IMG/VR virus record: IMGVR_UViG_2913123054_000003 | Location: 1-4,426 of that record | Direction: 5' to 3' (one strand) | Length of the DNA: 4,426 bases | Origin: a virus | Taxonomy: Duplodnaviria; Heunggongvirae; Uroviricota; Caudoviricetes | Part shown: positions 1 to 4,426 of the stretch, piece after piece | Layout of the letters: each line of letters opens with the position of its first letter | How positions within the stretch are numbered: the first letter of the stretch is position 1 | Program-made: the position numbers and the translations under genes | The notes under the pieces: model-generated | The model's input: only the letters and a program-made list of their open reading frames with translations | The model's database searches: none | What the model was told of the DNA's origin: nothing

Positions 1-405
1 AACCATCTGGCGGCGGCTATCGGGAATCGCCTGCTGAAAGATGGCCAGACAGTGATTGTGGTTACCGTGGCTGATGTCATGAGTGCTCTACACGCCAGCT
101 ATGACGACGGGCAATCAGGCGAAAAATTTTTGCGGGAACTGTGCGAAGTGGATCTGCTGGTTCTTGATGAAATTGGCATTCAGCGCGAGACAAAAAACGA
201 GCAGGTGGTGCTGCACCAGATTGTTGATCGCCGGACAGCGTCGATGCGCAGCGTGGGGATGCTGACAAACCTGAACTATGAGGCCATGAAAACATTGCTC
301 GGCGAGAGGATTATGGATCGCATGACCATGAACGGCGGGCGCTGGGTGATTTTTAACTGGGAGAGCTGGCGCCCGAATGTTGGTCAGCCAGGAATTGAAA
401 AGTAA
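1..405 (+). CDS. DnaC-like replication protein (helicase loader), 5'-truncated by window edge; C-terminal ~134 aa present
   Basis: Frame 1 is open from base 1 to TAA at 403-405. Translation ([29 protein letters not shown]...[70 protein letters not shown]...) aligns by eye with the C-terminal half of E. coli DnaC as I recall it, including the Walker B-like DLLVLDEIG and the MLTN / LLGERxMDRM / WVIFNW blocks. Confidence 0.88.
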
Positions 406-427
406 TTTTTACCGGGAGGAAATTTTA

Positions 428-1177
428 ATGGAAACCGTTTTTGATGCACTGAAAGCAATGGGAAAAGCCACGTCGGTAGAACTGGCAGCGCGACTTGATA
501 TCAGTCGTGAAGAAGTGCTGAACGAGCTGTGGGAACTGAAAAAGGCTGGCTTCGTTGATAAAAGCGTATACACCTGGCGTGTGGCTGATAACAACGTTCA
601 GCAGGAACAGCCAGCACTGCCGGAAGAAACCACTACGGCAACAGTGACGAAAATTTCGGAGAGCGATTTAACTTCGACGATTGAACAACGTGGCCCACAA
701 ACGGCGGATGAACTGGCTACGCTGTTCGGTACAACATCCCGCAAAGTGGCTTCAACGCTGGCAATGGCAATCAGCAAAGGTCGTCTGATTCGCGTTAATC
801 AGAACGGTAAATTTCGTTACTGCATACCGGGCGAAAAAATTAACGATATGAGCGCGCAAAGTACTGCACTGGTGCAAGTGGGCTCGGACGCTGACAAAAA
901 CGAAAAACAGAGCGATCGCAATCGTTTTTCGCCAACAAAAAGACATGAGCAGAGCGAAGAAACTGTAGCAGACATTGTGCAGTCGCTGCCATCGTTTACC
1001 GAAACGCGAGCGGATGACCTCGTTCTGCCATCGCTGCATCTGGCAAGCCGCGAACTGCGTCGGGCGAAAGGCCATGTCCAGAAGTGGGAGCGTGTCTGCG
1101 CCGCGCTGCGAGAGTTGAACAAGCACCGGGATATTATCGCCCAGCTTTGCCAGGAGGCAACCAGTGAGCAAGATTGA
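428..1177 (+). CDS. Prophage protein with two tandem winged-helix-like modules (resembles DUF1627-family proteins found next to prophage replication genes); 249 aa
   Basis: ATG at 428 preceded by GGAGG (415-419) with 8-nt spacing; the track's upstream ATG at 377 lies inside the dnaC-like gene and has no SD. Two similar segments ([46 protein letters not shown] and [40 protein letters not shown]) look like HTH/winged-helix units. Stop TGA at 1175-1177. Confidence 0.75.
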
Positions 1178-1185
1178 CTACCAGG
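1153..1185 (+). repeat. Gene-junction linker repeat, copy 1 (33 bp: SD + GTG start + first codons of downstream gene / last codons of upstream gene)
   Basis: ggaggcaaccagtgagcaagattgactaccagg matches 1609-1641 at 31/33 positions. Confidence 0.85.
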
Positions 1186-1370
1186 AATTGGCTGCTGCTA
1201 ACGCTTTCTTGGCGGATGTGCGGGCTGGGGCGTTTAACGACCTTTGCGCGGCGTTTGTCAGGCACGCAAAAATTGCAGGACTGGACGATGGCGGTCTCGT
1301 TACGGTGAAAGAAGCGACTGATGCGTTGCTGCACTGTGCAGAACAGCTTCGGGAGGGATTCAAGCAATGA
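1164..1370 (+). CDS. Small protein (68 aa) carrying the Ea22-like leader (MSKIDYQEL) joined to a segment resembling the C-terminal module of the downstream 213-aa Ea22-like protein
   Basis: GTG start at 1164 with AGGAGG (1152-1157) 6 nt upstream; overlaps the upstream stop by 14 nt. AFLADVRAG...[10 protein letters not shown] resembles AFLAEVRAQG...ICDELAAQLRKG near the C-terminus of the 1620..2261 protein. Stop TGA at 1368-1370 overlaps the next ATG (ATGA). Confidence 0.6.
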
Positions 1371-1633
1371 GTGAATCAAAATGCCAGGTTTATGGCAACA
1401 AGATAGAACCGTGTACGGCCCTGGCAAAATCCCTTGAGCATGATGCTGAATACACGACGCGAAAAGGTTTGCTGATATACAAAATCTATAACCATGAATT
1501 AATTCATTCACAAGACCTGATCATGCTGCGGTCAGGCGAGTTTTCTAAATCGCCGATTCGAATTTCATTTTGCCCGTTCTGTGGTGAAAGTCTGAAAACG
1601 TGGGAAGCGGAGGCAACCAGTGAGCAAAATTAA
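1367..1633 (+). CDS. Small Cys-rich protein, putative zinc-ribbon (88 aa)
   Basis: ATG at 1367 overlaps the upstream stop (ATGA); GGGAGGG at 1351-1357. Cys pattern C6, C16 ... C69-x2-C72 (FCPFCG). C-terminus EATSEQN repeats the C-terminus (EATSEQD) of the 428..1177 protein. Confidence 0.7.
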   Translation: MSESKCQVYGNKIEPCTALAKSLEHDAEYTTRKGLLIYKIYNHELIHSQDLIMLRSGEFSKSPIRISFCPFCGESLKTWEAEATSEQN

Positions 1634-1641
1634 CTACCAGG
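1609..1641 (+). repeat. Gene-junction linker repeat, copy 2
   Basis: ggaggcaaccagtgagcaaaattaactaccagg; differs from copy 1 at two positions (g/a, g/a). Same 14-nt overlap geometry between stop and GTG start. Confidence 0.85.
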
Positions 1642-2261
1642 TACTACGTGAGATAGCAAAACAGGCAACACAGGGCGAATGGGTCGCATTTATTTCGACG
1701 GGTACTGGTACGTATGCGGTGCATACGCCCGGTGATAAACGATGTGAAGACGTTATCAAATGGACCGGCTTTGACGGACAGAAAAACGCAGAGAACAACG
1801 CTCGTTATATCGCAGCTTTCAACCCTGCAGTAGTGCAGGCACTGCTGGATGAGCGGGAAGCCCAAAGCAAACGCATTGCAGAGATGGAGACTAATCTTGC
1901 GGCGCTGGCAGCGGAGAATGCGAGACTGAAGGTGATGTGTGAGGACCGCCGCAGGTTCATCATGAAAGGGGTGCAACTGGGGTATATCAAGGTGCCAAAA
2001 GCGGAAACAGATCCGGACCTTGAGACAATTCGTATTGCTATATCACCACAAAAGCCCATTCCAGCCACCGATGCTTTTTTGGCTGAAGTAAGGGCGCAGG
2101 GGGTAGAGATGATGCGCGAACACCCATCAATCAAACTTTGCTCTTTGACGCACATATGTGATGAGTTAGCCGCCCAGCTTCGCAAAGGAGAGCTGCATAT
2201 GATGTTTGACGCTGGCATTCACATCAAAGGAGAAGAGCATGGAAATAAAACCAGAAGATGA
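1620..2261 (+). CDS. Ead/Ea22-like family prophage protein with central coiled coil (213 aa)
   Basis: GTG start at 1620 with GGAGG (1609-1613) 6 nt upstream, inside a 33-bp repeat of the 1153-1185 junction. N-terminus MSKINYQVLREIAKQATQGEW and the IAAFNPAVVQALLDEREAQSKRIAEMETNLAALAAENARLK heptad-like stretch fit my recollection of Ead/Ea22-like proteins. Stop TGA at 2259-2261. Confidence 0.72.
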   Translation: MSKINYQVLREIAKQATQGEWVAFISTGTGTYAVHTPGDKRCEDVIKWTGFDGQKNAENNARYIAAFNPAVVQALLDEREAQSKRIAEMETNLAALAAENARLKVMCEDRRRFIMKGVQLGYIKVPKAETDPDLETIRIAISPQKPIPATDAFLAEVRAQGVEMMREHPSIKLCSLTHICDELAAQLRKGELHMMFDAGIHIKGEEHGNKTRR

Positions 2262-2595
2262 GTTAAGTAATATTGTTTTATTTCCGGTAAAAGAGGATGA
2301 CCCACGTAATCAGGTTAATTTTCTTTATGAGCCATCGGAAAGACCATATTGCCATCATGCCTCTGTCCGGGTTGACGAAAAAGAGCGTCAGGTCCGCTGT
2401 AAAATCTGCGGTGCAGTTGTGGAGCCATTTGACTGGATGCTCTCTGTGGCGAAAAGAGAAACCAGACTGGCAGATGATGTAAGGCTATTGCTCCAGGAGG
2501 AACAGGAAAGGCGAAAAAATATAGAAAAGCTAATTCAGATTGAGCGTAACGCGAAAGCGCGGATACGCAGAGCGACAAAATCCAGAACTGAATAA
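2239..2595 (+). CDS. Hypothetical Cys/His-containing protein, possible zinc-binding, with basic coiled-coil C-terminus (118 aa)
   Basis: ATG at 2239 (MEIKPEDEL...) with AGGAG at 2228-2232, 6-nt spacing; preferred over the track's ATG at 2206, which has no SD. Overlaps the upstream gene by 23 nt. Motif YCHH...x14...CKIC. Stop TAA at 2593-2595. Confidence 0.7.
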   Translation: MEIKPEDELSNIVLFPVKEDDPRNQVNFLYEPSERPYCHHASVRVDEKERQVRCKICGAVVEPFDWMLSVAKRETRLADDVRLLLQEEQERRKNIEKLIQIERNAKARIRRATKSRTE

Positions 2596-2661
2596 TTAAA
2601 TTTAGTGCTGTAAATAAAGTTTAATCCTTAACCGGAGGGATTTCTTCACCCTCAAAACATC

Positions 2662-2695
2662 AGGAGGCCGCCCGAAAGGGCGGTAATGAAAAATG
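2662..2695 (+). promoter_or_regulatory. Translation-initiation region with a GNRA hairpin between the SD and the start codon
   Basis: AGGAGG at 2662-2667 is followed directly by a perfect 6-bp stem CCGCCC (2668-2673) / GGGCGG (2678-2683) closing a GAAA loop (2674-2677), then 9 nt to ATG 2693. Linear SD-ATG distance is 25 nt; folded, it is about 9 nt. No U-run follows, so it is not a canonical intrinsic terminator. Confidence 0.45.
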
Positions 2696-3208
2696 ACAGA
2701 ATTAACCAAAGAGCAATTAATCGAAGAAGCCAAATTAAAAATAGCGATTGCGAAATGCCACCCCAATTCAGGGATGGCACGGGTAGAGGGCGAGTTATTC
2801 AAAATTGCACTGGCATCGCTGGAAGCAGAACCGATAGCGTGGGTATGCGGAGAAAACATAATCCTGTTTAATCCTGACACAGTTGAAGCATATGCAAAAC
2901 GTGCGGAGATATCACCTAAACCACTATTCGCCGCCCCGCCAGTGCTACCTGATAGACCGGTAGTGTCGCTGGAAGCAGAGCCGGTTGTAGACAGCGAGTG
3001 GTGGACGCTCTTACGGCAGTTCCTGATTGAACTTCAGGATCGCCGCAAAAACAGCATTTCTGAATCTGGAATCCGTGCTGAAACCCTGAACGATTTAATA
3101 CGACATATTGACAGAAACCTGGATATTGACGCGATGAAATCGCCGTTTGAACTGTCATCTGAAATTGTGGATTACGTTAATAAGCAACTGCGCAAGGAGA
3201 ATGCGTAA
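2693..3208 (+). CDS. Hypothetical prophage protein (171 aa) with an N-terminal module shared with the downstream DUF551-like protein
   Basis: ATG at 2693; long ORF with enterobacterial-like codon usage. Shares FKIALASLEAEPIAW and LFAAPP with the 3797..4297 protein; SLEAEP recurs internally (VVSLEAEPVV). Stop TAA at 3206-3208 overlaps the next ATG (TAATG). Confidence 0.75.
   Translation: MTELTKEQLIEEAKLKIAIAKCHPNSGMARVEGELFKIALASLEAEPIAWVCGENIILFNPDTVEAYAKRAEISPKPLFAAPPVLPDRPVVSLEAEPVVDSEWWTLLRQFLIELQDRRKNSISESGIRAETLNDLIRHIDRNLDIDAMKSPFELSSEIVDYVNKQLRKENA
2804..2832 (+). repeat. Module repeat copy A encoding IALASLEAEP (29 bp)
   Basis: attgcactggcatcgctggaagcagaacc matches 3911-3939 at 26/29. 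A 17-bp sub-copy (tcgctggaagcagagcc) recurs at 2966-2982 inside the same gene. Confidence 0.75.
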
Positions 3209-3384
3209 TGCAGGTGGCATTTGTTGGCTTATTACCGCACCCGATCCGCCTTTGGGCGGATATGTCACTCATAAAATCGCATTTTTTTACTACTGATGGC
3301 GGCATCCCGGCACCAAAGCGCCGCCATACAGGTATTGCAGCGGCACGACGTGCAGCAAAGAAACGCAGGAGAGCAAAACGATGA
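3208..3384 (+). CDS. Small hypothetical protein (58 aa) with strongly basic C-terminus; not in the ORF track (below length cutoff)
   Basis: ATG at 3208 overlapping the upstream TAA; GGAG at 3196-3199, 8-nt spacing. My translation: MQVAFVGLLPHPIRLWADMSLIKSHFFTTDGGIPAPKRRHTGIAAARRAAKKRRRAKR. Stop TGA at 3382-3384 overlaps the next ATG at 3381 (ATGA). Contains two GC-rich inverted repeats, so the region could instead be structured non-coding RNA. Confidence 0.35.
   Translation: MQVAFVGLLPHPIRLWADMSLIKSHFFTTDGGIPAPKRRHTGIAAARRAAKKRRRAKR
3244..3261. other. GC-rich inverted repeat (7-bp stem ATCCGCC/GGCGGAT, 4-nt loop)
   Basis: Perfect complementarity read directly from the sequence. The nearest T-run (3283-3289) is about 21 nt downstream, so it is not a canonical terminator. 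Confidence 0.5.
3296..3327. other. GC-rich inverted repeat (8-bp stem ATGGCGGC/GCCGCCAT, 16-nt loop)
   Basis: Perfect 8-bp arms with the same GGCGG/CCGCC core as the hairpins at 2668-2683 and 3244-3261. Confidence 0.45.
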
Positions 3385-3575
3385 AAAACCGTAAAGCAAA
3401 GATTCTGTTAGCTCGCAGAAACGGTGTTGGGGTCTGGCGATGGTTGAGGATTAGTAACAGACGAGTGAGGTTGACGGGGTGTTGCGGGGTGATGGGTCAC
3501 AGCTGTTGCAAAAAGCCCAGCGCGGCACAAAACCGCTGGAGAAATCACAGTTCTAAGCAAATTAAATGGGAGTGA
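3381..3575 (+). CDS. Small basic Arg/Trp/Cys-rich hypothetical protein (64 aa)
   Basis: ATG at 3381 with AGGAG at 3367-3371, 9-nt spacing; coupled to both neighbours (ATGA upstream, 1-nt gap downstream). Rich in rare Arg/Gly codons (AGA, AGG, CGA, GGG), so coding status is uncertain. Confidence 0.35.
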   Translation: MKNRKAKILLARRNGVGVWRWLRISNRRVRLTGCCGVMGHSCCKKPSAAQNRWRNHSSKQIKWE

Positions 3576-3576
3576 T

Positions 3577-3795
3577 ATGACTACACTATTCAGGAAAAAT
3601 TATCCGCGAAAGAGCAGAGCAACAGAATTCCTGTTTCTCATTCTGTTTATCGTGTTGATGACACCGATATTCCCGCTAATTTTTGTCTGGGTAATCGGGA
3701 AAATAATTGAGCCAGTTATTGAATTGTATAACGACGTGGTATGGGCGTCGTTCAACACACTGCACAATAAAATTAATCCGTATAAGGAAAACTGA
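3577..3795 (+). CDS. Small membrane protein (72 aa) with one predicted transmembrane helix
   Basis: ATG at 3577 one nt after the upstream TGA; GGGAG at 3568-3572 (short 4-nt spacing). Hydrophobic stretch FLFLILFIVLMTPIFPLIFVWVIG. Visibly more AT-rich than flanking genes. Stop TGA at 3793-3795, 1 nt before the next ATG. Confidence 0.5.
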   Translation: MTTLFRKNYPRKSRATEFLFLILFIVLMTPIFPLIFVWVIGKIIEPVIELYNDVVWASFNTLHNKINPYKEN

Positions 3796-3796
3796 T

Positions 3797-4297
3797 ATGG
3801 CAACTATTACCAGAGAAAGCGCAGAGATTAAATCATTCATCACTGGTTTTCTGAGCGATTCGGCGCACGATAACCAATCCTCAAACAGCCTGCTTGCCAA
3901 TGTGTTTCGTATTGCGCTGGCATCGTTGGAAGCAGAGCCAGTGGCATATCAGTATCGCCAGTGGGATGCAGAATATGATGAATGGGGAGAATGGGAAGAT
4001 TGCGGAGAATGCGTTTACGAAGGATTTGTTGAGGAAGAGAAATGTCAGGGGGCAGGTGTTCAGACCCGTAAGCTATATGCCGCGCCGCCAATTTCGGTAA
4101 CTCCGGATGGTTGGATAAGCCGTAGTGAGCGAATGCCGAACGACGCGCAGTGGTGCGTAGTGAACACAGAATACGGGTATTACGTGCAATGCTGGTCTGA
4201 AGGTCAAGGGTGGCTTGGTGATGATATCAGTATCCCTGAATGCGATGTAATCAATTGGATGCCTCTACCAGAACCGCCGCAGGAGGTGAATCAATGA
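3797..4297 (+). CDS. DUF551-like prophage protein (166 aa) with N-terminal IALASLEAEP module
   Basis: ATG at 3797 with AAGGA at 3785-3789, 7-nt spacing; the track's ATG at 3707 lies inside the upstream gene. C-terminal DGWISRSERMPNDAQWCVV...CDVINWMPLPEPP matches my recollection of the DUF551 signature (WIS..ER.P ... W.PLPEPP). Stop TGA at 4295-4297 overlaps the next ATG. Confidence 0.8.
   Translation: MATITRESAEIKSFITGFLSDSAHDNQSSNSLLANVFRIALASLEAEPVAYQYRQWDAEYDEWGEWEDCGECVYEGFVEEEKCQGAGVQTRKLYAAPPISVTPDGWISRSERMPNDAQWCVVNTEYGYYVQCWSEGQGWLGDDISIPECDVINWMPLPEPPQEVNQ
3911..3939 (+). repeat. Module repeat copy B encoding IALASLEAEP (29 bp), in the DUF551-like gene
   Basis: attgcgctggcatcgttggaagcagagcc; 26/29 identical to 2804-2832. 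Confidence 0.75.
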
Positions 4298-4377
4298 CCT
4301 GGCCTGAAGCATTCACAACGGTAGGAATTGCAATGGTGGTGGCGCTGGTGGTGTATTCGATTTGCCGCTGGGGATAA
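4294..4377 (+). CDS. Very small hydrophobic peptide (27 aa), single predicted TM helix; not in the ORF track
   Basis: ATG at 4294 overlapping the upstream stop (ATGA); strong AGGAGG at 4281-4286, 7-nt spacing. My translation: MTWPEAFTTVGIAMVVALVVYSICRWG, stop TAA at 4375-4377. Confidence 0.35.
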   Translation: MTWPEAFTTVGIAMVVALVVYSICRWG

Positions 4378-4426
4378 AAACGATTTGCGGGAAAAGGATA
4401 GTTAAGTAGAATTGCTGCGGGTGCTT

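Follow-up and report, generated by a model that had tools for sequence, protein, structure and literature searches.

Whether the mosaic genomes of phages are built by random illegitimate joins or by homologous exchange at short boundary sequences is a long-running debate. For lambdoid phages, boundary or linker sequences were proposed as targets of homologous recombination (Susskind & Botstein 1978; Clark et al. 2001, on HK620), as later papers summarise (PMC3233612, PMC2327257). Phage Rad52-like recombinases carry out exchange on short, diverged homologies (Martinsohn et al. 2008; De Paepe et al. 2014), and "HR traces" flank about 30% of mosaics (PMC3945230). Mosaicism is also described for the Ea22/Ead genes of lambda, P22 and Stx phages (PF13935), whose variants share an amino-terminal segment and a coiled coil while their C-terminal domains, which include the portable DUF551, are unrelated (PMC10834534).

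We analysed a window of 4,426 nucleotides (the whole of positions 1 to 4,426 of the IMG/VR Caudoviricetes record IMGVR_UViG_2913123054_000003) in which the same short sequence stands at two gene junctions. It resembles the lambdoid linkers in being a short conserved gene-boundary sequence that is found in a subset of related phages, with non-homologous modules on either side. Unlike them, it is not intergenic; it is an overlapping unit of stop, Shine-Dalgarno sequence (SD), start and first codons that accommodates two upstream frames. It also forms tandem arrays, and it is documented by one relative with an empty site and another with the cassette in other flanks. HR traces are partial-identity stretches obtained by realignment, whereas this is a defined and recurrent junction motif; relaxed Rad52-like recombination is nevertheless the enzymology that would use patches of this type. 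The 213-aa protein of the window fits the pattern of mosaic Ea22/Ead genes. However, that literature concerns protein-level mosaicism in the exo-xis (early-left) region, whereas we describe a DNA-level junction that includes the tail of the upstream gene, and the genes follow DnaC-like and DUF1627 replication-region genes in a Rac-type prophage. Boundary-sequence exchange is an established model for lambdoid phages, and the locus is a clear example of it rather than a new kind of system. We estimate at roughly 80% the probability that the repeat is a conserved Ea22 cistron junction that serves expression and also acts as a portable homology patch for the reassortment of modules. The features of the window are as follows.

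428..1177, + strand: DUF1627 (YdaW-like, N-terminal HTH) gene; Pfam PF07789, E = 5.6e-65; phrog_630
1135..1197, + strand: extended profile match of copy 1; nhmmer, profile of 143 junctions, E = 4.5e-15
1153..1185, + strand: linker copy 1, core 33-mer; GGAGG SD, 6-nt spacer, GTG at 1164 (68-aa gene), TGA at 1175-1177 (DUF1627 gene)
1164..1370, + strand: 68-aa mini-gene, GTG at 1164; phrog_27745, E = 1.5e-39; C-terminal matches to phrog_492/368/614
1186..1641, no strand: indel unit of 456 bp, made up of the two-gene cassette and one copy of the linker; missing in the syntenic prophage L290
1367..1633, + strand: 88-aa putative zinc-ribbon gene; phrog_4030, E = 7.4e-42
1592..1669, + strand: extended profile match of copy 2; nhmmer, E = 3.5e-17
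1609..1641, + strand: linker copy 2, core 33-mer; GGAGG SD, GTG at 1620 (213-aa Ead/Ea22-like gene), TAA at 1631-1633 (88-aa zinc-ribbon gene)
1620..2261, + strand: 213-aa Ead/Ea22-like gene, GTG at 1620; Pfam PF13935, E = 5.4e-26, residues 2-104
2165..2190, + strand: third, left-half-only junction copy, GCCGCCCAGCTTCGCAAAGGAG, encoding ..AAQLRKGE; nhmmer E = 0.024, and alignment

A repeat search of the window recovered the two cores as a direct repeat with 31 of 33 positions identical (94%) at a spacing of 456 nt. The mismatches fall at 1172/1628 and 1176/1632, and the longest uninterrupted identity is 19 bp. When up to three mismatches were allowed, these two sites alone were found in the window, and none of 200 dinucleotide shuffles matched the 33-mer. 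Both copies have GGAGG 6 nt 5' of the GTG and straddle a stop/start overlap of 14 nt. The first-pass annotation, which had reported the 33-bp repeat with an SD, a GTG start, the ..EATSEQD and ..EATSEQN tails and the 14-nt overlap at each copy, was thus confirmed from the sequence, and its gene labels hold up against Pfam and PHROG. It had also called the flanking genes unrelated. This is correct insofar as the left flanks and the right flanks of the two copies are both unalignable outside the 33 nt, but the two downstream genes carry the same Ea22 head and come from the same gene pool.

The linker contributes to the proteins on both sides. The DUF1627 ORF (377/428-1177), with weak HTH matches at its N-terminus, ends in ..EATSEQD at the TGA; the Pfam domain stops at residue 239 of 249 and does not cover the final ~10 codons, which derive from the linker. 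The 88-aa protein resembles a CxxC-type zinc ribbon, though with a sub-threshold Pfam match only, and its last seven codons (EATSEQN, before the TAA) come from copy 2; the version of this gene in locus L132 ends in ..LKTWK and a stop ahead of the SD. Downstream of copy 1, the 68-aa mini-gene joins a 7-codon Ea22 head to a C-terminal module of Ea22 type, with homologues of its C-terminus in L064 and L122. The mini-gene is intact in the IMG/VR viral contig L117 (one nonsynonymous and two synonymous codon differences) and in L139. Its product had no match in Pfam, PF13935 included, and is best described as an Ea22 derivative and not as a member of that family. The 213-aa protein scores 92.3 bits against PF13935 (gathering cutoff 27) and matches 17 PHROG families, as expected of a mosaic protein.

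Further traces of the junction were found around the two cores. The left half of copy 1 (GCCCAGCTTTGCC-AGGAGG) is one nucleotide shorter than the common ..GCCCAGCTTCGCAAAGGAGG form, a deletion that converts the upstream frame from ..AQLRKGGNQ-stop to a different 12-letter tail. Copy 2 has the full conserved Ea22 head (MSKINYQVLREIAKQAT..) to about 1669-1682. The left-half copy at 2165-2190 lies within the Ea22-like gene, in its 3' part, and has its right half swapped for unrelated sequence; homologous C-termini in L114, L153 and L164 end in ..ELAAQLRKGGNQ and a stop. At the junction of the mini-gene and the zinc-ribbon gene (~1339-1375), a profile search for a degenerate linker returned none even at E ≤ 100; the region is partly alignable by eye, and homology holds at the protein level only (..AEQLR..). 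Another island, ..ALASLEAEP.., has three repeats in this window.

Judged by comparative sequence, the 33-mer is the core of a conserved island of ~35-65 bp around the GTG of ead/Ea22-like genes. The first-pass size of 33 bp therefore stands for the core, and the family-wide element is larger: conservation runs over roughly 50-65 bp, from about -14 to +49 relative to the GTG, with random flanks. The island contains the ribosome-binding site and the first codons (MSKI[DN]YQ...) of these genes, and at most junctions the conservation continues leftward into the ..AQLRKGGNQ-stop tail. Conservation of the 11 nt before the GTG equals that of the coding head (at most two mismatches in 126 of 128 junctions in a coding-only pattern sample), although the junctions were gathered with island-derived patterns, so that conservation at 0-7, and partly at -11..-1, is partly by construction. 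We found the island in 242 phage records, including HK620 itself at its hkaH/hkaG (ead/Ea22-like) junction, and in 1465 of 5426 complete E. coli genomes (at least 27%), at up to 11 places per genome. Two or more full or half copies stand in 44 of 167 viral loci, with all copies of a locus on one strand and mostly 260-800 bp apart. On the favoured explanation, the ead/Ea22-like genes to which the island belongs are those of lambdoid, Rac-like and P22-like prophages and phage-plasmids. The degenerate pattern GGAGNCNNCCAGTGAGCAA (16 specified bases) gave only chance matches in unrelated taxa when scanned in 596 Gb of genome contigs, and none of these matched the junction profile beyond the seed. 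The particular arrangement of the window was reproduced in no phage record or complete E. coli genome searched.

The layout of the island suggests a role in expression. It provides the downstream Ea22-like gene with a strong SD (A/GGAGG), a 6-nt spacer, the GTG and the first 7-17 codons. At 159 of 165 junctions, an upstream ORF of at least 50 aa stops inside the linker; of these 159 ORFs, 96 end in GTGA (..QLRKGGNQ-stop) and 63 at +11 (..EATSEQ[DNH]-stop). The notion that most upstream contexts are non-coding came from viewing one frame only and was rejected, as an ORF in another frame ends in the GTGA. Because the island has stops in both other frames (TGA inside GTGA, and TGA or TAA at +11), any upstream gene ends within the junction, either 4 or 14 nt beyond the start. 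A stop-start overlap with termination inside the junction is the classic layout of translational coupling, and both copies have an overlapping stop/start with the SD inside the upstream ORF; the gene pairs may be coupled. Known translationally coupled overlapping genes share the stop 4 nt (GTGA) or 14 nt past the start and the SD in the upstream coding sequence, but here one conserved sequence serves two alternative upstream frames.

Expression alone might account for the conservation. The island would then be kept as a translation-initiation region plus an essential N-terminal peptide and would not be a preferred crossover site, the mosaic joints being products of random illegitimate recombination and of selection for intact genes (the Hendrix/Juhala model). 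Several observations fit: the downstream gene is almost always Ea22-like, the island coincides with the SD, the start and the conserved head where Pfam Ead_Ea22 begins, third-codon positions in the island vary more than first and second positions, and left-edge positions differ among upstream partners. Most phage mosaic joints, according to the literature, also lack a conserved boundary sequence (PMC3233612, PMC2327257). Against it stand the 11 nt before the GTG, whose nucleotide sequence is preserved across three different upstream reading-frame contexts, as well as the flank pairings, breakpoints and island lengths described below. We consider an expression role alone unlikely.

The same nucleotide-level conservation of a non-coding or overlapping segment across contexts, together with an Ile codon at +9..+11 that was always ATT in a pattern-unconstrained scan, would also suit a cis-regulatory element that controls the set of Ea22 genes, for instance a translational operator, a structured RNA or a binding site for an sRNA or a protein, with mosaicism incidental. 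However, no Rfam match at E ≤ 1 was found anywhere in the window, and the + strand showed no promoter- or terminator-like site at either copy. Shuffled sequences fold better than the 33-mer and its 66-nt contexts (z of +1.3 to +1.5 for the 33-mer), and low structure is what an open ribosome-binding site is expected to show. The flanks that any larger structure would need are unrelated. This explanation is very improbable. A site-specific cassette system of the integron attC type was rejected as well: the copies have no inverted repeat and fold worse than shuffles, and no integrase was found among the ORFs of the window.

The evidence for the junction as a homology patch comes from what lies on either side of it. 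The flanks of 145 distinct junctions fell into 34 upstream and 25 downstream clusters in 84 combinations, under single-linkage clustering that may merge mosaics, and of the 17 upstream clusters with more than one member, 14 occur with two or more downstream clusters. The same upstream flanks thus occur with many downstream types, and the reverse, a point against function alone. The first-pass annotation had proposed that its module-boundary reading would fail if the 33-mer were just the conserved 5' end of a single gene family whose neighbours never vary. The 33-mer does stand at the 5' end of Ea22-like genes, yet its neighbours vary massively on both sides. Breakpoints agree with this. Between junctions that share the island, the flanks are non-homologous on both sides, and in pairwise comparisons similarity tends to break off at the edges of the island: at -12..-17 to the left, and to the right at +7, +20, +31, +40 and +49. 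Against viral loci, 16 of 43 HSPs start exactly at 1609, and among the matches listed in phage and E. coli records nearly all begin at 1609 (query position 12).

Two relatives place transitions of similarity at the linker itself. In L290, an E. coli prophage (NZ_CP148474.1), synteny holds on both sides at 92-97% around a single linker (92.6% over window positions 10-587, 93.6% over 1609-1888, 94.1% over 2210-2840, and further). This linker has a left flank of the copy-1 type, where homology ends at about 1185, and a right flank of the copy-2 type resuming at 1609; exactly the 456-bp interval 1186-1641 is missing, as the first-pass annotation had anticipated for some relative. Conversely, L117 has the cassette of linker, mini-gene, zinc-ribbon gene and linker in unrelated flanks. 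It shares window positions 1152-1682 only, with homology beginning exactly at 1152 (98.6% identity over 1152-1371, ~91% over 1372-1621, ~75% over 1622-1682, and random, ~30%, outside). The transitions in both relatives are in register, free of indels and exactly at the island edges, which argues against illegitimate joining and for module-boundary exchange. A crossover in the linker appears to have brought in the cassette (the 68-aa and 88-aa genes) or to have removed it from relatives, with the direction, insertion or deletion, left to inference.

Direct orientation and short spacing (456 bp) could also point to a recent tandem duplication in this genome or to mis-assembly across the repeat. 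The left flanks of the two copies are unrelated, as are the right flanks, the arrangement of linker, cassette and linker recurs in an independent contig (L117), and multiple copies are present in 44 of the 167 loci. Duplication or artefact, which has next to no probability left, is effectively refuted.

Because the island stands between otherwise unrelated genes and is often repeated in direct orientation within a genome, it would constitute a portable homology patch. Exchange at it would most plausibly involve single-strand-annealing recombinases (Red-beta, RecT, Erf or Sak4 type) or RecA, a pathway we infer from sequence comparisons; the window encodes no recombinase. For Red-beta the shortest segment that supports pairing is put at 23-27 bp, for RecA at 31-34 bp (PMC3945230). 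Among island pairs with unrelated flanks, the perfect match is 25 bp at the median, at least 23 bp in 59% and at least 31 bp in 35%; islands are thus long enough for Red/RecT-type pairing in most pairs, a further point against function alone. The 19-bp identity between the copies of the window is below the published lengths, so direct deletion between them would be inefficient and rare. The interval-free relative that the first-pass annotation suggested looking for does exist, but the proposed repeat-mediated loss of the 456 bp would not be an efficient intragenomic deletion. Each time the island comes to stand behind another upstream partner, one or more non-homologous or frame-altering events are still required; the 1-nt deletion in the DUF1627 tail and the differing left-edge positions are examples.

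A broader proposal is that the Ea22 junction forms a combinatorial shuffling grammar together with the ..TPATDAFLAEVRAQGVE.. island, the ..ALASLEAEP.. island and both DUF551 edges. Such a set might be kept partly by second-order selection, allowing prophages rapidly to re-deal small accessory genes, possibly for host takeover or anti-defence. The junction would then be a frame-tolerant adaptor that terminates the upstream newcomer and couples the downstream gene. We regard this extension as quite doubtful.

Read as a conserved junction that doubles as a homology patch, the locus is a clean comparative example of the homologous-exchange route, with reassortment across hundreds of prophages. For annotation, the junction explains the identical C-terminal tails (..EATSEQD, ..QLRKGGNQ) on unrelated small prophage proteins. 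The locus could also be a tractable substrate for relating exchange to homology length and recombinase.

The window corresponds to the early region of a prophage of Rac or lambdoid type and has the following genes.

52-405: DnaC/IstB-like ATPase gene
428-1177: DUF1627 gene
1164-1370: 68-aa ORF (the mini-gene)
1367-1633: 88-aa Zn-ribbon-like ORF
1620-2261: 213-aa Ead/Ea22-like ORF
2239-2595: 118-aa Zn-ribbon ORF
3' of the 118-aa ORF: additional small genes, including DUF4014 and DUF551

The first-pass annotation described a 33-bp sequence duplicated at two gene junctions, each with a 14-nt gene overlap, and we confirmed both points. Positions 1153-1185 and 1609-1641 are identical at 31 of 33 sites, and at both copies the upstream stop lies 11-13 nt into the downstream gene. 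Each copy has GGAGG, a 6-nt spacer and a GTG start, and the two are unalignable beyond the 33 nt. The window contains no third site within 3 mismatches of the 33-mer, and matches were found in 0 of 200 shuffles.

We scanned IMG/VR with a pattern covering the SD and start (GGAGGCAACCAGTGAGCAA) and with one covering the coding head only (GTGAGCAARATTRAYTAYCARG). Together with the window's own two copies, this gave 172 junctions from 167 viral loci, 145 of them unique over -200..+300 (counted from the GTG). Conservation anchored on the GTG is sharp-edged, rising steeply at about -14 and decaying by about +49, and the flanks farther out are near random. We refer to this conserved element as the island. 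Downstream genes nearly always start MSKI[DN]YQ(A/V/K/E)LRE.., after which their bodies diverge into many types. Conservation of the 11 nt preceding the GTG matches that of the coding head, and 126 of 128 junctions carrying the coding-only pattern have ≤2 mismatches to GGAGGCAACCA. An RNA or regulatory element received no support from an Rfam search, RNA folding or a promoter/terminator scan.

A junction profile spanning -36..+52 found three sites in the window.

1135-1197: copy 1, E 4.5e-15, left half with a 1-nt deletion
1592-1669: copy 2, E 3.5e-17
2165-2190: left-half-only copy (..AAQLRKGE) within the 3' portion of the Ea22-like gene, E 0.024

Near the third site, a 16-nt repeat (CAAAGGAGA..GCAT, 2183-2198 and 2225-2240) provides the SD for the gene that follows (ATG 2239); the half copy and this repeat suggest a linker that had its right half replaced. 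In other viral loci (L002, L048 and L053/L067/L115), the SD plus GTGAGCAA is fused to non-Ea22 genes, one encoding a 103-aa predicted membrane protein that starts MSNYLYWSG.., with joints at about +8, within the island. The island occurs in 242 phage records, including Stx-converting phages, HK620 (hkaH/hkaG junction), ST104, mEp phages, the phage-plasmid RCS47 and a few Salmonella, Shigella and Yersinia phages. It is also present in 1465 of 5426 complete E. coli genomes, in up to 11 places per genome (378 places are plasmid-borne).

An ORF of ≥50 aa stops inside the linker at 159 of the 165 junctions with enough upstream sequence. In 96 junctions the upstream protein ends ..[A/E]QLRKGGNQ, its TGA lying within GTGA (4-nt overlap), and in 63 it is read in a second frame, ends ..EATSEQ[D/N/H] and stops at +11 (14-nt overlap), as at both window copies. 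Stops thus occur in either alternative frame at the same junction, and one DNA sequence therefore ends the upstream genes and starts the next gene. The upstream proteins are highly diverse (DUF1627, the Zn-ribbon protein, Ea22-like proteins, several of 66-100 aa, a likely methyltransferase and others). In the window, the end of the DUF1627 gene resembles the common left half with a single base missing, which would have switched it away from the ..AQLRKGGNQ-stop ending; the last ~10 codons of the gene lie outside the Pfam DUF1627 domain. Ile-4 is ATT in every Ea22-type head in a scan without constraint at +9..+13 (window 1173-1177 and 1629-1633). Residue 5 is D or N, coded GAY/AAY, and the overlapping stop in the upstream frame is therefore TGA or TAA in every case. 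Other synonymous sites of the head vary at 8-19%; the constancy of ATT and GAY/AAY may reflect selection for keeping the upstream-frame stop, in counts that ignore phylogenetic non-independence. Linker RNA is less structured than shuffles (z +1.3 to +1.5), which, with the stop-start overlaps, suggests that translation may be coupled at the junction.

We clustered the flanks over -170..-20 and +55..+255. The 34 upstream and 25 downstream clusters form 84 combinations: 14 of 17 multi-member upstream clusters have ≥2 downstream partners, and 11 of 14 downstream clusters have ≥2 upstream partners. For pairs with a common upstream flank and differing downstream flanks, similarity most often breaks off at +27..+32, with smaller peaks at +7, +20, +40 and +49; in the converse pairs it mostly breaks off at -12..-17. 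When the window was compared with the viral loci by BLAST, 16 of 43 HSPs began exactly at 1609, and nearly all the matches listed for a 72-nt query (1598-1669) in the phage and E. coli collections began at query position 12 (window 1609). These independent samples agree with putative exchange at the element.

Two relatives differ in carrying the cassette, that is, the mini-gene and Zn-ribbon gene between the two linkers. L117, an IMG/VR contig, aligns with the window solely across 1152-1682, in one ungapped stretch, and mismatches every position of 1140-1151. Identity is 98.6% over 1152-1371 (3 mismatches), ~91% over 1372-1621 and ~75% over 1622-1682, and is random past 1682. In L117, the linker, mini-gene, Zn-ribbon gene and second linker therefore sit between unrelated neighbours. 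At least two full or half copies occur in 44 of 167 loci, always on the same strand and mostly 260-800 bp apart; these loci, the unrelated copy flanks and the L117 arrangement exclude a duplication or assembly artefact.

The first-pass annotation had proposed looking for a prophage lacking exactly the 456-bp interval 1186-1641. A synthetic deletion product (window 880-1163 fused to 1620-1900) found contiguous single-piece matches in E. coli genomes, and L290, a prophage of E. coli strain Z1323CEC0005 (NZ_CP148474.1), is such a variant. It is syntenic with the window on either side and has a single linker, with a copy-1-type left flank and a copy-2-type right flank, across which the DUF1627 and Ea22-like genes overlap by 14 nt.

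Identity of L290 to the window
10-587: 92.6%
740-1185: 72%
1609-1888: 93.6%
2210-2840: 94.1%
3564-3802: 92.5%
4294-4426: 95.5%

Conservation for function only, with illegitimate joints, may account for part of the pattern, but it leaves unexplained the in-register transitions at the island edges in the empty-site (L290) and cassette (L117) relatives. Homologous recombination within the island would reassort the flanks. Efficient pairing needs at least 23-27 bp with Red-beta and 31-34 bp with RecA (PMC3945230), and Rad52-like phage recombinases catalyse exchange on short diverged homologies (PMC3945230; PMC2327257). Among island pairs with unrelated flanks, a sample partly enriched by the seed patterns, the longest perfect match has a median of 25 bp and reaches ≥23 bp in 59% and ≥31 bp in 35%. 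A non-homologous or indel event of some kind is still needed to establish each new pairing with an upstream gene. Because the longest perfect identity between the window's two copies is only 19 bp, frequent direct deletion between them as they now stand is less plausible than gain of the cassette through a double crossover involving a donor phage, or its loss via a better-matched ancestor.

The mini-gene consists of a 7-codon Ea22 head and a C-terminal module that ends many Ea22-like proteins (e.g., in viral loci L064 and L122), and its protein hits phrog_27745 as well as the C-terminal portions of three Ea22-type PHROGs. Because it is intact in three contexts (the window, L117 and the viral locus L139), it has probably been maintained as a gene, having arisen through an internal deletion or through recombination between two islands. 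In L139, the mini-gene departs from the window directly past ..CAGCTTCG (AEQLR; 1339-1351) and continues with sequence found at ~2581-2712 in the window, which therefore has 1352-2589 as an extra block relative to L139. Six of 43 HSPs end at 1351.

Every piece of the window is common at 85-95% identity in E. coli genomes or phage records. No single match covered ≥80% of window 1000-1800 in 5426 complete E. coli genomes, or ≥80% of the whole window in 50,697 phage records, and none of these genomes or records reproduces its exact arrangement; such a combination of modules is either rare or derives from a host that has not been sampled. The sole sizeable intergenic gap, 2596-2692, is kept at 94-96% in three viral loci (L139, L080 and L069) and contains a GC-rich hairpin (GCCGCCCGAAAGGGCGG, ~2664-2680) just 5' of ATG 2693; the terminator scan flagged the reverse strand at 2675-2660. 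One Chi site (GCTGGTGG) lies at 4344-4351 on the + strand, a count that is not significant alone (≥1 in 21 of 200 shuffles).

A second short island, ATTGCRCTGGCATCGYTGGAAGCAGARCC (..IALASLEAEP..), occurs three times (2804-2832, 2954-2982 and 3911-3939) across two otherwise different genes, ORF 2693-3208 and the DUF551 gene (3797-4297), and as isolated BLAST matches of ~31-39 nt in L139 and another viral locus, L081. It looks like a further island of the Ea22 gene pool, marking an intragenic recombination site or a domain boundary. The DUF551 domain edges (4095-4140 and 4256-4290) are isolated patches of 88-98% identity over 34-46 nt in L117, L139 and the viral locus L076, in which the stretch between them is unmatched, which fits a view of DUF551 as a portable domain with a conserved island at either edge.

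Ea22 genes are mosaic, with an amino-terminal segment in common (PMC10834534). The Ea22 junction island is an instance of what is termed a linker or boundary sequence in the modular theory (Susskind & Botstein 1978; Clark et al. 2001; both cited after PMC3233612 and PMC2327257). Since HK620 carries it, the junction may already be among the examples of Clark et al. 2001. It is a well-documented fresh case of these known linker or boundary sequences, modest in interest.

Follow-up and report, generated by a model that had tools for sequence, protein, structure and literature searches.

A short Ea22-like reading frame beside a full-length Ea22-like prophage gene is probably an internally deleted gene of other origin

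A 68-aa reading frame (hereafter the mini) lies upstream of a full-length 213-aa Ea22-like gene in the window, the whole stretch of 4,426 nt analysed here, and is probably an internally deleted Ea22-like gene whose product would consist of a tail only and would itself have little or no Ea22-type activity. On present comparisons it appears to be a recent derivative, or a recombinant, of another gene and not of its neighbour, and it illustrates the already known mosaic shuffling of Ea22-like genes. What is new here is its tie to a specific Ea22 cassette class and to a single deletion junction. The features concerned are the following.

1153..1185, plus strand: junction copy 1, with Shine-Dalgarno GGAGG (1153-1157), the GTG of the mini (1164) and leader codons
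1164..1370, plus strand: mini ORF, 68 aa, GTG start (program ORF list)
1164-1187, plus strand: mini leader
about 1188-1200, plus strand: mini filler, inside ..ELAAAN.., origin untraced
1201-1224, plus strand: mini boundary motif AFLADVRA
1225-1340, plus strand: interior of cassette 2 in the mini
1341-1370, plus strand: mini tail
1351..1370, plus strand: 3' junction of the mini, read directly from the sequence
1367..1633, plus strand: 88-aa four-Cys gene (PHROG 4030), ending ..EATSEQN* in junction copy 2
1609..1641, plus strand: junction copy 2, with GGAGG (1609-1613) and the GTG of the 213-aa gene (1620)
1620..2261, plus strand: Ead/Ea22-like gene, 213 aa, GTG start (ORF list, Pfam)
2061-2096, plus strand: boundary PATDAFLAEVRA of the 213-aa gene
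2097-2168, plus strand: interior of cassette 1 in the 213-aa gene
2169-2192, plus strand: AAQLRKGE of the 213-aa gene
2193-2234, plus strand: lambda-type tail LHMMFDAGIHIKGE of the 213-aa gene, then an 8-aa read-through
2226-2232 (element 2226..2241), plus strand: AAAGGAG, codons K-G-E of the Ea22-like tail

The preliminary description was right about the extent and GTG starts of both reading frames, and about the absence from the mini of N-domain and coiled coil, where an Ea22 leader and a C-terminal module of Ea22 type are joined. Its neighbour of 213 aa belongs to PF13935 (residues 2-104, E 5.4e-26, 92.3 bits for a cut-off of 27), with leader, N-domain and coiled coil (PF13935), middle segment, PATDAFLAEVRA, cassette 1 and tail in this order; its counterparts in Escherichia sp. 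E4385/E3659, also Ea22-like, are about 100% identical. It has only three pieces in common with the mini, namely the leader, AFLA[DE]VRA and A[EA]QLR[EK]G. The leaders are similar (MSKIDYQEL vs MSKINYQVL, 7/9), but their first 8 residues, previously taken as identical, agree at 6/8 positions. The remainder of the mini had been likened to the C-terminal ~60 residues of its neighbour, which holds for the boundary segments and not for the interiors, where similarity is at chance level. In pairwise alignment the AFLAxVRA region is significant (BLASTP 8/15 identical, E 0.004; shuffle p about 0.005), but similarity downstream of this motif is that of chance (shuffle p about 0.2), and the likeness of AEQLREG to AAQLRKG is visible, yet not significant alone. 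Profiles of cassettes 1 and 2 align across 20 columns only. With broader cassette profiles the alignment runs from one end to the other (Prob 98.3%, E 2e-14, 58 columns), but comparison of the interiors, with both boundary motifs removed, yields E 0.36 over 1 column, so that the likeness of the mini remainder is limited to its boundaries. Structure prediction gives a helix-loop-helix for both cassettes, the helices of the 213-aa protein (150-167 and 176-188) being of low confidence in an AF2 model of mean pLDDT 57. The two modules hold the same place in one family architecture, sharing its boundary segments.

The leader itself is part of a larger DNA element. Positions 1153-1185 and 1609-1641 form a 33-nt direct repeat (31/33 identical) that starts 11 nt upstream of each GTG, two matches being obtained in 0/200 shuffles. 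The DUF1627 gene upstream has its last codons and its TGA stop (1175-1177) inside copy 1, where it uses a different frame (..EATSEQD*), and copy 2 holds the TAA stop (1631-1633) of the 88-aa gene; upstream ORFs terminate inside the element in two different frames. It occurs in 62 copies across 84 related loci, with 0 copies on the reverse strand, and lies at gene boundaries in 55/84 of these loci, on the plus strand only. Homology breakpoints in database comparisons coincide with copy 2, phage hits H1 and H13 starting at 1609 and H6-H10 ending at about 1623. The leader M/V-S-x-I-[ND]-[YS]-Q is shared by both window genes, 117/120 N-termini of relatives and lambda ea22, which likewise begins GTG AGC GAA ATT AAC, and both window genes display the upstream GGAGG..GTG junction of the Escherichia prophage Ea22 architecture. 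This element, comprising Shine-Dalgarno sequence, GTG and leader, is a family-wide gene-boundary sequence, an adaptor in which upstream genes end, in either of two frames, and the following gene begins in the remaining frame. Because it is found throughout the family, local homogenisation of the two leaders by recombination, as first proposed, is unnecessary.

Ea22-like proteins are composed of leader, N-domain, coiled coil, PATDAFLAEVRA, one C-terminal cassette and a ..QLRKG.. tail whose codons also supply the ribosome-binding site for the gene that follows. There are about 12 interchangeable classes of C-terminal cassette, reassorted relative to upstream contexts at PATDAFLAEVRA, and one upstream context is paired with as many as 9 of them. 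Cassettes bounded by PATDAFLAEVRA and ..A[AE]QLR[KE]G.. are found in both window proteins: the 213-aa protein has both boundaries around a class 1 cassette, and the mini has AFLADVRA and AEQLREG around a class 2 cassette identical to that of full-length members. The boundary PATDAFLAEVRA marks a recombination joint within a protein, where at least 12 tail cassettes are exchanged, and since it lies there, whole protein tails are swapped besides whole genes. For cassette 2, a conserved domain, relatives were found down to 37-55% identity, which argues that it is a real folded unit. A protein-database search with cassette 1 alone returned just 11 short fragments and added little diversity.

The cassette of the mini occurs in full-length genes elsewhere. 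This cassette 2 is the usual C-terminus of many full-length Ea22-like proteins of 190-205 aa, and its residues 14-68 correspond to the C-terminus of full-length proteins such as P0056, P0096, P0101, P0103 and P0110; WP_100005702.1 is an example of a full-length cassette-2 protein. From 1201 on its DNA is 97% identical to a 193-aa Ea22-like gene of E. coli E2865, the cassettes differing at 3/159 nt, and this near-identity points to recent derivation or recombination. The earlier view of the mini as a diverged paralog of the neighbour's C-terminal module is not borne out, its cassette belonging to a different class with a 97% DNA match elsewhere. The junction VS[KRG]IDYQ[ED]... is common to 24/24 complete minis, of which 21 come from IMG/VR loci, 2 from E. 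coli genomes and 1 from the window. At least 4 different upstream sequences precede these minis (DUF1627, DUF977, and genes ending ..RKGGNQ* or ..MKEGNQ*), and the minis carry differing tails. One junction behind at least four upstream contexts suggests a single in-frame deletion, subsequently spread by recombination. The mini of the window differs from long genes by 3 nt, but from most other minis by 14-23 nt. A one-step deletion is nevertheless unproven, since the 13-nt filler between leader and cassette (ELAAAN) is untraceable, having no other context within the loci examined; it resembles the coiled-coil sequence LAAENA as well as EL(RE)AA of the leader region, and is too short to decide.

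The mini probably arose by one in-frame fusion, from the conserved start (Shine-Dalgarno, GTG, MSKIDYQ) to the boundary AFLADVRA of cassette 2, in which N-domain, coiled coil and middle segment were lost. Both gene-boundary elements were retained, i.e. the 5' junction overlapping the upstream stop and a 3' end in which ..QLREG.. serves as ribosome-binding site of the next gene, followed by ATGA. At the 3' junction, GGGAGGG (1351-1357, codons R-E-G of the mini) is followed after 9 nt by the ATG (1367) at which the 88-aa gene starts and which overlaps the TGA stop of the mini (ATGA), and a full-length cassette-2 gene in locus L002 shows the same 3' arrangement. Since such a fusion preserves both boundary elements, the mini would remain a translationally coupled link of the early operon. 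It has probably passed from one Escherichia prophage to another in the way in which full-length genes are reshuffled, through homology-driven recombination at their boundary sequences.

With a consensus GGAGG 6 nt before its GTG and overlaps with both same-strand operon neighbours, the mini is almost certainly read by ribosomes, and probably yields a helix-loop-helix, tail-only protein. The predicted product is acidic and would represent the tail module without the coiled coil of full-length Ea22 proteins. Its AF2 model (helix 6-37, loop, helix 48-67) is only moderate in confidence (mean pLDDT 73, pTM 0.40). The mini corresponds to PHROG 27745 (residues 2-63 vs profile positions 2-63 of 76, E 1.5e-39) and is matched by 36 protein clusters, some of which carry the name 'ead/Ea22-like, partial'. 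By sequence it appears to derive from the Ead/Ea22 family, yet it falls outside PF13935: no Pfam family was found with it at E <= 0.1, and just about 8 leader residues remain of the region modelled. A PDB sequence search with the mini gave no match, and Foldseek comparison of its model with BFVD and PDB gave nothing with E < 1, a result of little weight since a two-helix hairpin is uninformative. Among the matches of a HMMER whole-library search with the mini, one was spurious, a 4,538-aa repeat protein.

The mini junction is present in 73/5,426 complete E. coli genomes. This is more than a transient accident would predict, and counts against the explanation preferred here. A gene with the Ea22 N-domain, i.e. 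a full-length Ea22-like gene, lies within 3 kb in only 6/24 mini loci, and the arrangement of mini, 88-aa gene and Ea22-like gene recurs in only 2 loci (the window and L007). The ORF is intact, with no stop or frameshift, in 24/24 complete mini loci, which represent 15 distinct DNA alleles, and the pooled pN/pS among minis is 0.21; taken together, these values would fit a maintained protein. The ratio was rejected as a sign of selection on the mini because 34/46 polymorphic sites among minis are also found in long cassettes, and with most of the variation shared, it may have been filtered in full-length genes. Changes private to minis (7 nonsynonymous vs 5 synonymous) are not distinguishable from neutral, so no mini-specific selection is shown. 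Frameshifted or truncated variants (P0029, P0030, P0034) were also found. An annotation of this ORF exists in E. coli RM10740. RefSeq lists it as 'hypothetical protein' or as a pseudogene (e.g. WP_089560719.1; JG531_RS13805), and PGAP calls the O157:H7 copy an incomplete pseudogene with the N-terminus missing.

Most likely the tail-only product has slight Ea22-type activity or none, and at most it competes for whatever cassette 2 binds. It probably does not regulate its larger neighbour, and it is not specifically matched to this 213-aa protein, whose cassette differs. A less likely alternative is that it encodes a selected functional small protein, a free cassette-2 module that would bind the partner of full-length cassette-2 proteins and, lacking the coiled coil, act as decoy or competitor, also towards Ea22-like proteins from further prophages, whether resident or incoming. 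The intact ORF in all complete loci, with its 15 alleles and low pooled pN/pS, the strong Shine-Dalgarno sequence and translational coupling, the occurrence in 73 E. coli genomes and several contexts, and the conservation of cassette 2 would all agree with this, as would the finding that the lambda C-terminal domain folds and dimerises alone (PMC10834534). But that same domain alone is without pro-lysogenic activity (PMC10834534), the private substitutions look neutral, disrupted variants exist, most mini loci have no full-length gene nearby, and the ORF could persist only because translational coupling to the gene behind it is kept as long as it is read in frame. It is tempting to imagine, although we consider it improbable, a maintained anti-Ea22 decoy, an early operon product titrating a host or phage partner of cassette-2 Ea22-like proteins. 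Such a decoy could shift the choice between lysis and lysogeny, either in its own prophage or in competitors that have this cassette, and the interchangeable cassettes would in that case reflect partner specificities diversified through boundary-sequence shuffling.

It is also unlikely that the mini is a dead remnant, untranslated or giving an unstable peptide and heading for decay. The pseudogene call in O157:H7, the disrupted alleles and the neutral-looking private substitutions are what a remnant would show, but its ribosome-binding site and overlaps with both neighbours in a same-strand operon, the 24 complete loci without stop or frameshift and the plausible hairpin of the AF2 model speak against it. 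Least likely is the dominant-negative role originally suggested, in which an old paralog of the 213-aa gene would act by hetero-association of C-terminal modules: common boundary helices (AFLAxVRA.., ..QLRxG), the end-to-end alignment of broad profiles, the helix-loop-helix predicted for both cassettes and the recurrence of the three genes in L007 are outweighed by unrelated interiors (p 0.2; E 0.36), which give no hint of pairing, the 97% identity of the mini cassette to a different full-length gene, the scarcity of Ea22 N-domain genes (<=3 kb in only 6/24 loci) and of the joint arrangement (only 2), and the lack of the coiled coil, the likely oligomerisation element, so that the shared interaction or oligomerisation module and the co-occurrence expected of a dominant-negative paralog are not found.

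Among known systems, lambda Ea22 and Stx-phage variants V1-V3 come closest (Pfam PF13935 Ead_Ea22; Goddard et al. 2024, PMC10834534; Dydecka et al. 2020, PMC7093339); tetramerisation and the pro-lysogenic phenotype of lambda-type Ea22 are known from lambda/Stx phage experiments (PMC10834534, PMC7093339). Mosaicism of Ea22 genes, whose C-terminal domains are dissimilar, is already published, and the C-terminal domain of lambda Ea22, whose structure is PDB 8DSX, alone fails to reproduce the pro-lysogenic effect (PMC10834534). A form with leader plus tail is not described in PMC10834534 or PMC7093339, and PHROG 27745 and the RefSeq entries, which hold the same ORF as the mini, give neither origin nor function. 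The 213-aa protein has the same leader as lambda Ea22 (lambda VSEINSQALREAAE), the PF13935 N-domain, a coiled coil and a variable C-terminal module. Of these parts the mini has the family leader and a variable module, and it lacks everything that PF13935 models. The terminal peptides of the 213-aa protein (LHMMFDAGIHIKGE) and of lambda (LHMMSDAGIRIKGE) are alike, and the tail of the 213-aa gene aligns to the 3' end of lambda ea22; a PDB search with the 213-aa protein gave a marginal match only, to the lambda Ea22 C-terminal domain (8dsx, E 0.93), which is due to this common terminal peptide. Whereas the lambda domain has an alpha-beta fold, the cassettes here are short predicted helix-loop-helix units. 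Lambda ea22 lies in the exo-xis region, whereas the window genes are downstream of replication genes (IstB/DnaC-like, DUF1627), with neither exo nor xis within the window.

Lambdoid mosaics arise via homology-driven recombination tolerant of divergence (De Paepe et al. 2014, PMC3945230). At lambdoid 'linker' boundaries, short conserved stretches flank unrelated interiors and coincide with homology breakpoints, as is the case here; this combination points to recombination at the borders of exchanged fragments. The modular theory of lambdoid phages is reportedly that of Susskind and Botstein. Here, the boundaries also serve as translation signals (Shine-Dalgarno sequence, start, overlapping stop), and one of them, PATDAFLAEVRA, sits inside a protein. 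Our literature search on conserved gene-boundary 'linker' sequences in lambdoid phages gave nothing usable. Microprotein inhibitors such as plant LITTLE ZIPPER and Id proteins are short, represent a single module of a larger oligomeric protein and retain the oligomerisation domain. The mini is likewise one module of a larger protein, the analogy behind the dominant-negative idea, but it lacks the coiled coil and keeps only a variable tail, unlike that of its neighbour.

In itself the mini matters little, being one more product of mosaic shuffling, already catalogued without function; if tail-only forms were active, they would offer a simple handle for finding binding partners of Ea22 tails. 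Of possible use for work on lambdoid early regions is that conserved ends of Ea22-like proteins are explained by constraints at the DNA level. The '+GE' end (K/R-G-E/G), whose significance was unexplained in earlier reports, falls on the Shine-Dalgarno sequence of the gene that follows. In the window, AAAGGAG (2226-2232) lies 6 nt before the ATG (2239) of a 118-aa zinc-ribbon gene, and repeat D5 has copies at 2183-2198 and 2225-2240.

Other searches of the window gave little: NCBIfam returned 0 matches for the five proteins searched, Rfam nothing, and the promoter/terminator scan nothing above shuffle expectation. Minus-strand ORFs 1134-1511, 1805-2218, 752-1171 and 1644-1976, and the plus-strand alternative-frame ORF 1174-1308, have no PHROG match and were treated as spurious. 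The 88-aa gene is linked downstream of cassette 2 in mini and full-length contexts alike, a homolog following this cassette in L001, L002 and L004-L008, and has 92% DNA identity to P1-like phages P7/SJ46.

The window is a block of early genes of a lambdoid prophage, with overlapping starts and stops along its entire length:

52-405, same strand as the rest, IstB/DnaC-like gene
377-1177, same strand as the rest, DUF1627 gene
1164-1370, same strand as the rest, 68-aa ORF (the "mini")
1367-1633, same strand as the rest, 88-aa four-Cys gene
1620-2261, same strand as the rest, 213-aa Ead/Ea22-like gene (PF13935, E 5.4e-26)
2239-2595, same strand as the rest, zinc-ribbon gene
3' of the zinc-ribbon gene, same strand as the rest, 171-aa gene, then DUF4014 gene, then DUF551 gene

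The region 1100-2300 is strongly mosaic, since no phage or E. coli record spanning even 80% of it was found. Rfam returned nothing, promoter and terminator scans nothing above shuffle expectation, and the antisense ORFs over the region had no PHROG match. Escherichia sp. E4385 and E3659 have Ea22-like proteins that are virtually identical to the 213-aa protein. The segment of the 88-aa gene (1361-1623) is ~92% identical in DNA to the P1-like phages P7, SJ46 and JL22 and ~90% to D6, a sign that lambdoid prophages and P1-like plasmid prophages have exchanged DNA.

The preliminary description had suggested that the mini is an old paralog of the 213-aa gene with a leader homogenised by recombination. 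In BLASTP the two proteins share two short segments only, the leader (7/9, E 0.027) and AFLA[DE]VRA (8/15, E 0.004). At the DNA level, the leader lies within a direct repeat of 33 nt (1153-1185 and 1609-1641, 31/33 identical) that begins 11 nt 5' of the GTG; two matches occurred in none of 200 shuffles. Past the AFLAxVRA motif, pairwise similarity was at chance level (p ~0.2, shuffling). Profiles of the two C-terminal modules, or cassettes (cassette 2 in the mini, cassette 1 in the 213-aa protein), aligned over 20 columns only. Broader profiles aligned end to end (Prob 98.3%, E 2e-14), and the interiors compared without both boundary motifs showed no similarity (E 0.36, one column). The resemblance is thus real but limited to three short conserved pieces, as post-motif similarity is at chance and the interiors show nothing.

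This pattern is that of the family as a whole. A listing of C-termini from the 213-aa protein's 120 best relatives gives the following order of parts:

Part 1, leader MSxI[ND]YQALRE
Part 2, N-domain and coiled coil
Part 3, variable middle segment
Part 4, PATDAFLAEVRA, conserved
Part 5, one of ~12 cassettes, 22 to 75 residues long and unrelated in appearance
Part 6, conserved end ..[FA]A[QE]LRKGGNQ

Cassettes reassort freely against upstream contexts among these relatives: nine cassette classes are found with the window's own context, ETIRIAISPQKP, and six contexts with one of the cassettes. Breakpoints of homology in database matches coincide with the boundary motifs (e.g. starts at 2058, ends at 2087). 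These observations agree with the published mosaicism of Ea22 genes, whose C-terminal domains are dissimilar (PMC10834534; PMC7093339), and also with the homology-driven formation of lambdoid mosaics (PMC3945230). Cassette 2 is a real conserved unit, because in a library of 1.84 billion proteins its 57 clusters are nearly always C-terminal, in proteins of 80-270 aa, and its relatives extend down to 37-55% identity. In a few proteins (P0180 and P0194) it lies internally, ahead of a further domain (motif EGWTPEHDD..WPWD..WWK), so that it can also serve as a linker module. A 4,538-aa repeat protein (P0157) scored E 1e-23 against the mini by way of 28 weak repeats (..AAAVTIADVSGLEDGGAITVTLALD..); the score is an artefact of composition or repetition, and the protein is no relative. 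Clusters of Cys and His occur in several cassette classes (C28, H57 and C58 in the mini; H165, C171, H175 and C177 in cassette 1). An essential metal site seems unlikely, since distant cassette-2 relatives replace the Cys residues (by I or V) while H57 is invariant.

The mini is a fusion of leader to cassette, and the C-module that had been regarded as a diverged copy of its neighbour's is a different one, the usual C-terminus of many full-length Ea22-like proteins of 190-205 aa. From 1201 on, its DNA is 97% identical (3/159 nt different) to a full-length gene of E. coli E2865, which likewise has an 88-aa-gene homolog next to it on the 3' side. Among 80 IMG/VR loci with this cassette, 22 hold minis (one ended by the contig end) and 58 long genes. 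The 24 complete minis, from 21 IMG/VR loci, two E. coli genomes and the window itself, share without exception the junction VS[KRG]IDYQ[ED]..; they are preceded by four or more different sequences, and their tails are of several kinds. The simplest reading is that the mini arose by a single in-frame deletion, then spread and repeatedly exchanged DNA with full-length genes; in accord with this, 34 of the 46 variable sites among minis are common to long cassettes, and the window's mini lies closer to long genes than to the majority of the other minis. The source of the 13 nt between leader and cassette was searched for in the loci and not found. The short filler ELAAANA at the fusion point (1188-1206) resembles the (E)LAAENA of the family coiled coil (cf. 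1905-1925), so that two deletions instead of one might have been involved.

The 33-nt repeat, present in 62 copies in loci L001-L083, reads GGNQ-stop in the first frame, EATSEQ[DN]-stop in the second and, with GGAGG and GTG, the Ea22 leader VSKI[DN]YQ in the third. It is therefore a three-frame adaptor, stopping upstream genes in either of two frames and starting the next. Among upstream ORFs of 60 or more codons in the loci studied, 21 terminate in its GGNQ frame and 38 in its EATSEQ[DN] frame. In the window, the unrelated DUF1627 and 88-aa genes both end ..EATSEQ[DN] because both end in this element, where the homology of the 88-aa gene to P1-like phages also stops; in other loci, Ea22-like genes end ..RKGGNQ within it. 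The K/R-G-E/G end of Ea22 proteins ("+GE" or K-G-G), described as conserved and of unknown significance (PMC7093339), falls on the Shine-Dalgarno sequence of an overlapping or closely following gene. After its cassette, the 213-aa gene carries the lambda Ea22 terminal peptide (LHMMFDAGIHIKGE versus LHMMSDAGIRIKGE and stop); lacking the lambda ea22 stop codon, it gains eight residues, EHGNKTRR. The elements concerned are:

1351-1357, Shine-Dalgarno GGGAGGG, 9 nt before ATG 1367
2226-2232, Shine-Dalgarno AAAGGAG, 6 nt before ATG 2239
2183-2198 and 2225-2240, 16-nt repeat marking the two K-G-E sites of the 213-aa gene
2193-2261, lambda-type terminal segment, ~90% DNA identity by eye to lambda (L084) 548-600, minus strand

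The mini-specific 62-nt junction occurs in 73 of 5,426 complete E. coli genomes, chromosomal every time, and cassette-2 DNA of any kind in 329. The mini belongs to PHROG 27745 (E 1.5e-39), and its similarity extends to the Ea22-like PHROGs 492, 368 and 614, whose C-terminal part it matches in the same region as cassette 1. As a by-product of the known mosaicism of Ea22 genes it is ordinary and already catalogued. The preliminary description was partly right in what it observed and mostly wrong in its interpretation. In PGAP annotation the mini is either a "hypothetical protein" or, as in E. coli O157:H7 ECP19-598 (L003, 3041-3241), a pseudogene ("incomplete; missing N-terminus") whose start is placed 30 nt 3' of the GTG used by the other copies.

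We infer that the mini is translated, since GGAGG lies 6 nt 5' of its GTG and it overlaps both neighbouring genes (its start the upstream stop, its stop the next ATG). Its product would be a tail-only hairpin with a net charge of about -3, as counted from the sequence. The AF2 model has helices at 6-37 and 48-67 joined by a loop (mean pLDDT 73, pTM 0.40) and gave no Foldseek match with E < 1 in BFVD or PDB; the 213-aa model, of poor quality (pLDDT 57), places the cassette helices at 150-167 and 176-188. The two topologies look the same, at a confidence too low for a claim of common fold. Having no coiled coil, the mini would most likely show little or no Ea22-type activity, and it may stay in frame partly to preserve translational coupling with the downstream gene. 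Pooled pN/pS (0.21 for minis versus 0.31 for long cassettes) says little here, because most variation is shared with long genes; mini-private changes, including D44G in the window, number 7 nonsynonymous and 5 synonymous, indistinguishable from neutrality, and a few alleles are frameshifted or truncated. A role as decoy is possible but unsupported. Least supported is the dominant-negative action on the neighbouring 213-aa protein proposed earlier: an Ea22 N-domain gene lies within 3 kb in only 6 of 24 mini loci, and the order mini, 88-aa gene, Ea22-like gene is confined among them to the window and one other locus (L007).

Further downstream, a 29-nt repeat family (2804-2832, 2954-2982 and 3911-3939) encodes IALASLEAEP, twice in the 171-aa protein and also in the DUF551 protein, and may be another conserved recombination linker of the region.

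Follow-up and report, generated by a model that had tools for sequence, protein, structure and literature searches.

The analysed stretch of DNA (4,426 nt, hereafter the window) belongs to the early operon of a lambdoid or Rac-like E. coli prophage and contains the end of a DnaC/IstB-like gene, DUF1627, Ead_Ea22, a zinc-ribbon-like gene, a gene encoding a 171-aa protein, DUF4014 and DUF551. The product of the 171-aa gene obtained zero Pfam matches, and relatives of this gene carry the annotations ead/Ea22-like or DUF551. The intergenic gap at 2596–2692 in front of it is, as originally predicted, the largest of the window when distances are measured between ORFs taken as genes. A consensus scan of this gap revealed no promoter. 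The features of the locus are as follows:

2239–2595, plus strand: 118-aa zinc-ribbon-like gene upstream of the gap, with a weak Pfam match to Zn_Ribbon_TF
2593–2685, plus strand: whole conserved intergenic cassette, from the upstream stop codon to 2 nt beyond the hairpin
2596–2633, plus strand: AT-rich 5' part of the cassette, approximately three sequence classes (alignment A1), ending in AATCCTTAACC
2634–2653, plus strand: first Shine-Dalgarno (SD)-like motif, GGAGGG (2634–2639), and stem-loop 1
2662–2667, plus strand: SD sequence AGGAGG, duplex with the 16S 3' end at -10.3 kcal/mol
2668–2683, plus strand: hairpin with a 6-bp G/C stem (CCGCCC/GGGCGG) and a GAAA loop
2684–2692, plus strand: spacer TAATGAAAA, A-rich, 9 nt, mostly unpaired
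2693–3208, plus strand: 171-aa gene, beginning MTELTKEQ, with its ATG at 2693–2695

Around the start of the 171-aa gene, the local order is aaaacatc-AGGAGG-ccgccc-gaaa-gggcgg-taatgaaaa-ATG-acagaa. SD, hairpin and ATG had been placed at the above coordinates in the original prediction, and direct reading of the sequence yielded the same positions. Moreover, the SD-to-ATG distance indeed amounts to 25 nt and is reduced to 9 nt when the 16-nt hairpin is taken out. The duplex energy of AGGAGG at 2662–2667 equals that of the best SDs of the window. The further claim that no competing SD lies nearer to ATG 2693 also held, since the segment 2684–2692 is devoid of GGAG, GAGG, AGGA and AAGG cores. A single AAGG, at -17 of the 171-aa gene, falls within the hairpin stem. 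For 10 of the 10 other starts in the window, GGAG/AAGG cores begin at -8 to -15. The core of the 171-aa gene is located at -30/-31 and, with the hairpin subtracted, at -14/-15, which is the usual position within this operon. The spacer also holds an ATG at 2686, which was rejected as the true start, being out of frame with the conserved N-terminus MTELTK and located only 2 nt from the stem.

Folding of the RNA, suggested as a check of the hairpin, gave a clear result: a 46-nt segment reached -16.9 kcal/mol (z = -4.8), a value attained by none of 200 shuffled sequences. In isolation, the hairpin has a dG of -12.4 kcal/mol, or of -14.4 kcal/mol with a G.U pair; a seventh pair, G2667.U2684, is also predicted and lengthens the stem. 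Each of the six stem pairs reached a probability of at least 0.99 in four sequence contexts of 91–301 nt. In two of the four contexts the SD is fully free, and in the other two it is partly paired with an upstream CCUU. The unpaired probability of the spacer is 0.6–1.0 in two of the four contexts, and positions 2687–2689 drop to 0.13–0.27 in the other two. Perfect GC-rich stems of at least 6 bp are expected by chance at 0.88 per strand in the dinucleotide-shuffled 4.4-kb window, and 56% of the window shuffles contain at least one of them. Since a stem of this kind is common by chance, the case for the hairpin rests on its placement and conservation and not on its mere existence.

The hairpin is part of a conserved intergenic cassette of approximately 93 nt. 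A covariance model (R1, 57 distinct copies) matches positions 2593–2685 of the window at 110.9 bits. The order of elements within the cassette is an AT-rich stretch, the GGAGGG/CCCTC stem-loop 1, a short A/C-rich linker, the SD, the hairpin and usually TA. In stem-loop 1, GAGGG at 2635–2639 pairs with CCCTC at 2649–2653 in the MFE as well as in the centroid fold, and its cells are 99% paired in alignments A1 and A2, with G.U variants occurring.

A BLAST search with positions 2590–2700 as query located the cassette in 2,686 of 5,426 complete E. coli genomes; 5,014 places were found altogether, and a single genome carries as many as nine of them. For sampling of copies without hairpin bias, IMG/VR, one genome per species and metagenomes were searched with an exact 17-mer (AATCCTTAACCGGAGGG) situated in the upstream portion of the cassette, which yielded 220 cassette copies. 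In the one-genome-per-species scan with this exact 17-mer, the cassette was found only in Escherichia, Shigella and one Citrobacter genome, and a single further record, assigned to an Actinobacillus phage, came from the phage database. In E. coli K-12, of which the Rac prophage alone was scanned, the cassette is absent from Rac, which is deleted just after ydaW. According to the covariance model, there is usually one cassette per locus, and two full copies approximately 1 kb apart were recorded in L143 and L159; the hairpin unit occurs one to three times per prophage. The commonest left-hand neighbour of the cassette is the zinc-ribbon-like gene: in the largest subset tested, the upstream 300 nt are at least 85% identical to the window in 98 of 137 copies. 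An HNH endonuclease was found near the cassette in some prophages.

Homology to other loci ends 0–2 nt past the stem (in the window at ~2685–2691). Based on at least six downstream families, several upstream contexts and breakpoints at its edge, the cassette is a linker or boundary sequence of the lambdoid mosaic. The hairpin is accordingly placed at the 3' edge of a portable, repeated cassette and at a mosaic boundary, and is not a feature of the 171-aa gene itself. In the original prediction, the hairpin had been interpreted as a structure bringing a distant SD into range of the start codon. This core of the reading fits everything computed here, but the larger repeated cassette and the mosaic boundary had been overlooked.

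A split form of the cassette is present in ArgO145 and five other loci. Here, the first half of the cassette provides an ordinary ribosome binding site for a 70-aa gene (ArgO145 gp16; L142, 1277–1489), with the homologue CTGGAGGT of the first GGAGGG as its working SD. The second half of the split form reads TAA-tgtc-AGGAGG-hairpin-tagttaa-ATG and follows directly on the stop codon of the 70-aa gene. As these loci carry the unit without the rest of the cassette, the arrangement of SD, hairpin and ATG is self-standing.

Genes downstream of the hairpin were evaluated for 218 SD-hairpin units with at least 200 nt of downstream sequence, originating from IMG/VR, metagenomes and genomes. An ATG is located 6–11 nt past the stem in ~207 of the 218 units (~95%), and 197 of these ~207 ATGs open an ORF of at least 40 codons. 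The spacer measures 7 nt in 104 units, 9 nt in 38, 6 nt in 33, 11 nt in ten and 8 nt in five; in a further seven units, an additional ATG lies upstream, at +2. Genes of at least six mutually unrelated families were found in downstream position, namely DUF7167 (N-terminus MRKFK), DUF4014-like (MVTLF, MTTLF, MKHYL), ead/Ea22-like (MTELT, MAELT) and the families beginning MGITK, MLTLK and MQDIK. Spacers devoid of an SD core comprise TAGTTAA, TAGTGAA, TAAGAA, TAATGA, AACAGATA and TAATAAATA in addition to the spacer of the window, and only the MGITK/MEITK family has a GGAG of its own in the spacer (TGGAGATAATA). Furthermore, RefSeq starts are annotated at the post-hairpin ATG, as observed for the L143 CDS at 2605 and for ArgO145 gp15 at 1523 and gp12 at 2594.

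Two gene families of the window are also of interest in this respect. DUF4014 at 3577 has a canonical site with GGAG at -8, and the MKNRKAKI family is likewise preceded by a canonical SD in the window (3381), whereas elsewhere both families feature a hairpin-type site or its remnant. The occurrence of canonical and hairpin-type sites in front of the same families amounts to a natural swap. A few hairpin copies (L135, L057, L128/L133) are followed by unrelated DNA with no nearby start. In approximately 1.1 Mb of related phage DNA, no non-homologous arrangement of SD, hairpin and ATG was detected beyond this hairpin family.

Conservation or covariation of the stem had been named as a check, and its outcome is divided: GGAG and the stem are widely kept, but covariation is weak and shuffle controls are mixed. 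The GGAG core is retained in 219 of the 220 cassette copies, the lone exception being GGAA; the bases flanking it vary (A/C/G before, G/A/T after). Among 219 hairpins, 132 are identical to that of the window, and a dG of -8 kcal/mol or lower is predicted for 212. The loop is mostly GAAA, and the existence of the variants GGCA, GGAA, GATA, TAAA, AAAA and GAAAA indicates that its GNRA identity is not essential.

Stem cells are 97–98% paired in the alignments, and their variants are mostly C-to-U wobbles. Among the hairpin variants, C-to-T changes in the 5' arm prevail, giving U.G wobbles. They affect all six stem C's (74 instances) and pair-breaking G-to-A changes are rarer (17 instances), these instances not being independent of each other. 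A C-to-T mutational bias was rejected as the cause of the wobble excess, since the C>T/G>A ratio per base is only 1.3–1.9-fold in flanking coding sequence versus ~4.4-fold in the stem. Compensatory changes to A-U were identified for G3-C3' in four copies and for C6-G6' in one copy, and an uncompensated intermediate is also present in both cases. Counted as distinct stem mutation types, six are pair-preserving versus seven pair-breaking, and mismatch-bearing lineages persist (CGGCCC in eight copies, CCACCC in five).

In the first alignment (A1), no measure of pairing or covariation beats shuffling. In the independent metagenome alignment (A2), the outcome is borderline: the pairing or covariation score observed was equalled in 2 of 500 shuffles, and the number of pairs with changes on both sides in 18 of 500. 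Moreover, a haplotype-level simulation based on the mutation spectrum of the flanking coding region was performed. The 24 variant haplotypes keep 5.50 of 6 pairs versus 5.03 +/- 0.14 under the mutation-spectrum null (P ~0.001), and their mean dG is -10.0 versus -8.3 +/- 0.5 expected, in a test that treats related haplotypes as independent and thus overstates the evidence.

Covariation is weak because the copies are close relatives. The DUF7167 homologues of Klebsiella phages (48–70% identity) have no hairpin, and these genes overlap the upstream gene; divergent RNA copies for a deep covariation analysis are therefore lacking among them. With mostly wobble-compatible variants and two compensatory changes, the covariation obtained is suggestive rather than decisive. 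The pattern of variation fits selection for a plus-strand RNA stem, in copies that are too similar for proof.

Taken as sequence and folding model, these results point with moderate confidence to translation initiation of the split (hairpin-bridged) kind known from T4 genes 38 and 25, with the hairpin as its central piece. The cassette is portable and probably supplies at least six unrelated genes with a 'split' site for starting translation. Observed directly were the sequence anatomy, the stability of the fold, its conservation, the constrained spacing, the lack of proximal SDs and the mosaic boundaries; from these we infer that the ribosome uses the distant SD and that the structure is required. 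According to the proposed mechanism, the 16-nt G/C hairpin would fold essentially always on the early polycistronic mRNA. The 30S subunit would base-pair with AGGAGG immediately 5' of the stem, and the hairpin would bulge out on the platform side of the 30S. The AUG, located 9 nt past the 3' foot (6–11 nt across the family) after an A-rich, unstructured stretch, could then reach the P site at a normal SD-AUG distance; if the hairpin did not fold, the 25-nt spacing would be expected to be non-functional. In addition, since homology ends right after the stem, the cassette also behaves as a recombination linker in lambdoid prophages of E. coli and Shigella. Different accessory genes have been joined to it at a distance of 6–11 nt from the stem and would rely on the cassette for ribosome binding.

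The original prediction had noted a resemblance to reported structure-dependent initiation sites in phage mRNAs, for which genes 38 and 25 of phage T4 are proven precedents (PMC3014915). Stem-loops reduce the SD-AUG spacing from 22 to 5 nt in gene 38 and from 27 to 11 nt in gene 25; initiation drops when mutations destabilise the stem, and conservation of the stem does not extend beyond close relatives (PMC3014915). These split sites are attributed to Nivinskas et al. 1999 and Malys & Nivinskas 2009 and are reviewed in PMC3014915. Split initiation of this type involves an SD-ATG distance of more than ~15 nt, a residual spacing of ~5–11 nt and no alternative SD at normal distance. At the 171-aa gene the distance is 25 nt, the residual spacing is 9 nt by folding prediction, and an alternative SD at normal distance is absent.

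Both systems thus have the SD 22–27 nt from the AUG (25 nt in the prophage, 22–27 nt in its family), and in both a stem-loop reduces the spacing to 5–11 nt (9 nt in the prophage, 6–11 nt in the family). They also share the lack of a proximal SD and a stem that is kept in close relatives and absent from distant ones. In contrast, there is no sequence homology between them, and the host of the prophage element is a temperate lambdoid phage and not a T-even phage. Furthermore, the T4 sites each represent one gene junction, whereas the prophage cassette is portable, is joined to at least six unrelated genes and exists in thousands of copies. The T4 cases rest on mutational and probing evidence, and the prophage element is known here from sequence and folding prediction.

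Split initiation sites are thus already known in kind from T4, and what is new is the portability across unrelated genes and the great abundance in E. coli prophages. If working, the element would represent the third independent hairpin-bridged site after T4 genes 38 and 25 (per PMC3014915) and the first portable one. The cassette is present in about half of the sequenced E. coli, including Shiga-toxin (Stx) phages. If the proposed reading is true, gene finders and RBS-strength calculators that penalise long spacing and spacer structure would systematically mis-score such starts. Likewise, the design of the split site would tolerate arbitrary downstream coding sequence, which would be useful for synthetic biology, and a 'linker' of the lambdoid mosaic would have a molecular function besides its role in recombination. 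Such an element would be of use for annotation and RBS modelling and would not constitute a new principle.

An unlikely alternative holds that the main role of the hairpin lies in stabilising or processing the mRNA, that the downstream gene is translated weakly without an SD from its A-rich leader, and that AGGAGG is incidental. The hairpin could act as a barrier against 3'-to-5' exonucleases that shields the upstream message, or as a protective stem at a new 5' end after an RNase E cut in the AU-rich part. Its high stability, its position in the only long intergenic gap, with a 38-nt AU-rich single-stranded stretch and a second stem-loop upstream, and the A-rich, unpaired spacer and start region are in line with this explanation. 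The few loci in which no gene start follows the hairpin moreover indicate that it can exist without a downstream cistron. The function of the AT-rich part at 2596–2633 as an RNase E target or as an AU-rich translational enhancer is conjectural. However, a stability element leaves unexplained the position of GGAG directly next to the stem in 219 of 220 copies, the ATG at 6–11 nt in ~95% of the copies, and the lack of an SD in the downstream genes while every other gene of the window has one. In addition, the unit of the split form is found within a tight operon, 4 nt past a stop codon. Like intercistronic stabiliser hairpins and REP elements, the prophage hairpin is a stable, repeated G/C hairpin in an intergenic region of a polycistronic mRNA; in contrast to them, its sequence does not resemble REP, its occurrence is restricted to prophages, and it is always tied to an SD and a start codon. 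Stability or processing and split initiation are not mutually exclusive roles.

It is likewise improbable that the cassette solely links segments in recombination, as selfish or neutral DNA of recent spread in which the hairpin has no role in expression or just marks a breakpoint. According to the modular theory of Susskind & Botstein and comparisons of HK97, HK022 and HK620, linker or boundary sequences occur at gene junctions of lambdoid mosaic genomes. The cassette resembles them as a short conserved intergenic sequence between variable genes, with breakpoints at its edge and repeats that offer sites for homologous exchange, and differs in having two SDs, two stem-loops and a plausible function in expression. 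Homology breaks 0–2 nt after the stem in every comparison, with many right-hand partners, and the number of copies per genome (up to 9), of which two may lie ~1 kb apart in one prophage, also speaks for this reading. The copies are 85–100% identical within a narrow range (Escherichia, Shigella, the one Citrobacter genome and the one Actinobacillus-ascribed phage record), so that recent spread and recombination, and not selection, could account for their conservation, and formal covariation is weak. On the other hand, the genes joined to the cassette still need to be translated and have no other SD, the junction distance is confined to the range in which a bridged SD would work, and hairpin variants are biased toward keeping pairs. 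The linker role is compatible with split initiation and is indeed part of that explanation.

The third alternative, considered very unlikely, regards the hairpin as an operator at which an RNA-binding protein switches downstream translation on or off. Candidate proteins would be the upstream zinc-ribbon protein (like Mu Com on mom mRNA), an N-like arginine-rich peptide that would recognise a GNRA-type loop, or host CsrA binding to two GGA motifs, which are present 28 nt apart at 2635 and 2663. A GNRA-type loop on a G/C stem is also found in boxB, and the zinc-ribbon-like gene is the most frequent left-hand neighbour. The lambda boxB sequence is GCCCU-GAAAA-AGGGC, and the corresponding core of the prophage hairpin is GCCC-GAAA-GGGC. 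With boxB of lambda and P22, the hairpin has in common a short G/C stem, a GNRA-type fold and a location on early lambdoid transcripts. It differs from boxB in its variable tetraloop, in the absence of boxA, in abutting an SD and a start codon, in its position deep in the operon and in being repeated. The operator reading is weakened by the loop, which is not conserved enough (GGCA, TAAA, AAAA, GATA, GAAAA), by a hairpin copy far from the zinc-ribbon gene (ArgO145, 2504–2589) and by the missing boxA.

Non-contiguous initiation regions are described for the E. coli rpmE and thrS mRNAs (PMC7297116), in which, as in the prophage, the elements of the initiation region are parted by a stable stem-loop and preceded by an AU-rich stretch. 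In rpmE and thrS, however, the stem lies between the AU-rich enhancer and the SD and is a repressor operator (PMC7297116), whereas the prophage stem parts the SD from the AUG. A combined version, to which equally little credence is given, considers the cassette as a plug-in module for expression and exchange. In this version, new genes would be inserted at the SD-hairpin, which would at the same time act as a translational operator common to them, and recognition of the hairpin by a candidate phage factor would switch several unrelated accessory genes of co-resident prophages together. The factor may be the upstream zinc-ribbon protein (like Mu Com on mom mRNA) or a nearby HNH endonuclease acting on the DNA form.

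That the hairpin is a transcription signal (an intrinsic terminator, a pause site or a nut-like antitermination site in the early operon) is highly improbable. In its favour are a G/C-rich stem-loop located between genes of an early operon and a weak minus-strand terminator-like site at 2675–2660, flagged by a crude scan; but that site uses a 5-pair alternative competing with the far stronger stem, and the element has a tetraloop and no boxA and is repeated one to three times per prophage away from pL/pR. An intrinsic terminator was rejected owing to the lack of a U-tract. The stem is followed by UAAUGAAAA, at least five T within the next 9 nt occur in only 1 of 219 copies, and the mean across the hairpin copies is 2.8 T in these 9 nt; the scan for plus-strand terminators gave no match at the hairpin. 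A nut site was rejected as well. The best boxA match comprises 5 of 9 positions, a level reached at 162 of 4,418 window positions, the tetraloop is not a GNRNA pentaloop, and the element is located after the replication and accessory genes.

A small ORF through the cassette was dismissed, as the frame ending with TAA at 2684–2686 contains no ATG, GTG or TTG back to the stop at 2615–2617. Scanning of 2400–2900 against Rfam 15 at permissive E-values returned unrelated families with best scores of 17–18 bits versus gathering thresholds of 45–81, that is, at chance level. In the literature search, no prior description of the hairpin sequence was found. The EHEC prophage sRNAs AgvB and AsxR are placed in the moron site after pR' (PMC4104026) and do not correspond to this element. 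Similarly, the preprint on the Pas sRNAs does not link PasA-D to the cassette or its flanking genes. The sole term shared with that preprint is a DUF1627 gene, which is located within 10 kb of PasA/PasC.

DUF7167 genes, one of the families found downstream of the main hairpin in other loci, are also encoded by Klebsiella phages (loci L145-L147), the homologues sharing 48–70% identity. In these phages, the conserved intergenic cassette was absent ahead of the DUF7167 homologues, which start at the last base of the upstream gene or otherwise overlap that gene. Since these homologues occur without the cassette, DUF7167 genes have no intrinsic need for a hairpin-type site. Furthermore, the cassette was found at 96% identity in Actinobacillus phage vB_Apl-pPE4 (PP818812.1, positions 11318-11598), accompanied by Ead/Ea22-like and DUF7167 genes. 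The recorded host of this phage is Actinobacillus pleuropneumoniae, for which a module of the E. coli type is unexpected.

Among the compared loci, split and doubled forms of the cassette were observed:

L142 (ArgO145), 1224-1522: split cassette
L096, 8000-8305: split cassette
L143, 1427-1517 and 2504-2597: two full cassettes in one prophage
L159, 5588-5681 and 6668-6758: two full cassettes in one prophage

In the split form, the first GGAGG is separated from the SD-hairpin part by a 70-aa gene. In view of this arrangement, the full cassette may have arisen by deletion from a pair of neighbouring ribosome binding sites, or the 70-aa gene may represent an insertion. The paired full cassettes of L143 and L159 are spaced by approximately 1.1 kb and, as direct repeats, could allow deletion or exchange of the intervening genes.

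Repeats were also detected within the window itself:

1153-1185 and 1609-1641: 33-nt direct repeat, GGAGGCAACCAGTGAGCAA(G/A)ATT(G/A)ACTACCAGG
2804-2832, 2954-2982 and 3911-3939: 29-nt repeat encoding (A)LASLEAEP

The 33-nt repeat, present in both the 68-aa and the Ead_Ea22 genes, comprises an SD and a GTG start together with the opening seven codons; it represents a further repeated gene-start junction and a possible recombination linker. Two copies of the 29-nt repeat are located in the 171-aa gene and one in the DUF551 gene, which suggests that N-terminal modules are shared or shuffled among the 171-aa/DUF551 accessory proteins.

Moreover, the window contains another perfect GC hairpin of 7 bp (ATCCGCC-TTTG-GGCGGAT, 3244-3261), the arms of which are similar to those of the main hairpin. 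It is enclosed by a small reading frame:

3208-3384: 58-aa ORF with its own SD, AAGGAGA

A Pfam search with the 58-aa ORF returned no match, and the segment surrounding the second hairpin (3190-3303) was covered to at least 80% in only 11 E. coli genomes.

Variant copies of the cassette were also noted. At L003 (1560-1572) and its relatives L105, L113, L118 and L155, the loop of stem-loop 1, the 5' hairpin of the cassette, has given way to a poly-G run (GGAGGGGGGGGCTG) whose length varies, and the main hairpin of the L003 lineage carries a G.G mismatch (CGGCCC). L135 (Citrobacter braakii) and L057 have no start codon after the hairpin; both share a T-rich, AT-rich stretch at this position (CAATTGTTTGTTAGTTATCTAAAATTGT...), which leads into an apparent convergent unit.

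Follow-up and report, generated by a model that had tools for sequence, protein, structure and literature searches.

The window, i.e. the whole stretch of 4,426 nucleotides that was analyzed, contains two genes for small proteins on its plus strand, P1 (171 aa) and P2 (166 aa), the parts of which are given in Table 1. Only 2 contigs on record encode the exact P1 protein, and the exact P2 protein carries the database name "DUF551 domain-containing protein [Escherichia sp. E4385]". Homologues and gene calls place the start of P2 at the ATG codon at 3797 and not at the in-frame TTG codon located upstream at 3707. A search of 2500-4426 for sigma-70-like promoters found none, in line with a single operon.

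As pointed out in a preliminary description of this DNA, the two genes share a near-identical block of 29 nt, ATTGCACTGGCATCGCTGGAAGCAGAACC at 2804-2832 and ATTGCGCTGGCATCGTTGGAAGCAGAGCC at 3911-3939 (26/29 identical). All three mismatches (GCA/GCG, CTG/TTG and GAA/GAG) are synonymous, and perfect runs between the two copies of the complete joint, which we call J1, are only 9-10 nt long. A second match to the block with at most 3 mismatches was found in 0 of 200 dinucleotide shuffles. P1 does contain the additional internal SLEAEP copy that had been described earlier (TCGCTGGAAGCAGAGCC at 2966-2982, the six codons occupying 2966-2983), and all three SLEAEP-type copies of the window are direct repeats on the plus strand. 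Both proteins also contain an L[F/Y]AAPP motif, which is a part of the second joint, J2. The motif corresponds to residues 78-83 of P1 (2924-2941) and residues 93-98 of P2 (4073-4090). Its distance from the proline of SLEAEP, previously put at 35-45 residues, is slightly different, namely 30 residues in P1 and 44 in P2. A BLASTP comparison of P1 with P2 gives an E-value of 2e-08 and 29% identity over 111 aa, and nearly all of this signal comes from the two motifs. The cassettes before J1 (A; MTELTKEQLIEEAKLK... in P1 vs MATITRESAEIKSFITGF... in P2), between J1 and J2 (B; VCGENIILFNPDTVEAYAKR... vs QYRQWDAEYDEWGEWEDCGEC...) and downstream of J2 (C) are all different, which leaves J1 and J2 as the only common parts.

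Table 1. Location of P1, P2 and their constituent parts in the window
Feature	Position	Strand	Composition or basis
P1, mosaic protein	2693..3208	+	A, J1, B, J2, short spacer, second J1-type joint, C-terminal helical cassette
A cassette of P1 (residues 1-37)	2693..2803	+	First part of helical hairpin (AF2)
J1 of P1 (IALASLEAEPIAW), includes the 29-nt block	2804..2842	+	C-terminal end of helix 2 (AF2); DNA-conserved island
B cassette of P1 (VCGENIILFNPDTVEAYAKRAEISPKP)	2843..2923	+	Commonest B type among homologues
J2 of P1 (LFAAPPV)	2924..2944	+	Near-identity with locus L006 stops within it; DNA island
Second J1-type joint of P1 (SLEAEP) with 11-nt crossover microhomology	2966..2990	+	Three-way alignment
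C-terminal cassette of P1 (DSEWWTLLRQ...KENA)	2991..3205	+	Three predicted helices (AF2)
Conserved block, window, L154 and L003 alike again	3309..3420	+	Right border of swapped ~320-bp cassette
P2, mosaic protein	3797..4297	+	A, J1, B, J2, DUF551
J1 of P2 (IALASLEAEPVAY)	3911..3949	+	Helix 29-45 stops here, then strand 49-57 (AF2)
B cassette of P2 (QYRQWDAEYDEW...VQTRK)	3950..4072	+	Predicted small alpha/beta unit (AF2)
J2 of P2 (LYAAPPI), then low-confidence proline-rich linker	4073..4093	+	DNA island; pLDDT <50 for residues 95-102 (AF2)
DUF551 domain of P2 (residues 105-162)	4109..4282	+	Pfam PF04448

The AF2 model of P1 begins with a confidently predicted hairpin (helices 6-22 and 27-44, pLDDT 86-95), the second helix of which is terminated by J1. 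It ends with helices 101-120, 129-142 and 151-170, which constitute the C-terminal cassette. In the P2 model, which has a low overall confidence (mean pLDDT 62.9, pTM 0.35), the B unit comprises strands 49-57 and 67-72, helix 75-81 and strand 88-94, and begins immediately behind J1 and reaches as far as the LYA of J2. The C-termini of the two proteins are unrelated, as had been noted before. DUF551 matches P2 with an E-value of 7.1e-09 and 36.8 bits (the gathering cut-off is 22), whereas P1 has no match to it at E ≤ 1 and no other Pfam match. The shared J1/J2 region of P2 (residues 39-99) is outside the DUF551 match, and the idea that the shared block is simply a part of DUF551 is therefore rejected. 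Low complexity or chance is rejected as well, because the shuffled sequences fail to reproduce the block and because it defines a large conserved family. Searches of NCBIfam and PADLOC gave no match for P1 or P2, and no Rfam family was found within the window. The best E-values in fold searches were 1.0 for the P2 model against the PDB and 0.11 for the P1 model against BFVD, neither of which is significant. As both models contain several domains and their confidence is low to moderate, the fold gives no functional clue, and we found nothing here in support of the targeting role that had been suggested for the shared part.

P1 and P2 belong to a hyper-mosaic and very large family. Its members are early accessory proteins encoded by lambdoid prophages of Enterobacteriaceae and are variously annotated as EaA, Ea22, DUF551 or hypothetical proteins. 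They abound in prophages of E. coli, Shigella, Salmonella and Enterobacter, Stx phages included. Over their N-terminal regions, both proteins have significant matches to the profiles of PHROG 5117 (E-values of 2.5e-26 for P1 and 3e-12 for P2), 660 (1.5e-22 and 6.3e-15), 60 (9.8e-16 and 3.9e-35) and 3323 (2.3e-10 and 7e-04), and a profile search retrieved 2945 clusters (50% identity) at E ≤ 1e-3. The family members consist of a hairpin of helices (A), a small domain (B) of ~20-50 aa and one to several C pieces, the last of which is often DUF551, and short conserved junctions lie between these parts. The consensus of the junctions is IALASLEAEP[VI]A[WY] for J1 and LY.APP.PV.P[DE] for J2. Among 136 representatives, conservation is 90% or higher at I38, A39, L40, S42, L43, A45 and P47 (P0242/P1 numbering), and DUF551, which is one of many terminal cassettes, is present in 57.

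The cassettes reassort extensively. The 241 proteins of the homologue lists display 49 combinations of A and B, with at least 17 A types, 13 B types and many C types. An unbiased degenerate-codon search of IMG/VR for ALASLEAEP yielded 99 distinct segments (phage loci) with 24 A types and 44 B types. The A cassette of P1 is one of at least 17-24 interchangeable A types, and its B type combines with many A and C types in the homologues; the B type of P2 is seen with at least 5 different A types. The C-terminal cassette of P1 is rare, being found in only 3 clusters of stand-alone proteins of 102-109 aa and in one 56-aa fragment, and its 109-aa type was traced to CPS-53-like prophages.

The domain shuffling proposed in the preliminary description is thus strongly supported, as the N-terminal pieces found with DUF551 are also found with more than 10 other C-terminal pieces. 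Its other part, according to which one common N-terminal module is attached to different effectors, did not hold up, and had been deduced from the similarity of the joints alone. A single conserved targeting or interaction module of ~70-100 aa would explain why the alignments with all four PHROGs begin at residue 1 in both proteins, why the module start is nearly always residue 1 in the profile search, and why the J1 residues are so strongly conserved, for the J1 helix could be a common binding or oligomerization element. We nevertheless consider such a module unlikely because the N-terminal regions have no detectable similarity outside J1 and J2, A and B reassort independently of each other and of C, and the DNA beside J1 is at random identity on both sides.

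The latter point emerged from a comparison of 4300 pairs differing in both A and B types. The identity of the flanks on either side of J1 was ~0.25, whereas the third-position identity of the core codons L-A-S-L-E-A-E was 0.98, 0.88, 0.79, 0.52, 0.82, 0.47 and 0.60, respectively. The Ser codon of J1 is TCG in 82 of 94 contexts, as opposed to 10% in the flanking parts of these genes, and the Ala codon is GCA in 88 of 94, as opposed to 25%; in both the codon and the pair analyses the units are sequences and not independent events. Three chance matches of the genome scan, which serve as an internal control, use other codons. In pairs with unrelated flanks, the exact match across J1 has a median length of 14 nt, compared with 3 nt in control flanks, and reaches at least 23 nt in 18% of the pairs. 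J1 is therefore a block conserved in DNA, synonymous sites included, between unrelated flanks, as is expected of a boundary sequence, and J2 is a similar island. Two J1 DNA haplotypes follow the host genus, and hence a part of the synonymous conservation is due to shared descent. Structure or binding alone could account for the strong amino-acid constraint on the J1 motif.

The two other properties expected of boundary sequences, the occurrence of modules in many combinations and crossovers inside the block, were also found. For pairs with the same A and different B types, the identity drops to the baseline between positions +20 and +26 of J1, and for pairs with the same B and different A types, it drops between +2 and -4. 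The near-identity of the window to locus L006, which carries a P0001 gene, stops at ~2938. In an alignment of the window with L154 (P0245 type) and L003 (P0121 type), the window equals the former on the left through SLEAEP-VV and the latter on the right, and only GCCGGTTGTAG (11 nt, 2980-2990) is common to all three at the left joint. On this alignment, P1 is a chimera, and its left crossover falls within this 11-nt stretch, at the 3' border of the second SLEAEP. The block that borders the swapped cassette on the right covers the end of a 58-aa ORF and the start of a 64-aa ORF. The possibility that the second SLEAEP is a product of the fusion was rejected because it is already present in the P0245-type parent, where it precedes a cassette that elsewhere (L045) follows a canonical J1.

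The explanation that we consider probable as a whole is that P1 and P2 are paralogs within a hyper-mosaic family of small accessory proteins, encoded in early operons and built of cassettes, and that J1 and J2 have two roles, as conserved elements of the domain boundaries and as patches for in-frame recombination. J1 would comprise the end of A helix 2 and the first residues of B, and J2 the last strand of B and the proline-rich linker. Being the sole sequence common to otherwise unrelated alleles at both the DNA and the protein level, the junctions would act as in-frame homology patches, at which general or phage-encoded recombination between co-resident phages or prophages would exchange cassettes. 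The products of such an exchange would always be in frame and cut at domain boundaries. The recombination itself was presumably homologous or microhomology-assisted. By analogy with Ea22, the proteins may be host-interaction factors that present variable small domains, attached by flexible linkers, on a helical N-terminal scaffold.

In a Hendrix-type process of illegitimate recombination followed by selection, joints would arise anywhere, only those that are in frame and at domain boundaries would survive, and J1 and J2 would be conserved for structure only. This would suit the small size of the mapped P1 crossover (11 nt) and the median exact match at J1, which is shorter than the 23-27 bp reported for the minimal segment efficiently paired by Red-beta (PMC3945230), and boundary sequences are reported to be absent at most mosaic joints (PMC3029335). 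Such a process is quite improbable here because synonymous sites of J1 are 0.8-0.98 identical though the flanks are random, while mere domain membership predicts equal divergence, and because the A linkage and the B linkage decay at opposite edges of one ~25-nt block. Within the homology-patch explanation, pairing is feasible for the 18% of unrelated-flank pairs with an exact match of at least 23 nt at J1, and the length of the P1 crossover, which is below the published pairing minimum, implies that at least some events were microhomology-mediated or illegitimate and not classical homologous recombination.

A further-reaching reading, which we regard as doubtful, is that J1, J2 and related joints (e.g. 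...AMLQGAEPV...) are maintained as in-frame recombination linkers of a natural combinatorial domain-shuffling system. If this is true, a common pool of cassettes allows lambdoid phages to make thousands of different small early proteins with several domains, plausibly under diversifying selection by host or competing-phage targets, and the DNA conservation of the joints is part of what is selected or homogenized.

It is extremely improbable that J1 is a dedicated cis-acting DNA site of programmed diversification, such as that by a shufflon-like recombinase or a diversity-generating retroelement. J1 does have a nearly invariant DNA core of ~21 nt (CTGGCATCGCTSGAAGCRGAG) and, both in this window and in at least 4 loci of IMG/VR, is present in 2-3 copies per phage. 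However, the copies are direct and not inverted as in a shufflon or invertase system, no recombinase or reverse transcriptase is found among the called genes of the window or of the 12.5-kb context L001, and the variation consists of whole-cassette replacement and not of point mutagenesis. On these grounds, a shufflon and a diversity-generating retroelement were both rejected. Furthermore, the Edwardsiella copy has diverged at synonymous sites, and the absence of an Rfam match also speaks against such a site.

The closest known relatives in terms of organization are lambda Ea22 and its variants in Stx phages, which have already been called mosaic and one of which, Ea22_V2, contains DUF551 (PMC10834534). 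Similar to P1 and P2, they are lambdoid early accessory proteins in which a helical N-terminus is combined with interchangeable domains at the C-terminus. PHROG 60 unites the Ea22-like N-terminus, the J1/J2-containing region described here and DUF551 in one profile, and the "EaA" protein of Stx phage PA32 (...RIAELEAEL-VSQTYKL...-DUF551) has a stretch resembling J1, and the cassette after it is one that also occurs behind canonical J1. These are the only links of P1 and P2 to Ead_Ea22 (PF13935), to which neither protein has a match at E ≤ 1; the neighboring gene at 1620-2261 matches it with an E-value of 5.4e-26. Unlike Ea22, which has a long coiled coil, P1 and P2 have a short predicted helical hairpin and exchange parts at several internal joints and not just at the C-terminal domain, and the Ea22 paper (PMC10834534) makes no mention of the J1 and J2 motifs. 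No paper with the motif string ASLEAEP was found in the searchable literature.

P2 also resembles YfdS of the E. coli prophage CPS-53 (PF04448; PMC4776307), as both have DUF551 and both are encoded in a prophage early region. The parent of the P1 C-terminal cassette is found in a CPS-53-like yfdP-yfdQ context. In contrast to YfdS-type proteins, however, the motif shared by P1 and P2 is outside DUF551, which is only one of many terminal cassettes in this family.

As an instance of mosaic phage genes, P1 and P2 are unusually clear, though nothing fundamentally new. Illegitimate recombination is the usual explanation of mosaic phage genomes, since the joints seldom show conserved boundary sequences. 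The present family is a counter-example, both compact and abundant, with several in-frame boundary sequences per gene, located at predicted domain boundaries, and with dozens of cassettes on either side. It is thus a convenient natural system for measuring the share of short homology in module exchange. It also carries a practical warning in that protein similarity and a family assignment by PHROGs or BLAST can be due to the joints alone.

The "short conserved boundary sequences" or linker model of modular phage evolution is that of Susskind and Botstein (1978) and Clark et al. (2001; both cited in PMC3029335), and relaxed homologous recombination is carried out by Rad52-like phage recombinases (PMC3945230, PMC2327257). 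The junctions of the present family agree with this model in being short DNA-conserved blocks with unrelated flanks on both sides and, as far as sequence comparison tells, exchange points inside. They differ from its gene-boundary cases in that the blocks lie within the coding sequence, in frame and at predicted domain boundaries, occur several times per gene and are also constrained as protein. A classical gene-boundary example is found in the same window, where 33 nt at 1153-1185 recur at 1609-1641.

The DNA block common to the genes of P1 (171 aa) and P2 (a 166-aa DUF551 protein) proved to be as first reported. Its two 29-nt copies agree at 26 of 29 positions, all three mismatches are synonymous, and no shuffle gave a match. 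The block is not part of DUF551, which covers only residues 105-162 of P2. The extra SLEAEP-coding copy inside P1 was also found, as was the L[F/Y]AAPP motif downstream of SLEAEP in both proteins, although its spacing is 30 and 44 residues and not uniformly 35-45. The preliminary description took these motifs for a common N-terminal module shuffled onto different C-terminal domains. The shuffling and the differing C-terminal pieces hold, but the common module does not. BLASTP aligns P1 with P2 at an E-value of 2e-08 and 29% identity, nearly all of it from two short motifs, J1 and J2, and everything else, namely the N-terminal (A), middle (B) and C-terminal (C) pieces, differs.

Genes and sequence features in and around the window
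Feature	Position	Strand	Remark
cI-like repressor, Cro, YdaT, then unannotated 208-aa gene		+	upstream of DUF1627
DnaC-like protein	1-405	+	3' end
DUF1627	428-1177	+	
33-nt direct repeat, first copy	1153-1185		gene junction
68-aa ORF	1164-1370	+	
88-aa ORF		+	between 68-aa ORF and Ead/Ea22-like gene
33-nt direct repeat, second copy	1609-1641		gene junction
Ead/Ea22-like protein	1620-2261	+	
Zinc-ribbon protein	2239-2595	+	
AGGAGG of P1	2662-2667		
GC hairpin, GAAA loop	2667-2684		between AGGAGG and start codon (2693)
P1	2693-3208	+	
29-nt block	2804-2832; 3911-3939		P1; P2
First Ala wobble of J1	2809; 3916		P1; P2
L[F/Y]AAPP	2924-2941; 4073-4090		P1; P2
Second SLEAEP copy	2966-2983		P1
GCCGGTTGTAG	2980-2990		3' edge of second SLEAEP
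58-aa ORF, 64-aa ORF		+	after P1
DUF4014	3577-3795	+	
P2	3797-4297	+	
Shine-Dalgarno of 27-aa ORF	4282-4290		AGGAGGTGA
27-aa ORF	4294-4377		uncalled; MTWPEAFTTVGIAMVVALVVYSICRWG
hok/gef, DUF1367, YbcO, Q-like antiterminator candidate, lysis genes		+	3' of P2

Searches with residues 1-92 of P1 and with P2 returned 357 and 6538 proteins, respectively, and a side-by-side comparison of the homologues showed a consistent plan. Cassette A, usually with an MTTITKE-like start, is followed by J1, (R/K)IALASLEAEP(V/I)A(W/Y), by cassette B of ~20-50 residues, by J2, (P)LY(A/T)APP.PV(V/T)P(D/E), and by at least one and up to several C pieces, with ...GWNACRAAMLQG... and DUF551 as frequent endings. Both A and B exist in many unrelated versions; across 241 proteins, ~17 types of A and ~13 of B make up 49 combinations. 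A profile of P1 and its relatives matched 2945 clusters (clustered at 50% identity), of which 696 have E <= 1e-10. The matched module almost always begins at residue 1, and the best 150 of the 2945 matches are 66-423 aa long. DUF551 is present in 57 of 136 representatives and a MazZ-like dATP/dGTP pyrophosphohydrolase in one, and the others have no Pfam domain. Two J1-bearing genes lie on one phage contig in L029, L042, L049, L056, L102, L103 and L120, in the first four of these with J1 copies ~400-660 bp apart, as in the window. It thus appears common for paralogues to occur in pairs, with J1 as a direct repeat.

The AF2 models of P1 and P2 are of moderate to low confidence, and fold searches with them gave no significant match. 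For P1, the model gives a hairpin of two helices (6-22 and 27-44) at high confidence (pLDDT 86-95), the second helix ending with ...IALASLE; a low-confidence region (45-97) and three helices follow. The P2 model (mean pLDDT 62.9, pTM 0.35) has helices 6-19 and 29-45, the latter likewise ending in J1, then a small alpha/beta unit that begins at residue 49 and runs to the LYA of J2, a proline-rich stretch (95-102) of very low confidence and the beta-rich DUF551 domain. Both J1 and J2 therefore fall where the models place domain boundaries.

The joints are also conserved as DNA. IMG/VR was scanned with a pattern allowing all synonymous codons of ALASLEAEP, so as to avoid codon bias, and gave at least 119 stretches, nearly all of those listed belonging to the P1/P2 family. 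In 4300 pairs unlike in both A and B, among the matches listed, the flanks of J1 are ~0.25 identical on both sides; wobble identity in the core L-A-S-L-E-A-E is 0.98, 0.88, 0.79, 0.52, 0.82, 0.47 and 0.60, and the edge sites (first Ala, Pro) are at baseline. Among the matches listed, TCG encodes Ser in 82 of 94 contexts vs 10% in the flanks of the same genes, and GCA encodes the second Ala in 88 of 94 vs 25%; these counts, like all pair counts here, are of sequences and not of independent events. J2 forms a similar but weaker island. The first Ala wobble (GCG/GCA/GCT) is unlinked to either neighbouring cassette type, its identity (0.40-0.46) being at baseline even where the adjacent A-cassette DNA is >90% identical; neighbouring sites within a few bases do show linkage.

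In a scan of one genome per species, J1 was found with the same codons in Escherichia, Shigella, Enterobacter, Citrobacter and Trabulsiella, and also in Pseudocitrobacter, Huaxiibacter, Pseudescherichia and Edwardsiella. Three chance matches (a Bacillus genome, a Rhodospirillaceae MAG and a Succinivibrionaceae MAG) have other codons and are a useful internal control. Synonymous sites have drifted in Edwardsiella, which argues against an absolute DNA-sequence requirement at J1. Two DNA haplotypes of J1 occur across the loci from IMG/VR and genomes (L008-L152), ATT GCR CTG GCA TCG CTG GAA GCA GAR CCG in Escherichia and ATC GCG CTG GCA TCG CTC GAA GCG GAG CCT in Enterobacter/Trabulsiella. Because they track host genus, shared descent contributes to the synonymous conservation. 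Each recurs next to many A and B cassettes that are unrelated to one another, a pattern suggestive of concerted evolution in separate phage pools. Short contigs binned into a Segatella copri MAG (L128, L131) encode family proteins of the usual enterobacterial kind, with J1 codons of the Escherichia type; misbinning is the most likely cause, rather than a Bacteroidota host.

Sequence comparison places the points of exchange at the joints. Where the A-side DNA is nearly identical and B unrelated (315 pairs), high identity extends into J1 and is down to baseline between +20 and +26; where the B-side DNA is identical and A unrelated (65 pairs), the drop comes between +2 and -4. Near-identity of the window to a P0001 gene (L006) stops inside J2. 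P1 itself is, on its alignments, a chimera. As far as ...LFAAPPVLPDRPVVSLEAEPVV, its left part differs by a single base from L154, a gene of P0245 type in a sister assembly, and its right part shows near-identity to L003, a stand-alone gene (109 aa) of CPS-53-like prophages. Only GCCGGTTGTAG is common to all three. They are alike again from ~3309, so a cassette of ~320 bp was replaced.

In the simplest account, the joints would be boundary elements under structural constraint, made up of the end of a helix, the ends of the B strands and a flexible linker, and therefore the sole sequence common to diverged or unrelated alleles; co-resident phages and prophages would recombine, with resolution at the joints, and the products would survive because they are in frame and cut between domains. 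The feasibility of recombination via J1 homology is partial. Among the matches listed, 18% of unrelated-flank pairs have an exact run of 23 nt or more across J1, and the median longest run is 14 nt vs 3 nt in control flanks; Red-beta is reported to need a pairing segment of at least 23-27 bp, and RecA one of 31-34 bp (PMC3945230). As the sole mapped crossover, that of P1, used only 11 nt, microhomology-level events clearly contribute. The same 11 nt make a Hendrix-type model of illegitimate recombination and selection a real rival, but alone it leaves both the synonymous-site conservation of the joints and the opposite-edge decay of linkage unexplained. A programmed site-specific system is unlikely, as the J1 repeats are direct, the variation is whole-cassette replacement, and neither the window nor its 12.5-kb context contains a recombinase or reverse transcriptase gene.

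Ea22 proteins have already been described as mosaic, DUF551 being one of their "portable" C-terminal domains (PMC10834534), the studied DUF551 protein is YfdS (PMC4776307), and short conserved boundary sequences are an old proposal for recombination sites, mostly judged rare (PMC3029335). P1 and P2 are thus a known kind of protein shaped by a known process; what appears undescribed in the searchable literature is J1 and J2 themselves, their conservation as DNA and how extensively the cassettes reassort. The "EaA protein" of Stx phage PA32 (L153, 1291-1950) is a coiled coil, ...KRIAELEAEL-VSQTYKLPHTQFEQ...NSPVTPDGWISCSERMP (DUF551). Its RIAELEAEL resembles J1 (RIALASLEAEP) and precedes a VSQTY-initiated segment, such as follows canonical J1 elsewhere, which hints that J1 is related to the end of the Ea22-type coiled coil.

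The window is an early-right accessory region of a lambdoid prophage. It equals contig VATU01000035.1 (GCA_005781255.1, 4426 bp), and its sequence also lies within a second assembly, on a 740-kb contig; a protein identical to P2 is recorded as "DUF551 domain-containing protein [Escherichia sp. E4385]". All genes from the cI-like repressor to the lysis genes are on the plus strand, and a sigma-70-like promoter scan found none within 2500-4426. The Q-like candidate is DUF1133, with only a faint Phage_antitermQ match. Parts of the window are 90-95% identical to Stx, Rac-like and other Escherichia phages, and no single record among the matches covers >30% of it, a patchwork that is typical mosaicism.

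The 33-nt repeats (31/33 identical) encode the last residues, ...EATSEQ(D/N)*, of the gene upstream and overlap the GTG start, VSKI(D/N)YQ, of the next, the 68-aa ORF or the Ead/Ea22-like gene; they give the operon of P1 and P2 a gene-boundary "linker" of the classical sort. The hydrophobic 27-aa ORF overlaps the P2 stop with its ATG (ATGA) and has a strong Shine-Dalgarno sequence. Of 5426 complete E. coli genomes, 1504 match the segment 4270-4426, with a best match of 95-99% identity in 1023 records and top matches at 98.1%; among eight matches listed, the DUF551 gene is the sole annotation. The P1 leader hairpin is stable (MFE -16.9 kcal/mol in a 61-nt window, z = -3.2) and, if folded, would put the Shine-Dalgarno sequence at normal spacing from the P1 ATG. 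This element goes with the A cassette type of P1 and is also found in L006 and the IMG/VR locus L010.

Follow-up and report, generated by a model that had tools for sequence, protein, structure and literature searches.

Conserved small genes in a probable delayed-early accessory block of an Escherichia coli lambdoid prophage

Clusters of small accessory genes are a common feature of lambdoid phages and are represented by eaA-eaI of P22, by orf60a/63/61/73, ea22 and ea8.5 of lambda, by L0065-L0068 of 933W and by ECs_1164-ECs_1168 of Sakai Sp5. These ea, exo-xis or nin clusters are localized either in the interval between the recombination genes and xis/int or in the interval between the replication genes and the nin region. 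Early single-pass membrane peptides are also known from phages (Imm and Sp of T4, gp15 of HK97, SieA of P22 and YdfD of Qin), as are arginine-rich-motif (ARM) RNA-binding peptides (N of lambda and P22, Nun of HK022).

The block described here was found in a stretch of 4,426 nucleotides of the virus record IMGVR_UViG_2913123054_000003 (hereafter the window). It occupies the same position as the lambdoid clusters, on the pR side, with the replication genes upstream of it and a hok/sok locus and the nin region directly downstream. It shares with them the co-orientation of the genes, the tight stop/start overlaps, the mosaic shuffling and the mostly unassigned functions. L0067 of 933W and ECs_1166 are DUF4014 proteins, as is the product of one of the small ORFs of the window (ORF72), and ECs_1168 is a homologue of another (ORF64). 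The same block was detected, co-oriented, in 27 loci of pL type, where it lies between exo/bet/abc2 and xis/int, and in 18 loci of pR type, where it comes after P/DnaC/DUF1627. We consider it very likely that the region as a whole is the distal accessory ('ea'/'nin'-type) block of the delayed-early operon of an E. coli lambdoid prophage, with four small coding genes on a joint transcript.

Organization of the coding chain

The chain is composed, in this order, of the 171-aa gene, ORF58, ORF64, ORF72, the DUF551-domain gene and ORF27 (Table 1). A preliminary description of the locus had proposed that four small ORFs are chained by ATGA or TAATG overlaps and 1-nt gaps, each with a Shine-Dalgarno (SD) sequence, and all coordinates and junctions proved exact. 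The SD motifs (AAGGAG, AGGAG, GGGAG, AAGGA and AGGAGGTGA) are localized 5-10 nt 5' of every start, within the final codons of the preceding gene. The geometry by which we defined a coupled operon, a stop/start overlap or a gap of at most 1 nt together with an SD within the upstream ORF, is thus present at five consecutive junctions. The ATGA junctions ORF58/ORF64 and DUF551/ORF27 are kept in relatives, the latter with its strong SD. The DUF551-domain gene is the larger gene with the small ORFs around it, and its N-terminal domain (motif IALASLEAEP, repeat D1) is common to the 171-aa gene.

Table 1. Positions of the genes, junctions and start signals of the block in the window.
Feature	Coordinates	Strand	Description
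Start cassette	2662-2692	+	AGGAG 2662-2666, hairpin 2667-2684, then 8 nt to ATG 2693
171-aa gene	2693-3208	+	heads the coupled chain; phrog_5117 2.5e-26, phrog_660 1.5e-22
Junction 171-aa gene/ORF58	3206-3210	+	TAATG overlap
ORF58	3208-3384	+	58 aa
Junction ORF58/ORF64	3381-3384	+	ATGA overlap
ORF64	3381-3575	+	64 aa
Junction ORF64/ORF72	3573-3579	+	TGAtATG, 1-nt gap
ORF72	3577-3795	+	72 aa
Junction ORF72/DUF551 gene	3793-3799	+	TGAtATG, 1-nt gap
DUF551-domain gene	3797-4297	+	166 aa, acidic; PF04448 36.8 bits (cut-off 22), phrog_60 3.9e-35
Junction DUF551 gene/ORF27	4294-4297	+	ATGA overlap
ORF27	4294-4377	+	27 aa; last gene of the block

No occluding RNA structure was detected at the junctions, which fold no better than shuffled sequences (z-scores between -0.9 and +0.7), and a structure-mediated translational coupling was rejected on this ground. 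Since no RNA structure enforces the coupling, each ORF could also initiate on its own. Upstream of the chain, the start cassette contains a hairpin made of a 7-bp G+C stem with a GAAA loop, which forms in the RNA fold. The identical hairpin cassette, with a start codon 6-9 nt past the stem, precedes different genes, including DUF4014 genes, in 42 of 57 distinct contexts; it is possibly a hairpin-bridged (split) ribosome-binding site. In a consensus scan of positions 2400-4426, no sigma-70-like promoter match was found (3.2 expected in shuffles) and no terminator-like site was found on the + strand. No Rfam family was detected in the window at E<=1.

Coding constraint and the basic pair ORF58-ORF64

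The intactness of the ORFs was counted on homologues retrieved by nucleotide similarity, and pN/pS values were calculated with bootstrap intervals. All four small ORFs are kept in dozens of divergent relatives and are under purifying selection, with pN/pS values of 0.25-0.45 in the called frame, the only one in which they lie well below 1 (shifted frames give about 0.55-1.6). The preliminary description, which had suggested this comparison, had also stated that frameshifts or stops in related prophages would speak against coding. The frames are in fact intact in 85-100% of the distinct homologous DNA versions: 44/44 for ORF58, 51/51 for ORF64, 14/14 and 25/29 for ORF72, and 26/28 and 34/38 for ORF27. 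Indels come in multiples of three. Synonymous variation remains in the conserved protein motifs, which indicates that the constraint acts on the protein and not on the DNA. In an independent sample, about 10-14% of the ORF27 and DUF4014 DNA versions are disrupted, and a few frameshifted ORF58 and ORF64 proteins exist, from which it follows that some prophages at least can do without the small genes. Judged by this comparison of sequences, the four small ORFs are genuine conserved protein-coding genes and ordinary phage accessory genes. Three of them belong to catalogued families that have no assigned function (phrog_13831, phrog_1380 and Pfam DUF4014).

The homologues of Sp5 are absent from the supplements of the Sakai Ribo-seq study, an absence that repression of the operon in lysogens would explain. 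None of the four ORFs occurs in CPS-53 of E. coli K-12 and none of the four peptides in the supplements of an accessory-gene screen (PMC12373910). Searches of NCBIfam and PADLOC yielded no meaningful match for any of the small ORFs, and a literature search with the ECs locus tags returned only unrelated matches. It had been predicted that standard annotation would miss ORF58 and ORF27. This is the case for ORF27, annotated in none of the eight records inspected, and holds in part for ORF58, whose homologues are annotated in 4/7 records (3/7 for those of ORF64). In 933W and Sakai, no annotation covers the ORF58 homologue.

ORF58 and ORF64, described beforehand as highly basic, have pI values of 12.0 (14 K+R, 2 D+E) and 11.8 (17 K+R, 1 D+E), respectively. 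ORF58 aligns over its full length with phrog_13831 (E 5.9e-25, residues 1-58 on 1-58 of 58) and ORF64 over nearly its full length with phrog_1380 (E 9.3e-29, residues 1-60 on 1-60 of 62). In ORF58 (pN/pS 0.37, 0.25-0.52, vs 1.15 and 0.83 in shifted frames) the N-terminal half is variable and the C-terminal arginine-rich helix, PAPKRRHTGIAAARRAAKKRRRAKR, is conserved. ORF64 (pN/pS 0.45, 0.32-0.60, vs 0.99 and 0.91) displays three conserved motifs, MKNRKAKxLL, R[IV]SNRR and KPSAAQNRWKNH, with variable segments in between; its first eight codons combine a pS of 0.29 with a pN of 0.02. An exhaustive profile search among 1.84 billion representatives recovered only 41 relatives of ORF64. ORF58 is followed via ATGA by a gene of the ORF64 family in nearly all of 74 ORF58 matches in loci retrieved with ORF64, and such a gene also comes next in 10/10 independently retrieved ORF58 copies. 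We therefore treat the pairing of ORF58 to ORF64 as obligate.

AlphaFold2 (AF2) models built with the family alignments predict helices, at a low mean pLDDT of 59.6 for ORF64 and 64.8 for ORF58; helix 40-57 of ORF58 lies within the best-scoring blocks (mean pLDDT 77-78). Sequence searches of the PDB with the ORF58 profile and two ORF64 profiles gave chance matches or none, and no PDB, Pfam, NCBIfam or PADLOC link was found for either peptide or for ORF27. The predicted helix 40-57 makes ORF58 comparable to the ARM peptides, in which a short arginine-rich alpha-helix is likewise carried by a small early phage protein. Unlike in N and Nun, the motif would be C-terminal and not N-terminal, and the region is of low complexity. 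By inference from these features, ORF58 and ORF64 are probably arginine-rich helical peptides binding nucleic acid or ribosomes.

ORF64 also resembles Sra (RpsV, 'S22'; PF08136), a 45-aa stationary-phase protein of Enterobacteriaceae associated with the 30S subunit. Both are small and very basic and have the same taxonomic range, and they share the colinear motifs MK(S)NRxA[RK]..L and [KR]ISNx[RK] and a basic K/R-P/R-S/P-A stretch. The alignment of the two families with hhalign covers 41 columns (P 2.2e-4, probability 45%), and in two sets of column shuffles 0/300 and 2/300 attained the real score. HMMER misses the link (best Sra-HMM score 7.5 bits), none of 24 ORF64 family members matches PF08136 at E<=10 and the Pfam threshold is not reached. 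ORF64 differs from Sra by an 8-residue insertion and by an extra SAAQNRWKNH motif. No Sra chain was found in the copy of the PDB that was searched. The resemblance is a weak and unproven lead and does not amount to membership of the Sra family.

The membrane peptides ORF72 and ORF27

The preliminary description had presented ORF72 and ORF27 as single-helix membrane peptides, and the best 19-residue Kyte-Doolittle windows, 2.87 from residue 19 in ORF72 and 2.24 from residue 6 in ORF27, each fit one transmembrane (TM) helix. ORF72 belongs to DUF4014 (PF13198, 91.1 bits for a cut-off of 23.2, residues 1-72 on profile 1-72 of 72) and matches phrog_1832 (1.4e-44). Residues 1-17 of ORF72 form a basic N-terminus, followed by a TM segment at about 18-41; the C-terminal tail of ~31 residues is highly conserved. 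Its pN/pS is 0.25 (0.15-0.38, 32 versions), with a pN of 0-0.05 in codons 49-72. The family DUF4014/phrog_1832 includes epsilon15 gp46, epsilon34 gp27, ES18 gp39 and g341c gp23. ORF72 is 52% identical to the DUF4014 proteins of Salmonella phages, which are likewise encoded just upstream of a DUF551/EaA-type gene, and nothing sets it apart within the family. DUF4014 is not mentioned in the literature searched, the epsilon34 genome paper contains nothing on gp27, and a sequence search of the PDB with ORF72 gave chance matches or none.

ORF27 (MTWPEAFTTVGIAMVVALVVYSICRWG) has no significant match in Pfam, PHROG, NCBIfam or PADLOC. Its pN/pS is 0.28 (0.17-0.45), vs 1.48 and 1.62 in the shifted frames (39 distinct full-length versions), and its DNA is carried by 1634 of 5426 complete E. 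coli genomes (about 30%) and by 91 phage records. Recurrent knock-outs at codon 3 may hint that the peptide has a cost for the host. A hok/sok element begins 42 nt past the ORF27 stop and is absent from several ORF27 contexts. ORF27 was also considered as a type I toxin (Hok/TisB/DinQ-like). Such toxins are defined by a promoter of their own, a cis- or trans-antisense RNA and a recognised toxin or RNA family; neither Rfam nor protein families gave a match for ORF27, and this candidate was not retained.

Both DUF4014 and ORF27 behave as cassettes. The two peptides are similar to the early membrane peptides of phages and to the small membrane proteins of bacteria found by Ribo-seq in being tiny, one-helix and predicted to be in the inner membrane, whereas they have no sequence similarity to T4 Imm/Sp, HK97 gp15, P22 SieA or Qin YdfD.

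Alternative readings and proposed function

Conservation of the small ORFs, above all ORF27 and ORF58, might reflect a role of the DNA or RNA without translation, as recombination linkers between modules, as the region upstream of hok/sok or as spacers for ribosome relay. The 3' end of ORF58, which also bears the SD of ORF64, is about half as diverse at synonymous sites as the remainder (pS 0.13 vs 0.27-0.41), ORF27 ends 8 nt before the apparent hok promoter region, and its nonsense alleles at codon 3 recur. This reading is nevertheless highly improbable: ORF58, ORF64 and ORF27 have pN/pS values of 0.28-0.45 in frame against values near or above 1 in the two alternative frames, indels respect the triplet, neither an Rfam match nor significant local RNA structure was found, and the ORF27 frame is kept where hok/sok is absent, as in VT1-Sakai, where xis comes next, and in L050, where isrK/C4 does. 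That ORF58 and ORF64 are instead decayed fragments of a larger gene, e.g. an HNH endonuclease or an Ea22-type protein, is scarcely credible. Matches to longer PHROG families do exist, all of them partial (phrog_12350, positions 94-150 of 155; phrog_9263, 1-58 of 230), and one 102-aa protein (P0010) fuses an Ead/Ea22 domain to ORF64. Yet the lengths vary little, from 51 to 60 aa and from 58 to 64 aa, each of the 44 and 51 DNA versions has its own start and SD, and the exhaustive profile search recovered small proteins (38/41 below 100 aa) and no parent family. The HNH genes of related loci are separate genes localized elsewhere, after DUF4014, and the identification of ORF64 as an HNH-endonuclease fragment was rejected.

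A further reading takes ORF72, alone or with ORF27, for a lysogenic-conversion or superinfection-exclusion moron, i.e. an additional gene of the phage that has a promoter and a terminator of its own and is expressed from the resident prophage; in one version, ORF72 would inhibit an enzyme of the envelope, for instance an O-antigen acetyltransferase. The preliminary description had suggested a separately acquired moron from the AT-richness of ORF72. The AT-richness is real (GC 38.4% vs 48.7% in the window), but it is due to the amino-acid content (F, I, L, N, K, Y; codon positions 1-2), and the GC3 of 49.3% is like that of the neighbours, so that the moron interpretation was not retained. ORF72 does follow ORF64 in only 13/87 loci, and DUF4014 genes in other phages are headed by their own hairpin/SD cassette; in the window, however, ORF72 has 1-nt gaps on both sides and the scan of its surroundings gave neither promoter- nor terminator-like sites. 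The g341c homologue is labelled 'O-polysaccharide acetyltransferase inhibitor', which rests on similarity to a former name of epsilon15 gp46, and small phage proteins altering the O-antigen exist (the Gnarl proteins, PMC12373910). Against this, epsilon15 gp46 is hypothetical in the current record, DUF4014 occurs commonly in Stx phages of E. coli, the hosts of which are without the Salmonella group E O-antigen, and no DUF4014 protein appears in the supplements of the Gnarl study. In the literature searched, no source could be traced for the RefSeq label 'released from the phage upon host infection'. Both functional-sounding database labels of DUF4014 are thus unsupported, and we regard the moron reading as unlikely. 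ORF72 is a swappable cassette carried inside early operons and probably not an autonomously expressed insert.

In the reading as a delayed-early accessory block, the small ORFs would have no promoter of their own and would be transcribed within the long early transcript, so that they should be expressed upon induction or infection and not in the quiescent lysogen. Translation would proceed in chain, each start overlapping the prior stop or lying 1 nt from it, with its SD in the last codons of the prior gene. ORF58 and ORF64 would act in the cytoplasm as helical arginine-rich peptides binding RNA, ribosomes or DNA. ORF72 would be an N-in/C-out peptide of the inner membrane whose conserved periplasmic tail contacts an envelope target, and ORF27 a bare single-helix peptide of the same membrane acting on a membrane partner. 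The pay-off would likely be host takeover or the exclusion of competing phages during lytic growth.

A more specific joint proposal is that phrog_1380 is a phage-borne relative or mimic of Sra and that ORF27 is an unrecognised membrane microprotein in ~30% of E. coli genomes; taken together, we find this doubtful. If it were true, ORF64, with its partner ORF58, would dock on ribosomes or rRNA early after induction and bias or protect lytic translation, and the enterobacteria-restricted sra and phrog_1380 would have a common origin.

The main result is unsurprising to a specialist, since this biology is typical of lambdoid accessory regions. The analysis has nevertheless turned a guess into four validated small genes, removed AT-richness as a wrongly inferred mark of a moron and flagged the two DUF4014 labels. 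It also corrects annotation: none of the records inspected lists ORF27 in spite of its frequency in complete E. coli genomes, Stx phages included, and neither 933W nor Sakai Sp5 has its ORF58 homologue annotated. Finally, it brings to light two early proteins rich in arginine that form an obligate pair and whose target may be ribosomes or RNA.

Layout and start signals of the small-ORF block

The window corresponds to the early region of a lambdoid prophage of E. coli type, where the tail of a DnaC-like gene is followed by a DUF1627 gene, two small genes, an Ead/Ea22 gene and a zinc-ribbon gene. After a single intergenic gap of 97 nt, an unbroken chain of six genes occupies positions 2693-4377. 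The coordinates proposed for the four small ORFs in the preliminary description were confirmed, and the junctions are exactly of the TAATG, ATGA and 1-nt-gap types claimed. The SD announced for each small ORF is present 5-10 nt 5' of the start, within the final codons of the preceding gene, which accounts for a part of the C-terminal residue conservation in the upstream genes. The C-terminal RRRAKR of ORF58 (CGC AGG AGA GCA AAA CGA) and the QEVNQ of the DUF551 gene (CAG GAG GTG AAT CAA) both overlap the SD of the next gene. The block has the geometry of a polycistronic early-operon segment with translationally chained genes. The genes would be expressed after induction or infection, via the antiterminated early transcript, and ribosomes would re-initiate at the overlapping starts. 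Junction folds revealed no RNA structure that would enforce re-initiation, so that independent initiation may also occur.

Features of the window and their positions
Feature	Position	Strand	Sequence or content
~33-nt junction, two copies	~1153-1185, 1609-1641		GGAGGCAACCAGTGAGCAA[GA]ATT[GA]ACTACCAGG
Start cassette	2662-2692	+	AGGAG, 7-bp G+C stem with GAAA loop (GCCGCCC-GAAA-GGGCGGT), TAAT[AG]AA..ATG
171-aa gene	2693-3208
29-nt repeat, three copies	2804-2832, 2954-2982, 3911-3939		encodes (I)ALASLEAEP
Junction 171-aa gene/ORF58	3206-3210	+	TAATG
ORF58	3208-3384	+	58 aa, basic
Junction ORF58/ORF64	3381-3384	+	ATGA
ORF64	3381-3575	+	64 aa, basic
Junction ORF64/ORF72	3573-3579	+	TGAtATG
ORF72	3577-3795	+	72 aa, membrane
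Junction ORF72/DUF551 gene	3793-3799	+	TGAtATG
DUF551 gene	3797-4297
Junction DUF551 gene/ORF27	4294-4297	+	ATGA
ORF27	4294-4377	+	27 aa, membrane
hok promoter look-alike	~4385-4413		TTGCGG..17 nt..TAGAAT

Position 2693 is the sole non-overlapping start in the block, and is preceded by AGGAG, the 7-bp GAAA hairpin and 8 nt. Since the linear spacing from SD to ATG is about 27 nt, this SD would be functional only with the hairpin formed, an arrangement like the split RBS known from genes 38 and 25 of T4. The hairpin has no T-run and was rejected as a terminator. In 42 of the 57 distinct contexts a start codon follows the stem at 6-9 nt, and the genes behind it are unrelated (171-aa type, DUF4014, MQETKENI.. 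and MRKFKIII..). The cassette is portable, being also found in the related loci L010, L028, L035, L049 and L050 and in at least 119 IMG/VR contigs (L097 onward).

Two other repeated elements were observed. The 29-nt repeat has two copies in the 171-aa gene and one in the DUF551 gene; these genes have a common N-terminal domain (phrog_5117/660/60). In each near-identical copy of the ~33-nt junction, a gene end (..EATSEQ[DN], then stop) overlaps an Ead/Ea22-type N-terminus that starts with GTG (SKI[DN]YQ..), and the junction appears to be a recombination linker joining modules.

Conservation of the four reading frames

The related loci comprised 80 IMG/VR loci retrieved with ORF64 (first set), 119 loci retrieved independently via an unrelated DNA motif (independent set) and annotated RefSeq and GenBank regions. 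Homologues were found by nucleotide similarity, and intact frames were counted among distinct DNA versions. Shifted frames served as control for pN/pS.

Intact frames and pN/pS (Nei-Gojobori counts; 95% interval from bootstrap over codons)
ORF	Intact, first set	Intact, independent set	pN/pS, called frame	pN/pS, shifted frames
ORF58	44/44		0.37 (0.25-0.52)	1.15 and 0.83
ORF64	51/51		0.45 (0.32-0.60)	0.99 and 0.91
ORF72	14/14	25/29	0.25 (0.15-0.38)	0.65 and 1.29
ORF27	26/28	34/38	0.28 (0.17-0.45)	1.48 and 1.62

Synonymous variation persists in conserved protein motifs (pS 0.29 and pN 0.02 for codons 1-8 of ORF64); therefore the constraint acts on the protein and not on the DNA. Frameshifts or stops in conserved nucleotide sequence, named beforehand as the mark of a non-coding function, are not the rule and exceptions are rare: a few nonsense or frameshift alleles of ORF27, a handful of ORF58 and ORF64 proteins with frameshifts in the protein database, and an early 1-nt frameshift common to four DNA versions of one DUF4014 sublineage (L158 9922, L203 1296, L167 4684, L208 6821). 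DUF4014 is thus a pseudogene in some prophages.

The basic proteins ORF58 and ORF64

Both proteins are indeed highly basic (pI 12.0 and 11.8, respectively) and belong to the function-unknown families phrog_13831 (E 6e-25) and phrog_1380 (E 9e-29). These narrow families, originating from Escherichia, Salmonella and Citrobacter, contain 56 and 26 protein clusters, every one labelled "hypothetical". With the profile of the ORF64 family, an exhaustive search through 1.84 billion representatives recovered only 41 proteins, 38 of them below 100 aa. ORF58 is followed via ATGA by an ORF64-family gene in nearly all of its 74 hits in ORF64-retrieved loci and in 10/10 copies of the independent set; ORF64 is found without ORF58 in some loci. 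ATGA-chained tandem paralogues of ORF64 (L041 959-1329; L043 and L036 2501-2871; L059, L040 and L044 2328-2689) keep the N-terminal MKNRKAK and C-terminal SA[AS]QNR[RW]K motifs around highly divergent middles. Both proteins are predicted to be helical, the Arg-rich C-terminal helix being the most conserved part of ORF58 and the one with the best-supported prediction. We infer that they may bind nucleic acid or ribosomes.

ORF64 displays colinear motifs in common with Sra (K-12 sequence), a 45-aa 30S-associated protein of E. coli (PMC10502375). Comparison of the two families with hhalign gave a P of 2.2e-4 and a probability of 45%, and column-shuffle controls scored as high as the real alignment in 0/300 and 2/300 trials. 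No ORF64-family member matches PF08136 in Pfam, and an Sra HMM fails to rank these members among 6528 ORF segments. Sra-HMM scores of family members peak at 7.5 bits. The resemblance is a lead and not a classification, and it appears quite improbable that the ORF64 family represents a phage Sra-like ribosome binder.

Membrane proteins and mosaicism of the block

ORF72 belongs to DUF4014 (Pfam, 91 bits) and phrog_1832, a function-unknown family. ORF72 and ORF27 each contain one strongly hydrophobic 19-residue window (Kyte-Doolittle 2.87 and 2.24), in agreement with the single helices initially described. ORF72 had also been described as AT-rich and, on that basis, as a candidate for a separately acquired moron. 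Its AT richness stands (38.4% GC), but its GC3 of 49.3% is that of the window, so the bias comes from a protein rich in F, I, L, N, K and Y. Neither a promoter-like site nor a + strand terminator-like site was detected in 2400-4426, and ORF72 is flanked by 1-nt gaps only; these features speak against a self-expressed moron. ORF72 is a shuffled cassette inside early operons: DUF4014 lies directly behind ORF64 in only 13/87 loci, another gene occupying that slot elsewhere.

Both functional-sounding database labels of DUF4014 are unsupported. The g341c label "O-polysaccharide acetyltransferase inhibitor" cites an old name of epsilon15 gp46, which is hypothetical in the current epsilon15 record; "released from the phage upon host infection" is a RefSeq/PHROG label only, whose source was not found in the literature searched. 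For ORF72 the positive-inside rule predicts an N-in/C-out topology, and the strongest constraint is on the ~31-residue C-terminal tail (pN 0-0.05), suggesting a partner located in the periplasm or envelope.

The block is mosaic, and no E. coli genome covers at least 80% of 3100-4426. Its genes are always co-oriented with their neighbours, in two operon positions: pL-type, between recombination genes and xis/int (at least 27 loci, such as 933W L0065-L0068 and Sakai Sp5 ECs_1164-1168), and pR-type, behind replication genes (at least 18 loci, and the window). It is a typical lambdoid "ea"/"nin"-type accessory cluster. A hok/sok element (RF01794) begins 42 nt past the ORF27 stop in 9/14 loci tested. 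In close relatives the element starts exactly where the window ends, in the stretch behind ORF27 (4378-4426), and the final 8 bases of this stretch align with the hok/sok start. The hok mRNA promoter look-alike was unflagged by the consensus scan. In L050 (3728-3918), isrK and C4 antisense RNA genes (P1/P7-type immunity-like module) replace hok/sok behind the block.

ORF27, the last gene of the block and little more than a single helix, lies directly behind 14 of 40 distinct DUF551 3' ends. No family in Pfam, PHROGs, NCBIfam or PADLOC matches it significantly. Among 5426 complete E. coli genomes, 1634 carry ORF27-like DNA, at up to 7 copies each, and such DNA is also found in 91 phage records; none of 8 records inspected annotates it. 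In phage Min27 (L089 878-1450, minus strand), a 573-nt "ORF82" is annotated antisense over the ORF27 region and the sequence preceding hokW; this annotation is probably spurious, masking the real small gene. The Trp-3 codon TGG (4300-4302) is a stop in 4/45 distinct contexts (TAG in L005 at 3426 and L161; TAG again in L144; TGA in L109), corresponding to at least three independent events with the remaining ORF conserved each time. Their recurrence may mean that the peptide is costly to certain hosts, or may be due to chance. By analogy with the early membrane peptides of other phages, competitor exclusion or envelope modulation in lytic growth would be the most plausible role of the membrane peptides. 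ORF58, ORF64 and ORF72 belong to already known uncharacterised families, and ORF27 adds a new member, widespread and unannotated, to the known class of membrane microproteins of phages and bacteria.
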